From the sequence record NC_027381.1: a stretch of 64,000 nucleotides of DNA; one strand, given 5' to 3'. This document shows positions 1 through 64,000 of the stretch, piece by piece (within the stretch, counting starts at the first letter, position 1; each line of letters starts with the position of its first letter). The notes under the pieces were generated by a model, which did no database searches, was not told the DNA's origin, and saw only the letters and a list, made by a program, of their open reading frames with translations. Origin of the DNA: Escherichia phage Pollock. The translations under genes were made by a program, and so were the position numbers.

Positions 1-60
1 AATGCACACAATCATTCTGTAAGCAAAGTACTCCCCCCCCCCCATACTTCACACATTGAT

Positions 61-85
61 GAGTCTTCGACTCTAGTGGAGCAAT
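61..85 (+). promoter_or_regulatory. Hairpin promoter-like motif copy 1 (candidate virion-RNAP early promoter)
   Basis: Inverted repeat gagtc-TTC-gactc (5-bp stem, 3-nt loop) followed by tagtggagcaat; same architecture recurs at 1501, 1551 and 3828; lies about 45 nt upstream of ORF 119..454. N4 vRNAP promoters are small DNA hairpins with 3-nt loops. Confidence 0.5.
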
Positions 86-118
86 GGTGCTCTACTTAAT
101 CATGATTAGGAGTATGTT

Positions 119-454
119 ATGAAACCTGTTAACTCTATCGGTATCTTTGGTGCTGTATCTTCCTCTACTGTATCTGCATTGAATGCAATTGAACGTGGTG
201 CAGTAGCTGTAGCTAATACTGCTAACATGGCAGTAGCTCTTACTGAATGGGGTAATGAGGAGATTGAGAACCTTCGTCATCATCGTGCTATGAAGCGTGA
301 AGTAGAAGGTGAAATCTTCCGAACCAAGTATGTAATGGAAGCAGCTAAAGAAGTAGCTGAAGTACATGCAGAAGCCAATAAAGCTATGGAGAGTGCATCT
401 CCCGAAGTTAAAGCAGTATTTGATGCATTAGTAGCTAAGCATCTCAACAAGTAA
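119..454 (+). CDS. Early hypothetical protein, Ala-rich, 111 aa
   Basis: ORF directly downstream of hairpin motif copy 1; followed by hairpin plus T-run terminator at 463..487; no recognisable domain. Confidence 0.5.
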   Translation: MKPVNSIGIFGAVSSSTVSALNAIERGAVAVANTANMAVALTEWGNEEIENLRHHRAMKREVEGEIFRTKYVMEAAKEVAEVHAEANKAMESASPEVKAVFDALVAKHLNK

Positions 455-462
455 TTACTAAG

Positions 463-487
463 CCTACTCTTCGGAGTAGGTTTAAAA
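463..487 (+). terminator. Rho-independent terminator
   Basis: cctactc-ttcg-gagtagg stem-loop followed by TTT, immediately after the stop of ORF 119..454. Confidence 0.6.
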
Positions 488-696
488 ATTCTAATTCACA
501 CATTACACATCAGATAGATAGTATGTACATAAACACATGTGTATCCATACATATCGCTATAACGCTCTAGGAAGCTCTACAATGAGATTAAGGGTAGAGG
601 TAATAGGGTAACTCATGTTGATTTAATTCAATTGATTCTAGCTATGCTAGAAGACTTATACATTACTTACTTCTTAAGCTTCTCACTTCGTGAGTA

Positions 697-1035
697 ATGG
701 GTAGAAGTAAAAGGAGTATTTCAATGGCTATCATCAAATCAATCATAGGTTCTAATACAGAACCAGAAACACTTGTAGTAAACAAATACAAAGAGCCATA
801 CGATGTATACATCGGTAGAGGTTCAATATGGGGGAATCCCTTTACAATTCAAGAATATGGTAGAGGCAGATGTATAGCCATGTATGAGCAATACATACGT
901 CAAAGACTACATCAAGAACCAGACCTATACCTTCAATTACTTGAGCTTAAAGGTAAGCGATTAGGATGCTTCTGCAAACCTAAAGCATGTCATGGAGACA
1001 TACTTATTAAGCTTATCCAAGAGTACTCAAACTAA
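697..1035 (+). CDS. DUF4326-like protein
   Basis: Motifs YDVYIGRGSIWGNPF and C-terminal GCFCKPKACHGD resemble the DUF4326 family signature. Confidence 0.5.
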   Translation: MGRSKRSISMAIIKSIIGSNTEPETLVVNKYKEPYDVYIGRGSIWGNPFTIQEYGRGRCIAMYEQYIRQRLHQEPDLYLQLLELKGKRLGCFCKPKACHGDILIKLIQEYSN

Positions 1036-1500
1036 TATCCTAATTTTCCTTATTTTCAATAAATATACTATAGAACACCTAAAGACTATCTAGATATTTA
1101 AAAGGGTTATTTATGGTTACTCAAATCACAGTAGCTGAATGCGTTCGATTGGAATGGGAAAGTCATTATTACTTACCATTTATTGAACGTTACAAACTAA
1201 TCTCATTAATCAAAAGAATACTGGAGAACTAAATGGAATGGTGGAAAGCAGAACTAATCCAGTCAGTAATTGGAGCAATTATTGGTTTAGTTGTTGTCTA
1301 TGCAATGGTTAAGTTTGGAGGAGATGAAGATGCGTAAATCATTAATCATGGGTACTAAAGCTGATGTTATTAAGATGAAAGCTAAACGTCAGATGTATAA
1401 AACAGTGACTTTTGCAGAACGTTATAGTACATCTGAACCAGTGAATCGTATTGTTACTTTCAATCATCCAATCCTTAAAACTATGTAACCCTTTTCATCA

Positions 1501-1525
1501 CCGTCTTCGACGGTGGTGGAGTAAT
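1501..1525 (+). promoter_or_regulatory. Hairpin promoter-like motif copy 2
   Basis: ccgtc-TTC-gacgg followed by tggtggagtaat. Confidence 0.5.
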
Positions 1526-1550
1526 CCTCAAGATTCTCCTTCGTTTGTAA

Positions 1551-1577
1551 GAGCGACTTCGTCGCTGGTGGAATAAT
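1551..1577 (+). promoter_or_regulatory. Hairpin promoter-like motif copy 3
   Basis: agcgac-TTC-gtcgct followed by ggtggaataat; about 40 nt upstream of ORF 1607..2020. Confidence 0.5.
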
Positions 1578-1606
1578 CCAATTAATTAACTATCGAGGTA
1601 TATATC

Positions 1607-2020
1607 ATGGCTATTCTGAATGGAAATAACGCTTCTTCTATCATCGGTGCTGCTCTGAATGGTAAAGCTACAAACAATACTCAACGTCCTCAAGCTGAAA
1701 TCTTTCTGAATGTAGGTATTACTGTTCAGTTACCTAACGAAGAAGGAGAAATGGTTGATACTTTCCTGTCTCTGCCATTTGGTTTACCACTGGATACTAT
1801 GAATGAATTAGTAATTCGCGGTAGTAACGCTCAATGGAATGGGCAAGCTGCTGCTCGTAATGAGTTACTGAAGGCTTTGATGAAAATGGGTGAATCTCTG
1901 GAAGCTGGTAGTGGTACAGAGTTACCTAAACTTCAGGTTCAATTATATCGTCGTAAAGCACAGGAAGAACATATTGCAAGCAACAATGCAATGTCTCAAA
2001 TCCTTGCTGCATTAAGCTAA
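1607..2020 (+). CDS. Early hypothetical protein, 137 aa
   Basis: ORF downstream of tandem hairpin motifs; codon choice (CTG, CGT, GGT) differs from neighbouring AT-rich ORFs, suggesting high expression; terminator follows. Confidence 0.5.
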   Translation: MAILNGNNASSIIGAALNGKATNNTQRPQAEIFLNVGITVQLPNEEGEMVDTFLSLPFGLPLDTMNELVIRGSNAQWNGQAAARNELLKALMKMGESLEAGSGTELPKLQVQLYRRKAQEEHIASNNAMSQILAALS

Positions 2021-2028
2021 TACTAATC

Positions 2029-2053
2029 GGGGAGCCTTCGGGTTCCCCTTTTA
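2029..2053 (+). terminator. Rho-independent terminator
   Basis: ggggagcc-ttcg-ggttcccc stem-loop followed by TTTT. Confidence 0.7.
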
Positions 2054-2055
2054 AA

Positions 2056-2250
2056 TTGGAGGTAGGTATGAAGATATTAGCAGTGTTTCTATTGTTCTTA
2101 TTACTGCTTAGTAATGTATTACTGGAAGTACTTGATAAGGATACAGTGCAATATCAACAACAAATGGAATGCATTAAGAAGAAAATATCTCATGGCATTC
2201 CACGTAGTTCAATCCAGTTAACAGACAGTTCTTGTAAGGTGATTAAATGA
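2056..2250 (+). CDS. Small membrane or secreted protein, 64 aa
   Basis: N-terminal hydrophobic stretch ILAVFLLFLLLLSNVLL. Confidence 0.35.
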   Translation: MEVGMKILAVFLLFLLLLSNVLLEVLDKDTVQYQQQMECIKKKISHGIPRSSIQLTDSSCKVIK

Positions 2251-2426
2251 GTATCTTTATTGTAGTTTTATTTTTCTTTCTTCTTCTCCCTTCTTTTAGA
2301 AGATTAGTATTTAAAGCACTTCGTGCTCTTCTCAGAGTATTTGGATTTGTTTTATTTATTCCAGTAATTATATGTACTGTTATTTATGCATCAATAAAAG
2401 AAGCAAATCATAAAAGAAGATATTAA
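2247..2426 (+). CDS. Small hydrophobic protein, 59 aa (hand-called, below ORF-track cutoff)
   Basis: ATG overlapping the upstream stop (ATGA); product largely hydrophobic (IFIVVLFFFLLLP, FGFVLFIPVIICTVIY). Confidence 0.3.
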   Translation: MSIFIVVLFFFLLLPSFRRLVFKALRALLRVFGFVLFIPVIICTVIYASIKEANHKRRY

Positions 2427-2476
2427 ATAACAGCTCCCAATTAAGGGAGCTTATTAAACTATTAAAGAGATAGTCG

Positions 2477-2722
2477 ATGAATAAAGAATTAATATTTATT
2501 CTTAGTTGCATACGTGAATCAATGTGTGATTACACAGAAGATGAATATGAAAATGATACATCTCAATATACGAAAACAGATGACTTATGTCTTGAAGTAA
2601 TGCTCCATAAATGTTCTTCCTTTCCTAAAGAAGAAAAAAATTGTAATGCTTGCCTATTAACTTATAAAAATAATATTGGGTATTCATCTCAAATAACAAT
2701 AGTTATTCAAAAATTAATCTAA
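2477..2722 (+). CDS. Small Cys-rich protein, paralog family member (MNKELIxIL N-terminus)
   Basis: N-terminus MNKELIFILSCI shared with ORFs at 3044, 3214, 3387, 3599, 4381, 5732 and 5923; several Cys in C-x(n)-C ... C-x2-C spacing. Confidence 0.45.
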   Translation: MNKELIFILSCIRESMCDYTEDEYENDTSQYTKTDDLCLEVMLHKCSSFPKEEKNCNACLLTYKNNIGYSSQITIVIQKLI

Positions 2723-2795
2723 AGATTATCAATATTGGTAGTCCAATATTAATGTCTCTTTAGATAGTTACTCGTTAATCCAAAAGGATATCAAT

Positions 2796-3035
2796 ATGTC
2801 AAAGAAACCTAAATCACTTAAACTGCAAGAAGTTAAATTAGGAGATGTTCCTGATTATTTAGTTACTTATAGTCGTGTAGACCGTATCTGGGGAGTACAT
2901 ATTAATGGTACTTCTGTATATATTCTTAAACGATTAGTAGGTAAAAAGTACATGTATTATGTAGGTAGTCGTTATTTTAAGACACTACGTAATGCAATAT
3001 TTAGTGTTGTATTAGGAAATTCACTTCCTTTCTAG
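2796..3035 (+). CDS. Hypothetical protein, 79 aa
   Basis: ORF with AAGGA upstream; no recognisable domain. Confidence 0.35.
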   Translation: MSKKPKSLKLQEVKLGDVPDYLVTYSRVDRIWGVHINGTSVYILKRLVGKKYMYYVGSRYFKTLRNAIFSVVLGNSLPF

Positions 3036-3043
3036 GAGAAGTA

Positions 3044-3217
3044 TTGAACCAAGAATTAATACTTATTCTCTCATCTATAAGTAAATCAAAACTTTGGTGT
3101 AATTGTTATCCTATAGCATGTACTGGAGTACATTGTTTTCATTGCGTTTTGTATGAGGATATCCAACCTAGTATGTATATTGCTAAAATTTTAAAAATAG
3201 GTGAGAGAATACTATGA
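3044..3217 (+). CDS. Small Cys-rich protein, paralog family member (TTG start, hand-called)
   Basis: Translation LNQELILILSSISKSKLWCNCYPIACTGVHCFHCVLYED; AGGAG about 7 nt upstream of the TTG; stop overlaps the next paralog start. Confidence 0.4.
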   Translation: MNQELILILSSISKSKLWCNCYPIACTGVHCFHCVLYEDIQPSMYIAKILKIGERIL

Positions 3218-3390
3218 ATAAAGAATTGATAGCTATTCTTAATTATATAGAATCATGTCCAAATTTGTGTATTCACCTAACTCCACATATTGCTTGTAAT
3301 AATATTTCATGTACTTGTTGTCCTATGTTTAGAGTAATTAGAAGAACTTACTTTAAAGACATAGCAAAAGTAGTAGAAAGAATAGTATGA
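3214..3390 (+). CDS. Small Cys-rich protein, paralog family member (hand-called, 58 aa)
   Basis: Translation MNKELIAILNYIESCPNLCIHLTPHIACNNISCTCCPMF...; ATGA overlaps with both neighbours. Confidence 0.45.
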   Translation: MNKELIAILNYIESCPNLCIHLTPHIACNNISCTCCPMFRVIRRTYFKDIAKVVERIV

Positions 3391-3602
3391 ATCAGGAATT
3401 AATACTTATTCTTAAATCTCTGTGTAATATAGAAGATTACTCAATAAGAGGAATTCTATGTACAGTCATAATAGCAAAACCAAATGAAATAGGATGTGAA
3501 CACATATCATGTAGTAATTGTTATTTTGTTAGAACAGGGCCTGTAAAACACGAATATAAATTAAAAATTAGAGAAACAATTGAGAACTTTAAAACAATAT
3601 GA
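3387..3602 (+). CDS. Small Cys-rich protein, paralog family member
   Basis: MNQELILILKSL N-terminus; CEHISCSNCYF Cys cluster; 4-nt overlap with the next paralog. Confidence 0.5.
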   Translation: MNQELILILKSLCNIEDYSIRGILCTVIIAKPNEIGCEHISCSNCYFVRTGPVKHEYKLKIRETIENFKTI

Positions 3603-3805
3603 ATAAGGAATTATTATTAATAATTCAATCACTAGTTAATTTAATTTATCTTTATCATAAGAATATGCTTTGTAAAGAAATAAGAGGAAAAGCTCCGAAA
3701 TTACACTGTATCGGTGTAGAGTGCGCTAATTGCTATTATTCTTTGTCTTCTCCTGTAGAAAAAAGATATGGCTTAAAGATAGAAACCACCATTAAACAAT
3801 TCTAA
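3599..3805 (+). CDS. Small Cys-rich protein, paralog family member
   Basis: MNKELLLIIQSL N-terminus; CIGVECANCYY Cys cluster. Confidence 0.5.
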   Translation: MNKELLLIIQSLVNLIYLYHKNMLCKEIRGKAPKLHCIGVECANCYYSLSSPVEKRYGLKIETTIKQF

Positions 3806-3827
3806 TTCTCTTTGTCGCTTCGCTCCT

Positions 3828-3852
3828 CTGCCTTCGGCAGTTCTGGGGTAAT
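3828..3852 (+). promoter_or_regulatory. Hairpin promoter-like motif copy 4
   Basis: ctgcc-TTC-ggcag followed by ttctggggtaat; about 30 nt upstream of macro-domain ORF 3870. Confidence 0.45.
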
Positions 3853-3869
3853 TTCATTTAGAGGTACTT

Positions 3870-4373
3870 ATGTTAGAAGCTCGCGGTAATATGCTTGAGA
3901 TGGATTGTGATGCTCTATGCATTACTACTAATGGATTTGTTAAAAGCAATGGTGCATCAGTTATGGGTGCAGGTATTGCTAAACAAGTTCGAATAGCTAT
4001 TCCGGGAATTGATAAGATTTTAGGACAGAAAATTGCTCGTGAAGGCAATAACGTTCATCCAATCATTAACCATAATAATATCTGGATAGTATCCTTTCCT
4101 GTTAAACCAATAACTGAAATCAGTAATGGGAGTAACTTCGTAAAACATAAATATTTCCCTGAAGGGACAACAGTTCCGGGATGGGCATGTAAAGCGAATA
4201 TCAACTTGATAGTACGTTCCTGTCATCAGTTAGTAAAACTAGCTAATCAGTATGGTTGGCAGAAAGTATTACTACCTAGACCGGGATGTGGTGCTGGAGA
4301 ACTTAACTGGAATTATGTGAAAAAGGTTATCGAACCTTTATTAGATGACAGATTTATTGTCTGTACTTATTAA
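3870..4373 (+). CDS. Macro-domain-like protein (putative ADP-ribose binding or hydrolysing)
   Basis: N-terminal DALCITTNGFVKSNGASVMGAGIAKQ resembles the macro-domain DA-x-V-N-A-A-N ... G-G-G-V motif region; C-terminal LLPRPGCGAGEL resembles the second glycine-rich loop. Confidence 0.5.
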   Translation: MLEARGNMLEMDCDALCITTNGFVKSNGASVMGAGIAKQVRIAIPGIDKILGQKIAREGNNVHPIINHNNIWIVSFPVKPITEISNGSNFVKHKYFPEGTTVPGWACKANINLIVRSCHQLVKLANQYGWQKVLLPRPGCGAGELNWNYVKKVIEPLLDDRFIVCTY

Positions 4374-4380
4374 AATATTT

Positions 4381-4587
4381 ATGAAAGATGAATTAATCAT
4401 CATTTTAAATGAAATATGGTCATTACCAGAATACCAAAATATACGTGGTCCTAAGGAAGAATTATGTAGAAGAATAACATGTACCGGAGTTCACTGTACA
4501 AATTGTCCTCTTGGTTATTTCTTAAAAGACGAAGATTACGTCTCTCAAATCCATAAAATATTGGAAGTCATTAATCATGAAATATGA
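4381..4587 (+). CDS. Small Cys-rich protein, paralog family member
   Basis: MKDELIIILNEI N-terminus; CTGVHCTNCPLGYF Cys cluster (same CTGVHC as ORF 3044). ORF track begins at 4345; ATG 4381 after the macro-domain stop is the likelier start. Confidence 0.5.
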   Translation: MKDELIIILNEIWSLPEYQNIRGPKEELCRRITCTGVHCTNCPLGYFLKDEDYVSQIHKILEVINHEI

Positions 4588-5500
4588 AACTCAACTCCTG
4601 ATTGAATCTATGTTCAACCGTCATCAAGAACGTGAACTCATTAGAAATGAATTAAGAAGTTCACCTGAAATTATGGAGTTAGTTAATGCTGCTGTTAGTA
4701 AAGCATTGGAATGGGTTAAAGGAGATTACTTTGAAAGTAAGAATAAACGTTTAGCTTTATTAGATACCAATATTTTAGAAGATTTTTATATTGATGTTGC
4801 TGGTTCATTGGCTCAGTTTGGTAAAGCTAAGTATACCCAAGTAGTAGGTATGGTGTCTGGGATGATAACTACTATGTCTCAGAAAGAGGCTATACGTACT
4901 GCTGGCGAGTTAATTTCATTAGCAGCTATGGTAGACCTAGTTGATGTGATTCCTGCGTCTATGAGCATTACAGGCTCTATGGAATTGGTTTCTCGTATTC
5001 AACTTGAACCAAAAACATTAGAACTGATTGACCAGTATCAGTATCTTCCTCCAATGATTGTTCCACCTGAACCAGTTAAATCAAATACTGGTAGTGGATA
5101 CCTGTCTATTAAATGGGATTCGTTAATTCTTAAAAAGAATCATCATGAACATGATATCTGTTTAGATAATATCAATAGATTCAATTCTGTAGCATTTTGT
5201 CTGAATGAACGAGTTATCCGTAATATTCGAGATAATCGTAAACATCTGGATAGTGCTAAAGCAGATGAGACTGCTGATGAGTTTAAAGCACGAGTAGAGT
5301 CATTCCTAAAAATGGAAAAAGAATCTATGAAAGTATTTGCAATGCTCATCAATGAAGGAAATAGATTTTATCTAACTCATAAATATGACAAACGAGGACG
5401 TACTTACTGTCAAGGTTACCATGTCTCCTACCAAGGTAATACGTATCGTAAAGCTATTCTTGAATTAGCTGATAAAGAAATAGTACCTATTGAGGAATAA
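4577..5500 (+). CDS. Phage RNA polymerase II subunit 1 (N-terminal portion of a T7-like RNAP; N4 RNAP II small-subunit analog)
   Basis: C-terminal DKRGRTYCQGYHVSYQGNTYRKAILELADKE aligns with T7 RNAP DWRGRVYAVSMFNPQGNDMTKGLLTLAKGK; upstream of the catalytic subunit ORF as in N4-like phages. Confidence 0.7.
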   Translation: MKYETQLLIESMFNRHQERELIRNELRSSPEIMELVNAAVSKALEWVKGDYFESKNKRLALLDTNILEDFYIDVAGSLAQFGKAKYTQVVGMVSGMITTMSQKEAIRTAGELISLAAMVDLVDVIPASMSITGSMELVSRIQLEPKTLELIDQYQYLPPMIVPPEPVKSNTGSGYLSIKWDSLILKKNHHEHDICLDNINRFNSVAFCLNERVIRNIRDNRKHLDSAKADETADEFKARVESFLKMEKESMKVFAMLINEGNRFYLTHKYDKRGRTYCQGYHVSYQGNTYRKAILELADKEIVPIEE

Positions 5501-5502
5501 TT

Positions 5503-5739
5503 ATGGCTGAATTATCTAAACCAGAACAACTCATTAAGATTACGTTATTACTCCGTAATATTCCAAATGAGTTAGATACGCATTTTTGTAGTACTCATCC
5601 TGCATGTGAAAAATTATGTGGACCTAAACATGATAAAAGTAAATGTGCTTTATTTACATGCTCTGAAGAAGAGATTAAGAAAACTATCTTTGGATTAGAT
5701 GCAGCAGGGAGAATGTTAGGAATTATCCCTGATGAATAA
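5503..5739 (+). CDS. Small Cys-rich protein, 78 aa (divergent)
   Basis: Multiple Cys (CSTHPAC, CGPKHDKSKC, FTC); lies between the two RNAP subunit genes. Confidence 0.4.
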   Translation: MAELSKPEQLIKITLLLRNIPNELDTHFCSTHPACEKLCGPKHDKSKCALFTCSEEEIKKTIFGLDAAGRMLGIIPDE

Positions 5740-5926
5740 AGAATTAGTTTTAATCCTTAAAGAAATAAAAAGAGTATCTGAAACTTCTAAACATGGATGT
5801 ACTGGTAGTAAATTTAAAGAATTATTTCGTTGTTTAAATGTATCTTGTGGAGTATGTATATTAAATAATATACAAAATCCAAAAAAGTATAATTATCAAA
5901 TATTCTCTATTCCAATAAATCTATGA
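5732..5926 (+). CDS. Small Cys-rich protein, paralog family member
   Basis: MNKELVLILKEI N-terminus; CLNVSCGVC cluster. Confidence 0.5.
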   Translation: MNKELVLILKEIKRVSETSKHGCTGSKFKELFRCLNVSCGVCILNNIQNPKKYNYQIFSIPINL

Positions 5927-6135
5927 ATAAACAATTTATTCTTATATTGGATTCAATTAGGGATTGGGCAAAATCAGAATTTTCTTGTAAGGGTGGACTG
6001 TTAACTATACGCGATACATATATAAATGAACATTTATGTGGGTATTTATGTACCTCATGCCCTATTGTTCAAGTAAGAAGTAAACAACTTTATCCCGACC
6101 AAATCATTCAAACTTCCTCTCAACTAATTAAGTGA
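5923..6135 (+). CDS. Small Cys-rich protein, paralog family member
   Basis: MNKQFILILDSI N-terminus; CGYLCTSCP cluster; 4-nt overlap with the RNAP catalytic subunit start. Confidence 0.5.
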   Translation: MNKQFILILDSIRDWAKSEFSCKGGLLTIRDTYINEHLCGYLCTSCPIVQVRSKQLYPDQIIQTSSQLIK

Positions 6136-7370
6136 GACTCAATATGCAACAGTTTACAGCTTTCCAATATATCAAATTAGATATTGCTAACTCTTTTGGT
6201 TTAGATAAAGAACTGTTTGATGACCGTATCAAATGGTTTGAAGAAAACAAAAATAATTTAGCTAATTTGGTAAATGATGCAGATGAACCTGCTCAATTCT
6301 ACGCAGGTATGTTGGCATACCAAGATGTACTGGAAGGTAAACCAATTGGTTATTTAGTAGGTATGGATGCTACTGCATCTGGATTGCAGTGTATGGCTGC
6401 ATTAACTGGCTGTAAGACTACCGCTGAAACAGTAAATCTTATTGACCCTAATTGTCGTAAAGATGCTTATACCGATGGCTATAAAGTCATGGGAGAACTA
6501 CTTAATGGCAAGATTGATAAGATTGACCGTAAGGATTTGAAGGGAGCTATTATGACTCACTTCTATGGTTCTCAAGCAAATCCTAGAAGTGTATTTGGTG
6601 AAAATACTATAGAACTACAAAAGTTCTATGAAACTGTTCAAACCATTGCTCCCGGTGCAAATATGCTACGAGATGATTTAATCAATCTCTGGCAACCAAA
6701 AGCACTTCAACATTTATGGGAATTACCAGATGGCTTTACTGCTGTCGTTAAAGTAATGACCATGAAAGAAGAAAGCTTTGAAGTAAATGAATTAAATAGT
6801 TCCTTTACTCATCGTTATTGGGTTAATGAGGGTCAGGATTTTGGTTTATCACTTGCTGCTAATGTTGTTCACTCTGTAGATGGGATGGTAGTACGTGAGA
6901 TGAATCGTCGTGCTAACTACGATGAAACCAAAATACAGCGTGTATATGAGCTTCTGACTGGTTCAAACAATACAGGTATTGTGGACTATACAGTAGATGA
7001 TAAACAGCTTAAGAGAGCTATTGAGCTTGCTGAAAGACATCGTTTTGTTTCTACTGTGATGATTGAGTTCATTAACCATGAGAATGTACATATGATTCCT
7101 TTATGGATTAAGAACCAACTCATCGAAATTATTGAGAAGATGTTGGCTCATAAACCATATGCATTAATTGCAATTCATGATTGCTTTAAATGCCATCCTC
7201 TGTATATGAATAACGTGCGTCAGAACTACATTGATATCTTTGCTCAGATTGCAGATAGCACAATGCTTCAAGCAATTGCATCTCAAATCTCTGGTAAACG
7301 TATTCCAGTAACTAAACTGTCTAATGACCTTTCAACATACATTCGTAAATCCAACTACATGCTTAGTTAA
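6132..7370 (+). CDS. Phage RNA polymerase II catalytic subunit (T7-like single-subunit RNAP palm and fingers)
   Basis: Motif A-like GMDATASGLQC (T7 DGSCSGIQH), motif B-like RKDLKGAIMTHFYGS (T7 KRSVMTLAYGS), NVVHSVDGMVVRE (T7 NFVHSQDGSHLRK), motif C-like IAIHDCF (T7 LIHDSF). Confidence 0.85.
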   Translation: MRLNMQQFTAFQYIKLDIANSFGLDKELFDDRIKWFEENKNNLANLVNDADEPAQFYAGMLAYQDVLEGKPIGYLVGMDATASGLQCMAALTGCKTTAETVNLIDPNCRKDAYTDGYKVMGELLNGKIDKIDRKDLKGAIMTHFYGSQANPRSVFGENTIELQKFYETVQTIAPGANMLRDDLINLWQPKALQHLWELPDGFTAVVKVMTMKEESFEVNELNSSFTHRYWVNEGQDFGLSLAANVVHSVDGMVVREMNRRANYDETKIQRVYELLTGSNNTGIVDYTVDDKQLKRAIELAERHRFVSTVMIEFINHENVHMIPLWIKNQLIEIIEKMLAHKPYALIAIHDCFKCHPLYMNNVRQNYIDIFAQIADSTMLQAIASQISGKRIPVTKLSNDLSTYIRKSNYMLS

Positions 7371-7379
7371 GGAACTTCT

Positions 7380-7760
7380 ATGTCCATTTTCACTAATGTA
7401 ACTATTACCATTGACCCATTAGGTCATTACGTATCTATACCTCGTGACCGTATCCGTGATTCTTTAGGATACATTCCTCAAATTGTGGAACGTGGAGTAC
7501 GTCAAGCCAAAGATGAAAAAGATGCTGGTTTCTGGATTTGGACAATTTATCAGTATGGTAATCCTCTAAATCCACCTGAAACCAAATTGAAATTTAAAGA
7601 TGGTATTCTGACCTATCCAAAAGAAGAACCAAAATATCCAATAGCTGTTTATCACCTTAATAATGTTGCCGGATTAGATATCCGGTTTTGGCAATATGAA
7701 CATGCTATGACTGTATATACAGTTAATGGTAAAGCAATTTTATTCGGGAGAATGGATTAA
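7380..7760 (+). CDS. Hypothetical protein, 126 aa
   Basis: ORF only; no recognisable motif. Confidence 0.45.
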   Translation: MSIFTNVTITIDPLGHYVSIPRDRIRDSLGYIPQIVERGVRQAKDEKDAGFWIWTIYQYGNPLNPPETKLKFKDGILTYPKEEPKYPIAVYHLNNVAGLDIRFWQYEHAMTVYTVNGKAILFGRMD

Positions 7761-8101
7761 TGATTAAAGTAGGTAATATGGTCAGAATGGTCTTTACTAA
7801 AGACCCAGAACAACATACATCCAATGTAATAATCAAAGGGTTATACATGGATAAAGCATGGGTAATGTATGAACAGTCAGGTAAAGATGAAATTATTGAT
7901 TTAGCTGACGTAAGCTTTGGCAACCCTATTCCAGAAGAACCTGCAAATCATTCTTTTGTAGCCAGAGACTATAGTGGTAATTGGCTATATTGGGACCATA
8001 AAAAAGGTTACTGGTATGAATGCAATGACCCAACACAACACGAAGAACAAGAAGTCTCTTTACCGATTAATCAAAGCAAGCCAACTCAACCCATTTACTA
8101 A
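7760..8101 (+). CDS. Hypothetical protein, 113 aa
   Basis: ORF with ATGA overlap to the upstream gene. Confidence 0.45.
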   Translation: MIKVGNMVRMVFTKDPEQHTSNVIIKGLYMDKAWVMYEQSGKDEIIDLADVSFGNPIPEEPANHSFVARDYSGNWLYWDHKKGYWYECNDPTQHEEQEVSLPINQSKPTQPIY

Positions 8102-8224
8102 AATCTGGTTAAATGGGCGTCATTATGACGTCCATAATGTCTTTGATAAAGGGGAATATATTCAAGCTTACTTATGGACAGGCTGGGTATATTCCCCCTG
8201 CTTATTTAATAAAGAGGATTATAT

Positions 8225-8476
8225 ATGGCATTTAGTAAATTATGGAAAGCTATCCTAGTATTCACTTTTTTGTTAATTGGTAGTGCTTATAGTAAGGAAC
8301 ACACATTAAATCCTATATCTGAAGAAATGGATGTTCAAAGAATCCATGATGATGAAGCAGGCGTTACTTGCTGGATTTTATATGTTCCTAATACATCTAG
8401 ATATCAAATGCCTGACCATTACAGTATGAGTTGTTTACCTAATACTGTAATCAAACCAGAAGCAATTAAAAAATAA
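8225..8476 (+). CDS. Small secreted protein, 83 aa
   Basis: N-terminal signal-peptide-like stretch AILVFTFLLIGSAYS. Confidence 0.4.
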   Translation: MAFSKLWKAILVFTFLLIGSAYSKEHTLNPISEEMDVQRIHDDEAGVTCWILYVPNTSRYQMPDHYSMSCLPNTVIKPEAIKK

Positions 8477-8502
8477 ATAATTAAAACTTATAACTTCATA
8501 CT

Positions 8503-8532
8503 AAGCCTCCTTTTATGGAGGCTTTTAGTTTT
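8503..8532 (+). terminator. Rho-independent terminator
   Basis: aagcctcc-ttttat-ggaggctt stem-loop followed by a T-rich run. Confidence 0.65.
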
Positions 8533-8579
8533 ATACAAATGCTTCTTATACAGGAGCATCTTTATAAAACTATGTAGGA

Positions 8580-9035
8580 TTGGATATGAAAGTTAAACTG
8601 AAAGTACTTCCATTTAATAACACCAATATGAGCTTACCTAAACCAGCAACAGATGGTTCTGCTGGTATTGATTTACGAGCCAATACAGTTATGCCATTCG
8701 AACTTAAACCGGGAGAAACTACTCTGGTAAATACTGGTTTAGCTATCCATCTGGATGATGTTCACTATGCAGGTATGATTTTACCTCGTTCTGGGTTAGG
8801 GCATAAACATGGTATTGTGCTTGGAAATCTTACAGGTCTCATTGATAGTGATTATCAAGGGGAACTGATGGTAAGCCTCTGGAATCGCTCTACAAAGCCT
8901 TTTACTATTAATCCAGGTGACCGTATTGCTCAGTTAGTTATTGTGCCTGTAATGCAGCCTGAATTTGTTATAGTAGACTCTTTTGAAGCTACTGAAAGAG
9001 GCGAAGGTGGTTTCAACTCTACTGGAGTTAAGTGA
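8580..9035 (+). CDS. dut: dUTP pyrophosphatase (dUTPase)
   Basis: Conserved trimeric dUTPase motifs: [33 protein letters not shown], and C-terminal glycine-rich motif. Confidence 0.85.
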
Positions 9036-9208
9036 TGACTGAACCAATGAGTAAGTTTGAGCTAGAAAGACATATCCATAATCTTAAGGAATATGATTCC
9101 AAGATTGCTGGTCATGAATCTGAAGTAGTTCGTCTACAAGAAGAACGTCGAGAGTACATTAATCGACACAATCTTAACAAGATTGCAGAGAAGGTATTTC
9201 CTGCTTAA
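9035..9208 (+). CDS. Small hypothetical protein, 57 aa (hand-called)
   Basis: ATG overlapping the dUTPase stop; charged helical sequence. Confidence 0.3.
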   Translation: MTEPMSKFELERHIHNLKEYDSKIAGHESEVVRLQEERREYINRHNLNKIAEKVFPA

Positions 9209-9234
9209 GCGCCTACGGCGCTCTCTTTGGTTAT
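9209..9234 (+). promoter_or_regulatory. Second-class hairpin motif (TAC loop plus TCTCTTTGG)
   Basis: gcgcc-TAC-ggcgc followed by tctctttggttat; similar elements at 10011 and 18161; function unknown. Confidence 0.3.
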
Positions 9235-9263
9235 AGCTACCTTCGGGTAGCTTTTTATTTTTT
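9235..9263 (+). terminator. Rho-independent terminator
   Basis: agctacc-ttcg-ggtagct stem-loop followed by TTTTTATTTTTT. Confidence 0.75.
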
Positions 9264-9582
9264 GGGGAAAATGATGGCTAAAGAACCAATCTCCAAACTA
9301 TGTATTCCTATTGGAGATAAATATGAAATTACCTCTAATGGGTATTCATATGTATTAGTTGAGAAAAGAACTGTTCAATCAGGAGTTAAAGCTGGGACTA
9401 CTGCTTCCAGTAATGTTGGTTATTTTCAGACTTTAGGTTCTCTTGCTAAACAGTTAATTAATAAAGAAGTATGTGAAACTAACATTACTTCTTTACAACA
9501 ATTAAATGAGCGTATCGAAGAACTAGGTATTGGTATAGCTCAGTTACTTGAACAACTTGTTAAACAAAATGAAGGTAAATGA
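9262..9582 (+). CDS. Hypothetical protein (likely true start ATG at 9271)
   Basis: ORF after a terminator; C-terminal coiled-coil-like sequence. Confidence 0.4.
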   Translation: MGKMMAKEPISKLCIPIGDKYEITSNGYSYVLVEKRTVQSGVKAGTTASSNVGYFQTLGSLAKQLINKEVCETNITSLQQLNERIEELGIGIAQLLEQLVKQNEGK

Positions 9583-10006
9583 AATGGCACTAACCAATGA
9601 ACAAAAGCAAGCACTTGAAATTGTAGCTGACTTGATTAAACAACAAGAGAATCCTCTAGTTGTTTCGGCTGGATTGGCTTTGCTGTTTAAATTGGAAATT
9701 TCCAATATGTCTCCTCGTGAAGTATTGGAACAGATTGGTAAAGAACTTAAAGCTGAACATGACCATGATTCAGGATGTACTTGTCTTGAACGTCATCATT
9801 TCTTATTGAACGTTCTGAACAATCTGGAAAAACAGAAGTTCAATGATGAAGTTACTTATAAATTGTTGAGTACTGCTGAAGATGCTTGGGACACGTTTGA
9901 AGAACGTTATGAACGTATTCCTACTGTTACCTATACACCTTCGCAATTCACCATTCAAACTGGTGTACCGGGTATTTATTTTATTCACCCTGCTGTACAG
10001 AAGTAA
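9548..10006 (+). CDS. Hypothetical protein, about 140 to 152 aa
   Basis: ORF; the start may be the downstream in-frame Met (MALTNEQ). Confidence 0.45.
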   Translation: MNNLLNKMKVNEMALTNEQKQALEIVADLIKQQENPLVVSAGLALLFKLEISNMSPREVLEQIGKELKAEHDHDSGCTCLERHHFLLNVLNNLEKQKFNDEVTYKLLSTAEDAWDTFEERYERIPTVTYTPSQFTIQTGVPGIYFIHPAVQK

Positions 10007-10010
10007 TTCT

Positions 10011-10030
10011 CGCACTTCGTGCGTCTCTTA
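10011..10030 (+). promoter_or_regulatory. Second-class hairpin motif (TTC loop plus TCTCTT)
   Basis: cgcac-TTC-gtgcg followed by tctcttagg, then a terminator-like hairpin. Confidence 0.3.
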
Positions 10031-10053
10031 GGAGTCATTTTGGCTCCTTTTTA
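10031..10053 (+). terminator. Rho-independent terminator
   Basis: ggagtca-ttt-tggctcc stem-loop followed by TTTTT. Confidence 0.6.
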
Positions 10054-10078
10054 TTAACATCTGAAAGAGGAATTTATT

Positions 10079-10528
10079 ATGGGTTTATTTGGTTTTGGTA
10101 AGAAAAAAGTTAGTCAGAAAGTAGAACAAATGCGAGCTACCGCTGGAAAGATGGAAAATAAAGATATCGTTGAAGCAGGTATCGCTGTAATGGTTGGTGT
10201 AGCATTTGCAGATAAATCTTGCTCTGATGAAGAAATTGAAATTCTGGAAAATATCATTGAATCTGATGACACCTTTGCAGAATGGCGTTCTGAAACTCAG
10301 GCAATGACTAATAAATGGATAAGCAAATTCCAGAAATTCCATCGTGGTGCAATGATGGATTTGGAAAAAGAATTTAACGACCTGAAAGGAGACCCTGCTG
10401 GTCAGAAACGTGCTTTGCTGTGTGGTATTGCCGTAGCAGAAGATGATGAAGGCATGGGTGCAGAAGAAAAAGCTTTTCTTGAAAAAGTTGCAGGTTGGGC
10501 AGGCATCCGTTTGGATACTTTACTGTAA
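10079..10528 (+). CDS. TerB-like protein (tellurite-resistance TerB domain)
   Basis: Two-repeat architecture comparable to TerB: AGIAVMVGVAFADKSCSDEEIEILENII and ALLCGIAVAEDDEGMGAEEKAFLEKVA, length about 150 aa. Confidence 0.55.
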   Translation: MGLFGFGKKKVSQKVEQMRATAGKMENKDIVEAGIAVMVGVAFADKSCSDEEIEILENIIESDDTFAEWRSETQAMTNKWISKFQKFHRGAMMDLEKEFNDLKGDPAGQKRALLCGIAVAEDDEGMGAEEKAFLEKVAGWAGIRLDTLL

Positions 10529-10690
10529 ATGGCACTGAAATTACGAGGAATAATAGTAGCCGTATTATTGTTCCTTGTAGTTGCTATCGACTTCACTAGT
10601 AAGGTGATGTCGATACTAGCAGACGGTGTATTAGTTGCTGCTGTAATAGCAATAATGTGGCCTGTATTTAAAAGGACTAACAATGAGTAA
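10529..10690 (+). CDS. Small membrane protein, 53 aa (hand-called)
   Basis: Start overlaps the TerB-like stop; hydrophobic IIVAVLLFLVVAI and VLVAAVIAIMW segments. Confidence 0.3.
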   Translation: MALKLRGIIVAVLLFLVVAIDFTSKVMSILADGVLVAAVIAIMWPVFKRTNNE

Positions 10691-11015
10691 ACCAAAAATT
10701 GAAATTGAAAAGATTGATGCTTTACGTAATGCATTTAATGCAATGTACGTATCTCATCAAGAAATATCTGTAGGTGATATTGTTATTCTACACCCTTCAG
10801 TTCCGGGAATTTTTAAAGTTCCTACTGAAGAACGTCCGGGTATCGTTACTAAATTTCTACCAAAACCAATGTATGCGTATGAAATGGCTGACGATACACG
10901 TCCAAGCCATCCTTCTTCAGCAATACAATATGATTGTGTAATCAATATCATTAATGACGATGGTGAAATTGTTCCATTCTTAATGGATTCTCGTCGCCTC
11001 CTTAAAGTTAATTAA
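10683..11015 (+). CDS. Hypothetical protein, 110 aa
   Basis: ORF; terminator follows at 11021..11050. Confidence 0.45.
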   Translation: MSKPKIEIEKIDALRNAFNAMYVSHQEISVGDIVILHPSVPGIFKVPTEERPGIVTKFLPKPMYAYEMADDTRPSHPSSAIQYDCVINIINDDGEIVPFLMDSRRLLKVN

Positions 11016-11020
11016 TCTAT

Positions 11021-11050
11021 AAGCCTACTTAGTAGTAGGCTTTCATTTTT
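11021..11050 (+). terminator. Rho-independent terminator
   Basis: aagcctact-tagt-agtaggctt stem-loop followed by a T-rich run. Confidence 0.7.
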
Positions 11051-11069
11051 CATCTGTAAAGGTAATCCT

Positions 11070-11153
11070 ATGCGTCCTACAGCTATTAAAAAAGCTATTG
11101 AAAGAGCTTTTGCAGCAGGACTTGTTCCTTTTATTAAAGGTAGTCCGGGTATT
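11070..11153 (+). CDS. MoxR-like AAA+ ATPase, exon 1 (N4 gp24-like)
   Basis: Encodes MRPTAIKKAIERAFAAGLVPFIKGSPGI, ending in the first half of a Walker A motif (GSPGI) right before an in-frame TGA. Confidence 0.65.
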
Positions 11154-11543
11154 TGATTTTACAAGATACCCTAAGCAGTGATGCTTAGTAAAAAATCCCT
11201 TGAATTGCTGGAAACCCTTAAAGCTGAATTAACTACTGCGAGTTGAAAAACAAAGCCAATGTTTAAAAATAATTCAGATATGTAGGCAATCAGCAGCCAA
11301 GCTCCTAAGGTTTAGGATATTAAGCTATGGAGAAGGTTCAACGACTAGGCGTAAGCCGTACACTCAAGTGAGTGGAAGTGGGGGACTCTTTACAAACTTA
11401 CCACCATGGAATACCTTTTGTATTTGCAAAGAAAGGTCTATGTCGTAAATGTAGTAAAGATGAAGATATAGTCTCGTCTTATGTGAAAGCATAAGCTGTT
11501 TAATAAACAGAGGGTAGCTTAACGAACTACCCTGAAGATTACG
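11154..11543 (+). ncRNA. Group I intron, ORF-less (intron 1 of the MoxR-like ATPase gene)
   Basis: Contains td-type core elements: P-like AATTGCTGGAAA, Q-like AATCAGCAGCC, R-like GTTCAACGACTAG, S-like AAGATATAGTCT; 5-prime exon ends in U and intron ends in G; splicing restores Walker A GSPGIGKS. Confidence 0.7.
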
Positions 11544-11786
11544 GGTAAATCTGCAATTATTCGTCAAATTGCAAAAGAAGCTAAATTATTGGTTATTGAC
11601 CTTCGTTTAGGTCAATGTGACCCAACTGATTTATTGGGATTTCCAAATATTGAGAATGGACGGTCTGTATATCATCCACCAAAAGATATTCCAATTATTG
11701 GGGATGAAATTCCTAAAGGATATAACGGTTGGCTGTTATTCCTTGATGAAATGAATACAGCACCTAAAGCTGTTCAGGCTGCTGCT
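11544..11786 (+). CDS. MoxR-like AAA+ ATPase, exon 2
   Basis: Encodes GKSAIIRQIAKEAKLLVIDLRL...GWLLFLDEMNTAPKAVQAAA: Walker A completion plus Walker B LLFLDEMN, matching MoxR LLADEINRAPPKTQSALLE. Confidence 0.7.
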
Positions 11787-12630
11787 TAAATTAATAGGCA
11801 TTTATGGGGGAAACCTCATATCTAAAGCTACTTAAAACGGGGAACTCTTAGTAGTGTATATACACTAAAGACAATCCGTTGCTAAATAGGAATTAAGATG
11901 CAAGAAGTTTGGAAAGCTATTCCCGGATATGAGAAAGAATATGAAATTTCTACTCATGGACGGATTAAGAGTTTAGATAGAGTCGTTCCTTGTAAACATG
12001 GCACTCGCCTTGTTAAAGGAAAATTATTAAAAACCTATATTAATCGAAAAGGGTATTTAATTGTTACTTTATCTAAAGAAAATAAACTGAAAACATATAC
12101 CGTACATCAGTTAGTTGCTCTTACATTTATTCCAAATTTCATTAAAGGCACAGAAATTAATCATAAAGACGGTAATAAATCCAATCCAGTATTAGATAAT
12201 TTAGAAATTAGCAACCCTAGCCATAACCAGTTACATGCTATAGCTACAGGTCTTAAAGCAAAGGTTGGTAAGAGTAAATACCACAATGTAACTTACATTA
12301 AAAACCCACGGGCTAAGAAAAAGTGGGCTGCAAGTATAAGTTATAATGGGGAAAAATCTTTTGGATGGAAAACATTTATGACAGAAGAAGAAGCTGCAAG
12401 ATATGTAGATAAACTTCTTGATGAAATAGGTGATACTTCCCGTTTAAGAAATTTCTAATTAATTCCTTAAATGCCCAACGACTAGTCGAAAGACGTAGGC
12501 TCAAGTGAGTCGAAAAAGTAGCTCCCCAAACAAGTAAAGTTGTGGGGATTGATATAGTCTGCTCTATATAGAAATATATAGCTGGATTAATTATCCGGGT
12601 AATGATTAACGACCATTACTGAACATAAGG
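11787..12630 (+). mobile_element. Group I intron carrying an HNH homing endonuclease (intron 2 of the MoxR-like ATPase gene)
   Basis: R-like CAACGACTAG and S-like GATATAGTCT elements downstream of the HNH ORF; exon ends in U, intron ends in G; splicing yields AVQAAAYKLLDRMVGQT, matching MoxR QSALLEAMQERQVTIGGQT. Confidence 0.7.
11898..12458 (+). CDS. Intron-encoded HNH homing endonuclease
   Basis: N-terminal WKAIPGYEKEYEISTHGRIKS (NUMOD4-like), HNH core HQLVALTF...NHKDGNKSNPVLDNLE...HNQLH, C-terminal AP2-like WAASISYNGEKSFGWKTFMTEEEAARYVD. Confidence 0.8.
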   Translation: MQEVWKAIPGYEKEYEISTHGRIKSLDRVVPCKHGTRLVKGKLLKTYINRKGYLIVTLSKENKLKTYTVHQLVALTFIPNFIKGTEINHKDGNKSNPVLDNLEISNPSHNQLHAIATGLKAKVGKSKYHNVTYIKNPRAKKKWAASISYNGEKSFGWKTFMTEEEAARYVDKLLDEIGDTSRLRNF

Positions 12631-13320
12631 TATAAACTGTTGGACCGTATGGTAGGACAAACCAAATTACATCCTAGTGTTTATATTGCTGCTGCTGGTA
12701 ACAAAGATACAGATGGAGCAATTACTACTACTATGAGTAGTGCAACTCTATCTCGTATTGTTAGTATGGAACTAGAAGTTAACTTTAATGATTGGGCTGT
12801 ATGGGCATTAGCCAATAACATTGACCATCGCATCATGGGATATCTTCAGTTCAAACCAGAAGCATTCCATAAATTTGACCCTAAAAATCTTAAAGAACCT
12901 TTTCCATGCCCACGTACATGGGAGTTCATTAACCGTGCTATTAATGGATTAGATGTATCTTTAAATTCTGATTTGGGTTTATTGTCTGGAATTATTGGTA
13001 ATGGCACTGCTCGTGAATTTATTGAGTATTGTGCTATCTATGGTGAGATTGCTTCCTTTGAAGAAATTATGTCTAATCCAGAAAGCATTGTCATCAAAGA
13101 CAGACCAGACATTAAGTATGCATATGCTGGTTTTGTAGCTTCTCGCATTACCCCTGAAAATGCATCTCAATTAATGAAATTCATTAATCGACTGCCCGTT
13201 GAATTTCAGATTGTAACTTTGAGTAATGCTTTTAAAGCTAAACCTCTCATTTCTCAAGTTCCAGAAATAATGGAATGGATTACTCGTTATGCCAACGAGT
13301 CAGGTGAAGGGATGCTCTAA
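12631..13320 (+). CDS. MoxR-like AAA+ ATPase, exon 3
   Basis: Encodes YKLLDRMVGQTKLHPSVYIAAAGNKDTDGA..., the sensor and C-terminal region of an AAA_5/MoxR ATPase; an in-frame stop lies a few codons upstream of 12631. Confidence 0.7.
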   Translation, partial: YKLLDRMVGQTKLHPSVYIAAAGNKDTDGAITTTMSSATLSRIVSMELEVNFNDWAVWALANNIDHRIMGYLQFKPEAFHKFDPKNLKEPFPCPRTWEFINRAINGLDVSLNSDLGLLSGIIGNGTAREFIEYCAIYGEIASFEEIMSNPESIVIKDRPDIKYAYAGFVASRITPENASQLMKFINRLPVEFQIVTLSNAFKAKPLISQVPEIMEWITRYANESGEGML

Positions 13321-14434
13321 TAAGGAGTTTCCTATGGATAAGAATAAAGCACTGGATTTAGCCAAAGTAGATTTATTTGCCCGTAAACAAAATACTTTTA
13401 TTTGTTCCATCTTTTGCTCACTTCAGCTTAAGTGGGACGATACCATCCCTACAGCTTGTACTGATGGTTTGAGTATCTTGATAAATCCAGATTATTTTAT
13501 GGATTTACCACGTCCAATGCGAGTGACACTTCTTGCTCATGAGACGTGGCATGTTGCTTTAAAACATGTCTTAAGGGTTACGGGAAGAAATCCAAAATTA
13601 TGGAATTATGCTTGTGATTATTACATCAATAATATGCTTGATGATGCTAAGTATGTTATTGGTACTGGTTGGCTATTAGACCATCAGTATGATGGCATGA
13701 GTGCTCCAGAAATCTATAACAAGCTACAAAAATCCAGTAAAAACCTGCCTCAAAATTTATTAGGTATGGATATTAAACCCTGTCCTTCTTCATCAGAAGA
13801 AGCTATTGAATCACAAATTGATTCTATGCTTATTCGTGGCTCTATTGCTGCAAAGCAAGGAGGACAAGCTGGAAGTATCCCCGGAGATATCCAAGCATAT
13901 ATTGATGAGCTTCTGAATCCTAAATTACCTTGGAACGATATTCTCAGAAATTTTATTAATGAGATGACTCGTAATGACTACACTTGGGCTAAACCTAATA
14001 AACGGTATTTGCCTGATATTTATTTACCTTCTCTAAATTCTGAAGGTCTAGAACATATCATTTTTTATACTGATATTTCTGGTTCAGTATCTGATACACA
14101 ATTTGGTGTGTATATCAGTGAAATTCATGCAATTAAAACAACATTGAATCCAAAACGAATTACAGTATGTACGTTCGATACAAAGATTCATGAAGTGTAT
14201 GAATTAGAAGAAGGAGATGATATTAGTAAGTGTACGTTTACAGGTAGAGGAGGTACATCTCTTACTTGTGTGTATGAACATGCTAAGAAAGAGAAACCAG
14301 AACTCATCGTAATATTTTCTGATTTGGATTGTGCTCCAATGAAGGAACAACCTACACCTAATGTCATTTGGGTATGTTTGGACAATCCAACAAAAACAGT
14401 TGATTTTGGTCAACTGATTCATGTGAAAAGTTAA
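13289..14434 (+). CDS. VWA-domain protein with HExxH motif (MoxR partner; N4 gp25-like)
   Basis: HExxH-like LLAHETWHVALKH in the N-terminal half; MIDAS-like FYTDISGSVSD in the C-terminal half; sits directly downstream of the MoxR-like ATPase. Confidence 0.65.
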   Translation: MPTSQVKGCSNKEFPMDKNKALDLAKVDLFARKQNTFICSIFCSLQLKWDDTIPTACTDGLSILINPDYFMDLPRPMRVTLLAHETWHVALKHVLRVTGRNPKLWNYACDYYINNMLDDAKYVIGTGWLLDHQYDGMSAPEIYNKLQKSSKNLPQNLLGMDIKPCPSSSEEAIESQIDSMLIRGSIAAKQGGQAGSIPGDIQAYIDELLNPKLPWNDILRNFINEMTRNDYTWAKPNKRYLPDIYLPSLNSEGLEHIIFYTDISGSVSDTQFGVYISEIHAIKTTLNPKRITVCTFDTKIHEVYELEEGDDISKCTFTGRGGTSLTCVYEHAKKEKPELIVIFSDLDCAPMKEQPTPNVIWVCLDNPTKTVDFGQLIHVKS

Positions 14435-14477
14435 TCTGCATGAGTAGGTAAATTTTAATTTACCTTTCAGATGTTTT

Positions 14478-14506
14478 TGCCCTCTTTGTGAGGGCATCTT
14501 TTTTTG
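14478..14506 (+). terminator. Rho-independent terminator
   Basis: tgccctc-tttgtg-agggca stem-loop followed by TCTTTTTTT. Confidence 0.75.
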
Positions 14507-14516
14507 GAGTTGTCTC

Positions 14517-14921
14517 ATGTTTAATATTCATAAAGCTGTACGTGATGCAGCTAATTCTATGTACCCAAAGAAAATTAAAATGGAAGTACCAAGTAATCTT
14601 CCTTTATCTAATAACCGTTGTCATTACAACGCTGTACAAGCAGTTAAAAATAATTTAGCTGCTGGAATATTAGAAGTAGTTATTATTTATAAAAATGACT
14701 GTACAGTTCATTATGTAAATGTATTACCTAATGGTACTTGTGTAGATTTCACATTAGGAGTCATGTGTATAAATGATGATTATCGTTTTATACGTCATGT
14801 TTCTCCTAATGAATATGACACCATTAATAAAACTTTAAAAAATGCTAAGGATAAGTTATATGCTTCAACCCCTTGGTACATACAGAAATTAATAAAACTT
14901 TCTGGTAAAGATTGGTGTTAA
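14517..14921 (+). CDS. Hypothetical protein, 134 aa
   Basis: ORF; Cys-containing; no recognisable family. Confidence 0.45.
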   Translation: MFNIHKAVRDAANSMYPKKIKMEVPSNLPLSNNRCHYNAVQAVKNNLAAGILEVVIIYKNDCTVHYVNVLPNGTCVDFTLGVMCINDDYRFIRHVSPNEYDTINKTLKNAKDKLYASTPWYIQKLIKLSGKDWC

Positions 14922-15736
14922 TAATGAAAGAACAAGAACAACTTAGAAAAGATATTTCTCGTATCTTTTCAATCTTTAAAGCCAGTGAATGTAAATTACG
15001 TCCTCATTTCATTCTTACTGGAGAAAGTGGTACTGGAAAAACTTTCTTAATTAAGTCTTTAACTGAACAGCATAAAATGGATTATATTGAAATTAATGCT
15101 GCTCAGCTAACTAAAGAAGGTTTATCGGGAAATAGCTTAAGTAAGGCACTTGCTCCTTTACGCCAAGCTAATGGTAATCCTGTCATCTGTTTTGTAGATG
15201 AATTCGATAAATTATTTATCGCAGGGAATAACAATAGTGAATTAGCTCATGAATCTACCAATGGAGTTCAAAACGAATTCCTTAAGATTCTTGAATCTGA
15301 ATGTACTTCTGTATTTGGTGATTATGGTAAATATGTAGATGTTCCTGTAAATAATGTTCTATTTGTATTTGCAGGAGCATTCAATGGTGAACCAAATATC
15401 ACTTTAGATAAGCTACGTACTTTTGGTGTTAAAACTGAATTTTTAGGTCGTGTGGGTTTAGTTTATAACACTGTCAAAATTAGCTTAGAAAGTCTTATTC
15501 AAGTCTTAAAAGATTCAGACACTCTCACTATGTATCTGGATTTATTTCCAGAAGTTAAACGAGAGAAAGCCATCAAAGATATCTCAGCATTTATCAAAGA
15601 TAATTATGAGATGAATACTTTGGGTATTCGTATGGTTAATACGTTAATTACTCAATATTTCATTCAAGATGGAAAACTCACCCGAGATGAAGTTAAAACC
15701 AGTACTTTCCAAAATAAACTTAAATTTGGTGAGTAG
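14912..15736 (+). CDS. AAA+ ATPase, ClpX/HslU-like nucleotide-binding domain
   Basis: Walker A GESGTGKT; TKEGLSGNSL resembles ClpX TEAGYVGEDV; Walker B ICFVDEFDK resembles ClpX IDEIDK. Confidence 0.55.
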   Translation: MVLIMKEQEQLRKDISRIFSIFKASECKLRPHFILTGESGTGKTFLIKSLTEQHKMDYIEINAAQLTKEGLSGNSLSKALAPLRQANGNPVICFVDEFDKLFIAGNNNSELAHESTNGVQNEFLKILESECTSVFGDYGKYVDVPVNNVLFVFAGAFNGEPNITLDKLRTFGVKTEFLGRVGLVYNTVKISLESLIQVLKDSDTLTMYLDLFPEVKREKAIKDISAFIKDNYEMNTLGIRMVNTLITQYFIQDGKLTRDEVKTSTFQNKLKFGE

Positions 15737-15871
15737 TACGTCTAAATCTCCTATTGCATGGGATATCTTTCGTATCCCTTCAAAACATGTATGTCGAACC
15801 AAGAAACGCACTGTAGCCACTATTGCTCGTAATAAGGGTTATCGTGTGATTCCTGTGTTCGGAAGAAGTTA

Positions 15872-15888
15872 AAGCCCCTTCGGGGCTT
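15872..15888 (+). terminator. Hairpin, possible terminator or RNA processing site
   Basis: aagcccc-ttcg-gggctt perfect stem-loop but no clear T-run. Confidence 0.35.
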
Positions 15889-15966
15889 GCCTCGGAAAGA
15901 AAGAGGAATTAATCCTCTTCAAATTAAACTCTATTTTTAATCCCAATCTGAAAAGGTAAATGAAAA

Positions 15967-17409
15967 ATGGCTAAGACTCTTGAAAATGAAGAAAAGAAAG
16001 TTCACGTTGCTGACGTTGTTAAACACGGTGAGAAACTGATTCTCCCTGAAAACATGTCTATGTCTGATGCAATTGATTTGCTGAAGCGTCGTCAGAAGTA
16101 CGAAGAAGAAGAAGTAATTGTTCGTCGTACTTATAACGTATTCCCATGGGATGGTGCTCATGCACTGATGCTGGCTCTGACTGAACGTTATGGTTGGGCT
16201 GCTGCTGAAGCAACTCCGGGATTCTTTGGTTCTAACCCTCCGCAAATGCTGGATGTTCAGGTTGGTTATGGTCAAACCAAGAAAGTACCTTGGGGTCGTT
16301 TCTCTTTGCCTCAAGTAGATGGATTTGTTCAGTGCTCTGCACAGAAGAAAGATGGTCGTATTAGCTTTGAACTAGTTGGTAAAGTTCTGCGTAAAGACGA
16401 AAAGACCATCGAACTGCTATTTGATACTGTAGAAAAAACTCTGCGTACTAATTCCATTTATATGGGTCAGGCTATCAAAATTCGTTTCCGTGATAACGAT
16501 GGTGAACTGTTGGAAATGCCTGAACCAGAATTTATGGATTTACGTGGTATCAGCCGTAATTCTCTGGTTTATTCTGATGATGTTCAAAATCTGATTGAAA
16601 CTAATCTGTTTACTCCGATTGAGCGTGTAGCAGATTGCATCATCAATGAAATTCCAGTTAAACGTGGTGTACTGCTTGGTGGACCATATGGTACTGGTAA
16701 AACTATGGCTGCAACTGTTGCTGCTTCTCTGGCTACCAGCGTTGGTGTTACTTACGTATATGTACCTCGTTGTGATGAACTGTCTGATGCAATTCAGTTT
16801 GCTAAGCAGTATAGCGATAAAGCGTGTGTAATCTTCTGCGAAGATATTGACCGTGCTGTATCTGGTGAACGTAGTGTTAAGATGGATGACATCCTGAATA
16901 TTCTGGATGGTATTGATACTAAAACGTCTCGCATCATCACTGTTCTGACTACTAACCATCTGGAAAATATTAACCCAGCAATGCTGCGTCCGGGTCGTCT
17001 GGATGCAATCATTGATGTTACTCCGCCAGATGCTAAAGCAGTTGAAAAACTGGTACGTCTGTATGGTCGTGATACCATTGCTGCTGATGCAGACCTGACT
17101 CTGGTTGGTGAAGCTCTGGCAGGTACTATCCCTGCGGTAATTGCAGAAGTTGTTAAACGTGCTAAGTTGCACCAACTTCAGTATCAAGAGCCGGGTACTA
17201 TGATTAAAGAAATCAGTGGTCAAGCTCTGCTGGATTCTGCTCTGACTATTCAAGCACAGCGTAAGCTGCTGGAAGAACAGTCTAAACCAAAAGTTAAAGA
17301 ACCTACCTTTAACGAAACTATTGCTTCTGCCGTTGCTCCTGCAATTGAAGCTGCGGTAAGCAAAGTTACTAATCAGGTATCTGAACTGCACGAGCGCATC
17401 TGCGACTGA
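15967..17409 (+). CDS. AAA-family ATPase, 480 aa, codon usage suggests high expression
   Basis: Walker A GGPYGTGKT; Walker B VIFCEDIDR; second region of homology NPAMLRPGRLD typical of classic AAA proteins; strong preference for CTG, CGT and GGT codons unlike most neighbours. Confidence 0.65.
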   Translation: MAKTLENEEKKVHVADVVKHGEKLILPENMSMSDAIDLLKRRQKYEEEEVIVRRTYNVFPWDGAHALMLALTERYGWAAAEATPGFFGSNPPQMLDVQVGYGQTKKVPWGRFSLPQVDGFVQCSAQKKDGRISFELVGKVLRKDEKTIELLFDTVEKTLRTNSIYMGQAIKIRFRDNDGELLEMPEPEFMDLRGISRNSLVYSDDVQNLIETNLFTPIERVADCIINEIPVKRGVLLGGPYGTGKTMAATVAASLATSVGVTYVYVPRCDELSDAIQFAKQYSDKACVIFCEDIDRAVSGERSVKMDDILNILDGIDTKTSRIITVLTTNHLENINPAMLRPGRLDAIIDVTPPDAKAVEKLVRLYGRDTIAADADLTLVGEALAGTIPAVIAEVVKRAKLHQLQYQEPGTMIKEISGQALLDSALTIQAQRKLLEEQSKPKVKEPTFNETIASAVAPAIEAAVSKVTNQVSELHERICD

Positions 17410-17435
17410 ATCATATTCGTTAAGTGATTCTCTAA

Positions 17436-17460
17436 TAGCCCTTCAATGAGGGGCTATTTT
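17436..17460 (+). terminator. Rho-independent terminator
   Basis: tagccc-ttcaatga-ggggcta stem-loop followed by TTTT. Confidence 0.6.
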
Positions 17461-17479
17461 AGTTATCACTGGAGGAATC

Positions 17480-18160
17480 ATGAAAAATCTTTATCAGAAG
17501 ATTAATGGAAGCCAGTACAACCGAATCTTCGTTGTGGGAGATTTACATGGTTGTTTCGATGCTCTTCAAAAAGAAATGTGGGCTGTTCAATTTAATACTG
17601 AAACAGACCTTATTATATCTGTAGGTGATTTAATTGACCGTGGTACTCAAAACGTAGAGTGTTTACGTCTATTAAAAGAACCTTGGTTTAAAGCTGTTTT
17701 AGGTAATCATGAAGTAATGGCATTGAATGCCTTATCTTCTGAACTTGACAGTGAAGAATCCAACTTAGCCTATTATAACTGGTTTAGTAATGGGGGTAGT
17801 TGGATTATGGATATTACGGAAGAACAGAAACCAGAAGTATTAGAGTTATTTGGTCTGGTAGCTGAATTACCGGGAATCATCGAAATCTCTGTAGATGATA
17901 AAACTATTGTTGTTTGTCATGCAGACTACCCTTCAAATCAGTATGAATTCAATAAACCTATTGATGAAAATACCCTTATTTGGGGAAGAGGACGTATTGT
18001 TCTAAACCAAAATAAAAAAGGTACTGTTATTGAAGGTGCTGATGAATTCTATTTTGGACATACCCCAGTTAAAGAACCTACTAAATTCTATAATCAAAAC
18101 TATATTGATACAGGAGCAGTATTTCCTGTTGGTCAATTAAGTATGATTCAAATCAAATAA
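17480..18160 (+). CDS. Ser/Thr protein phosphatase (calcineurin-like metallophosphoesterase)
   Basis: Motifs GDLHG, GDLIDRG, GNHE and a later histidine motif, as in lambda-type phosphatases. Confidence 0.8.
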   Translation: MKNLYQKINGSQYNRIFVVGDLHGCFDALQKEMWAVQFNTETDLIISVGDLIDRGTQNVECLRLLKEPWFKAVLGNHEVMALNALSSELDSEESNLAYYNWFSNGGSWIMDITEEQKPEVLELFGLVAELPGIIEISVDDKTIVVCHADYPSNQYEFNKPIDENTLIWGRGRIVLNQNKKGTVIEGADEFYFGHTPVKEPTKFYNQNYIDTGAVFPVGQLSMIQIK

Positions 18161-18187
18161 CTGCCTACGGCAGTTTCTTTGGTTAAT
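18161..18187 (+). promoter_or_regulatory. Second-class hairpin motif (TAC loop plus TTTCTTTGG)
   Basis: ctgcc-TAC-ggcag followed by tttctttggttaat, upstream of ORF 18203. Confidence 0.3.
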
Positions 18188-18202
18188 TTCACATCTGTAT
18201 AG

Positions 18203-18517
18203 GTGCTCAATATGAATATTCAAAAATTTGGGGAGATTACATTTATTGGTAAATCTAATTTACCTGCAATGACTAACTTTGTTTTTGAAGTAGAAAACAA
18301 AGCAGAATCTGAAATGATTGAAAATCATCAAGTTAAAACATTGCTTATGTTAACTGCTGTACGAAATCATTTCGATAGTGTAATCAGTATGGTTCAAAAC
18401 AAGCTTGATAAAGCTTCTATAAGTGATTTTGAGGACTTTTCTGTACCAGTAGGTAAAAGTGATAAGTCTCCTAAAGAAATCGTATTAGAGAGCCTCTCAC
18501 GAATTATGAATAAGTAG
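18203..18517 (+). CDS. Hypothetical protein, 104 aa
   Basis: ORF only. Confidence 0.4.
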   Translation: MLNMNIQKFGEITFIGKSNLPAMTNFVFEVENKAESEMIENHQVKTLLMLTAVRNHFDSVISMVQNKLDKASISDFEDFSVPVGKSDKSPKEIVLESLSRIMNK

Positions 18518-18545
18518 TATTGAGCCTCTATAGTTAAGGGGGTTT

Positions 18546-18809
18546 ATGTCAGATTCTTCAAACAATACATATCGTGGAAACATGATGTGTATTAAGTTTT
18601 CCTATGACTTTAAGATAATCCTCCCTATTGAAGATGGTAAAGCCTTACTAGAATTATTGAGTAAAGCTGAACTCTTCAAAGAAGAGTATCAAAAAGAACC
18701 TCATATTGAACCAATGGATAAAGACATTGATATTAGGTTCTTAGCAAGAACTACATATGAACGTCTTAAACTTAACTTTTTAAGGTCTGATAATAATGAG
18801 CCTGACTAG
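18546..18809 (+). CDS. Hypothetical protein, 87 aa
   Basis: ORF only. Confidence 0.4.
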   Translation: MSDSSNNTYRGNMMCIKFSYDFKIILPIEDGKALLELLSKAELFKEEYQKEPHIEPMDKDIDIRFLARTTYERLKLNFLRSDNNEPD

Positions 18810-20040
18810 TTGCCAAGAGCAAGCAGCTAAACAGTTCTTATCGTTTCTTTGTACTTCAGAGAAACATATGGTTATTTCAGGTCCTCCCGGAGTAGGCAAA
18901 ACATTCATGCTTAATCACATGATTGAGATGTTGCCTAGTAGCAGGCGTATTACAACTATTATGGGAGCAGAACCTCTTCATAATATTGCTATAACAGCTA
19001 CTACTAATAAAGCTGCTGAAGTACTTCAGGAAAGATTCCCTGATAGACAAGTAACAACAATTCATTCAAAGCTAGGGCTTACAGTAAGAGATGATTACCG
19101 TACAGGTAAAACATTTACTGATAAGAGTAAAGGCTTTACACCTCTATCCGACACTCTCGTCTTAATGGACGAATCTTCAATGGCGGATACTCAATTACTG
19201 AAATTGATTGATGAAGGTACTTCTAAAAACTGTAAGATAGTTTTTATTGGAGACCATTGTCAGTTAGCTCCAGTGTCAGAAACAATGAGTCCAGTCTTCA
19301 ACTCGGGCTACATTACTTCATATCTAAATACCCAAATGCGTACTAGTAATAGTCCTGCATTAACTTTGCTGAATGAACAATTGCGTCAAACAGTAGAAAC
19401 GGGTGTCTTCAGACCAATTACTCCTGTTCCCGGTACTATCGAATTCGTTGATGACGATACGATGAGACAATTGATGAATGCTAATTTCATCTCACAGGAA
19501 ACTCCCGGTCACAAAATCCTTGCATACACAAACAATGGGGTTCAAGAATACAACACGTATATTCGAACCAAAAAGAATCTACCTCCGACATTAATAGTTG
19601 GTGATACTGTTGTATCAAACAATAGTATTGAGACTGCTGGTTCTCGAACAATTATTGAAAAAGCATACAATGTATATCATGTATCTGAAATCCAATATGA
19701 TGATGTAATTCCTTATTACTTAGTTGATATTGGAGTTGGTGGTTTAGTAAAACAACCAGTTAACTTTTCACAGCTACAAACTCATATCAGAGAAGAAGCC
19801 AGTGAAAAGAATTGGGTAGAGTATTTCCGTTTAAAGAATGAATTTGCTGACCTACGGTTTGCATATGCATCAACGGTTCATAAATCTCAAGGTTCAACCT
19901 TTGATACTGTATATATAGATTTAACTGATTTATGTATCTGTAAAGACATGAATCAATTAGCCCGTATGCTTTATGTAGCTGTAAGTCGTGCTACTACTCG
20001 TGTTGTGTTCTATGGTAATCCTCCTCATTTTATGAGGTGA
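18796..20040 (+). CDS. SF1 DNA helicase (Dda/RecD-like)
   Basis: Walker A GPPGVGKT, Walker B LVLMDESSM, C-terminal ASTVHKSQGSTFDTVYID and YVAVSRATTRV motifs typical of Dda/RecD-type helicases. Confidence 0.8.
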   Translation: MSLTSCQEQAAKQFLSFLCTSEKHMVISGPPGVGKTFMLNHMIEMLPSSRRITTIMGAEPLHNIAITATTNKAAEVLQERFPDRQVTTIHSKLGLTVRDDYRTGKTFTDKSKGFTPLSDTLVLMDESSMADTQLLKLIDEGTSKNCKIVFIGDHCQLAPVSETMSPVFNSGYITSYLNTQMRTSNSPALTLLNEQLRQTVETGVFRPITPVPGTIEFVDDDTMRQLMNANFISQETPGHKILAYTNNGVQEYNTYIRTKKNLPPTLIVGDTVVSNNSIETAGSRTIIEKAYNVYHVSEIQYDDVIPYYLVDIGVGGLVKQPVNFSQLQTHIREEASEKNWVEYFRLKNEFADLRFAYASTVHKSQGSTFDTVYIDLTDLCICKDMNQLARMLYVAVSRATTRVVFYGNPPHFMR

Positions 20041-20516
20041 TTATGTCTTCATATACAGAACCAACAAAATTACAGAAAGAGATTCTTATAGATTGGTTAT
20101 TAAACTCAATTACAGATAGTTTCTGTACTTTTGTTTATAACAGGGAAAAACAACTCTGTATTGATAATGATGCTCCTAATGGATTTATGTTTAATAACAT
20201 GGTCTTTAGGGAATCATCTAATATGGTTTTTTACTGTAAACCAGAATTAGTTGAAACAGCTAAAGAAGTGTGGAAACTCAAACAAAAAGTTAAAAGAGAT
20301 TGGTTATATCTCGAAAACTATTTTAGAAAAGTTTTTGCACGAATAACTCACTACGGTCAGTTGTATTGTTATGTTCCTTCATTCATGCATAAAAACTTAG
20401 ATAAAGTATTCTCTACTACTGTTTTAGGGGAGAAGACTATTATCGAAGGATTAATGCCTGATGAATCTATGCATAAGTTAATCTCTTTCTATGTAATGAC
20501 ACGATTGGTTATTTAA
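20037..20516 (+). CDS. Hypothetical protein, 159 aa
   Basis: ORF with start overlapping the helicase stop. Confidence 0.45.
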   Translation: MIMSSYTEPTKLQKEILIDWLLNSITDSFCTFVYNREKQLCIDNDAPNGFMFNNMVFRESSNMVFYCKPELVETAKEVWKLKQKVKRDWLYLENYFRKVFARITHYGQLYCYVPSFMHKNLDKVFSTTVLGEKTIIEGLMPDESMHKLISFYVMTRLVI

Positions 20517-20761
20517 TGGATATCGCATTTGTAGTTTCCAAATTGATTGTTACAGAGTACACGTTGCTTAGACAATGGTGGCCTGAACAATTACGTCAAT
20601 CCAGATATGTAGATAATGGAATGACTAGAACTTACTTCTTAGATACACATCCATCCCCTGAACTTCAAGAACTCATAGAAGAGTTACATAAGTTTGGGAG
20701 AGAGTATCGACTTATAGATTTAAGAGGAGTGGAAATAGATAATGCGTCATATAATCTTTGA
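20516..20761 (+). CDS. Hypothetical protein, 81 aa
   Basis: ORF only. Confidence 0.4.
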   Translation: MDIAFVVSKLIVTEYTLLRQWWPEQLRQSRYVDNGMTRTYFLDTHPSPELQELIEELHKFGREYRLIDLRGVEIDNASYNL

Positions 20762-22688
20762 ACAAAATCAAAGATATCCAATCGCCATTCTTATTAAACC
20801 TCAACAACTAAAGAAGAAAGAGATATTAGAAGCTTATATCAATCCTACTGGAATCAAGCCAAATCAATTTATTGCATTTGACCTTGAGTACAATGGGAAA
20901 AAAGCTCCTGTATCTATGCAGAAAGACTATCTTAAAGTCTTACTACCAGAGCTTTGTAATTTAAGAACAGAATATATTCTGTGCTGTGATAGTGCATATT
21001 TCAAAACCTTAACCAAGCAATCTAAAGCAGAACCTCATTGTGGTTATGTATTGCCTTGTGTCATTCCTGGTTTTGAACATCTAAATATTATTTTCTGTCC
21101 TAATTATGCTCAGATTTTCTATGACCCTTCTGTACAGGATAAAGTTAATCTGGCTCTCAAAGTTCTAGTAGATAAGGTAAATGGTCAATACCAAGAGATT
21201 GGTAAGAACATTATCCATACTGCTTACTATCCTTCTACAGTTGAAGAAATTGAAGCTTGGCTTGAATCTCTACATCAATATCCAATTCTAGCTTCAGATA
21301 TAGAGGCATTTAGTCTTAAATTCTATAAAGCAGGTGTAGGTACTATTGGATTTGCATGGGACCAACACAATGGAGGAGCATTCGCTGTTGATTATACGAA
21401 TGAACCAGACAAGGCTGAAAGAATTAGGCAGGCTCTTAAGAAGTTTTTTGAAACTTATGAAGGCAAACTGATTTGGCATAACTCAAGTTATGACTTAACA
21501 GTGCTTATTTACCAGCTTTGGATGAATGGTTTAGTAGACCAAAAAGGATTGCTTAAGGGTTTGCACATCATGTGTCGTAATTTTCACGATACTAAGATTG
21601 TGACATATCTGGCTACAAACTCTTGTGCAGGTAATGAGTTAGGGCTAAAAGCTCAAGCTCATGAATTTGCAGGAAACTATGCACAAGAAGATATTGATGA
21701 TATTACTAAAATCCCATTACCAGACCTTCTGGAGTACAACTTAATTGACTGTCTAAGTACTTGGTATGTTGCAGACAAACATGCAGATACTATGGTATTG
21801 GATGAACAATGGGAAATTTATAATACTCTGATGTTACCTTCGCTGAAGAATATTATTCAGATGCAATTAACTGGTATGCCTATTGATATGGCAGAGGTTA
21901 AGAAGGTTAAAGCAGAAATGATTAAAGAGCGAGATGGTTATCTTAGAGCCATCAAGTCATTTGCAGTAGTAGATTTGTTAGTTAACAACCTACGTAAACA
22001 ACATGTTGCTACTAGAAATGCTACGCTCAAAACCAAGCAAATTACAATGTCTGATGAGGAGACATTAGCAATAGAGTTTAATCCAAACTCTAACCCTCAA
22101 ATGCAGGAACTTTTGTATGAAATTATGGGATTACCTGTAATTGATTTAACTGATTCTAAGCAGCCTGCTACTGGTGCAGATACTCTAGAAAAGTTAATTC
22201 ATCATACAGATGATGATAGACAGAAAAAGATTCTTGAATGCCTTATTAAATATTCTAAGGTAGAAAAAATTCTTTCTGCATTTATACCTGCATTCGAAGA
22301 AGCACCTTTAGCTGAAGATGGTACTCATTATTTATTCGGAAGCTATAACTTAGGTGGTACTGTATCTGGTCGTTTGAGTTCATCAAAACCAAACATGCAA
22401 CAAATTCCTTCCTCTAAGAGTCCTTACGCCAAACCTATAAAACGATGTTTTAAAGCTGGTAAAGGTTGGCTTCTTATTGGATTAGATTTTGCATCTCTTG
22501 AAGACCGTATTTCTGCTCTAACAACCAAAGACCCTAATAAATTGAAAGTGTATATGGGGGTGAATGTTTATACGGTTACTATAGAGGGGGTTGACCATCA
22601 TATTCGAGATGACGATACAATCATTTATGATGGTAAAACTTACACTGGTGAAGAGTTCTATGATGCTTTTACCTGTGGCCTTCTATGA
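20742..22688 (+). CDS. Family A DNA polymerase, N-terminal segment (3-prime to 5-prime exonuclease domain through polymerase motif A)
   Basis: Pol I-type motifs SGRLSSSKPNMQQIP and motif A LDFASLEDR; the ORF then runs about 45 codons further to a stop; motifs B and C lie in a different frame downstream of an HNH ORF. Confidence 0.8.
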   Translation: MRHIIFEQNQRYPIAILIKPQQLKKKEILEAYINPTGIKPNQFIAFDLEYNGKKAPVSMQKDYLKVLLPELCNLRTEYILCCDSAYFKTLTKQSKAEPHCGYVLPCVIPGFEHLNIIFCPNYAQIFYDPSVQDKVNLALKVLVDKVNGQYQEIGKNIIHTAYYPSTVEEIEAWLESLHQYPILASDIEAFSLKFYKAGVGTIGFAWDQHNGGAFAVDYTNEPDKAERIRQALKKFFETYEGKLIWHNSSYDLTVLIYQLWMNGLVDQKGLLKGLHIMCRNFHDTKIVTYLATNSCAGNELGLKAQAHEFAGNYAQEDIDDITKIPLPDLLEYNLIDCLSTWYVADKHADTMVLDEQWEIYNTLMLPSLKNIIQMQLTGMPIDMAEVKKVKAEMIKERDGYLRAIKSFAVVDLLVNNLRKQHVATRNATLKTKQITMSDEETLAIEFNPNSNPQMQELLYEIMGLPVIDLTDSKQPATGADTLEKLIHHTDDDRQKKILECLIKYSKVEKILSAFIPAFEEAPLAEDGTHYLFGSYNLGGTVSGRLSSSKPNMQQIPSSKSPYAKPIKRCFKAGKGWLLIGLDFASLEDRISALTTKDPNKLKVYMGVNVYTVTIEGVDHHIRDDDTIIYDGKTYTGEEFYDAFTCGLL

Positions 22689-23205
22689 ACAACGGTATAA
22701 GATTTTTGATGAAGGTTTCATCTTAAATCTTGCAAACAATCAACTCCTAAAACCAATTCTCAATTCTAATGGATACCTTAAAGTTGGATTAGCTAATGGT
22801 GATGGTACTCATCATCAAGAGCTACTTCATATTCTGGTAGCTAAACACTTCATTCTAAATCCTTATGGCTACAAACAGGTAAACCATAAAGATGGTAATA
22901 AACTGCATTGCCATAAGGACAATCTGGAATTGTGTTCTGCTACTCAGAACGTCAAACATGCATTTAAAACAGGACTACGCCCCGGTTATATGTCTGCTGA
23001 TGATAAAGAGAAATATCTCTTTGAGGTACTAGCAGGCAAGCAAGTTAAGGACATTGCTTTTGAAATAGGCAGACGTCCTGAAACTCTGCACAAGATGCTT
23101 AGAATCACTGCTGACCGACTTGGTATCCGAAATGAATGGGACGATGTTATGAGGAGAAATAGAAAAGATGTTGCTTTACGACAGCTTGCCAAAATCAACT
23201 CATGA
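22591..23205 (+). CDS. HNH homing endonuclease inserted in the DNA polymerase gene (true start probably downstream of 22591)
   Basis: HNH_3-type core NGYLKVGLANGDGTHHQELLHILVAKHF...VNHKDGNKLHCHKDNLE...NVKH; paralogous to the intron-encoded HNH at 11898. Confidence 0.7.
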   Translation: MTIIFEMTIQSFMMVKLTLVKSSMMLLPVAFYEQRYKIFDEGFILNLANNQLLKPILNSNGYLKVGLANGDGTHHQELLHILVAKHFILNPYGYKQVNHKDGNKLHCHKDNLELCSATQNVKHAFKTGLRPGYMSADDKEKYLFEVLAGKQVKDIAFEIGRRPETLHKMLRITADRLGIRNEWDDVMRRNRKDVALRQLAKINS

Positions 23206-24028
23206 CTTCACTGGCAAGAAAATTGACAACGTAGTCAAGGCTGGTAATTCGTCAGGGTATGATGGTCATAGTTTGAGGGCATTTGCTTACTTTGGCGACC
23301 AGATGCCTGATATTGTAGATACTGTGGAAAGTATCAATAGTATTCAGGAATTATATAAGGACTTTAGACAAGACTCTAAAGCTCCTACTTTTGCATTAAC
23401 TTATCAAGGTACTTATCACACATTAATGGCTAACTGTGGTTTCCCAGAGGATAAAGCCAAAATGGTTGAGAAGAGGTATCACGAACTCTACTTCGTATCT
23501 GACCAATGGGTAAACGCTAAATTAACTCAAGCCAGTAAAGATGGATATATCACTGCTGCATTTGGATTAAGAATCCGTACTCCATTACTTAAAAATGTTG
23601 TCTGGGGAATTAAACAAACTCCTTATGAAGCTAAAGCTGAAGGCAGAACTGCTGGAAATGCTTTAGGTCAATCATGGTGTTTATTAAATAACAGGGCAGC
23701 AAATGAATTTATGGAACGAGTATGGAATTCTCCATACGCATATGTAATTAAACCATGTGCTCAAATCCATGATGCTCAATATTATCTGGTTCCAGATAAC
23801 ATCGACATTGTTCATTGGGTTAATGAAAATTTAGTCGAATGTATTGAGTGGCAAAACCATCCTGATATTTATCACGATAAAGTGAAATTAGGAGGGGAAT
23901 TAAGCGTCTTTTATCCATCATGGGCTAATGATATTTCATTGAAAAATGGAGCCTCTAAAGAGGAAATCTTAAGCACATGTGAAATTGGATTAGATAAGTA
24001 TCTTTACCCGGAGAAATATAAAAAATGA
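23168..24028 (+). CDS. Family A DNA polymerase, C-terminal segment (motifs B and C)
   Basis: DGHSLRAFAYFG (Pol I DIHRATAAEVFG), motif B RQDSKAPTFALTYQG (Pol I RRSAKAINFGLIYG), motif C CAQIHDAQ (Pol I VHDE); GAGGAG lies about 10 nt upstream of ATG 23168. Confidence 0.8.
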   Translation: MLLYDSLPKSTHDFTGKKIDNVVKAGNSSGYDGHSLRAFAYFGDQMPDIVDTVESINSIQELYKDFRQDSKAPTFALTYQGTYHTLMANCGFPEDKAKMVEKRYHELYFVSDQWVNAKLTQASKDGYITAAFGLRIRTPLLKNVVWGIKQTPYEAKAEGRTAGNALGQSWCLLNNRAANEFMERVWNSPYAYVIKPCAQIHDAQYYLVPDNIDIVHWVNENLVECIEWQNHPDIYHDKVKLGGELSVFYPSWANDISLKNGASKEEILSTCEIGLDKYLYPEKYKK

Positions 24029-24402
24029 ATATCTTACAGTCACCTATTGATAATGCTCCTGCAATTTTACAGGAAGCAAGTCGTTGTATTGCTGCCAGAG
24101 CACATGAACGAGATAAAGAATCTGAACGTTCAATGTCTCGTTGTGTAGCGGCTTTTAATGCCATGTATGATTTAAATTTAACAGAAGAACAAGGTTGGAT
24201 GTTCATGGTTTTTTTGAAAGCTGCTAGAGCATCAGGAGGTGCATTTAAACTTGATGATTATGTTGATGGTTCTGCTTACTTTGCATTAGCTGGTGAAGCT
24301 GCTATCCCACATCCTCAAATGAAATTATCTCTATCTACCTCAGAATTAGTTAAAAAACATATGGAACATTTTGGTATTCCAGCAAGTAAGGAACAAATTT
24401 AA
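24025..24402 (+). CDS. Hypothetical protein, 125 aa
   Basis: ORF only. Confidence 0.45.
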   Translation: MNILQSPIDNAPAILQEASRCIAARAHERDKESERSMSRCVAAFNAMYDLNLTEEQGWMFMVFLKAARASGGAFKLDDYVDGSAYFALAGEAAIPHPQMKLSLSTSELVKKHMEHFGIPASKEQI

Positions 24403-25034
24403 TGCAAGTTAAATTAATTACTGTAACTCCTGATGCAGAAAAAATCATTGGTTATATTGCTCGTGTATCCAATCCAGATAACCAAGATAATCCATCTGTA
24501 GCTGGTTTACTTCGTTACTGTATTAAACATGCTCATTGGAGTGTGTTTGAACAAGCAGACATGACTCTTGAGATTGAAACTACTCGTGCTATTTCTGCAC
24601 AAATTATTCGTCATCGTAGTTTTACTTTCCAAGAATTTAGTCAGCGATATGCAGAAGTTAAACAAATTCCTGCTGTTTTTGATTTACGTTCTCAGGATGA
24701 AAAGAATCGTCAAAATTCTATCGACAATATTCCTGCCGATTTAAAAGCTGACCTTCAAACCAAGATTCAAACTCACATTGTAGAAACTCAACGTTTGTAT
24801 GAAGAGTTATTGGCTCAAGGTGTAGCTAAAGAATGTGCTCGTATGATTCTGCCAATGTGTACTCCAACTAAGATTTACATGAAAGGTAATATTCGTAGCT
24901 GGATTACATATATTCAATTACGTAGTGCAAATGGTACTCAGAAAGAACATATGGAAATTGCTTTAGCTGCTAAAGAAATTTTCAAAACACAATTCCCAAT
25001 TATCTCTGAAGCCCTAGGATGGGATAAGGATTAA
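24402..25034 (+). CDS. thyX: Flavin-dependent thymidylate synthase ThyX
   Basis: ThyX signature RHR-x7-S motif (IRHRSFTFQEFSQRY); length about 210 aa. Confidence 0.85.
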   Translation: MQVKLITVTPDAEKIIGYIARVSNPDNQDNPSVAGLLRYCIKHAHWSVFEQADMTLEIETTRAISAQIIRHRSFTFQEFSQRYAEVKQIPAVFDLRSQDEKNRQNSIDNIPADLKADLQTKIQTHIVETQRLYEELLAQGVAKECARMILPMCTPTKIYMKGNIRSWITYIQLRSANGTQKEHMEIALAAKEIFKTQFPIISEALGWDKD

Positions 25035-25037
25035 TTT

Positions 25038-25670
25038 ATGTCTGTACGCTTAACTAATGCTGCTCGTGATGAAATTATAAAAGCTGCCCTAGATAAATCT
25101 GGTTTTCCTGAACGTCTCAAAGAAGCCCGAGATGAAGTAGAAAAAGTTAAAATGGAATGTCTGATTGCATCTTTTGGTGGGTTAAAAGCATATCGTCGTA
25201 TTTGCGATAAATTTAAAACTATTGAAGATAAAATTGATGCTCTCTCTAAAGAAGGAATCTTAGTTAAATCTTCTCGTGATTACAGTACTTGGAATGCAGA
25301 TAAAATGAATTTGGGGGGTATGAATGTGTACTATCCAAATCATTCTGCATTAAGTGGTGAGTTTGAAGATTTGATGATAATCCATTTAAGTAATGGAGTA
25401 AAACCAACTTTACCTGCTGATAATTCTTTGGTTCAAAAATTTCTTGATGCAGAAGCAAAAGTAAAAGAACTGGATTCTAGTATTAAAACTATTAGAGAAA
25501 ACGTAAGAGCAGTAGTTTATTCAGTAACTACTGTTAAACGTTTAATTGAAGTATGGCCTGAATCTGCGGAATTAATCCCAAAGGAAGTTGAAGTAGTCCG
25601 TGCAGGACTACCAGCAATTAATTTCGAAAGTCTTAATGCTGCTATCGGTATTCCCTCTAAAAAGGCTTAA
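25038..25670 (+). CDS. Hypothetical protein, 210 aa
   Basis: ORF only. Confidence 0.45.
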   Translation: MSVRLTNAARDEIIKAALDKSGFPERLKEARDEVEKVKMECLIASFGGLKAYRRICDKFKTIEDKIDALSKEGILVKSSRDYSTWNADKMNLGGMNVYYPNHSALSGEFEDLMIIHLSNGVKPTLPADNSLVQKFLDAEAKVKELDSSIKTIRENVRAVVYSVTTVKRLIEVWPESAELIPKEVEVVRAGLPAINFESLNAAIGIPSKKA

Positions 25671-25672
25671 TC

Positions 25673-26659
25673 ATGAAGTTAACCAATAACACTAACATCG
25701 CATTGTCGATGGCAGTATGGTTAGCTCAAGATGATTATGACTATATTGAAAAACCTAACTACATCTCTGCTACCAGTCTATTAAAGAGTGTTCGACAGTT
25801 AGTTCTAATGAAACGTCTTACAAGCGTTTCTAACGCATCAACTGATGTAGCTGACCGAATCTCTAATCGTATGGGTTCTGCCTTTCATGATGCGATTGAA
25901 AGAGCGTGGAAGGGTAATTATCAACAGTCTCTTAATGCTCTTGGTTATCCAAAAAGGGTTATTGAATCAATTCGTATTAACCCAACTCCTGAAGAGTTAA
26001 ATGAAGATGTAATTCCTATTTGGTTAGAACAGCGGGTTGAAAAGGAATTCAAAGGATGGATTATCGGAGGAAAGTTCGACATGGTTATGGAATATCGCTT
26101 AAGAGATGTTAAGTCTACTAGCGTATTCACATACATGAACAAATCCAATGATGAAAAATTCCGTATACAAGGAAGTATTTATCGTTGGCTCAATCCAGAA
26201 AAAATCAAACATGATTACATGTACATAGATTATCTCTTTACTGATTGGTCAGCTAATCAAGCCAAAAGTAATAAGGATTACCCACAGCAGAAGATTTTAG
26301 AATACCCCTTACAGTTGAAATCAGTACATGAAACGGAGCAGTATATTGCCTCCAAACTTGCTGCTTTGGAGAAGTATAAAGACTCTCCTGAACCAGAGTT
26401 ACCTGAATGTACAGAAGAAGAGTTATGGCGTGCTAAACCAGTTTATAAGTACTACAAAAATCCTAATTCAACGGGACGTAGTACAAAGAACTTTGACAAC
26501 CTGCACGATGCCAATTTGAGATTAGCTCAGGATGGTGGAGTAGGAATTGTTGTTACAGTTCCGGGTGAAGTTAAAGCTTGTAAACACTGTCCTGTCTATT
26601 CTCTTTGTACACAAAAAGATAGGTATCTGGCATCAGGAGAACTTGTCATTTCAGATTGA
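25673..26659 (+). CDS. Putative PD-(D/E)XK-type nuclease with C-terminal Cys cluster
   Basis: D...E-x-K-like segment GGKFDMVMEYRLRDVKS; C-terminal CKHCPVYSLC plus upstream PECTEEE Cys; placement in the replication module. Family assignment uncertain. Confidence 0.35.
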   Translation: MKLTNNTNIALSMAVWLAQDDYDYIEKPNYISATSLLKSVRQLVLMKRLTSVSNASTDVADRISNRMGSAFHDAIERAWKGNYQQSLNALGYPKRVIESIRINPTPEELNEDVIPIWLEQRVEKEFKGWIIGGKFDMVMEYRLRDVKSTSVFTYMNKSNDEKFRIQGSIYRWLNPEKIKHDYMYIDYLFTDWSANQAKSNKDYPQQKILEYPLQLKSVHETEQYIASKLAALEKYKDSPEPELPECTEEELWRAKPVYKYYKNPNSTGRSTKNFDNLHDANLRLAQDGGVGIVVTVPGEVKACKHCPVYSLCTQKDRYLASGELVISD

Positions 26660-28830
26660 GGAATCCAATGTTTGACCTATCATCAGCCACATACCATCCA
26701 ATCTCAGAAGAGATTGTAGATGTGCTATGTAAAAAAACCCTTAATAGTAATCGCTTGTTCTTTAGAGTTCAGGTTAGTTACTTTCTGGCTAAGATGGCAT
26801 CCAGTATGCGTTGTACTCTGGATACATTAGACAGAGGAAAGATTCCTGTTAATGTTTATGCCCTTAACTTAGCTCCATCAGGTTCAGGTAAAGGGCATTC
26901 CACTAATATCATTGAAGGTCAGTTCCTGAATCAATTTAAGGGTACTTTCCTTCAGGATACATTTCCATATATAGCTAAACAGAATCTTATAGATGTAGCT
27001 GCTAAAAGAGCAGGTAAAAATGGTACAGACCCAGCAGATGAACTTGTTAAGGTAGAAAAGGAATTTGCTAGTACGGGTGCTTTAGCATTTTCGTTTGATA
27101 GTGGTACTGTTCCTGCCCTTAAACAATTACGTCATAAGTTACTTTTAGCAGGAATTGGTGCTGCATCTTTTGAATGTGATGAGTTAGGTAAAAACTTAAT
27201 TGCAAACATGGATTTGTTAACAGCTTTTTTAGAGTTGTATGACCAAGGACTTATCAAACAAAAGTTAACCAAAAATACAGCAGACTCTCAACGAATGGAG
27301 GAATTAGAGGGGAAAACCCCAACTAATATGCTTCTGTTTGGTACTCCAAATAGTTTGCTGAATGGTGGTAAAGAAGAAGATGAATTCTATGCATTGTTAA
27401 TAGCAGGCTATGCAAGACGTTGTTTATTTGGATATTCTCGTAAAGAGGATTTTCAAAAAGACATGTCTCCTGAAGAAGTCTTCGATATGCTTACCGATTC
27501 TACGTCTAATGCTACTGTAGCTAGACTATCTCAGCATTTTGGTATGTTGGCTGATGTAGCCAAATATAACCAACATATAGCAGTTAACAGAGATGTAAGT
27601 ATTAAACTTATTGCTTATAAACTTCACTGCGAACAAATAGCTGATAAGCTTCCTGACCATGAAGAAATTCGTAAAGCTGAATTACGACACCGTTATTTCA
27701 AAGCATTGAAGTTAGCAGGCGTATATGCATTTGTAGATGAAACTCCAGAAGTAACTGAAACTCAATTACTATCTGCAATTAAATTAGTTGAAGAGTCTGG
27801 TGAAGCTTTTAATAAAATTCTCAGTCGTGAGAAGAATTATGTGAAGCTTGCTAATTATATTGCAGAAATAGGAAAAGAAGTTACTCATGTAGATTTGGTA
27901 GAAGACTTACCATTCTATAAAGGGAGTAATGCACAGAAGCAAGAGCTTATGAATTTGGCTATTGCTTATGGGTATAAGCATCACATTATTATTAAGAAAA
28001 CATATATTGATGGTATTGAGTTCTTTAAAGGTGAAGCTCTTAAACCAACTGACCTCAATAAACTTATTGTTTCTTATAGTAATCATATAGCCTATAACTA
28101 TCTCTCAGAGACGATATCCTTTAGTAACCTAGAATCCTTATGCAAGATGGAAGACATGCATTGGATTAATCATGCATTGGTTAAAGGTGCTAGTGGGGAT
28201 GGTCACAGAGAAGGTGGAAATATCATTCCTGGTTTTAATGTTATCGTCATTGATGTTGATGGAGGAACATCTCTGGATGAAGTTAGAGTATTGATGAAAG
28301 ACTATACGTATATCATCCATACTACTAAACGGCATCAAACAGAAGGATATGGCGATAGATTCAGATTAATTATACCTATCAACTATCATCTAAAATTAGA
28401 TGAGAATGAATTCAAAGAATTTATGTCAAATATCTTTGAATGGCTTCCATTTAAAGTAGATGAACAGACTAGTCAACGTGCTCGTAAATGGGCAACACAT
28501 CCGGGTATTTCATTTTCTAATGAAGGTGAAATCTTAGATGCTTTAGCTTTCATTCCAAAAACCAGTAAGAATGATGAGCTAAAGAAAACTATGGTTGATT
28601 TAGGTAATCTGGATAATCTTGAACGTTGGTTTGCTCAACGTATGGGCAACGGAAACCGAAACAATCAACTGCTAAAATTTGCTATGATGCTTGCAGATAC
28701 TGGTATGAATTATCAAGATATTCTGCATAAGGTAATTGATTTCAATTCTAAATTGAGTAATAGCCTTCCAGAGATTGAAATCCATAACACTATCATGCGT
28801 AGCGTCAGCAAAAAGTTATCAGAAAAATAA
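26656..28830 (+). CDS. Replication protein with primase-polymerase (AEP)-like C-terminal domain
   Basis: C-terminal NVIVIDVDGG ... YIIHTTKRH ... motifs resemble AEP primase-polymerase motifs I and II; 724 aa; in the replication module. Confidence 0.45.
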   Translation: MRNPMFDLSSATYHPISEEIVDVLCKKTLNSNRLFFRVQVSYFLAKMASSMRCTLDTLDRGKIPVNVYALNLAPSGSGKGHSTNIIEGQFLNQFKGTFLQDTFPYIAKQNLIDVAAKRAGKNGTDPADELVKVEKEFASTGALAFSFDSGTVPALKQLRHKLLLAGIGAASFECDELGKNLIANMDLLTAFLELYDQGLIKQKLTKNTADSQRMEELEGKTPTNMLLFGTPNSLLNGGKEEDEFYALLIAGYARRCLFGYSRKEDFQKDMSPEEVFDMLTDSTSNATVARLSQHFGMLADVAKYNQHIAVNRDVSIKLIAYKLHCEQIADKLPDHEEIRKAELRHRYFKALKLAGVYAFVDETPEVTETQLLSAIKLVEESGEAFNKILSREKNYVKLANYIAEIGKEVTHVDLVEDLPFYKGSNAQKQELMNLAIAYGYKHHIIIKKTYIDGIEFFKGEALKPTDLNKLIVSYSNHIAYNYLSETISFSNLESLCKMEDMHWINHALVKGASGDGHREGGNIIPGFNVIVIDVDGGTSLDEVRVLMKDYTYIIHTTKRHQTEGYGDRFRLIIPINYHLKLDENEFKEFMSNIFEWLPFKVDEQTSQRARKWATHPGISFSNEGEILDALAFIPKTSKNDELKKTMVDLGNLDNLERWFAQRMGNGNRNNQLLKFAMMLADTGMNYQDILHKVIDFNSKLSNSLPEIEIHNTIMRSVSKKLSEK

Positions 28831-28855
28831 CCCCTTAATTGGGGTTTTCTTATTT
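28829..28855 (+). terminator. Rho-independent terminator
   Basis: aacccc-ttaatt-ggggtt stem-loop followed by a T-rich run. Confidence 0.7.
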
Positions 28856-28869
28856 AAGCAGGAGATACA

Positions 28870-29598
28870 ATGTCAGAACCAATTAAAGATTTGGTATTGA
28901 TTGCAGGTGCATCCTCTTCAGGTAAATCATCTTCATTGATGAATTTGCCAGACCATCCGGGAGTGATGTATTTAAACTGTGAATCAGGTAAACGTCTGCC
29001 ATTTCCAAACAAGTTTGATAAATATGTAATCACTGACCCACTTCAAGTATACGAAGCATTTGATGCTGCTGAACAGATGCCTCATATTCATACCATTGTT
29101 GTAGATTCACTTACATTCTTGATGGATATGTTTGAATCTCTTTATGTAGTTGGTTCTACCAATACCATGAAGGGATGGGCAGATTATAACCAATATTTTA
29201 AAAACTTGATGCAGGATAAAGTAGCTAAGTCTACTAAACGTGTAATTTTCACTGCTCATACTCTATCTCAATTAAATGAGAATGAGATGATTATTGAAAC
29301 TAAAATTCCGATTAAAGGTGCTTTAAAGAACCAAGGAATTGAAGCGTATTTTACCTGCATTGTTTATGCCAAGAAGATGCAGCTTAAGCATCTGAAACCA
29401 TATGAAAATGACTTATTAGTCATTACTCCTGAAGAGGAAATTCTTGGCTATAAGCATGTATTTCAAACATGTATCACTAAAGATACTGTGCATGAACGTA
29501 TTCGTTCTCCACGCTTTATGTGGAAGATGAATGAAAGTTTCATTGATAATGATGTAACTAAAGTATTGGACCGTATTAAAGAATTCTACGAAGAGTAA
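28870..29598 (+). CDS. RecA-fold P-loop NTPase (AAA_24/Sak4-like)
   Basis: Walker A AGASSSGKSS near the N-terminus, Walker B-like IVVDSLTFLMD; about 240 aa as typical for phage Sak4-type ATPases. Confidence 0.5.
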   Translation: MSEPIKDLVLIAGASSSGKSSSLMNLPDHPGVMYLNCESGKRLPFPNKFDKYVITDPLQVYEAFDAAEQMPHIHTIVVDSLTFLMDMFESLYVVGSTNTMKGWADYNQYFKNLMQDKVAKSTKRVIFTAHTLSQLNENEMIIETKIPIKGALKNQGIEAYFTCIVYAKKMQLKHLKPYENDLLVITPEEEILGYKHVFQTCITKDTVHERIRSPRFMWKMNESFIDNDVTKVLDRIKEFYEE

Positions 29599-29607
29599 GG
29601 AATAAAT

Positions 29608-30348
29608 ATGTCTCTGTTAAAAAATCTGGAAACTAAAGCTGGTGTTGAAGGTGAAAAGGATACCCTAGGTGGAGGTGGTGTACTTGACTCTGGTCTGTAT
29701 GACCTGATTGTAAAAGTAGCTTATATCTCTGCTTCTAGTGGTGGTGCTTTAGCTCTAAATACTATCTTTGATTATGATGGTAAAGAAGTACGTCAGCAGT
29801 TCTGGATGACTTCTGGCAATGATAAAGGCAATAAGAACACCTATATCGGTAAAGATAATAAAGAACATTATCTACCGGGTTTCTTAGCTGCTAATAGTTT
29901 GGCTCTTTTGACTGTTGGTAAAGAAATTAGCCAACTGGAATTGGAAGAGAAAACTATCAAGCTGTATGACTATGAGGCTAAAGCTGAAGTACCTACTAAG
30001 GTACAGGTATTTGTTGAATTAACTGGTCAAAAAATTACTGCTGGTATTCAGAAACAGACCGTTGATAAGAACATTGATTCTGGTCAGGTTGACGGTAATG
30101 GTAGAAAAATTTATGTAGCATCTGGTGAAACTCGTGATATTAACGAAGTAGTTAAATTCTTCCGTCACGATGATGGTTTGACTGTACCTGAAATTGAAGC
30201 TGGTAAAACTGAGGCTCAATTTAAAAATGATTGGGATGCTAAATTTACTGGTAAAACCATCAATAAAGCTAAAGGCTCTAAGGATGGTGTAACAGCAGGT
30301 GCTCCATCAGCAACAGCAAAACCAACTAAATCCCTATTTGCTAAATAA
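29608..30348 (+). CDS. Putative single-stranded DNA-binding protein (by position; N4 SSB analog)
   Basis: Gly/Lys-rich 246-aa protein between replication genes and the vRNAP gene; ends in tail KPTKSLFAK shared with ORF 31002; strong terminator follows. No direct OB-fold motif recognised. Confidence 0.4.
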   Translation: MSLLKNLETKAGVEGEKDTLGGGGVLDSGLYDLIVKVAYISASSGGALALNTIFDYDGKEVRQQFWMTSGNDKGNKNTYIGKDNKEHYLPGFLAANSLALLTVGKEISQLELEEKTIKLYDYEAKAEVPTKVQVFVELTGQKITAGIQKQTVDKNIDSGQVDGNGRKIYVASGETRDINEVVKFFRHDDGLTVPEIEAGKTEAQFKNDWDAKFTGKTINKAKGSKDGVTAGAPSATAKPTKSLFAK

Positions 30349-30352
30349 AAAA

Positions 30353-30377
30353 GAAGCCCTCTACGGAGGGCTTTTTA
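30353..30377 (+). terminator. Rho-independent terminator
   Basis: aagccctc-tac-ggagggctt stem-loop followed by TTTT. Confidence 0.75.
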
Positions 30378-30389
30378 ATAGGTATTTTT

Positions 30390-30623
30390 ATGACAATCAA
30401 AGTAAGAATGTTCCAAAATGTCTCTGGTACAGCTTATCAGAAAGTGTCATATAAAATCATTCAAGGGATTATAGAAAATCCTAATGATAAAGAAATTGAT
30501 GTTCTTCTTACTGGTTGGGAACATGCTAGTTCTAAATCAGTAATGAGAACTAAAATTTTACAACAACTAGAGTGGTTTAAGTCTCAAGGGTACACTGTCA
30601 TTTTTAATAATGAGAGACTTTAA
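30390..30623 (+). CDS. Hypothetical protein, 77 aa
   Basis: ORF only. Confidence 0.4.
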   Translation: MTIKVRMFQNVSGTAYQKVSYKIIQGIIENPNDKEIDVLLTGWEHASSKSVMRTKILQQLEWFKSQGYTVIFNNERL

Positions 30624-30625
30624 TC

Positions 30626-31009
30626 ATGTATAAACTTATTGCCCCTCTTCGAGTACACAAATCTAAAAATAAGTTATTTAGTCTCAATTTGAATGCATAC
30701 AGGAATGAGAATAGATTTGCTTTGGACAATGCCAAAGTTAATTTTAAAAAGGTTATGGAAGAACAAATTAGTGAGTTACCTGAGTTCACTAAAGTTCATA
30801 TTACATATGTCTTTTATCCTGGAACCAAACATTTAAGTGATATTGGTAATGCGTGCTCGATAGTTGATAAGTTTTTTGCAGATGCTTTAGTTGAACTAGG
30901 GAAACTCCCAGATGACAATTATCTTTATATTCCTGAATTGGTTTTTCGGTTTGGGGCTGTAGACCAAAAAAATCCACGAGTAGAAATCTTTATTAAGGAA
31001 ATTGAATAA
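30626..31009 (+). CDS. RusA-like Holliday junction resolvase
   Basis: SDIGNACSIVDKFFADALVELGKLPDDNYL aligns with the RusA catalytic region [25 protein letters not shown]; about 125 aa. Confidence 0.6.
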   Translation: MYKLIAPLRVHKSKNKLFSLNLNAYRNENRFALDNAKVNFKKVMEEQISELPEFTKVHITYVFYPGTKHLSDIGNACSIVDKFFADALVELGKLPDDNYLYIPELVFRFGAVDQKNPRVEIFIKEIE

Positions 31010-31433
31010 TATGCAAATTACTCTGAACCAAGATGAAATTCTTGAAGCTCTGAAGAACTATGCTTTCTCTGTTATCAACGTAGCTCCGGGTAATGATATT
31101 ACTATCGACCTGAAAGCTGGTCGTGGTGAGAACGGATATTCTGCTACTTTAGAAATTACTCCTCAACGTAAAGAAGTAAAAACTTCCAACGTACATACAG
31201 GTTCTACTGAAAATACTGTAGGACTTCGTACAGAAGTTGTAGAACGTACTGTTGAATCTGATAAAAGAGTTATGCATGAAGTAACTCCAGAACTTCCAGT
31301 AGAAGGAGTAGACATTATAGATACTGAAGCTAAAGACCCTGCTGCAGACATGACTGAAGAAGAAGTTGATGCAGAAGTAGATGCATTTATGGCTACCCAG
31401 AATCCAACTAAATCACTCTTCGCTCGTAATTAA
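31002..31433 (+). CDS. Acidic hypothetical protein with SSB-like C-terminal tail
   Basis: Asp/Glu-rich; C-terminus NPTKSLFARN nearly identical to the C-terminus of ORF 29608. Confidence 0.45.
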   Translation: MNNMQITLNQDEILEALKNYAFSVINVAPGNDITIDLKAGRGENGYSATLEITPQRKEVKTSNVHTGSTENTVGLRTEVVERTVESDKRVMHEVTPELPVEGVDIIDTEAKDPAADMTEEEVDAEVDAFMATQNPTKSLFARN

Positions 31434-31446
31434 TTAAGGAGCTAAA

Positions 31447-31596
31447 ATGAAAGCACTTAAAGCTGCTTTCATTACTGCTCTCATAGTAGGGGTCTTTTTT
31501 ACATGGCCCCTAGTATTAACAGTAGCTGTGATAGCAGGATTATTTTGGTTTATCTATATGGCTCTGATTCAAACAGAAGAGGAAGAAGATAATTGA
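31447..31596 (+). CDS. Small membrane protein, 49 aa (hand-called)
   Basis: Hydrophobic ALIVGVFFTWPLVLTVAVIAGLFWFIYMAL followed by an acidic tail. Confidence 0.3.
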   Translation: MKALKAAFITALIVGVFFTWPLVLTVAVIAGLFWFIYMALIQTEEEEDN

Positions 31597-31823
31597 TTGT
31601 TTGGATTGTAATTGGATTAATTGTAGTCATTTGTCGTCTATCAATTTTTAGACAAAATGACCCAAAAGTAAAGAAAACTATGAGGAATGTTAAAATAGCC
31701 TTTGAAGATGAAAGACTTTATTGGGCTATCATTACTCCTTCTTTAATATTTTGGAGCATTATACTAGCTATATTTTGGCCTGTTGTAGTGTATACAAGAT
31801 TTTTCTACAAACAGAAAAAATAA
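31593..31823 (+). CDS. Small membrane protein, 76 aa
   Basis: Two hydrophobic segments (IVWIVIGLIVVI and IITPSLIFWSIILAIFWPVVV). Confidence 0.35.
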   Translation: MIVWIVIGLIVVICRLSIFRQNDPKVKKTMRNVKIAFEDERLYWAIITPSLIFWSIILAIFWPVVVYTRFFYKQKK

Positions 31824-31828
31824 ATAAT

Positions 31829-31855
31829 AAGCCTCTTCCATGAGGCTTTTTCTTT
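31829..31855. terminator. Bidirectional terminator between convergent transcription units
   Basis: aagcctc-ttccatg-aggctt stem-loop flanked by an A-run upstream and a T-run downstream; sits between the plus-strand block and the minus-strand vRNAP gene. Confidence 0.7.
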
Positions 31856-34800
31856 TAGTACAGACTTACTAAAGGATGGATAGTAAATCCATTTAGTGCT
31901 GTACCCATTCCAACGTTATAACTTAAGCTACCTGTTGCTAAGTTTGCTTCCATGATATTAGGTAATCCAGATTCAGCAGTATTACCAAACATAAGGAATA
32001 ATGCTCTTAATGGGTTTTCCCTAATCGTTCTTAAGATAATTTTCTGAATACGAATCTTATAGTTTAAGAACCATGTTAAACCAATAGCATCCAAATAGAA
32101 TCTGGTGCGACTAGGTAATATGTCATAGTTCACAAACTCATCCATTACTCTATTCAATGCACTATCTTTATCCATTGGATTACGAGAACGAGTAGTTAAA
32201 TGCTTATATAGAGAGTATTTAGCAACGAAGTCACCATACTGAATTGAACGATTCAATAAGAAGTACACATTACTATCTCTAGATAAAGTGATTTCTTTAG
32301 CAACACGTTTAACACTATCTGGAATACCAGAAGTGTACTCATCCATTTTAGTAAGTAGTTTATCCTTCAAAGAGTAATCATCCTGCTGACCTAAATCTTC
32401 TGCGATAGTTGGTAACAAACCAGCTTTAATTAAATCAGCTACTGGGTTACGAGCTTGAGAATCTTTAAGTTCAGATATTTTTCTCTGATACTCTTCAGCC
32501 ATTCTTGGATTATGGTTTACAGCCAGATAATGAGAATACTCGTTAATTAATTTCTCATTTCTTCTGTACTCCTCAGCAGCCAGTACAGCAGTAGACATAT
32601 CTTTAGCCATAGTAATTGGGCTAATACCTACCGTAGCCAAATGTACCATGTTAGATAAGATATTCCCTGCGGATACAACTACTGAACGAACTACAATCCA
32701 GTCCTTCATTTCCTTCACAAATTCCATCAAACCACGTTCACCAAGTCTTAGATAGCGTGCAGCATTCTTACCTAAGAATGTTTCTGCAATGTTTACAAAT
32801 GCTTTCTGAAACTCTTTAGAGAAATTGGTTTGACCAGTCCATAGATTCAGTACAGAAGGTTCACGATAACCAAATGCATTATTCAGTAAATCCTTACGTA
32901 CTTTAATTTTCCCATTAGGCCAAATACGTTTGGCTGCTTCTTTCATCTCAATAGGCATCAGTTCATAGATTTCTTTTAACTGATGGTCTGTAGAGTTTTC
33001 ATCTATAGTGATGTATTGATATGCTTTTCCTTCTCTAGCATCCTTCTTATAGATTTCACCAAGTCTTTCTAAAAGCATCTCATTGTATTTGGCAGCCTGA
33101 ATCTCTTCAGCAATACGACCTTCCCAAGCAGCTAATACTTTAGTGAAGTCATTATCTACATTTAATTGAGCTTCTCTATTAGCTCTTGGCATTTGGTACG
33201 AGTATCCCATTATTGAACCAGCGCGGTTTAAAACAGGCTGCATCTGTCCATCATAGTTCTGAGGCATTGGTTTAGAAGCATCAAATAAATCATTGATAGC
33301 AGCTTGTTTATTAGCTGATACCTTGTTCTTTTCTGATGTCTTCCATGCACCCGGGGTCATAGAACCATTAACACTTCTGCCTGTAATTGGGTTTACTCCA
33401 CCTACGGTGCTTTGCAGGGTACTCATTACACCAGCAATCCAACGAGGTTCACCACCATTGTTAGAATGGTAGTAGTACATTGGAGTTTTATCTGTATCTG
33501 CTGGGTCACGTTTAACTTGAGCACCTCTGGTATAGCCTCTACGAGATAAGCTTGGTTCATCCTTAATGGATGCAATAATTACTTTTTTGTTTGGGTCAGT
33601 GATAGTAGGAGTAAATCCTTTAACTGCTGCCAAAGAATAGTTATTACCAGATTTAGCTAACTCAGCGCCTTTAAGGCTTTCATAGTATTTGAGAGTAAAA
33701 GTCATACCATTATTATCTGGTTCACCTTTAGTCATCTCTCTACTGATTACATTACTTACTGTTTCTTTATCTGCTTGAGATAATTCAGTAAGAGCACTCA
33801 ATGAAGCCAAGGTATCAATTAACTGAGTAGCTATTTCAACAGCATCATTTGATGGTCTTTCTCTACCAGTACCAATCAAACGTGCAATAGCAGCAGCATT
33901 TGATAATTGGTATGCCAGTGGAGATACTCCATGCACCATCTGTTTAGCTAAACCATGAGCAGATTTAATATAGAATGCAGAGTTTTGAGCACCTGCTTTT
34001 TGTAACTGAGATTCTATTAAATCTATCTCTTTAGCTAACTCATTTGGATTAGTTAATAATTCATTTAAACGAACCAAGTCATACCCATTAGCAAACAGGT
34101 ATGCCATATCTGTATTGGCAACTACTCTCTGAATAGCCTCTTTCTCATTTTGGTTTAAAGAAACAAACGTTTTTTCAATCATACCCGGAACCATCTCACG
34201 AATAATCTGACGTGCTCTATCAGCAGCCATATTTTTCTGAGTTAATAAGGTATGAATACTACTGTTGGTTTCATTAGAACCAATAAATTCATTAATGAGT
34301 TCAGCGATAGTACCTAGTTTTCCATCCTGATGAATGGTCATATAAATGTGAGTTATAGCCTCACGTACATCATGAGCATCTTGTTCATTAAATACTGCTG
34401 CTCCAACAGTAATACCAAATGCTACAGACTTAGGTACTTTCTTCTCTACTTTGCTTAACTGCTTACGAATAGAGTTACCAAAAGCTCTCAACCTATCTTG
34501 AGTAGCTTCAGTGATTTCTTCTGTACCTCTACCAATTCTGGTAAAGAGATTATCTCTTGCCTGACTATCTACATGACTAATGTTCTTAGCCAGTTTAGAT
34601 AAACGAGAAGCAATATTTGTATCTCTTAAAGATTTAGTAGCTAAGCCAGATAACCAAGTAAGAATCATATTAGTTAAATCACCAATACGTTCTCTAAGAG
34701 ATGTAGCCTGATTCTGTCTGGTACGTTTAACACTAATTTGAGACAGCTTATTTCTTAATTGTTCATTGGTTTCAGCCAATGCAATAAAGTTAGCAAGTCT

Positions 34801-37800
34801 GTTAGTACGACCAGTAGCATCAGTAGTAATAGCTGTATTGCCAAATACTGCATCATATCTTTGTTTAGCTAATGCCATTTCATTAGCAGAACGATTGTTA
34901 GGGTCAGTTAAGAAATCTTCTACTTTTAAGTTTTCTCTGGCTTGCGAGTACAAACTACGTGCAACCAGAACACTTGGAGAAAAGTTCTCTAACCCATATT
35001 TCATAGATACTTGCAGCATCTTGAATACAAATGCTTCTTTCTCACTCATGTTAAAACCATGAGCAATTAATGCATTTGGTGAGTCATCAATTTCTGGGTC
35101 AATGCTATCTACCAAAAGTTTATCTTGGTAATGCTCTAAACCAGATATTTGCTGACCAGTATTTTTAATTACTTTAATGATATTGGATTGTAAGTAATCC
35201 AGAGTATCTGTTAGATGATTTACATGTTCCTGAGATGCTTTACCTGCATCCAATTTATTAAATAATGTTTCTGCATCTAATCTATTAATGTTGTTAGCAT
35301 TTTGCTGAGCATAGCTTGTTGTATCTCTGGATTTAACAGGATTGGTAGCATCAGCCAAAGCAACGGTATGGCCTAACAAACGAGTCCAGTAAGAAGTAAT
35401 GTCTGGATTAGAGCCAATAGCAAACAGACGTTTAATAGATTCAGCTAATTGCTTAAGTACCTTTGTTACAGTTCCTGTAATAGTTTTTTTAGTCATTGCA
35501 TCAATCATCCTTGGGTTAACAAGACCCCATGCAATGAATTCAGCAGTAGCCTGAGCCATATCACCAGAAGCAATATGATTATTAATCAAGTCTACAACAC
35601 TATCTGTTTCAGGATTCGTACTAGAATACTCATTAACAAATTTAGTCATGAGTGCTTCTATTGAAGCAATCTCTACTTTTTGAGCAGGAGTTAATGCTTC
35701 TGGATTACTGTAATAATTGTGAACAGCATTAGCAGTAGCAGCATGAATTAACTCATGCATTACAGTCTCAATAGACTGAGAACCAATATAGATATTCTGT
35801 CCCTGTGTAAGCCCTAAGAATGAGTTATTAAACTCAACCTTAGTATCAGGTGTCATTTCCTGTTGAACGGCTGAGAGAGCTTCTGGAGAGCCTACATACA
35901 CATTAATATCTTCAGGAATAGAGTTAGCAATCTTATCTAATACGAAGCTAGTAATTCTATTTTGACGAGAAGGTAAAGATTTAGCTGCTTCTTTAATAGC
36001 AGCAATCACATCACCTTTAGACAGTACTTTAATTCCATCATGTCCTGATACATTTCTTCCATTTTTAGCCAATGCTTCAATCATTTGACGAGTAGGAGGA
36101 ATAGTTACTCTACCTTTAGGGAGAGATACTGATTCCATAGTAGGAAGTTCTGTATTAGCAATTAACTGTTCTAAAGGAGTTCTGGTATCAATTGCTTCTT
36201 TATCAGTCTGCTTACCATTCTGAACATTGAATGGAATATTAGCCCCGGTCATTTGGTTAATAGAAGTAACTGCTTCTCCTCCTAATAAACCTTGTTTAAT
36301 AGCAGTTTGAGTAGCAGCTTCTTTTTTAAGAAGTGTAGTAAATGCTTCTAACACTTCTGGGCTAGTAGGTGAATTGGTTTCATCTGCTCCAATCATTTCC
36401 ATAATTCCACGGAAAGATTGTTCCAAACGTGTATCTGCATCTGGACCTAATTCTTCAGTTAGATTTACTCCTTCCATCGCTTGCTCAAAACGATTAGTAA
36501 AATCTTGAAGTAAATCAAATTCATTCCAACTTTGCAGAACACCTTGGTTAATAGCTTGAGAACCAGTATCTAAATGAGCTACAGCATTAATATAACCATC
36601 AAATACGTTAAGGGCATTGTTAGGGTTAATATCACGAGCAATAGCCTGCATAGCTGCTTCTACAGATTGAACCAATAAAGGCATTACACGAGTACCTGGT
36701 TCAGTATAAGTAGGAGTATCTACACCAAAAGTAGCACGACGCATTTTACCATCCAGATTTCTACGTCCTCTGGATTCCATACGATAAATATCAAATGTGA
36801 CTCTACCTTCTTCACTCAGAAGAATACCTTCATTTAATTTAGCTGCATCAGTATTACCAGCAGTAAACCAAGAGTTAAAGATAGGCATCTGAGTAATCAG
36901 TTCTCTCTTAATCTCGTTATATTGCTGCTGAGAAAGAGATTCATACTTAGATAATTTACCTGCTTCTCTAAGTTCTTTTTCTTTAGCTTCTACTACTTTA
37001 TTCCAACGAGACATGAATACTTCATGCATTACAGCAGCAGCATAAACCATCATCTTGCCGCGATTGATTACAGTACCAAATTCATTAGCAATTGATTCAT
37101 TTACTGCTGCACCAATACCAATTTTGATGTTTTGGGTAATTGCTTCAATCTGCTCGCTAGTAAACTCAAATTTAGTTACATCTTTTCCTAAATTGATAGG
37201 AGCACCAATTTTTACCCAAGAACCATTACGAAATACTTGAGCAGTAGTTAATTCATTAGTTGTATTGGTCAAATCATTAATATGAGCAATTGCAGCATCT
37301 CTATCTTCCTGATTAGTAGCTGAATCTACTGCTCTTAATGCTTCTGTGATTGCTTCGTAATAACCATTAGCAATACCCATAGCAATCTTTCTATTGATTG
37401 CATTAGCACCACCAGAATAAACAGTAACTGTTACTGGATTTTTAAGTAATCCTCGACCTATTTGGATTGGATGTTCTACATCCTCTCCTTCAACAATATT
37501 TACATCACCAATTAGTTTTGATGCAGCAAGAGTTACCCTTACCTGATTTTTCAAGCGTTCAATATCTCTCATCTCTTTTTGTTGGAATTGTCGAGATTTA
37601 TTTTTAAGGGCAGCTAACCTGTTAGGGATATTACTGTAAGCATCCATCATGTTGTTGATGTATTGCTGTGAGCCAGCAGCAGCAGTTTTATACAGGTCTA
37701 AGAATCCCGGTTCTTCAGCAGCATCATTGTATAGACGGTCTGATTGCCCATAGAACAAACCACCTTTCTCTAACTTATTCAGTAAATCTTGGTTCACGTC

Positions 37801-40800
37801 TTTTAAACCAAGCTGAACAATAGAGTTAAATGGTCCATTAGTTACACCATCAAGCTCCAGCATCACATGAGTCTGGAATGAGGATTTACCTTGTTCTACT
37901 GCTAATTCATATTGAGCTTGTGCATATAAAGCATGGAGTGTTTTAGTTTTCTCCTTACCTGCTTTTACAGCTTCTAAAAGAACCTCTGCATCAGCATCAC
38001 TAATTGAATCTTGGTTTTCAGCAGCTTTTAGAATATTGATAGCATCTCTAAATAAACCAGTACTGATAGCTTTATTTAGCTTATCTCTGGCAGTCTCAGA
38101 AGAGAGTTTATCAACAGCAATATCCAATCCTTGAGCAATAGCATAATCAAGAAATGCACCATGTTGAGGATTGTTGAGTTCAATAGTAGAAGGTTCAACA
38201 GTAATTAATTCACGATGTAATTTAGCTGACTGAGGGTTTAAATCCCCTGAGTTAAGCATCATACGGAAGTTACTAATTACGTTATATGCAAAATAAATAG
38301 GTGTATTAGCCAGAGGTAATCCAGCTTCTGACATACGAGTTAAACCGTTAATCAGAGTATTAATATCTCTTTCAATAGTACGGTTAGAACCTTGAATGGA
38401 TTTCAGATGAGCACCATTAGCATTCTCTTCTGATTGAATGCCTAACATTCTACCAATCCATTCTGTACCTAATTTATCCAGCATAAGGTCATGAAGACCC
38501 ATGTTGATATAATGAGGTTGTTTACTGGCTTTGTTACGTGCAGCAAGCATCTTTTCAGGAATATCCTGACCACCACCATTTTTAACTTTAGTGCTCTGAC
38601 CTTTTGGTGGAGTACCAAAGTATGCTCCTGCTTTTTCTCTCTGAGGATTAGTTAATTGACCTAAGAGGTCATTGGAATCCTTCATTAAGTCTACTAAACG
38701 TTTAGCAGCTTCAGATTCTTCATTCATACGAATGAATATACGAGAGTTTTTAATGTTGGATTCATTTACTTTAGTAGAACCAACAGCAGCTAATTCACTG
38801 TTTTTAACAACAGATTCTTGAACCAGATTAGCATTAATCATTACGTTCAATACTTCAGTTGCTAGTGCTTTAGATACAGCATCACGAACAGAGATAGGAG
38901 TATTAGGGTCAGCATTAATACCTAAGATTCCAAAAATCTCTCTGCTTAAATAATCAATAACATTTTGCCGGTCTGTACCTACATTACGTAATAAATCTGT
39001 TTGCTCTACAGTAGGTTTAGTTTTGTTATCTAAACCAAGAATATCCATTACTGTACGGTCATCATTGAATGTAGTTTCAACTGCATTACGTACAAACCAC
39101 TGCATCATACCAGCAGTCATTGCTTCAATTACTGGCTGAGGTAAGAAGTAAACATTTTCACCATTGATATTTCTTACTTCACTAAAATATTCGACAGGGT
39201 ATGTTTCCCAGAAGATACGTTGACCTTCAGGAGTTAATTTACCCCAAGATTGAATTAACGATTGTTCAATAGCAGGGACTAAACCAGCAAATTGACGTAG
39301 TACTTTTACTTCTTTCTCTGTTACTTGTTCTGGTTTAATAAATCCTTTAAACAGATTTTGAATCTGAGTAATAGGATTAGAACCATTGGTAAAAATGTTA
39401 TTAAGTCTTCCAGAGAAATTAGAAGTTCTCAGGAATGCAGAACGTTTACCTGTAGGTTTAAACCATTTTTTAACTTGGTTAGTAGCCTGATAGTTCTTAT
39501 CTGCTTCTGAAGTAGATTTAGCATCAGAACGTACAGTTTCTGATTGCAGACTACTCAGAATATCGAAATTAACACCTTTATCTAAACCAAGTTCTAATTG
39601 AGACTCATCCATTAAATCAGTCTCAACTTCAGTTGGTTTTTCCTGAATCTGAATTTCAGATTCAACTACATCTGGTTTCTCAAATAGTTCTCCTTGAACT
39701 GGAGTACTAGTAGGAGCTTCTGTAACAGCTTCTGGCTGTGTTTCTACAGTCTCAGAAGGTGTTTGTACCTGTTCTTCAGAAACCTGTGCAGAAGCCTCTA
39801 TAGGAGCTTCTGATTCTTGAGTTGAGACTAATTCCTCTGTAGCAACTGGAGCAGATTGTGCTGGCACAGATACAGGTTTACCATCTACTAATTGACTAGT
39901 AATGGTATGTGCTTGACGAACAGCATTAGCATCATTACGAATTTCTTTGATTAATCCTTTAGAACGTACCGGATGATACGTCATAGGATTTCCATCTAAA
40001 GATAAATATGGTTGTCCTGTAGTTGGATTAATTACTTCTACAGGTTGATTACCAGTAAAGTTTTGAGCAGCCTGTTCAAATGCATTAGCTTTAGTTTCCA
40101 TGTGCTCTGCAAAACGGTTTAAATGGTCTAATAAACCTTGAGCACGAGCAGTATCCCCTAAAGATAATGCACGGAAGATACCTTGCTGATACTGTTGAAT
40201 ACCAATAAATCCATCAGAACCTTTACGTACATCTTCTCCTACTTGGCTCATTGCTTTACCAGTAGCAGAGATAATTTTTAATTTATCTACATCCTGCTGG
40301 TTCAAACCAATGGTTTCTGCTGAATTAACTAAACGGTCAGCAACTTCTGGAGTAATAGAAGATGCATCTAAATTCATTTGAGCCAGAACAGATTTAATGT
40401 TCTTTTGTACTTCAGGAGATTTATAAGTTTCTGGAGTAATTTCAGAAGGTAAAGACTCCATAATCTTATTCATTTCTTCTGGAGTCAGTCTGAAGCTTTC
40501 AGCAGTAGTTTTAACTGCTTGTACATCAGGATGGTTCAGCACAGCATTGATATTATCAATAGCTGTTTGATACTGAGCTTTCTCTTCTTCTGGTGCAACT
40601 TCCATCTGTGCTTGAATTTGAGGTAAAGCTTCCTCATAAGCAGAGATAACATTATTACCTACAACAGCTAAATCTCTACGAGAAGCTTCATCCAAATTAC
40701 GTTCTTTAATTGCACGGGAAATTCTCAAAATAGAATCTGGAGAACTAATTTCCTCTTCAGGAATAGCTTTAAATACTTCTTTAGCAGCAGGTTCAGTAAC

Positions 40801-42468
40801 AGCATCAACAGCTTTAACTACAGTTGGTTCTGCTACTGCTTCAGCATCTGTTTGTTGTACTGTTTGTTTAACTGATTCATTAGCAGCAGATACAGTATTC
40901 CTAAAAGATTGTGCTCTGGATTCTGCTTTACGGGCTTCTCTTGCTTCAAATGCTTCACGACCTTGTTGAGCACCTTCTTGAATTGCTCTAGGTGTTTCAC
41001 TGATAGCCGAGCCAAAAGCACCCATACCCGCACCAGCAATAGCAGACTCAACAGCGTTTGAACCAATGTCTTCAGCAAGGGACTGAGATTCATCAGCAGA
41101 AGTCCGTATGCCGAGGTTAGAAGCAAATTGACCAGTAATCCCTTGGGAGGTTTCTTCAATAGTTTCTTTGAAAGCATTGTTAAGAACTCGTGAGGAAGCA
41201 CTAAAGAATCCCGTACCTTCAAGTAAGGAAGGAGTGAATATACGAGATTCAAATGGAGCAGCAACCTTACCAGTCAGAGCACCAAGAGTACCTGCTACCA
41301 AAGCAGTGACATTACCTGTTTGAGTACGTACTTGTCTTCTGGCTTGCTCTGGAGACATACCATCAGCAATTAAATCACGATACATAGGTGATTTTTCTGC
41401 TAATTGCTTATCAGTCATTCCATCAATCTGGTCTAATGTTTGTTGGGCATTAGAACCTGCTTCTTGGAAACCTACATAACCAACCAATGCTCTTTCAGCA
41501 GCATCCTGAAGACGTTTTCTACCATACTGAGTTGAAGCTAGCTTGGTAGCAAAATCTGCACCATATTCTTCAGCTAATTGTTTAAATGCTCCACGAGAAG
41601 CAATCTTACCTACTAAACCACCAGTTAATATATCTGGAGCAGATTCAGCAATAAGTGTAGTTAATGCTCCCGGAGCACCACCATATTGTTCAGCAGTATT
41701 AACAAACTGACGTAATTGTTCTTTAGCCCCTGCAACTAAAGGATTATCACCTTTAGCTATATCAGCAGCTTCACGAGCTTCAGCACCTTGTTTAAATCTC
41801 TCTTTTTCTGCTTCAATTACAGATTGTTCATATTGAACACGCGGAGAATATTGAGAACGTTGTTCTTCAACATACTGTTTTAATGGTACATCAATACCCA
41901 CTTGTTCTAATAAAGTAGGTTGTCCTAATTGTTCTTCTTGACCAGTAACATTAGCAATTAAATCTTGAGTATTTTGTAATGCTAAGTTACCCAAACCAGT
42001 AACAAATCTAGCTGTATTACCTGCCCATATCTGTGCAGCATTACCTACATCAGATAATTCTATAGGAGCATTTTCAAATATATCTGTATTGGCTTGAGCA
42101 ATATTTAAAGACAGTTTGTCTCTAGCTGCCTGAGGACCATATTTCTGCTGTAATGCAGATAAAGGCATATCTCTTAAATCAGCCAAATATTGCTCAGAAG
42201 GATTAGTTTGAGTAGCAGTAGTAGTAGTTCTTTGTCCAGATAGCATCTGATTCATCTGTTCTCTTGTATATTTAGGACCAGATTCTGCTAACTGGATTGC
42301 TTGCTGTGCTCTTTGATACTGTGGAGAACCTACAGCAAAGTCTATTTCTACCCCGGGTACTGGAGTACCTAACTCTAATTTCTTCTGTTGAGTAGCTATA
42401 TTTAATTGTTGTGTTTTTTGTAAGGCAGCATTAGCTAATTCTTGCTGTTTCTCAAATCCGGTGGCCAT
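31855..42468 (-). CDS. Virion-encapsidated RNA polymerase (vRNAP; N4 gp50-like), 3537 aa
   Basis: Single 10.6-kb ORF; a protein of about 3500 aa adjacent to the virion-protein block is the hallmark of N4-like podophages; synteny with the downstream late genes matches N4. Confidence 0.85.
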   Translation of the reverse strand: MATGFEKQQELANAALQKTQQLNIATQQKKLELGTPVPGVEIDFAVGSPQYQRAQQAIQLAESGPKYTREQMNQMLSGQRTTTTATQTNPSEQYLADLRDMPLSALQQKYGPQAARDKLSLNIAQANTDIFENAPIELSDVGNAAQIWAGNTARFVTGLGNLALQNTQDLIANVTGQEEQLGQPTLLEQVGIDVPLKQYVEEQRSQYSPRVQYEQSVIEAEKERFKQGAEAREAADIAKGDNPLVAGAKEQLRQFVNTAEQYGGAPGALTTLIAESAPDILTGGLVGKIASRGAFKQLAEEYGADFATKLASTQYGRKRLQDAAERALVGYVGFQEAGSNAQQTLDQIDGMTDKQLAEKSPMYRDLIADGMSPEQARRQVRTQTGNVTALVAGTLGALTGKVAAPFESRIFTPSLLEGTGFFSASSRVLNNAFKETIEETSQGITGQFASNLGIRTSADESQSLAEDIGSNAVESAIAGAGMGAFGSAISETPRAIQEGAQQGREAFEAREARKAESRAQSFRNTVSAANESVKQTVQQTDAEAVAEPTVVKAVDAVTEPAAKEVFKAIPEEEISSPDSILRISRAIKERNLDEASRRDLAVVGNNVISAYEEALPQIQAQMEVAPEEEKAQYQTAIDNINAVLNHPDVQAVKTTAESFRLTPEEMNKIMESLPSEITPETYKSPEVQKNIKSVLAQMNLDASSITPEVADRLVNSAETIGLNQQDVDKLKIISATGKAMSQVGEDVRKGSDGFIGIQQYQQGIFRALSLGDTARAQGLLDHLNRFAEHMETKANAFEQAAQNFTGNQPVEVINPTTGQPYLSLDGNPMTYHPVRSKGLIKEIRNDANAVRQAHTITSQLVDGKPVSVPAQSAPVATEELVSTQESEAPIEASAQVSEEQVQTPSETVETQPEAVTEAPTSTPVQGELFEKPDVVESEIQIQEKPTEVETDLMDESQLELGLDKGVNFDILSSLQSETVRSDAKSTSEADKNYQATNQVKKWFKPTGKRSAFLRTSNFSGRLNNIFTNGSNPITQIQNLFKGFIKPEQVTEKEVKVLRQFAGLVPAIEQSLIQSWGKLTPEGQRIFWETYPVEYFSEVRNINGENVYFLPQPVIEAMTAGMMQWFVRNAVETTFNDDRTVMDILGLDNKTKPTVEQTDLLRNVGTDRQNVIDYLSREIFGILGINADPNTPISVRDAVSKALATEVLNVMINANLVQESVVKNSELAAVGSTKVNESNIKNSRIFIRMNEESEAAKRLVDLMKDSNDLLGQLTNPQREKAGAYFGTPPKGQSTKVKNGGGQDIPEKMLAARNKASKQPHYINMGLHDLMLDKLGTEWIGRMLGIQSEENANGAHLKSIQGSNRTIERDINTLINGLTRMSEAGLPLANTPIYFAYNVISNFRMMLNSGDLNPQSAKLHRELITVEPSTIELNNPQHGAFLDYAIAQGLDIAVDKLSSETARDKLNKAISTGLFRDAINILKAAENQDSISDADAEVLLEAVKAGKEKTKTLHALYAQAQYELAVEQGKSSFQTHVMLELDGVTNGPFNSIVQLGLKDVNQDLLNKLEKGGLFYGQSDRLYNDAAEEPGFLDLYKTAAAGSQQYINNMMDAYSNIPNRLAALKNKSRQFQQKEMRDIERLKNQVRVTLAASKLIGDVNIVEGEDVEHPIQIGRGLLKNPVTVTVYSGGANAINRKIAMGIANGYYEAITEALRAVDSATNQEDRDAAIAHINDLTNTTNELTTAQVFRNGSWVKIGAPINLGKDVTKFEFTSEQIEAITQNIKIGIGAAVNESIANEFGTVINRGKMMVYAAAVMHEVFMSRWNKVVEAKEKELREAGKLSKYESLSQQQYNEIKRELITQMPIFNSWFTAGNTDAAKLNEGILLSEEGRVTFDIYRMESRGRRNLDGKMRRATFGVDTPTYTEPGTRVMPLLVQSVEAAMQAIARDINPNNALNVFDGYINAVAHLDTGSQAINQGVLQSWNEFDLLQDFTNRFEQAMEGVNLTEELGPDADTRLEQSFRGIMEMIGADETNSPTSPEVLEAFTTLLKKEAATQTAIKQGLLGGEAVTSINQMTGANIPFNVQNGKQTDKEAIDTRTPLEQLIANTELPTMESVSLPKGRVTIPPTRQMIEALAKNGRNVSGHDGIKVLSKGDVIAAIKEAAKSLPSRQNRITSFVLDKIANSIPEDINVYVGSPEALSAVQQEMTPDTKVEFNNSFLGLTQGQNIYIGSQSIETVMHELIHAATANAVHNYYSNPEALTPAQKVEIASIEALMTKFVNEYSSTNPETDSVVDLINNHIASGDMAQATAEFIAWGLVNPRMIDAMTKKTITGTVTKVLKQLAESIKRLFAIGSNPDITSYWTRLLGHTVALADATNPVKSRDTTSYAQQNANNINRLDAETLFNKLDAGKASQEHVNHLTDTLDYLQSNIIKVIKNTGQQISGLEHYQDKLLVDSIDPEIDDSPNALIAHGFNMSEKEAFVFKMLQVSMKYGLENFSPSVLVARSLYSQARENLKVEDFLTDPNNRSANEMALAKQRYDAVFGNTAITTDATGRTNRLANFIALAETNEQLRNKLSQISVKRTRQNQATSLRERIGDLTNMILTWLSGLATKSLRDTNIASRLSKLAKNISHVDSQARDNLFTRIGRGTEEITEATQDRLRAFGNSIRKQLSKVEKKVPKSVAFGITVGAAVFNEQDAHDVREAITHIYMTIHQDGKLGTIAELINEFIGSNETNSSIHTLLTQKNMAADRARQIIREMVPGMIEKTFVSLNQNEKEAIQRVVANTDMAYLFANGYDLVRLNELLTNPNELAKEIDLIESQLQKAGAQNSAFYIKSAHGLAKQMVHGVSPLAYQLSNAAAIARLIGTGRERPSNDAVEIATQLIDTLASLSALTELSQADKETVSNVISREMTKGEPDNNGMTFTLKYYESLKGAELAKSGNNYSLAAVKGFTPTITDPNKKVIIASIKDEPSLSRRGYTRGAQVKRDPADTDKTPMYYYHSNNGGEPRWIAGVMSTLQSTVGGVNPITGRSVNGSMTPGAWKTSEKNKVSANKQAAINDLFDASKPMPQNYDGQMQPVLNRAGSIMGYSYQMPRANREAQLNVDNDFTKVLAAWEGRIAEEIQAAKYNEMLLERLGEIYKKDAREGKAYQYITIDENSTDHQLKEIYELMPIEMKEAAKRIWPNGKIKVRKDLLNNAFGYREPSVLNLWTGQTNFSKEFQKAFVNIAETFLGKNAARYLRLGERGLMEFVKEMKDWIVVRSVVVSAGNILSNMVHLATVGISPITMAKDMSTAVLAAEEYRRNEKLINEYSHYLAVNHNPRMAEEYQRKISELKDSQARNPVADLIKAGLLPTIAEDLGQQDDYSLKDKLLTKMDEYTSGIPDSVKRVAKEITLSRDSNVYFLLNRSIQYGDFVAKYSLYKHLTTRSRNPMDKDSALNRVMDEFVNYDILPSRTRFYLDAIGLTWFLNYKIRIQKIILRTIRENPLRALFLMFGNTAESGLPNIMEANLATGSLSYNVGMGTALNGFTIHPLVSLY

Positions 42469-42513
42469 TTGAAATCCTCTAAAGGAATGTAACTGGATAG
42501 GAGTGTACTAAAA

Positions 42514-42537
42514 GAAATCCCTCACTAGGAGGGATTT
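42514..42537 (-). terminator. Hairpin between virion gene and vRNAP gene (possible terminator or attenuator)
   Basis: aaatccctc-n5-gagggattt inverted repeat with a T-rich run on the minus strand. Confidence 0.4.
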
Positions 42538-42542
42538 TGTCA

Positions 42543-43958
42543 TTATCTCGTAGATTTATTCACTTTTGGATTACCTAATGTATCCTCAAGGAACTTTCTT
42601 AACTGTTGTCGTTGTCCACTGTAATCAGGAACAACTGGTTGGAATGATTCCACAGGAGTACCAGAAATATTAGCTCTAGGTAGTTTTCTCTGAAACTCAA
42701 TTAAAGGAGCATTTGCTTCTTTAAGAAGTGATTCTTGAGATTTATCTACCAGTCTTAATGCATCAGTTAAAGCTTGTTTAGCAGCAGCATTACTTGCTGT
42801 TTTCTTAGCTTGTTCTGCATTTCTTTCTACAGTACCAAATGAAATAGATACCCCATCTGTAAACCAATTAGGAGATAACGATTGTTCCATGATATACCCA
42901 ACAGTGGCTGGCGTAGCATTGGGGTATTTTTTCTTAATACGAGTATATGCTTCTGTAGCTTCATCTGGGTCTGATAATCTAGACTGAAAGCTTTTGATAA
43001 CATCATCTGCTTTAGTCTTCTTATCATCCTGTAGATTGAATACAGTAGGGTCAATACCAGAACTAAGAAATGCAGCATTAACTTCCTGTATTGCATCCTG
43101 CTTGTATTGGTCTGCTGCTTCTTTATTAAGAACACTTTGGTTCTGAATAATAGTTGCTTGTTCAGGAGTAGGAGCACCTAATGTACTAATGTTCTGGGAT
43201 ACAGCAGTAGCAACCTGATTACCAGTAACAGGGTTAACATTAAATTTCTTCTGCAATTCAGCAGCTTTAGCCCCAATAGGTTTATCTGGATTATCCAATA
43301 CCCATTGGTTTAATTCCTGAGCATAATTTCTTAAACCAATACGTTCTTCAGCAGCAAGCTTTCTTTCTGCATTTGCAGATGCTCTGGTAGCACGAGATTC
43401 AGCTAGTTGTGCCTGTCTTAAACCAAGCTCTGCTAATTGCTGTCTACGATTAGTTAAATCACCATATAGTTGACGAGCATTAGCAAAATTAGCTTCATTT
43501 TGTCTAAGGAATGCTTCTGCCTGATTAGGATTACTAGCCAATAAAGAATAGAACTGGTTCTCATATGGTTGAGATGCCTGTTCTTTCTGTAGATTCTCTA
43601 ATTGAATCTGACCAGAAATATCTTGTCTTAACTGCCCCGGTCTTGTAGCTAAAATTTGGTTAATAGCTGATTGGTCTACAGCAGCACCAAATCTACTTCT
43701 TAAATTATCAGCAGCAAACTGTTGTCTGGCTGCTTCTAATGAAGCAGGGTCAGTAAAACCAAGTAATTCATTTTGTAATGCAGCAGTGTTTTGAGTACGT
43801 GCAGTATTAAAATTGATATTACTTAGTTCTTGCTGTCGTTGGACAGGAGCCAATAAACCAGAAAGAGCATCTCTGATGCTTTGAGCACCTACTTGTTGGA
43901 GTCTTGCTATTCCTGTTAAATCAGGAGCATCAATATTTCTCCATGTTATCTGAGCCAT
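42543..43958 (-). CDS. Virion structural protein (N4 gp51 position)
   Basis: Gln/Ala-rich 471-aa ORF in the late block upstream of the vRNAP gene. Confidence 0.45.
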   Translation of the reverse strand: MAQITWRNIDAPDLTGIARLQQVGAQSIRDALSGLLAPVQRQQELSNINFNTARTQNTAALQNELLGFTDPASLEAARQQFAADNLRSRFGAAVDQSAINQILATRPGQLRQDISGQIQLENLQKEQASQPYENQFYSLLASNPNQAEAFLRQNEANFANARQLYGDLTNRRQQLAELGLRQAQLAESRATRASANAERKLAAEERIGLRNYAQELNQWVLDNPDKPIGAKAAELQKKFNVNPVTGNQVATAVSQNISTLGAPTPEQATIIQNQSVLNKEAADQYKQDAIQEVNAAFLSSGIDPTVFNLQDDKKTKADDVIKSFQSRLSDPDEATEAYTRIKKKYPNATPATVGYIMEQSLSPNWFTDGVSISFGTVERNAEQAKKTASNAAAKQALTDALRLVDKSQESLLKEANAPLIEFQRKLPRANISGTPVESFQPVVPDYSGQRQQLRKFLEDTLGNPKVNKSTR

Positions 43959-43967
43959 GATTACTCC

Positions 43968-44432
43968 TTAGAGACGATTTTTATTTAAGTAGGCTTGAAC
44001 GTCTTCTTCTTTACCAGCGTAATCAGAAGTACGTCCTCTGATTCTGTCTTCAAGGGCTGTGTTATATGCTTGTCTTTGGTTTGCTAGATTAGTGTTATAT
44101 GCGTTTCTTTGGAAATTTAACTGGTCTTTAGCTAAACCAAGATTCTGCATACCTGACCATGCTTGGAATATAGAACCTAATCCTTGTAAGGTAGGGGAGA
44201 TGATTCCTTGACTCTGAAATCCAGTTGACGGGTCAGTACCACCAAATAAAGTGCGTGCAGTATCCCCATTCAACCAATCAGAGAATGCAGAAAACATTCC
44301 TGAATTACCTAATGCAGAAGTATCTACAGTAGATAAAGGTGTGTTTAATATACTACTTTGTGTTGGATTATAGTTTTGGTAAACCAAAGGTAATTGCTGT
44401 TGGTTCATACCAAAGTTTAAATCAAAAGCCAT
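43968..44432 (-). CDS. Virion structural protein (N4 gp52 position)
   Basis: Late-block ORF; position only. Confidence 0.45.
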   Translation of the reverse strand: MAFDLNFGMNQQQLPLVYQNYNPTQSSILNTPLSTVDTSALGNSGMFSAFSDWLNGDTARTLFGGTDPSTGFQSQGIISPTLQGLGSIFQAWSGMQNLGLAKDQLNFQRNAYNTNLANQRQAYNTALEDRIRGRTSDYAGKEEDVQAYLNKNRL

Positions 44433-44434
44433 AG

Positions 44435-46810
44435 TTAACTCCTCATAGAATTTAAGTCAGTAGGTAATGTTAAAGCATAATCAACATAATTCTCTATACT
44501 TTCTAAGGTAACAACACCTGGATTTGTACTTAAAGTTCTAGTAAAGAATTCATCTGGCTGTTCAAATAAATTAAAGAATGCAGAGTTAATTAATGCATCT
44601 ATATCAATATTAGGATTTATAGTTCCTAAAGCATCCATAGCATCTTCAATCTCTTCCATCTGCTTCTTATAGTTTTCAGCATTCTTCTGCATCTCTTTAA
44701 CGATATTTTGTAAATCTTGCTGTAGACGCATTTGAGCACCCTTAGCAACTGAAGGTACTAAATTCATTACTTCAGTAGCATAAGGGAGTCCTTTGTTACC
44801 TGTAGTACCATACGATTGATATGCAGATACTGCTCCATAGGTAAGCATTGCAATAGTAGCAATGAACATAATATTTGGACTAACAAACTTAGCTAAAATA
44901 GAAACACCAAAACTAATAGCTAAACCAATAGCTACTTGAGTAGTGATGTATACAGCTACAGCAGCAGCAACAGAAGTACCAGCAGCAGTAGCAGCACTTG
45001 CAGCAGCAGTAATACCAGCAGATAAAGTACCCAATGAATACACAGCAATTACTACAGCAATAGCTATAGTAACTACTTTAAATATTCCAGATTGATACCA
45101 CTTAGCTTTAGTAACTTGATATGAGTTAACTACAATATGTAAGCAGTCATATGTCATCTGAGTACGATGAACAATTTGTTGTGCATCTACAATATTTGCA
45201 CATAAGGGAATAAGAAATCCTTCATTATCTGGGTCAGATAAACTAGCTTCTCCAGTAATATTTACTGAATGCCCTTTGTATATATAGTTGATATGTTCTA
45301 ATCCACATATCTCTACTTCTTCATATTGAGTTTCAGATATCTGTTTTCTGAACAAGATAGTAGAAACATCAGCAGTCATTTCTACTGATGCATTAAGTAT
45401 GTTTACTACATTGATTGTAGCCTTATTACCTACGCTTCTAGTTACAGTACCAATACTGCCAATGCTTCCATTTTTTACAGTAAGGTCTGAATATTGATAT
45501 GCAATGGTAATATCATAAGGGTCTTGTCTTAGGCTTAATCTGTTAACAGGAGGTTTGCTATCAGTGTTAGAAATAGTACCTTCTTCATTAACATTCTCTG
45601 TATACCATTTAATATAATTTTCTTTATCGTTAGGAGATACCTGAGCCAGATATTTAAAGAACTCATGTAAGTAATCTATGGAAGATTCATACTTTGAATT
45701 TAAAGAAATACCCATTACAAAGAATGCATGGTCTATATCTTTAATATCTGGATTCTCATTTAAGGTATCCCCTAAATCTGTAAATCTGAGATTCAATTTA
45801 TTAAGTAGAGTTTTACTGGTTTTGAATTGTTCTGCACTGACATTATTTGGGTCAGTTAAATCTGTATTATTTACTCTTAAAGGTACAACAGGATAATAGG
45901 CAGAATCCCTAACTACATCAGTTAAGATTTTATCCAGTATAGGATAAGTTCCTGAACCAGCTTCATAAATAAAATATTTTTTACGAGATAGAGTACTTAC
46001 AACAACTGTAGTTGTAATAGTGGTTTCAGTCTTATCTTCATTAATAGTTGCCTGTACTGTAGTAACAGTTGAAGTTATTAAACCAAAATTATTATTAATG
46101 GTTTCATCAGTAGTAGTACCTTCTTCATCTCCTTCTTCATATGCTCTGGTTTCTGTAGTTACTTCAGGAGTACCCGGAGTACGTACACGATAAATTACCT
46201 GATAGTATTCAGAACCATAGTTAATATCTGAGAAGGAAACTTGTTCTGTAAAATCAATTTCAGAACCAGTACCCATTGTAATGGTGACTACACCATTATT
46301 ATCAATAGACCAGTCAATGGTAGCTGTAGAAGCTACTCCTGCTGGTGGATTACCCATACCACCATAGTCTGCATCCCAATCATATGTATTAGTCAGATAC
46401 CGTTCTATCCAATAAGATAGGTCAGCTACGTTATAATCTGACATTACAATAGATACTTCTTTTCCTTCATTTAATGAAGAAAGTACAGTCATCAAATCAT
46501 CGTAGTTAGGTACAACATAAAAAATAGAACCATCTGGTAATCCTAATGAATAATAATCTCTACCATATCTATATGCTTGTCTAATCTGAGTACCCATACC
46601 ATTCAAGTATGCTTGGTTTAAAGTACTTCCAATACCACTACCATTCATAACAGCAGTGGTAATAGTTTTCTGTAAAAAGTTTTCAGCATCATCTCCAGCT
46701 AAATTAACTGTAACTGAAGATACTGAAATAATTTTCTTTCTACTAAATAATCCCATATACATTAAAGGGGGCTTTCGCCCCCTCTCCTTAATATGTAACA
46801 CTAACTCCAT
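44435..46810 (-). CDS. Large virion protein with long hydrophobic segment (N4 gp53 position)
   Basis: 791 aa; contains an extended Ala/Val/Ile-rich hydrophobic stretch (VVTIAIAVVIAVYSLG...VAIGLAISFGVSILAKF). Confidence 0.45.
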   Translation of the reverse strand: MELVLHIKERGRKPPLMYMGLFSRKKIISVSSVTVNLAGDDAENFLQKTITTAVMNGSGIGSTLNQAYLNGMGTQIRQAYRYGRDYYSLGLPDGSIFYVVPNYDDLMTVLSSLNEGKEVSIVMSDYNVADLSYWIERYLTNTYDWDADYGGMGNPPAGVASTATIDWSIDNNGVVTITMGTGSEIDFTEQVSFSDINYGSEYYQVIYRVRTPGTPEVTTETRAYEEGDEEGTTTDETINNNFGLITSTVTTVQATINEDKTETTITTTVVVSTLSRKKYFIYEAGSGTYPILDKILTDVVRDSAYYPVVPLRVNNTDLTDPNNVSAEQFKTSKTLLNKLNLRFTDLGDTLNENPDIKDIDHAFFVMGISLNSKYESSIDYLHEFFKYLAQVSPNDKENYIKWYTENVNEEGTISNTDSKPPVNRLSLRQDPYDITIAYQYSDLTVKNGSIGSIGTVTRSVGNKATINVVNILNASVEMTADVSTILFRKQISETQYEEVEICGLEHINYIYKGHSVNITGEASLSDPDNEGFLIPLCANIVDAQQIVHRTQMTYDCLHIVVNSYQVTKAKWYQSGIFKVVTIAIAVVIAVYSLGTLSAGITAAASAATAAGTSVAAAVAVYITTQVAIGLAISFGVSILAKFVSPNIMFIATIAMLTYGAVSAYQSYGTTGNKGLPYATEVMNLVPSVAKGAQMRLQQDLQNIVKEMQKNAENYKKQMEEIEDAMDALGTINPNIDIDALINSAFFNLFEQPDEFFTRTLSTNPGVVTLESIENYVDYALTLPTDLNSMRS

Positions 46811-47432
46811 CCGCTACCTTTTTGGTAAATGCATCAACTGCACTTGTATCAAATCCTGTAGGTAGAGGAGTGCCATCATCAACCGTCTTACGAGTAATCC
46901 AAGTATCAGCAATTATCTTCAGAGCTTTCTGTTCAGCATCTCGTAAGAAACCTTCTTTCTGCTGTTTATATAAAGCTACCTGAGCACCAATAATTCCTGT
47001 TACTGAAGTACCATCAACTGTATCAGATATTTGAGCTATCTCAGTTTTAACCTTTTGAGCAATAAGGTCAGCATTAAGCTGTTGAAGTTCAATTTGTTTA
47101 TCTAACAATTGAAGTTCTTTATCTGCTTTCTCAAGTTCTTTATCTGCTAATTCAATTTGTTTATTAGCCAGATTAATTTGAGATTCAACTAAAAGGTTAT
47201 TGAGATAGGTCTTATCCTTTTCAATAAGAAAAGTGACAGCTTGAGCTAGTACTGCTGTTAACTGGCCTAAATATACTTCTGCATATTGAGTACCAGTAAT
47301 TCTGTCTTTATCCCACTGGTTATCTAGATGAGCATTGGCTGCTGACATCAACTCATCAAAGATACCAGAACCACCAACTACCTTAGTAGTTAGGTCTTCA
47401 TTTGTAATTGGATTGATAACAACAGCCATCAT
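46788..47432 (-). CDS. Virion structural protein with coiled-coil region (N4 gp54 position)
   Basis: Heptad-like repeat region LANKQIELADKELEKADKELQLLDKQIELQQ. Confidence 0.45.
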   Translation of the reverse strand: MMAVVINPITNEDLTTKVVGGSGIFDELMSAANAHLDNQWDKDRITGTQYAEVYLGQLTAVLAQAVTFLIEKDKTYLNNLLVESQINLANKQIELADKELEKADKELQLLDKQIELQQLNADLIAQKVKTEIAQISDTVDGTSVTGIIGAQVALYKQQKEGFLRDAEQKALKIIADTWITRKTVDDGTPLPTGFDTSAVDAFTKKVADGVSVTY

Positions 47433-47439
47433 CTATTCC

Positions 47440-47991
47440 TTAGTCAATAGACTTAGCAGCAGCTTGTTTAGCTTTAAGGTCAGCAAGCTCTTGTGCAGTC
47501 AGTTGAGGGAGTACCTGAATGCTGTATGCATTGGCTTGGATGTTCTGTTGAGTATCACCTTTAGGACCTTTAATGGTTTTAATAGATGAATACTTACGGT
47601 CTCTCAGGAATTTATAAATGATGTTTGGTACATGGTAACCATCTTCATAGAACTCTTCACGATACGGTACAAAGACTTTAACGTTACCTACTACGTCATT
47701 ACCTACAGTAATGATTTCACCATGATAATCAGCTTTAGATGGGTCCATACAGGTAAGACGAATACGTACAAGCTTCATAGCTTCACTATAGGCTTCAGCA
47801 CGTAATTGAGAAGCAGTTTTAGCTTTAGTAATAAACTCAGAATTATCAGCTTCTTCTGTTACATTGGCTTGACCTGACAATTTAGCTTGTACTTTTTCAC
47901 GTAATTTATCTACACCAATATTTGGATGGTAAGAAATACCTAATTGGTCAGCACGTTGTTTCAGTAAATCAAGTTCATTTAATTCGGACAT
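47440..47991 (-). CDS. Virion structural protein (N4 gp55 position)
   Basis: Late-block ORF; position only. Confidence 0.45.
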   Translation of the reverse strand: MSELNELDLLKQRADQLGISYHPNIGVDKLREKVQAKLSGQANVTEEADNSEFITKAKTASQLRAEAYSEAMKLVRIRLTCMDPSKADYHGEIITVGNDVVGNVKVFVPYREEFYEDGYHVPNIIYKFLRDRKYSSIKTIKGPKGDTQQNIQANAYSIQVLPQLTAQELADLKAKQAAAKSID

Positions 47992-48064
47992 AAATATTTT
48001 CCTTTTAACTTTCTGGGTGGAACCAGTTTTATATGGTCTCGGTAAGTTTACCGTATTTTAAGGA

Positions 48065-48092
48065 TAAAAAAAGAGTGGGTTTCCCCACTCTC
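48065..48092 (-). terminator. Rho-independent terminator after the major capsid gene
   Basis: On the minus strand agagtggg-gaaa-cccactct stem-loop followed by TTTTTTT, immediately downstream of the capsid stop. Confidence 0.7.
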
Positions 48093-48107
48093 TTTGCACT
48101 TACTGCA

Positions 48108-49295
48108 TTACATCTGAGCTACAGTTTTGTACAAACCAATCCACTCAGGACGCAGAATCAGAGAACCGTAGTACCACTTGATAGAAGTGAAACCTAATTC
48201 ACCGAATGGGTCAGAGTAAGATGCAGTAGCTTCACCCGGTTTTTTAGTGTAGGTAACAAACTTAACAGTCTTACCATCAGTCTGGAAGCCAATAGTAGTA
48301 AAGGAACCAGAACCAACACACAGCATTGGGAATACGTCATACTTATCATCAGTAGCGTAGTAACCCGGATTGATAGTTACAGAATCACCTGCACCTGCCC
48401 ATTTCATCATCTTAGGTACAACGATGATACGGAAAGAAGCAATAGAACCAATCTCACCTTTTAACAGATTACCTGCATCTGCATAATGCTGTACTGGAAT
48501 GAATGCTGCATTACCAAATGGGTCTTGCATCTTACGTAACATCAGTTCCAGTTCAGAACCAATATACAGAGCACGAGCACCTGGGATAACACGAGTATCA
48601 GTCATTAGAGAACCTTTAATCATCTTCGTCTGAAGAGGACACAGGTTATCGTTTAAAGTGATACCTAACTTAACCAGACCATCATAGGTAACTACGTTAG
48701 GAGAATTACCTTCACCAGTCATTTCACTGTTTTCTGTAGCTGTACCCGGATAGCGGATAACACCAGCACCATTCAACAGGTCAATCTGTAACTGGTCTTC
48801 AGTGATTTCATTAGCACCTTTAACAGCTTCCTGAATCAAATGCATATCCAATTCTTCATCAGAATCGAAATCCATTGATTCTTGGGTCCATTCATAGAAG
48901 AAACCAAATTTCTTAATAGTGCCTTCTAATTGAATACGTGTAAAACCAACACGGTTAACACGACCACCATTCTCAGTCAGAGTTGGTAGTTTACCCGGAA
49001 TAGTACCAATGTCTTTACTAGAGCCGTACAGGTTACCTTTATTATCAGAGGTAGTACCATCAGCATTAATACCTTGGTCATTCATGTTACGGTCATCCAG
49101 TAACGGAACATAATGGTACATCTTAATTTTTTTACCCATATGCTTTGGCATAGCAGTGACATCAGCAAGCTGGCTGAAGTACATTTCTTTTGCTGCATCT
49201 ACCAAAGCCTTCTTATAGTAATAATCCAGACGAATCTGAGGACCAATGGTAGAAGCCTTTGGACTGGAATCAGCTCCGGGGGTATTGTACTGCAT
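48108..49295 (-). CDS. Major capsid protein (N4 gp56 position)
   Basis: 395-aa ORF with highly-expressed codon usage, followed by a strong terminator, preceded by an acidic scaffold-like gene and the portal gene. Confidence 0.6.
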   Translation of the reverse strand: MQYNTPGADSSPKASTIGPQIRLDYYYKKALVDAAKEMYFSQLADVTAMPKHMGKKIKMYHYVPLLDDRNMNDQGINADGTTSDNKGNLYGSSKDIGTIPGKLPTLTENGGRVNRVGFTRIQLEGTIKKFGFFYEWTQESMDFDSDEELDMHLIQEAVKGANEITEDQLQIDLLNGAGVIRYPGTATENSEMTGEGNSPNVVTYDGLVKLGITLNDNLCPLQTKMIKGSLMTDTRVIPGARALYIGSELELMLRKMQDPFGNAAFIPVQHYADAGNLLKGEIGSIASFRIIVVPKMMKWAGAGDSVTINPGYYATDDKYDVFPMLCVGSGSFTTIGFQTDGKTVKFVTYTKKPGEATASYSDPFGELGFTSIKWYYGSLILRPEWIGLYKTVAQM

Positions 49296-49311
49296 AGATT
49301 ATCATCCTATT

Positions 49312-50385
49312 TTAACGAAATTTTAATTTAAACGTTTTTTCAAACTCTTCATCATCCATAGCCAAAGGACTTACTTCTTGCTCTTTAGCTTTGTTTGAAG
49401 GTTTGGTTGGACTTGCAGCTTTACGCTTTGCAGCCCTCTCAGAGTCTTCTTGCGTTGGAATACGAGGTTTAACTTCTACAGGTTGTTTAGGAGTTGCTTT
49501 ATTAAAGGCTCCTTTAGCTGCTAGTTCTTTACCTACATATTCATACGCTTGTAAATCTGAAAGACCACTCAAATTACCCAATGCTCTTTGCTTCGTTATT
49601 TCCGTAGCGATTGTATCAAAGATTCCATTTGCTACATGCTCGTTAATAAGTGGAATAAGAGTTGGTTCATTTGCAAGTGCACGTTTACTATTATCATCCC
49701 ATTCGTCAAGAATGACGGTCATTGTCCGATTGTATGTTGGAGTATGTTCAATACTATCCAACACCATATCTAGATTAACCTGTGCATCTGGAACAGAATA
49801 ATCTCTAGGTGTGTACTTTGGTTCTTCCTGAGTATTTACATCTAGTGGGTCAATCCCACTTTCACGAATAAGTTTACTAATTGCTTCAGGATTCTTCTTA
49901 TCTAAATCTATTAAATAAGAAAGTTTCTGTTCATCTAATAAACCATTATTTTCAAGCATCTTAAGAACTTTCAAAGATGGTTTCAAGGCTTCCATCTTCT
50001 TATTATAGTTTGCTCCTTTTTGCATGAGCTTAATAGCGTCATCAACATTATCAATTTGAATGTCTCGACCATTAGCTTTAAAAGGAGAAAACAGTTTCTT
50101 AAGCTGTTCCTCTGCATTAGTAATTTTTACTTCTTCAGTCTGATTTTCTTCAGACTCTTCAGTAGATTCTGTTTCTTTATTTTCTTCTACTGATTCATCA
50201 GAAGTATTAATTTCTTCTTCAGAAGTATTTTCTTCAGTAGTTAATGCTTCTTCTTCAGTATCTTGTTCCTGAGTATTTTCCTGTTGCTCAAATGAAGATG
50301 CCGACTCGAAAGTCGGCATTGGAGCATTCAGGAAATCAGCATCAGACATACCAAGAATAGATTGTTCAACACTGTTTCCAGACAT
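49312..50385 (-). CDS. Scaffolding-like acidic protein
   Basis: Highly acidic Glu-rich N-terminal half (EEEALTTEENTSEEEINTSDESVEENKETESTEESEEN); directly upstream of the capsid gene. Confidence 0.45.
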   Translation of the reverse strand: MSGNSVEQSILGMSDADFLNAPMPTFESASSFEQQENTQEQDTEEEALTTEENTSEEEINTSDESVEENKETESTEESEENQTEEVKITNAEEQLKKLFSPFKANGRDIQIDNVDDAIKLMQKGANYNKKMEALKPSLKVLKMLENNGLLDEQKLSYLIDLDKKNPEAISKLIRESGIDPLDVNTQEEPKYTPRDYSVPDAQVNLDMVLDSIEHTPTYNRTMTVILDEWDDNSKRALANEPTLIPLINEHVANGIFDTIATEITKQRALGNLSGLSDLQAYEYVGKELAAKGAFNKATPKQPVEVKPRIPTQEDSERAAKRKAASPTKPSNKAKEQEVSPLAMDDEEFEKTFKLKFR

Positions 50386-50391
50386 AAGCTA

Positions 50392-50730
50392 TTACTCCTG
50401 TACTTCTTCTTCTAACAGTTCGACCTGAGTCTCTTCATCTGCTGGCAAGGAATTACGTGCCTGTTCAGCAAACATTTCAGTACGACCTAAGAAGTTACGG
50501 AAATATGCAATAGCTAACATCTGATTGCGAATTTCAGTCTGGGAAACTTCATCCTGCATATTTGGATGAGCCAACAGAGATACAAGACGCTTAGGTTCAT
50601 TCTCAAAGAACTCAGTATCAATTAGACGTTTCCAATCACGGTTCTTAGTGAGACGTGATACAGAATCACCTAAAGCAATCATCTCTTTTTTTTGTTCGAT
50701 AGTAATACGAATTTGTTCAATCTGACTCAT
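50392..50730 (-). CDS. Hypothetical virion-associated protein, 112 aa
   Basis: ORF between the portal and scaffold-like genes. Confidence 0.4.
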   Translation of the reverse strand: MSQIEQIRITIEQKKEMIALGDSVSRLTKNRDWKRLIDTEFFENEPKRLVSLLAHPNMQDEVSQTEIRNQMLAIAYFRNFLGRTEMFAEQARNSLPADEETQVELLEEEVQE

Positions 50731-50753
50731 ACGTGTGTCCTCATAATGAGATA

Positions 50754-52874
50754 TTAAATTTCACTTAATGGCTTACCAGATTTAAGAATGTAATCAACAA
50801 TCTTAGTTTGAGTTTGACTTTCAGCTTGTGCAGAAATCTTCTCAACATCTCTGGCTTGTTTAACCCCAGACTCTTGTTCAATATAATCCAAGTTTTTAAG
50901 GTCTGTATCACTTTGAACATTTTGAGCTTGGGTAGCTTTATACCCTGCATTAGCTCTGTTTTCAATTGCTTTAGATTGCTTCTCAGCGATTTCAGCTTCT
51001 AAAAGTGCAATTTCTAGTTCAGCTTTACGTTGTGCTAATGGGTCAGGTTGTGGCTGATAGGATTCAATTCTTTTAGCTAAGTCAGGCATATTTCTTAAAC
51101 GAGCAATATCACTTAATACCATTTGAGTCATTTCAAAAGGCATACTATTACCCATTGTTTGTAGCATAAATGCCAATTCTTGAGCTTTTTGGTTATCAGC
51201 TTCAGCAGTAGAGATACTTAGTTTAAGGTCAAAATCACCAGCTAATTCATCTCTTCGTACTCTAACAAATTCATCATTAGTAATACGTACTACTTCTTCC
51301 TCAGATAAGAACTCAGCATTCATAGAAACAAACTTACGTCCAATTTCTATAATACCTTGAGCCAATCTACGTAAAATTCCTAATTCACGTTTAGAAGCTG
51401 CATCTAATGCACCACGAATACCAGCAGCAACATCACCTAATGCTTGTGATGCAATACCTTGAGAGAAGGATTTAACACCTGTAAGAGATTCTGCTTCATT
51501 ATTCTGATACTGAATCATTACAGCAGCAGATTGAGGAATCTCAGGGGCTGTATGCATGTAGATACCTTGTCTTGGGTCTACGTTAGCATTGAACTCATAA
51601 TCCTCACCCTTATCAAACTTACGTCTGTTGGTAATATCCAGCATGTCTTTACGAATACCAGTTTGACCGTTAGCACTACGAGCCAAGATATCAATCATTG
51701 CTCTAGTAGTAGCTCCAATAATCTTCTGGTTATCTTCCAGTAATGCACCATCTGGTTCACCATATACAGAACGAGTAACAGGTAAATATGGAACCACAAT
51801 AAATGGAATTTGTTTATCTGGATAAGGATTCTCTTCAAGACGAATCATAGTATTACCTACAAAAGTAGCTACTATAGGTACAGTCTTACCATTACCTGAA
51901 ATATCCCACCAACCCCAATACTCATAAGCTACAAATTTCTTACGAGGTTCATCTTTAAAATTAAAACCAGATGAATCTTCAGTTTCATGGTCAGGGGTAT
52001 TTAAAGGGCTAGTTGAAGATACAGAAATCTTATCCAGATTCTTATATCTACCATCTTTCTCTAAATCGGATTTAGAAGTTTCAAAACTATAGATAACAAA
52101 CTGTGCCTGAGAAATATCACCATTACATGTTGGGTCAATTACTACGTTTTGAGGATTAACTACTTCAACAGTAGGATGGTTTTTAATAACTTTCTCATAC
52201 TCAATTTCTTCAGTACCAGTTTGTACTGCTACATATGCACCATTGTTCTCATATGAGTAATCTACTGAAGCAATAATATCATCAGGAAGATTATGATATT
52301 CATTTGGATTATTAACTTTAAGTTGTAGAGCTTCTTGAATAGCCTGTACTTGGTCTTCATTCTCAGCAGGATAATAAGCATATACAGGTACAGTTTCTTT
52401 AACTGTTTCTGTTTGACTTACCCAACCAACTCTAGCAATAACAGTCCCTTCATTAACAGCAGCACGTACATACTCATCAATGAAACGAACCTTATTTATC
52501 TTTATATTGAATTGGTAATTAAGAACTAACTGGTTTTGAATAGCAGCATCTCTGTCTTCCCATGTAGCAGGAGAAACAGTAAATAATTCATCAGTACTTA
52601 AGAAGGGTTCTGTAAGAGCAGAGTATCTCCACTCAGCTTGCTTACGAATAAGCATAGGTTGAACAGAAGAACGTCCCGGACTTTTCTTTGGTTTGGCTGA
52701 ACCTTCAATCTTTAGGTTATTAAGCCAAGTAGTGATTTGGGACATCTGAGCACTATGAGAGCTATATGCAGCATTATAGTCTGCCCTCAAATCTGAGACT
52801 GTAGGTTCATTTTTCCAGTCTGTTAGATTGCTGGTTTCTTCTGGGTTTACTATACGTAAATCGTCTTTAGACAT
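50754..52874 (-). CDS. Portal protein (N4 gp59 position)
   Basis: 706-aa ORF at the head of the capsid-assembly gene order portal, scaffold, capsid. Confidence 0.55.
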   Translation of the reverse strand: MSKDDLRIVNPEETSNLTDWKNEPTVSDLRADYNAAYSSHSAQMSQITTWLNNLKIEGSAKPKKSPGRSSVQPMLIRKQAEWRYSALTEPFLSTDELFTVSPATWEDRDAAIQNQLVLNYQFNIKINKVRFIDEYVRAAVNEGTVIARVGWVSQTETVKETVPVYAYYPAENEDQVQAIQEALQLKVNNPNEYHNLPDDIIASVDYSYENNGAYVAVQTGTEEIEYEKVIKNHPTVEVVNPQNVVIDPTCNGDISQAQFVIYSFETSKSDLEKDGRYKNLDKISVSSTSPLNTPDHETEDSSGFNFKDEPRKKFVAYEYWGWWDISGNGKTVPIVATFVGNTMIRLEENPYPDKQIPFIVVPYLPVTRSVYGEPDGALLEDNQKIIGATTRAMIDILARSANGQTGIRKDMLDITNRRKFDKGEDYEFNANVDPRQGIYMHTAPEIPQSAAVMIQYQNNEAESLTGVKSFSQGIASQALGDVAAGIRGALDAASKRELGILRRLAQGIIEIGRKFVSMNAEFLSEEEVVRITNDEFVRVRRDELAGDFDLKLSISTAEADNQKAQELAFMLQTMGNSMPFEMTQMVLSDIARLRNMPDLAKRIESYQPQPDPLAQRKAELEIALLEAEIAEKQSKAIENRANAGYKATQAQNVQSDTDLKNLDYIEQESGVKQARDVEKISAQAESQTQTKIVDYILKSGKPLSEI

Positions 52875-53035
52875 TTCAAATATCCTTTAGTTACTTTGCA
52901 AGCAGTATATATGTTTATCCTCTTTCTAAACATACTTTGTCTTCTTGCGTAAGAATTATCTAATATTTCTTTGGATTTCTATTGTATTCTTGACGAACTT
53001 CTAGAGAAGTATTTCTTATTTACTGGAGGATTCTT

Positions 53036-53410
53036 ATGCATGAACCAGTTTCTGGTACAGCTATTACATCAGGACTATGGGCTACTACTCTACTATCCTA
53101 TTGGGCTGGTATACCTTCTGGGGTAATCATTGGTTCTTTTGCAGGTGCAGTTGTCTATGTGTTAACTAACTCTGATGTTCCTATCTTTAAGAGATTAACT
53201 TTTTTCTTAATTTCTTTTCTTGTAGGGATAATAGGAGCAGGATATACAGCTAAAGTTATTGAGGGATTTACTCGTGTATGGACTCAATCAGATGTTCATG
53301 TAGACCACTCTATAGGGGCACTCATAGCAGCAGCACTAGCTATTAAAGTACTATTCAATTTAATAGCTAAAGCTAAGGTTCCCAATGTTTCAGCAGGGGG
53401 AAACCAGTAA
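53036..53410 (+). CDS. Holin-like membrane protein
   Basis: Multiple predicted transmembrane segments; first gene of the plus-strand cassette ending in endolysin and spanins. Confidence 0.45.
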   Translation: MHEPVSGTAITSGLWATTLLSYWAGIPSGVIIGSFAGAVVYVLTNSDVPIFKRLTFFLISFLVGIIGAGYTAKVIEGFTRVWTQSDVHVDHSIGALIAAALAIKVLFNLIAKAKVPNVSAGGNQ

Positions 53411-53700
53411 TGACAATCATAGAGTATTTTGCTTCTTTTTCTCCAATGGAGTTAGTCAATGCATTTGTCTGTATAAGCATTGCTCTAAGATTAATGGTAT
53501 TTAGACAAGGAAATGCCAAACATAAACTAAGTTATTCAATTTTTGCTTATGTTCTTACAGTATCATCTGTTGCAATTGCTATACGTATAATTATGAAGCA
53601 CTATACAAATATTGACCCTTGGGAAGTATTTCTCAACTCGTCAATTTTAATTGGTGTATTTTGTGCTAAAGGTAATGTAGCAAAGTTACTAAGGGTATAA
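53410..53700 (+). CDS. Small membrane protein (holin or antiholin candidate)
   Basis: Hydrophobic segments (FVCISIALRLMVF, LTVSSVAIAIRII, SILIGVFCA); ATGA-coupled between the holin-like gene and the endolysin. Confidence 0.4.
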   Translation: MTIIEYFASFSPMELVNAFVCISIALRLMVFRQGNAKHKLSYSIFAYVLTVSSVAIAIRIIMKHYTNIDPWEVFLNSSILIGVFCAKGNVAKLLRV

Positions 53701-53702
53701 GT

Positions 53703-54203
53703 ATGTCTCGTGATATTTCAAATAATGGATTGAAATTTACTGCTGCTTGGGAACAGTTAAGAACCAAAGCATATAGAGCTACACAAAATGAGAAGTACCT
53801 AACGATAGGGTATGGTCACTACGGTCCTGATGTTAAACCGGGTGACACTATCACTGCTGATGGTGCTTTAAATTTACTGTACAAGGATATGGCTAAAGCT
53901 GTTCGTAAAGCATCAGAATTAGTTCATCCATCTTTTAATCAAGCTCAATTCGATGCCATTGTAGACCTATGTTTTAACGTAGGTATTGGTGTTATCGAAA
54001 AAGATAATGTTCTTGGTGATTTCGATGATGCTGTTCGTTTAGGGGATATTCCCAAAGCCAGAGAAATCATGGGGCAATTTATCTATCAAAATAAAAAACC
54101 ATTATTAGGATTAAAAAGACGAGCAGTAGGACGTATTGCTCTGTTTGATGGTAAGTCTTGGTTAGAAGCAGAAGCTATCGGGAGAGGAGTTAAATCTCTA
54201 TGA
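53703..54203 (+). CDS. Endolysin, GH24 (T4-type lysozyme family)
   Basis: GLKFTAAWEQLRTKAYRATQNEKYLTIGYGH and QAQFDAIVDLCFNVG match lysozyme-family conserved regions (catalytic Glu region, TIGYGH, DALvs.aFN.G). Confidence 0.8.
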   Translation: MSRDISNNGLKFTAAWEQLRTKAYRATQNEKYLTIGYGHYGPDVKPGDTITADGALNLLYKDMAKAVRKASELVHPSFNQAQFDAIVDLCFNVGIGVIEKDNVLGDFDDAVRLGDIPKAREIMGQFIYQNKKPLLGLKRRAVGRIALFDGKSWLEAEAIGRGVKSL

Positions 54204-54748
54204 TAAATAAAACCAAGTTATTAATGCTTGGTTTGACTGCTATAGCTCTCACTTCGGTGGGAGCTTTTTTATCTTGGTATATAGCCAGTAATAAGTATGA
54301 ATATGAAATAGCTATATTAAAGTCAGATTACAGTCTGAAATTAAAAGCTATATCAGATGAAGCAGCATTCAAACTAGGTAATGAAATAGTACGTAATAAC
54401 CAACTACAACAAGAATTGAATGAATTAGATTCTAAATATTATAGAGATTTAGAGTATGAAAAAGAACGTAATAAACAACTTAGCATTGATGTTAGTAATG
54501 GTACTCGTAGGGTGCAATTCGCAGAAACAAGTCTTGCAACCTGTAAGCAATCCAGAAATACAGGAACAATCTCCCCCAGCATGGGTAATGGAACCACCAT
54601 CGAACTCTCTCCAATTGCTGGACAAAACATTCTCAATATCCGAGAAGGAATTATTGCAGACCAAATTAAATTGAGATATTTACAAGATTACATTCGTAAA
54701 GTAGAGGCATCCAGATATGGCAAAACTAACATCCAAACAAAGAAATAA
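54200..54748 (+). CDS. i-spanin (Rz-like)
   Basis: N-terminal transmembrane helix LLMLGLTAIALTSVGAFLSWYIA followed by a charged coiled-coil-like periplasmic domain; directly downstream of the endolysin. Confidence 0.6.
   Translation: MINKTKLLMLGLTAIALTSVGAFLSWYIASNKYEYEIAILKSDYSLKLKAISDEAAFKLGNEIVRNNQLQQELNELDSKYYRDLEYEKERNKQLSIDVSNGTRRVQFAETSLATCKQSRNTGTISPSMGNGTTIELSPIAGQNILNIREGIIADQIKLRYLQDYIRKVEASRYGKTNIQTKK
54456..54674 (+). CDS. o-spanin (Rz1-like lipoprotein) embedded in the Rz frame
   Basis: Fully nested in an alternate frame of the Rz-like gene; signal peptide with lipobox LVGC (MKKNVINNLALMLVMVLVGCNS); Pro-rich mature part. Confidence 0.6.
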   Translation: MKKNVINNLALMLVMVLVGCNSQKQVLQPVSNPEIQEQSPPAWVMEPPSNSLQLLDKTFSISEKELLQTKLN

Positions 54749-54917
54749 ACTTCCTGATTCAGCTTTTGCTGGTCCAGATAGGAGTTATCCGGTACATGAT
54801 AAAGCTCATGCAGCTAATGCTAAAGCTAGAGCAACACAGCAATATGAAGCAGGTAATCTCTCTAAGTCACAAAGAGATAAGATTCGAGCCAGAGCTAATA
54901 AAGTTTTATATGGTTAA
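54717..54917 (+). CDS. Small basic protein, 66 aa
   Basis: ORF followed by a strong bidirectional terminator. Confidence 0.35.
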   Translation: MAKLTSKQRNKLPDSAFAGPDRSYPVHDKAHAANAKARATQQYEAGNLSKSQRDKIRARANKVLYG

Positions 54918-54920
54918 AAT

Positions 54921-54946
54921 AAGCCCCCAAATAAGGGGGCTTTTTA
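54921..54946. terminator. Bidirectional terminator between the lysis cassette and tail fiber genes
   Basis: aagccccc-aaataa-gggggctt stem-loop with an A-run upstream and a T-run downstream. Confidence 0.7.
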
Positions 54947-54950
54947 TTAC

Positions 54951-57806
54951 TTACTTATTCTCAAGTGCATCTATTCTACTAACCAATACATTAACAGTTT
55001 CTGCTAATGAATCAATTTGATTAATAGTAGCTCTCAGACACCACCAAAGAAGTTCTTCTTTTCTAAAGCGATATCGAGTACCTGCTTCTAATGCAGGACG
55101 TACTAGAACTTTTTGAGATTCTCTTACAAGTACTAAGGTTGTACCACTTAATAGCTCTCCTTCATCAGAGTAGATAGCAGGTTGTACAGGTACTTCTTCA
55201 TACTCTGCTGGAATCTCTTCATATTCTGCTTCAACAGCATCCCAAGAATCTAAACAGAAAGCACTGTATTTTCTCCAATCCAGTCCATGTTTAGTCATGA
55301 TATCAATTGCTGCTTGCACAGTAGGACCAGAATGTAATCTGGCATCATCACCTTCTTCTTCAATTCGTTGTAACCATCTCCATACAGAAGGTAAACGAGC
55401 TATTTCTGCAAATGCAGCAATCTCTGATGAATTGATATCTCTTGGTTCATCTTTCAATGTTGCATCAGATACAACAGTCGGTGAATTATTAAAGTAAGCA
55501 TTACTGAATGCTTTACTAGAAGAACCAATATTATAGGTATTGTTAGTTGAAGGTAAGAAGTTACCTTTAATATCTGTATCCATCTGCATGAATGCAGTGC
55601 CGTTACTACGGGCTGCAATTACATAAGCGTCAGCAGAATCGTCATAAATACCCAGATTCCCGGATGTTGATACCTGGAAAGCTCCCGCCTTCAGCGTGGT
55701 ACTGATAGTCATGCGCTTCTGGGTTTTGTCATCCGATTTAATATTCACGCCCTGCAGGTATGCCACATTCCAGCGATTTGGCGATGACCCCAGATTCATT
55801 GCCTTGTCCTGGTCGGGATGAAATGACGGCGAGACCGGACTCAATAATACAGACCAGGTCTCGCTGCCATCGGTACAATAAAGCCTTGTGCGCCCCGCCG
55901 ACTGAGTATCGTTCATTGAGTAAAGGTTAATCCCGCCACCGCTCAACAAATTCACGTCAGCGCGTATTTCCAGACAATCGTGCACGGCGTTCAGGCGGTG
56001 TTTCCACTGAACGAAGCGGCCTGTGTATTCTCCGGTTCGGAACGCATCCCCGAACAAACGAAAAACAGCAGCAGAAGTGTCTGTATCCGGAGCCTCCTTT
56101 CTGACCTCAAATAACGGGCGATGCGAGCGCAGATTCTGCTCATAGGCTGCCACCTGGAAGTCTTCATTGGGTGACAGGGCAATATTTACAGCATTGGGAC
56201 ATAGAAAAAGACTGGCATGACTATCAGGATAAGCTACACCAAAAATTGAATACCCAGTACCATCATAAGGTTCTACAGAGACAATAGCTTTAGTACGCTT
56301 TGTTCTTGTACCACGAGTATAAGTCTTTGTTGAATCCCATTGACTTGCATTACTTGTTCCATAAGTAGTAGGTGTCCAATAAGTTGGGTTTACTGGAGAA
56401 TACCCGGAAAAATTAGCTGTTCTTGCAGCAAAGTATTTTCCTTCAAATAAAACAACATCTGCTGTGGCATACCAAAAATCCATATCAAGCAGATATAGTT
56501 TACCTTTATATAAAGCTAATCCTTCTGGTTCTTGTAAACATGGATAACCTAATTCTGCATTACCAAGCATTTTCTCACGTCCATACTTAGCACGCACACC
56601 ATCTACATTAAACCATCTAATAATCTCACCTGTGAATAAATTATAAATAACAATACGGTGGGTTAAGAAAACACCATTGTATCCATAATATACATATAGA
56701 TATTGGTCATCACTTGCCATCCCTTGGAAAGATTGAGCCACCATAGGGATATTATTTATATGAAATCTATATTTAAATGTTAAAGAAACACGGTCAAATA
56801 CATAAATTATACGGTGGTCATCTCTGTTATACTGTACGTGAACAGGCTCACCTATAGTTTCAATAACTAATGTTTTACCACTTTCAGATAATGCAAGTGT
56901 GATAATTTCATCGTTGTTATAGAAGTCTGATTTAAATACTTCTACTCTAGTAATATTTGATGTAGTAGTATCTCTTCCTTTCCAATTAATTATATTGATA
57001 CCTTTACTGTCTTCAGTAGGTAAATACAAAATTACACCACCATTCTCATATATAGCCCCGATACTCTGATGACCTATATCTTCAAATACTGGAGAGAAAG
57101 AAATAACAGTAGGGTTTTCATTGTCCCCTTCTGGATTAAATGTTGTTTCAACAATTCTAACTCCACCTGTTACTGGTTGATGGATAAACATACGTAAACC
57201 ATCTGGAGTTTCACAAATACAGAATCCCTGACTTAAATTTTCTGCACCTTCAAAAATTCCTGAATAATCAATATCATGTACAACTTTATGTTGTAGAGCT
57301 ATATTATCAACAATAGGGTTATGTGTTGCTAAAGTTCCTACAGGAACCCATGCACCAACATGAATACCTCCACTTTTTTCTGGAGTAGAATCTGGTTCAA
57401 CTACTTTAGGTAGTTCTCCATCCCATCTATATAAACCAGAAATACTTGTAAGTACTTCATTCTTAGTAGTTATAGTAGTTCCTGTAGTAAATGAACCAGG
57501 TACAGTTATAAACTCTTCTCGTTGTGCCCCTAATTCACCTAAATCTACAGAACCTTGTGAATGTACAAGTACAGCATCAGTACCAAGACTGATGGCAGTA
57601 GTACCAGAAGAAATGTCAGTAGGTAAGGAATAAGCTCTTTGTGTTGTCTTATCATAAATAACCTTATAACCACCTAAATCTACTCCTTCTGAGAAGTAGA
57701 CTACTTCACTCTGTTTAACACCAAACTTACGAGCAATAGCTTGTTTGTTGGTTAAGATTCCAGTTGAACCTCTACCACCTTGGCTGAACATTTCGTTCAT
57801 ATACAC
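54951..57806 (-). CDS. Tail fiber or tailspike with C-terminal intramolecular chaperone (peptidase S74-like) domain
   Basis: C-terminal region contains SDATLKDE (S-D-x-x-x-K cleavage-site motif) and DDARLHSGPTVQAAIDIM (S74-like core); contains a locally GC-rich internal segment. Confidence 0.6.
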   Translation of the reverse strand: MYMNEMFSQGGRGSTGILTNKQAIARKFGVKQSEVVYFSEGVDLGGYKVIYDKTTQRAYSLPTDISSGTTAISLGTDAVLVHSQGSVDLGELGAQREEFITVPGSFTTGTTITTKNEVLTSISGLYRWDGELPKVVEPDSTPEKSGGIHVGAWVPVGTLATHNPIVDNIALQHKVVHDIDYSGIFEGAENLSQGFCICETPDGLRMFIHQPVTGGVRIVETTFNPEGDNENPTVISFSPVFEDIGHQSIGAIYENGGVILYLPTEDSKGINIINWKGRDTTTSNITRVEVFKSDFYNNDEIITLALSESGKTLVIETIGEPVHVQYNRDDHRIIYVFDRVSLTFKYRFHINNIPMVAQSFQGMASDDQYLYVYYGYNGVFLTHRIVIYNLFTGEIIRWFNVDGVRAKYGREKMLGNAELGYPCLQEPEGLALYKGKLYLLDMDFWYATADVVLFEGKYFAARTANFSGYSPVNPTYWTPTTYGTSNASQWDSTKTYTRGTRTKRTKAIVSVEPYDGTGYSIFGVAYPDSHASLFLCPNAVNIALSPNEDFQVAAYEQNLRSHRPLFEVRKEAPDTDTSAAVFRLFGDAFRTGEYTGRFVQWKHRLNAVHDCLEIRADVNLLSGGGINLYSMNDTQSAGRTRLYCTDGSETWSVLLSPVSPSFHPDQDKAMNLGSSPNRWNVAYLQGVNIKSDDKTQKRMTISTTLKAGAFQVSTSGNLGIYDDSADAYVIAARSNGTAFMQMDTDIKGNFLPSTNNTYNIGSSSKAFSNAYFNNSPTVVSDATLKDEPRDINSSEIAAFAEIARLPSVWRWLQRIEEEGDDARLHSGPTVQAAIDIMTKHGLDWRKYSAFCLDSWDAVEAEYEEIPAEYEEVPVQPAIYSDEGELLSGTTLVLVRESQKVLVRPALEAGTRYRFRKEELLWWCLRATINQIDSLAETVNVLVSRIDALENK

Positions 57807-57852
57807 CTCTTTGTTTTTCTAAAAAAATCCCCTCCGAAGAGGGGAGTAAAGC

Positions 57853-60800
57853 TTAGTAAAATTTCTTTTCAGTAGAAGATTCTAAAACAGAAAGACGTTC
57901 TTCTATTCTTTCTAATCTTCTGCGTAGATAAGCAGCCTCAAGCCATAAGCATTGGTCTGCACGTATTCCCCAACGATTACCAGCCTCTCTTACGAGAACT
58001 TTTTCACCAGTATCATATTCTTCCTCTACTTCTGTTTCCACACCATCAATAATGGTAGATACTTTTCTAGTTGCTAATACTGGCTCATAAGAGTCTTCCC
58101 ATTCGTCATAACAAAGAAGACCAAATTTAGTTCCATCTAAACCATGAGCAAGGAAAGCATCTCTTACCTGTTGAGCTATTACACCAAAATGCCAACGAGC
58201 ATCATCATTTTTAAGTTTGATAGCAGAGAGCCAACGGAAAGCTATGATTCTTACATCTTCCCAAGCATCCAGAATTGCATCTCCATCATATTCTGAAGAC
58301 AGAGATGAGCTAAGTTCACTGGTAGTTACTGGCTCTGTTTTCTCTCTTTCATCAGATGTATTTATTGTTCCAGATACAGCATAAACCTGAGTAGGTCTAT
58401 TATCTGCAACACCAAGACTATAGGAGTTATCCAGATAAGGATGCCAATGACCATTTGGACTTACTTTCCATCTCCATGTGTCATTACTTCCCAAATGTAA
58501 ATCAGCTCCATTTGCAGCCATTAAAGCTACATTGGAAGTGCTCATGTACATCTGGAAATAACCAACGCCTTTTCTCTGCCATTCATAAAGCAAGCCTGTT
58601 TCCTGTTCGTTGTTGAACTTTAATGCTTTTATAGGTGAATTTTCTCCCCATGTTGTATCACCCGAATAAATTACATGAGGAACCACCTCAGGATTATCAG
58701 AGATACATATTTCTTTAGATGGTAGAGATAGCGTTCTTTTATCTCCTGCACCAAGCGCATAAATCAGAATGGTGCGTCTGGTTGCCCCCATAACATCAGA
58801 ATGCTCAGATACTATTGTTACCGATGGATATAGAACACCATCGTAATCAACAAAATGCATTCCTTCTGATTCACGGAATGTAGGAGTAGAACCAATGATT
58901 CTAGGTAAATCAGTATCACCTAAATCAGAGATAGCTTTCCGTACATCATTACCTAACAAGTCACAACTGGATAAGTACTGGGTTTGTCCAAATGTAATAT
59001 TCCCGCAATACATATACAGATGCGAGCCATCAGAACAAAATCCACTAAGTGATGTGGTTTCATCACCACCGACTTGTGAAAGTTGAAGAGTAAACTCATG
59101 AGTACACATAGATGAATAATCACCTTGTGTATCAAAAATATCTGTAGAGAAAATGCGGAATGTTTGATTGTTGTAGTCAGCATTATCAGTAAATCTAACA
59201 ATCAACCATTTACCATCAAGAGAAATAGTAGGTGTAGTTGAGCTACCTGCTGTACGAGTTTCTTCTACAACTCTAAACAATTCAGGCGCATCAATTTCAC
59301 CGTCTGTGTTACTTCTCCAAGAAAATCTAACAATCCCGTGAGAACCGCCTACAGAAAAATCAAAATCAGTATGGGTAGTAGAACCTGCTGGTGTATCTGG
59401 TGCTGTAGTCCATAACTTAATTGCATTATTTAAATTCTGTACTGCTATACCCTGATGACCCAATCTGTCTTCAGGTAACATAAAGTCAGTAGAACTATTA
59501 ATAATTCTTGAGTCAGCAGAATACTTATTCCAGATAGAAACAGTAGTGGCATTACCATCTATTTCTGTATTGTGGTTAGAGTAATAAGCCCTATCTACAG
59601 GGTCATATGTGAATGTCTGTAGTGTTCTTATTTGTCCACGACCCTGAGCAATAGGAATGAATCTTACTGCTGAATTAGATTCTCGACCTATAGTATAAAC
59701 ATCCCATGCTGGCTTCTTATTAGTAAGAAGCTCCCCATTCATAGGAATGGATTTTCCGTTTATAAGCCAAGTACCATTAATATAGATATTTTTAAAGAAG
59801 GTTTTAGTAGTGGCATATACTTTGCCATCCATATCTATAACCTTGGATGTAACATCTGATTCTAGTTGCTCAAATGCACTAGTATCATCAGTAACACCAT
59901 TACCTACTATTCCCCATGCACGAGGGTCATACTCATCTTTCCAACGAGCTATCTGTAAATCAGGATATAAAGTAGCACCATCAGGATTACTAATTTTATC
60001 CTGAAGGTCTAAACCAGTAATTACTTCATCTAAGATAACTACTACGTTACCGGGAGTATAAGTAAGTTTTCCATCTGCTACTGTAGAGATATAAACATTT
60101 CTTAAAGCAGTAGGTAACCTATAGATTTTCTGTTCATCTACAGAATAGATAATAGTTTTATTATCTAATGCCTGACTGGTATTAGTACTTAAAATTACTT
60201 CTGAATTTTTTACATTAGTGGCTCTTGCTACCTCTTGAATAGTACGGTCAGCAATCTCAATAACTTCTTGCTCACCTCCAATCTGAATAATCAAACGGTC
60301 ATTAGCAACCAATGGTTCAGTAAGAGTAATGGTTTGAGCATTAGCATCTACAAAGTAGGATTGAGTTTGTAATCCCTTATAGAATCTCAAACCATTCTTA
60401 AATACCGCAGGAATATCCTGAAAGGTATATGGAATATTGATAGTAGTTTCACCACCAACAGCAGCACCTTCATTGTATAACCAGTTAAAAATAGTCCAGT
60501 TATCAATATTTGGATTATCAGGTACAGCAGGAGTACCACTAAGAAGTAAAACTACTTCATCTCCTTCCTCTAAAGCTTGAGATAATGTAACCAAGTTATT
60601 GGAAATAGAGAATTGAAATCCATAACCAACAGATTGCATGTAGCCATTAACAATAATAAATGGAACACTTACAGTTCCATTGGGTACTGTAATAGTAGTT
60701 TCTCCACCTAAAGCAAAGCCACTCTTATAAACATAAGGAATGTAGGAACCACCACCATTTCCACCAGACGAGGATGTACCTACAACAATCCAACTACCTG

Positions 60801-61119
60801 TAGCTCCAGATTCATTAGGAATGATTCCAGAAGTATCGTTTTCTACATACAAATAATCTGTATAGATTATGTAACTAGAATCAAAAGTATTATAGATACG
60901 TGCATACTTGACAGATACAGGAAGTGCTTTTAATTCATCTTCTGAAGTAACACAAATAAGTACTCCATACTTATTTAGAAATTCATAGATAAAGTGAATT
61001 TCTCCTAAGCTATCATATACAGCTTTAACTACGTCATATGCTGTACCAATAAACTTTTCTACTAATGGAGCATTGTTACCACAACAAGTATTAGTAGTTC
61101 TGATTGACATTATACCCAT
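57853..61119 (-). CDS. Tail fiber or tailspike with C-terminal intramolecular chaperone (peptidase S74-like) domain
   Basis: C-terminal SDEREKTE motif and DDARWHFGVIAQQVRDAF (matches the G-x-IAQEV core of S74 chaperone domains); 1088 aa, Gly/Thr/Ser-rich. Confidence 0.65.
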   Translation of the reverse strand: MGIMSIRTTNTCCGNNAPLVEKFIGTAYDVVKAVYDSLGEIHFIYEFLNKYGVLICVTSEDELKALPVSVKYARIYNTFDSSYIIYTDYLYVENDTSGIIPNESGATGSWIVVGTSSSGGNGGGSYIPYVYKSGFALGGETTITVPNGTVSVPFIIVNGYMQSVGYGFQFSISNNLVTLSQALEEGDEVVLLLSGTPAVPDNPNIDNWTIFNWLYNEGAAVGGETTINIPYTFQDIPAVFKNGLRFYKGLQTQSYFVDANAQTITLTEPLVANDRLIIQIGGEQEVIEIADRTIQEVARATNVKNSEVILSTNTSQALDNKTIIYSVDEQKIYRLPTALRNVYISTVADGKLTYTPGNVVVILDEVITGLDLQDKISNPDGATLYPDLQIARWKDEYDPRAWGIVGNGVTDDTSAFEQLESDVTSKVIDMDGKVYATTKTFFKNIYINGTWLINGKSIPMNGELLTNKKPAWDVYTIGRESNSAVRFIPIAQGRGQIRTLQTFTYDPVDRAYYSNHNTEIDGNATTVSIWNKYSADSRIINSSTDFMLPEDRLGHQGIAVQNLNNAIKLWTTAPDTPAGSTTHTDFDFSVGGSHGIVRFSWRSNTDGEIDAPELFRVVEETRTAGSSTTPTISLDGKWLIVRFTDNADYNNQTFRIFSTDIFDTQGDYSSMCTHEFTLQLSQVGGDETTSLSGFCSDGSHLYMYCGNITFGQTQYLSSCDLLGNDVRKAISDLGDTDLPRIIGSTPTFRESEGMHFVDYDGVLYPSVTIVSEHSDVMGATRRTILIYALGAGDKRTLSLPSKEICISDNPEVVPHVIYSGDTTWGENSPIKALKFNNEQETGLLYEWQRKGVGYFQMYMSTSNVALMAANGADLHLGSNDTWRWKVSPNGHWHPYLDNSYSLGVADNRPTQVYAVSGTINTSDEREKTEPVTTSELSSSLSSEYDGDAILDAWEDVRIIAFRWLSAIKLKNDDARWHFGVIAQQVRDAFLAHGLDGTKFGLLCYDEWEDSYEPVLATRKVSTIIDGVETEVEEEYDTGEKVLVREAGNRWGIRADQCLWLEAAYLRRRLERIEERLSVLESSTEKKFY

Positions 61120-61814
61120 CCTCTCATTTCAGGCTTCATATTAGATTGACCAATGTAAGCATTGTTCAAATCCAAATCCTCTATTCTCTTACACTCTGCT
61201 TCATATCTTTGAGACCATTCAACACCTTTAGCAGCAGTCTCTTGATTTGGTGAGTTAGAGTACAGTTGAGATGCAATGTAATAAGTAAGAGCTTTTTCAT
61301 GACTAGCAGGAATACGAATATCAGTATTTAAATCTGTAGTATCCAAAGGAATCTTTGGATGATTGGCTCTATACGTAACAAACAATGCATTAGTTTCGAT
61401 AGGAGATACTATCTGAATACAATCAAATGATGGAGTCATGATTGAACCACATTGAGGTTCATCATTTAAATAGAGGCAACAACCTACTTCACTAAAAACA
61501 CTCTCTACTCTAATTACATCCTCAGAGAATCTGTCAAAAGGAGTATCTTTAATGTATTTATATGGTTCAGTAGATTCAGTATTCATTTCAGCATACTGAA
61601 CTCTTAGATAGTATTTACTAATGTGTTCATACTGCTGAATGATTACTTCCTTTTCTAGTAAAGGAAATCTTGTATGTAATGCAGTTAAGCCTGCATTAAG
61701 TTGAGCAATAATTTTAGGATAATCTTGTTCACGAATACCCTCTCCATTATTACCTACCCTAATCAGGCTTAACTCACCTACAGACAGCATCTGGAATAGT
61801 TCAGATAATTTCAT
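61110..61814 (-). CDS. Hypothetical virion or assembly protein, 234 aa
   Basis: ORF between the terminase and tail fiber genes; position only. Confidence 0.4.
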   Translation of the reverse strand: MKLSELFQMLSVGELSLIRVGNNGEGIREQDYPKIIAQLNAGLTALHTRFPLLEKEVIIQQYEHISKYYLRVQYAEMNTESTEPYKYIKDTPFDRFSEDVIRVESVFSEVGCCLYLNDEPQCGSIMTPSFDCIQIVSPIETNALFVTYRANHPKIPLDTTDLNTDIRIPASHEKALTYYIASQLYSNSPNQETAAKGVEWSQRYEAECKRIEDLDLNNAYIGQSNMKPEMRGWV

Positions 61815-61857
61815 AATGTAGTCCCATAAATTAATGTCGCTACATTATATGCTTAAC

Positions 61858-63480
61858 CTAAACCAGATAACTATCAATTCCATTGGTTTGATGAGGTGTA
61901 GACATATCCCATATACTATCTTCTTGTACGGCTCCTGAGATGCCCTGAGATGGTTTCCACACCTTCAAACAAGACAACATACTGATGGTATCAATGAAGT
62001 CATCATGCTTACTTTTAAAGCCTTCTACAGTAGCCATACGAAGTTCATCCATAGCTTCAAGCATGATTTTTTCTTCCTTCATTTCTTCAGGGAAGTAAAA
62101 CTTACCTGTTTTAAACCAAGGAAGTACTGTATTGAATCTCACCATCTTATTGGTATTAGGTCTAATACCCGGTCTATTGTTATTGCCTTCAGAAGCAAAG
62201 TTAAACCAGATATTACGTCTCATCATCTCATCCTGAAGTAGAGGGATGAATCCACCTTGTTGACCTGTAACTTCAATACCTACAGATTGAGGTTGGTATT
62301 CAACTACCAATCTAAATAAATCATCGAAGTTTTTATCCATAAGCTGACGTCTACAGATACCATCAACCCAGAACCAGTCACCATTACTATTGATAGCCCA
62401 TACAGATATTACAGAGAAGTCTGCTGATTGCTTATCAGAGGTAGCAAAGTCAGTAGTGATATAAAAATTAAAATGCCCTCTATTCAGTAGTAGAGATTTA
62501 CGTTTATACCACTGAATATCTGACTCAAGAATTAGTCGTTCTTCATCAGAAGTAATACGTAACATCAATTCTTGGTTAAATGCAGCTACCTGTCCTGTAG
62601 ATACAGCAAGGTCATACTGACCTTTAACAAAGTCATAAGAGAATCTGTCTTCCCATGCTCCTACAAATTCTTCTCTCGTACATGGGAATTTCTCACATAT
62701 TGGGAATACGTTGACGTACCAACCCCCAGACTCAACAGCTTCATAAAGAATATCGTTCTTGTTAAAGGGTGTGCCACTGAAAACAATTTTTCTACGAGTA
62801 GGGTCAAGAGCATAGTCTACTCCTTTATACACAGTATCTTTAATTGCCTGCATTGTGCTCTTAGATTTAGCATCATCATCACTAACCAAATCATCAAGCA
62901 CAGCTAAAACAGGACGTTTACCAAAGATTTTAGTACCACGTAAACCAGTTTTAGCACCAAACATACGAACACCTAACTTATGTCCATCAGCATTAGTAAA
63001 TTCTAAGTAGGCATCAGTGAATTTAGCTTCAGGAATGTACTTCTGAAGAAATTCAGAGTTGTTATAGCGATATTCGATGTTTTTTCTTAATGATTTAACC
63101 CCGTTTTCCATAGAATCCGAGATATAAATCATACCCTCGATTTCACCAAATCCATCAATTTCACCATAAAGTGCTATGTATAAAACTAGATACTCACCAA
63201 ATAGAGTAGTTTTAGCCATACCACGAGAACATAGATTAGCTAATCGAGTACGTTTACCTGCTAATTCATCTAACATCTTAAGATGAACTACAGGAGTTAG
63301 ATTTGACTCTCCTGCTTCACCATTAACTAACTTAATAAAGTTAACGTAATTAAGTGCGAATACAGAAGGAACATAATTTCCAGAGTTCAAGGAAGCATAA
63401 TCGACAGAATTAAGCCATTCCTCTACTGTCTTTTTAACCATTGGGTCTTCTTTAATCGACACGTTCTGATTCCCCATCAA
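61858..63480 (-). CDS. Terminase large subunit
   Basis: Walker A-like CSRGMAKTT, Walker B-like VLAVLDDL, C-terminal RNase H-like nuclease acidic residues (ITTDFATSD, KHDDFIDT). Confidence 0.75.
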   Translation of the reverse strand: MMGNQNVSIKEDPMVKKTVEEWLNSVDYASLNSGNYVPSVFALNYVNFIKLVNGEAGESNLTPVVHLKMLDELAGKRTRLANLCSRGMAKTTLFGEYLVLYIALYGEIDGFGEIEGMIYISDSMENGVKSLRKNIEYRYNNSEFLQKYIPEAKFTDAYLEFTNADGHKLGVRMFGAKTGLRGTKIFGKRPVLAVLDDLVSDDDAKSKSTMQAIKDTVYKGVDYALDPTRRKIVFSGTPFNKNDILYEAVESGGWYVNVFPICEKFPCTREEFVGAWEDRFSYDFVKGQYDLAVSTGQVAAFNQELMLRITSDEERLILESDIQWYKRKSLLLNRGHFNFYITTDFATSDKQSADFSVISVWAINSNGDWFWVDGICRRQLMDKNFDDLFRLVVEYQPQSVGIEVTGQQGGFIPLLQDEMMRRNIWFNFASEGNNNRPGIRPNTNKMVRFNTVLPWFKTGKFYFPEEMKEEKIMLEAMDELRMATVEGFKSKHDDFIDTISMLSCLKVWKPSQGISGAVQEDSIWDMSTPHQTNGIDSYLV

Positions 63481-63988
63481 TTATTAGTTTAGTATGAGCA
63501 ACTTCTTTAGCGGAATACAAACCACCTTCAATGAGTTGTTGCTGCTTCGCAGCTAATCTTGAAGTTATTTCTCTTAATTCATTAATAACTCCACCTTCCT
63601 GAATACCAACATTGAGTTCAATCTTACTGGCTTCAGGACGTTTAAGATGATTAAGCAATGAGTTGGCTGCATCACATCTAACTTTTTCACTTTTAGCTGT
63701 CAACATTAAATCAGCTTGTACATTAATAGCTTTCTGGAATATGTCAGCATTAAGTACATGAGTTGGAACCAAAGTTTGCTCATAAATTAAATTAACTAAT
63801 TTATTTTTATTATATGCAGATACATAACAATGAATGTCCTTAGTAGGAGTATTGTTATTTAAGAAGTTCTGATATCTATCAGGGAATGTTTTTATGTAAG
63901 CTTCAAAGTTAGTGTGTCCCATCAGTTTAAAACTTACGTACTTAACAGCAGAGATATAGTCTTCAATCTTAAACCTACCTTCTTTCAT
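63452..63988 (-). CDS. Hypothetical protein upstream of large terminase (possible small terminase; may extend beyond called start)
   Basis: ORF immediately upstream of and overlapping the terminase large subunit start; near the window edge. Confidence 0.35.
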   Translation of the reverse strand: MKEGRFKIEDYISAVKYVSFKLMGHTNFEAYIKTFPDRYQNFLNNNTPTKDIHCYVSAYNKNKLVNLIYEQTLVPTHVLNADIFQKAINVQADLMLTAKSEKVRCDAANSLLNHLKRPEASKIELNVGIQEGGVINELREITSRLAAKQQQLIEGGLYSAKEVAHTKLIIDGESERVD

Positions 63989-64000
63989 GACATGGGTATA

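Follow-up and report, generated by a model that had tools for sequence, protein, structure and literature searches.

A putative branched pair of propeller tailspikes with S74-type C-termini in the N4-like Escherichia phage Pollock

Branched arrangements of two tailspikes are well documented in phages related to the one described here, N4-like phages included, and are fairly ordinary. In the Gamaleyavirus Escherichia phage G7C (gp66/gp63.1) and in CBA120 (TSP4/TSP1), an anchor with XD2/XD3 domains is paired with a branch that opens with a D1-D2 head, and each partner has a receptor-binding body; in G7C, binding of gp63.1 requires the XD3 domain of gp66 (PMC8825819). Within Humphriesvirinae, gp49 and gp48 of Shigella phage B2 (Ithacavirus; 9D83/9D84) were co-purified, and the structure of their complex was determined (PMC11654681). 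The N4-like Gamaleyavirus phages UE-M3, UE-S5, PBM-2, and PBM-3 have a gp66-like anchor and a Tail_spike_N branch that both end in Peptidase_S74, and in the UE phages both tailspikes were found among the particle-associated proteins (PMC11927229). Pairs of anchor and branch with two S74 ends are already known, from UE-M3, PBM-2, and a Pollock-like metagenome contig (L004).

The window analyzed here, a stretch of 64,000 nt, comes from Escherichia phage Pollock, an N4-like podovirus (Schitoviridae, Humphriesvirinae) whose structural region has ∼81% DNA identity to Ithacavirus phages. We assigned the window to Pollock because the anchor P2, the upstream one of its two tailspikes, has exactly the sequence of YP_009152177.1, deposited as "tail spike protein [Escherichia phage Pollock]." An earlier note had described two large proteins, of 951 and 1088 aa, within 54951–61119. 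Both open reading frames are present on the minus strand, at 54951–57806 (951 aa) and 57853–61119 (1088 aa), although each begins a few codons before its true start. The ATG of P2 at 61110 has GAGG 9 nt upstream and yields a 1085-aa product equal to the deposited Pollock protein. The start of the second tailspike, the branch P1, was set at ATG 57800 because of a Shine-Dalgarno sequence (AGAGG at 57810–57806) and homologs that start with MNEMF. The features of the locus are collected in Table 1.

Table 1. Tailspike locus of phage Pollock: genes, predicted protein parts, and hairpins. Residue numbers of protein parts follow the longer frames (1088 aa for P2, 951 aa for P1).
Feature	Coordinates	Strand	Basis
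Tail adaptor protein, 234 aa	61110..61814	-	phrog_2125 "virion structural protein," E 9e-85
Anchor tailspike P2, 1085 aa	57853..61110	-	ATG 61110; exact YP_009152177.1 match
P2 N-terminal virion-anchor domain, aa 4-125	60745..61110	-	B2 gp49 alignment
P2 XD2 and XD3 jellyroll docking domains, ~aa 126-283	60271..60744	-	CBA120 TSP4-N match
P2 head-D1-like domain, aa 294-368	60016..60240	-	weak similarity to branch P1
P2 neck, aa 370-460	59740..60012	-	resembles endosialidase N-terminal extension
P2 five-bladed beta-propeller receptor-binding domain, aa 463-798	58726..59733	-	AF2 model/Foldseek; homology to P1 propeller
P2 distal stalk, aa 799-921	58357..58725	-	ends in conserved pre-cleavage motif
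P2 S74 intramolecular chaperone domain, aa 922-1088	57856..58356	-	PF13884, 41 bits
Hairpin between tailspike genes, GC-rich with T7 run, terminator-like	57821..57845	-	terminator scan
Branch tailspike P1, 949 aa	54951..57800	-	phrog_19921 "tail spike protein," 1917 bits
P1 N-terminal head D1-D2, docking module, aa 3-157	57336..57800	-	CBA120 TSP1, B2 gp48, G7C gp63.1 matches
P1 five-bladed beta-propeller receptor-binding domain, aa 166-476	56379..57311	-	
P1 middle beta-rich region and distal stalk, aa 477-779	55470..56378	-	model confidence low to moderate
P1 S74 intramolecular chaperone domain, aa 780-951	54954..55469	-	PF13884, 37.3 bits
Two-strand terminator hairpin	54921..54942	.	terminator scan, both strands; dG -16.8 and -15.7 kcal/mol

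The ORF map gives the gene order terminase, adaptor, anchor, branch; the same adaptor–anchor–branch order stands beside the terminase gene in FSL SP-076, UE-M3, PBM-2, and contig L004, and B2 shares it as well. The adaptor gene, whose stop codon overlaps the start of P2 (TAATG), has a weak SU10_adaptor match and is identical in length and position to the "adaptor protein" of UE-M3 and PBM-2. Its 234-aa product is the presumed attachment site of the anchor tailspike, and the B2 adaptor gp50 is of equal length (234 residues) (PMC11654681). At the other end of the locus, the two-strand hairpin appears, from the terminator scan, to close the tailspike operon against a convergent lysis cassette.

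Docking parts of the anchor and the branch

P2 opens with a predicted virion-binding N-terminus, after which come T4 gp10-like XD2/XD3 domains. Residues 6–368 align with B2 gp49 (9d83; E 2e-140) and with Moo19 gp82 (9d80; E 8e-119), residues 138–283 match XD2-XD3 of CBA120 TSP4-N (residues 196–334; 7rfo/7rej; E ∼1e-11), and residues 126–363 match PDB 6w4q. In the B2 virion map, tailspike residues 10–74 were modeled on the tail (PMC11654681). P1 opens instead with a D1-D2 head (Pfam Tail_spike_N PF18668, 64.6 bits), which matches CBA120 TSP1 (4oj5; E 6e-69), B2 gp48 (9d84; E 7e-63 over P1 residues 3–156), and G7C gp63.1 (4qnl; E 2e-57); the regions matching these docking heads span residues 3–162. 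The two N-termini had been called unrelated in the earlier note, yet P1 residues 22–87 weakly resemble P2 residues 295–359 (33% identity, E 0.001), and P1 residues 10–159 also align with Moo19 gp82 residues 295–461.

Judged by homology to solved complexes, the Pollock pair almost certainly forms a two-branched receptor-binding complex, since P2 opens with an anchor and XD2/XD3, and P1 with a docking head of the TSP1/gp63.1/gp48 type. The first ∼125 residues of P2 would bind the tail at the adaptor, its XD2/XD3 jellyrolls would form a trimeric docking platform, and the rest of P2 would be a spike in its own right, made of a neck, a five-bladed beta-propeller, and a short stalk. The P1 head (residues 3–157) would dock on P2, most likely on XD3. 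Of the two consequences the earlier note had drawn from the pair, a branched fiber apparatus and two receptor specificities, the former is the better supported, through the gp49 and XD2-XD3 matches of P2 and the docking-head matches of P1.

We also considered two unbranched kinds of spike that attach to the tail independently or as alternatives at the same sites. The hairpin between the tailspike genes (folding dG −14 kcal/mol, z −2.35) is conserved in L004 and FSL SP-076 and might keep branch expression below that of the anchor, an awkward fit with a strict 1:1 complex; such uncoupling of P1 and P2 expression would suit independent spikes, as does the separate gp66-like appendage that Moo19 has elsewhere on its tail (PMC11654681). 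However, P1 lacks an N-terminus of the anchor type; it opens instead with 157 residues of a head that in CBA120, G7C, and B2 docks on XD3-type platforms, and XD2 and XD3 are both kept in P2. Independent or alternative attachment is therefore highly improbable, and a branched complex is the reading we retain.

Within this shared architecture, the Pollock pair differs from each described system in its receptor-binding bodies. B2 gp49 is a 410-aa stub that forms no spike itself, and its partner gp48, an esterase tailspike, lacks S74, whereas in Pollock the anchor is extended to a full second spike and both spikes combine a propeller with S74. G7C and CBA120 use no propellers as bodies: that of gp63.1 is an SGNH esterase, and those of the TSPs are beta-helix glycosidases; CBA120, a myovirus, bears four spikes on its baseplate. 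The UE and PBM phages have a genuine K1 endosialidase, built on a six-bladed propeller, as their anchor body, and the Pollock proteins lack those domains.

Propeller bodies and receptor specificity

The central regions of P1 and P2 had likewise been thought unrelated. With alignments trimmed to the central region, hhalign recovered remote homology between them (probability 95.7%, E 1e-8), and the two propellers are ∼25% identical. Their predicted structures have a five-bladed fold nearest to the receptor-binding proteins (RBPs) of phi11 and P68; the first structural matches of both models were the phi11, 80alpha, P68, and NF5 RBPs, which for P2 were also the best Foldseek matches (E 7e-12 to 4e-9). 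The AF2 model of the P2 propeller is of low confidence as a whole (mean pLDDT 58) and at best moderate between residues 559 and 778 (block means 54–88). To our knowledge, the phi11-like five-bladed propeller has so far been described structurally only in RBPs of phages with Gram-positive hosts. Those RBPs (Staphylococcus phage phi11 Gp45, 80alpha, P68, and Brochothrix NF5) differ from the Pollock spikes in host, in having coiled-coil stems and C-terminal "tower" domains, and in having no S74.

In a direct profile search for Phage_RBD_prop (PF21311), P1 scored 13.6 bits (E 0.053) against a cut-off of 23.7, and P2 gave no match. The Pollock propellers are thus distant relatives rather than PF21311 members by the Pfam criterion, because their direct scores fall below the cut-off. 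A joint profile of both propellers found 356 cluster representatives; PF21311 was carried by 49 out of 60 sampled remote homologs (E down to 9e-29), which links the Pollock propellers to members of the family through intermediates.

The likeness to endosialidases appears limited to the flanking neck and stalk-tip segments. The P2 neck has a below-threshold match to Pfam End_N_terminal (13.5 bits), a domain present in 14 of the 60 remote propeller homologs; its residues 370–457 match residues 212–299 of the tailspike 9vvr, and residues 374–467 match Dpo31. At the stalk tip, P2 residues 890–921 have a sub-threshold match to End_tail_spike (profile positions 129–160 of 160; 18.5 bits vs. a cut-off of 25), and the mature fiber tips of T5 pb1 (4uw7 and 5aq5) align with P2 as far as residue 921. 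In P1, a stalk-tip motif is repeated internally within residues 477–779 (E 0.001). The endosialidase (GH58) domains End_beta_propel and End_beta_barrel were absent from both proteins in the Pfam search; for comparison, the UE-M3 anchor scores 681 and 142 bits, respectively.

P1 would carry a diverged propeller that shares its fold with that of P2. Two receptor specificities are plausible because the propellers are only ∼25% identical; each would recognize a different surface polysaccharide and might also act on it, by modification or cleavage. In a tentative reading that we consider doubtful, the propellers are enzymes rather than lectin platforms for sugar binding, and the spikes are true tailspikes that act on O-antigen or capsule by cleavage or modification. 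A His, a Gln, an Asp, and two Glu (in GHQ and ExEG) show little or no variation between two families that share only ∼20% identity, or in remote homologs; the folds that come next after the phage RBPs belong mostly to five-bladed glycoside hydrolases (GH43, GH32, GH62) and to glutaminyl cyclases; and the layout of neck, propeller, stalk, and S74 parallels that of endosialidases. Yet the conserved residues may be structural or sugar-binding, P1 and P2 match no glycosidase, lyase, or esterase family in the Pfam search, and the phi11-type platform has been described as a GlcNAc-binding module, in a paper whose text does not contain the word "enzymatic" (PMC4901313). It is unlikely that the phi11-like propeller with invariant His, Gln, Asp, and Glu-x-Glu, matured through S74, is a widespread catalytic module in tailspikes of enterobacterial phages, of which Pollock would have two copies in one complex with two O-antigen or capsule specificities.

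S74-type C-termini and predicted self-cleavage

The earlier note had proposed that both C-termini are S74-type and homologous, and profile searches bore this out. Pfam PF13884 matched P1 at residues 780–842 (37.3 bits, E 3e-9) and P2 at residues 922–993 (41 bits, E 2e-10), both above the gathering score of 22 bits, and the C-termini of P1 and P2 align with 28% identity over 186 aa (E 7e-14). The P2 C-terminus matches endoNF 3gw6 (E 7e-37), covering chain residues 93–274 of 275; that of P1 matches 9vvr (E 3e-18), 7y5s (E 3e-17), T5 pb1 4uw8 (E 2e-16), and 3gw6 (E 8e-9). With endoNF, the P1 chaperone aligns over roughly its first two-thirds only; with the profile of the P2 family, it aligns to its end. 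In both proteins the domain lies at the extreme C-terminus (the last 172 residues of P1 and 167 of P2).

The motifs picked out in the earlier note, SDATLK (P1 residues 780–785) and SDEREK (P2 residues 922–927), are real and align with the catalytic Ser and Lys of 3gw6 and 4uw8, where the counterparts read ANGERK and ADARLK in Ser-to-Ala crystal constructs. P2 Ser922 (codon 58354–58356) aligns with the S911A position of endoNF and Lys927 (codon 58339–58341) with K916, in the spacing S-x4-K; P1 Ser780 (codon 55467–55469) and Lys785 (codon 55452–55454) are likewise in register with solved S74 structures. The T5 tips and the end of the End_tail_spike profile stop one residue before the P2 serine. 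Ten of the 21 aligned homologs have a Pfam-annotated S74 domain and all of these retain SDxxxK; the remainder have no recorded S74 hit. As sequence evidence, the S74 matches and the Ser/Lys register are far above chance.

In endoNF (3GW6) and T5 pb1 (4UW8), both of MEROPS family S74, the homologous domain has the same Ser-x4-Lys register and comes right after a trimeric stalk tip, as in Pollock; there the S74 domains are joined to other receptor-binding bodies, and the Pollock cleavage is predicted. The domain is released in the characterized members endoNF, T5 pb1, and GA-1 gp12, and the phi92 record carries the annotation of a matured endosialidase. From S74 homology, we infer autocleavage in Pollock. 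The chaperone would nucleate folding and trimerization of the stalk and then cut itself off at the conserved serine (Ser922 in P2, Ser780 in P1) via the lysine five residues downstream, leaving mature spikes of ∼918 aa (P2) and ∼777 aa (P1).

One or both domains might instead stay on the mature spike, inactive or non-cleaving, and serve only to fold or trimerize it or to form its distal tip. Of the two domains, that of P1 has diverged further (its phmmer alignment to 3gw6 ends near residue 200 of 275), and the 843-aa tail spike chain of PDB 9vvr still includes its S74 domain. Retention is nevertheless improbable, given the release seen in the characterized members and the catalytic Ser and Lys that are exact in P1, P2, and every S74-annotated homolog; we favor self-cleavage.

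Interchangeable parts in an N4-like phage

Taken as a whole, the model of an anchor P2 with a docked branch P1, both propeller spikes and both matured by S74 self-cleavage, is likely to be correct. The Pollock module introduces no new principle. Other E. coli phages and prophages have closely related cassettes, placed behind P2-like, T7-like, P22-like, and TSP1-like N-termini. In terms of annotation, propeller bodies form a class of receptor-binding domains that is poorly labeled in Gram-negative phages; for engineering, the predicted swap points are the end of the docking head (∼aa 157), the end of the anchor (∼aa 368), and the cleavage serines. In this N4-like phage, the pair is predicted to be a dual-specificity adsorption device whose parts are interchangeable, with a conserved anchor or docking head joined to a receptor-binding cassette that comprises propeller, stalk, and S74 chaperone.

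Gene starts, signals and neighborhood of the tailspike pair

Pollock is an N4-like podovirus with enterotoxigenic E. coli as its isolation host (PMC4319500) and is the sole named member of Pollockvirus (Humphriesvirinae) (PMC11654681). Two long minus-strand ORFs occupy window positions 54951-61119. The ORF lengths reported in the earlier note (951 and 1088 aa) held, but the starts did not: The real ATGs are at 57800 for the downstream tailspike (P1) and 61110 for the upstream one (P2). We set P1 at 949 aa because GTG 57806 falls within the Shine–Dalgarno sequence AGAGG, ATG 57800 is properly spaced from it, and all solved P1 homologs begin (MNEMF or MNQLF) at the residue of ATG 57800. P2 was likewise set at 1085 aa, since ATG 61119 follows GAGG with zero spacer, whereas ATG 61110 is nine bases away from it and forms a TAATG overlap with the adaptor-gene stop. 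This overlap suggests translational coupling of the adaptor and anchor genes. Residues below are numbered on the longer forms.

From ATG 61110, P2 matches YP_009152177.1 ("tail spike protein [Escherichia phage Pollock]") over all 1085 residues. An exact look-up in a collection of 15 billion proteins returned P2 but not P1, whether at 949 or at 951 aa; the deposited P1 gene, or its deposited start, may differ from the version in the window. The Pollock genome announcement makes no statement on either tailspike gene (PMC4319500).

The neighbors of the pair are, at one end, the lysis cassette and the portal gene and, at the opposite end, genes for a 234-aa structural protein and the large terminase. 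DNA of the nearby structural genes is ∼81% identical to that of the Salmonella Ithacavirus phages FSL SP-058 and SP-076. Together with the P2 match, this identifies the window as Pollock or a virtually identical isolate. When the tailspike region was compared with a phage collection (seemingly without Pollock), no relative covered >10% of it, and matches fell at module junctions only. The branch-gene leader and the first codons ATGAACGAAATGTT are near-identical in Pollock, Ithacavirus, and Gamaleyavirus UE-M3, with diverged genes on either side, and may form a conserved recombination boundary for branch-spike swapping. A conserved cassette boundary fits the retention in relatives of both this leader and the intergenic hairpin, which could also set the anchor:branch ratio or stabilize the upstream mRNA.

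On the lysis side, the Rz spanin gene is overlapped at its end by a Lys/Arg/Ala-rich ORF of 66 aa, whose match to DUF6582 is weak and sub-cut-off (18.5 bits); FSL SP-076 and a Pollock-like metagenome contig have this ORF in the corresponding place. The Rz1 outer-membrane spanin (lipobox LVGC) is embedded in another frame of Rz, as also stated in the genome paper (PMC4319500).

Features of the tailspike region (window positions unless a contig is named)
Feature	Position	Strand	Remarks
Rz spanin gene	54200-54748
Rz1 spanin	54456-54674	+	within Rz
66-aa ORF	54717-54917	+
Terminator-like hairpin	54921-54942	both	closes tailspike operon
P1 stalk-tip motif at the predicted cleavage site, FLPSTNNTYNIGSSSKAFSNAYF...SDATLK	55407-55604	-	aa 748-785
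P1 internal stalk-tip copy, FHPDQDKAMNLGSSPNRWNVAYLQ...SDDKTQK	55692-55889	-	aa 658-700; E 0.001 against the motif at aa 748-785
Branch-gene leader AGAAAAACAAAGAGGT	57801-57820; L002 7775-7795		in front of P1 gene
GC-rich terminator-like hairpin CCCCTCTTCGGAGGGG + T7	57821-57845	-	between P2 stop and P1 start; dG -14 kcal/mol
Intergenic hairpin, Pollock-like contig	L004 7950-7982		stem kept, loop changed
Intergenic hairpin, FSL SP-076	L001 6478-6510		stem kept, T-run degraded
TAATG	61108-61112		adaptor-gene stop/P2 start

N-termini of the proposed anchor and branch

The earlier note had offered a branched apparatus as one of two explanations for the pair, and this is the reading we prefer: By analogy with solved assemblies, P2 would be the anchor and P1 the branch of a single complex, because their N-termini match the two halves of an established assembly and the gene order is the same. 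P2 aa 6-368 matched Shigella phage B2 gp49 (PDB 9d83; E 2e-140) and the Moo19 gp82 N-terminus (9d80; E 8e-119), and aa 138-283 matched the region of docking domains XD2-XD3 in CBA120 TSP4-N (7rfo/7rej). The P1 head (aa 3-162), in which Pfam Tail_spike_N was found, matched the partner proteins CBA120 TSP1 (4oj5; E 6e-69), B2 gp48 (9d84; E 7e-63), and G7C gp63.1 (4qnl; E 2e-57). B2 gp48 purifies together with gp49, the two were solved as a complex, and the first ∼74 residues of the B2 tailspike were modeled on the tail beside a 234-residue adaptor (PMC11654681). The XD3 domain of G7C gp66 is needed for gp63.1 binding, and XD3 of CBA120 TSP4 binds TSP1 (PMC8825819). The order adaptor, anchor, branch is common to Pollock, FSL SP-076, UE-M3, PBM-2, and the 40-kb Pollock-like contig. 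An anchor plus a docking head would thus explain the presence of two spikes.

Related propellers and terminal chaperones

Central regions that had been called unrelated proved to be homologous. Alignments of each were built from database homologs, trimmed to the central part, and compared by hhalign, which paired P1 aa 241-452 with P2 aa 550-777 (probability 95.7%, E 1e-8, 25% identity, 199 columns). Both contain GHQ, DGK, G-x-x-S/C-D-x-x-Y/H-L-Y, and E-P/S-E-G motifs, and both matched phrog_16355, an unannotated PHROG family. Directly, the Pfam match to Phage_RBD_prop fell below the cut-off (13.6 vs. 23.7 bits). Searched against 1.84 billion cluster representatives, a joint profile of the two propellers found 356; in a sample of 60 remote matches, 49 carried Phage_RBD_prop, 18 Peptidase_S74, and 14 End_N_terminal. 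Against solved structures, the same profile matched the P68 fiber only, at a marginal E of 0.03 (shared EPEG and D-G-x-x-L-Y), and the link to phi11-type receptor-binding proteins therefore draws on the predicted fold and on intermediates and not on a direct sequence match. The structure model of P2 was poor except at aa ∼559-778, to which its reading was confined. Given the related central regions and the Phage_RBD_prop domains of remote matches, the predicted layout of both proteins is a neck, a five-bladed propeller, a stalk, and an S74 chaperone domain.

Endosialidases have a parallel layout, but with a different propeller. We rejected an endosialidase identity, for which there were sub-threshold neck and stalk-tip matches only; catalytic propeller and barrel domains were absent from both Pollock proteins, unlike UE-M3, where endosialidase catalytic domains are present. 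Beta-helix depolymerase or SGNH esterase bodies of the CBA120, G7C, or B2 type were also rejected, as the central regions had no Pfam or PDB matches to them. In phi11, a GlcNAc-binding pocket was proposed in the propeller, and the word "enzymatic" appears nowhere in the paper text (PMC4901313). The Pollock propellers would bind polysaccharide and might also cut it; the second possibility is kept alive by fold neighbors rich in glycosidases and by His, Asp, and Glu residues that are invariant.

The terminal S74 domains claimed for both proteins were borne out by Pfam Peptidase_S74 (curated cut-off, 22 bits), at 37.3 bits for P1 (aa 780-842) and 41 bits for P2 (aa 922-993). The two C-termini are 28% identical (E 7e-14). 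The last 209 residues of P2 matched the endosialidase NF chaperone 3gw6 over nearly full length (E 7e-37), as well as the GA-1 neck appendage 3gud and T5 pb1 4uw8; the last 217 of P1 matched 9vvr, 7y5s, 6eu4, and 4uw8 (E 1e-16 to 1e-18) and 3gw6 (E 8e-9). The proposed SDxxxK sites were also confirmed: In alignment to 3gw6 and 4uw8, both Ser-to-Ala constructs, the construct Ala corresponds to Ser780 (P1) and Ser922 (P2), and the catalytic Lys to Lys785 and Lys927. SDxxxK is present in all S74-annotated homologs (10 of 21 aligned), and the remaining homologs have neither the annotation nor the motif. With S74 matches, Ser and Lys in register, and a retained motif, P1 and P2 have the sequence features that an active chaperone-protease needs, and both would be expected to autocleave like characterized members of the family.

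The internal stalk-tip copy in P1 is kept in homologs; such a motif normally precedes the cleavage serine, and the copy may be what remains of a former fusion site. Two homologs of the P1 propeller, P0058 (800 aa) and P0059 (793 aa, with a Tail_spike_N head), lack both the S74 domain and SDxxxK; perhaps a P1-type receptor-binding body can fold whether or not a chaperone is attached, or else the two genes may have been called too short.

Occurrence and mobility of the cassettes

An anchor and branch pair with two S74 domains is not very unusual, since the same pair occurs in UE-M3, PBM-2, and the Pollock-like contig, and the cassettes are mobile by their sequence distribution. In the Gamaleyavirus phages UE-M3 and PBM-2, a gp66-like anchor (K1 endosialidase) and a Tail_spike_N branch each end in Peptidase_S74, and in the UE phages both are among the particle-associated proteins (PMC11927229). 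The Pollock-like contig also has S74 on each protein. A tblastn search with the P2 chaperone domain found two places in ∼6 of 402 matching records, a lower bound because a query at E 1e-8 would miss domains as diverged as that of P1.

The receptor-binding and chaperone cassette of P1 recurs at 50%–86% identity behind P2-like tail-collar, T7-like, and TSP1-like N-termini, and that of P2 at 40%–85% identity behind P22 head-binding and TSP1-like N-termini. Recurrence behind such varied N-termini suggests that the two cassettes were acquired independently and did not arise by local duplication. The only point that is mildly fresh is that both spike bodies are predicted to be phi11-type propellers with S74 chaperone maturation. 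The Pollock pair is the host-recognition module that one would expect in this known phage, and a new member of a branched tailspike kind that is already well described.
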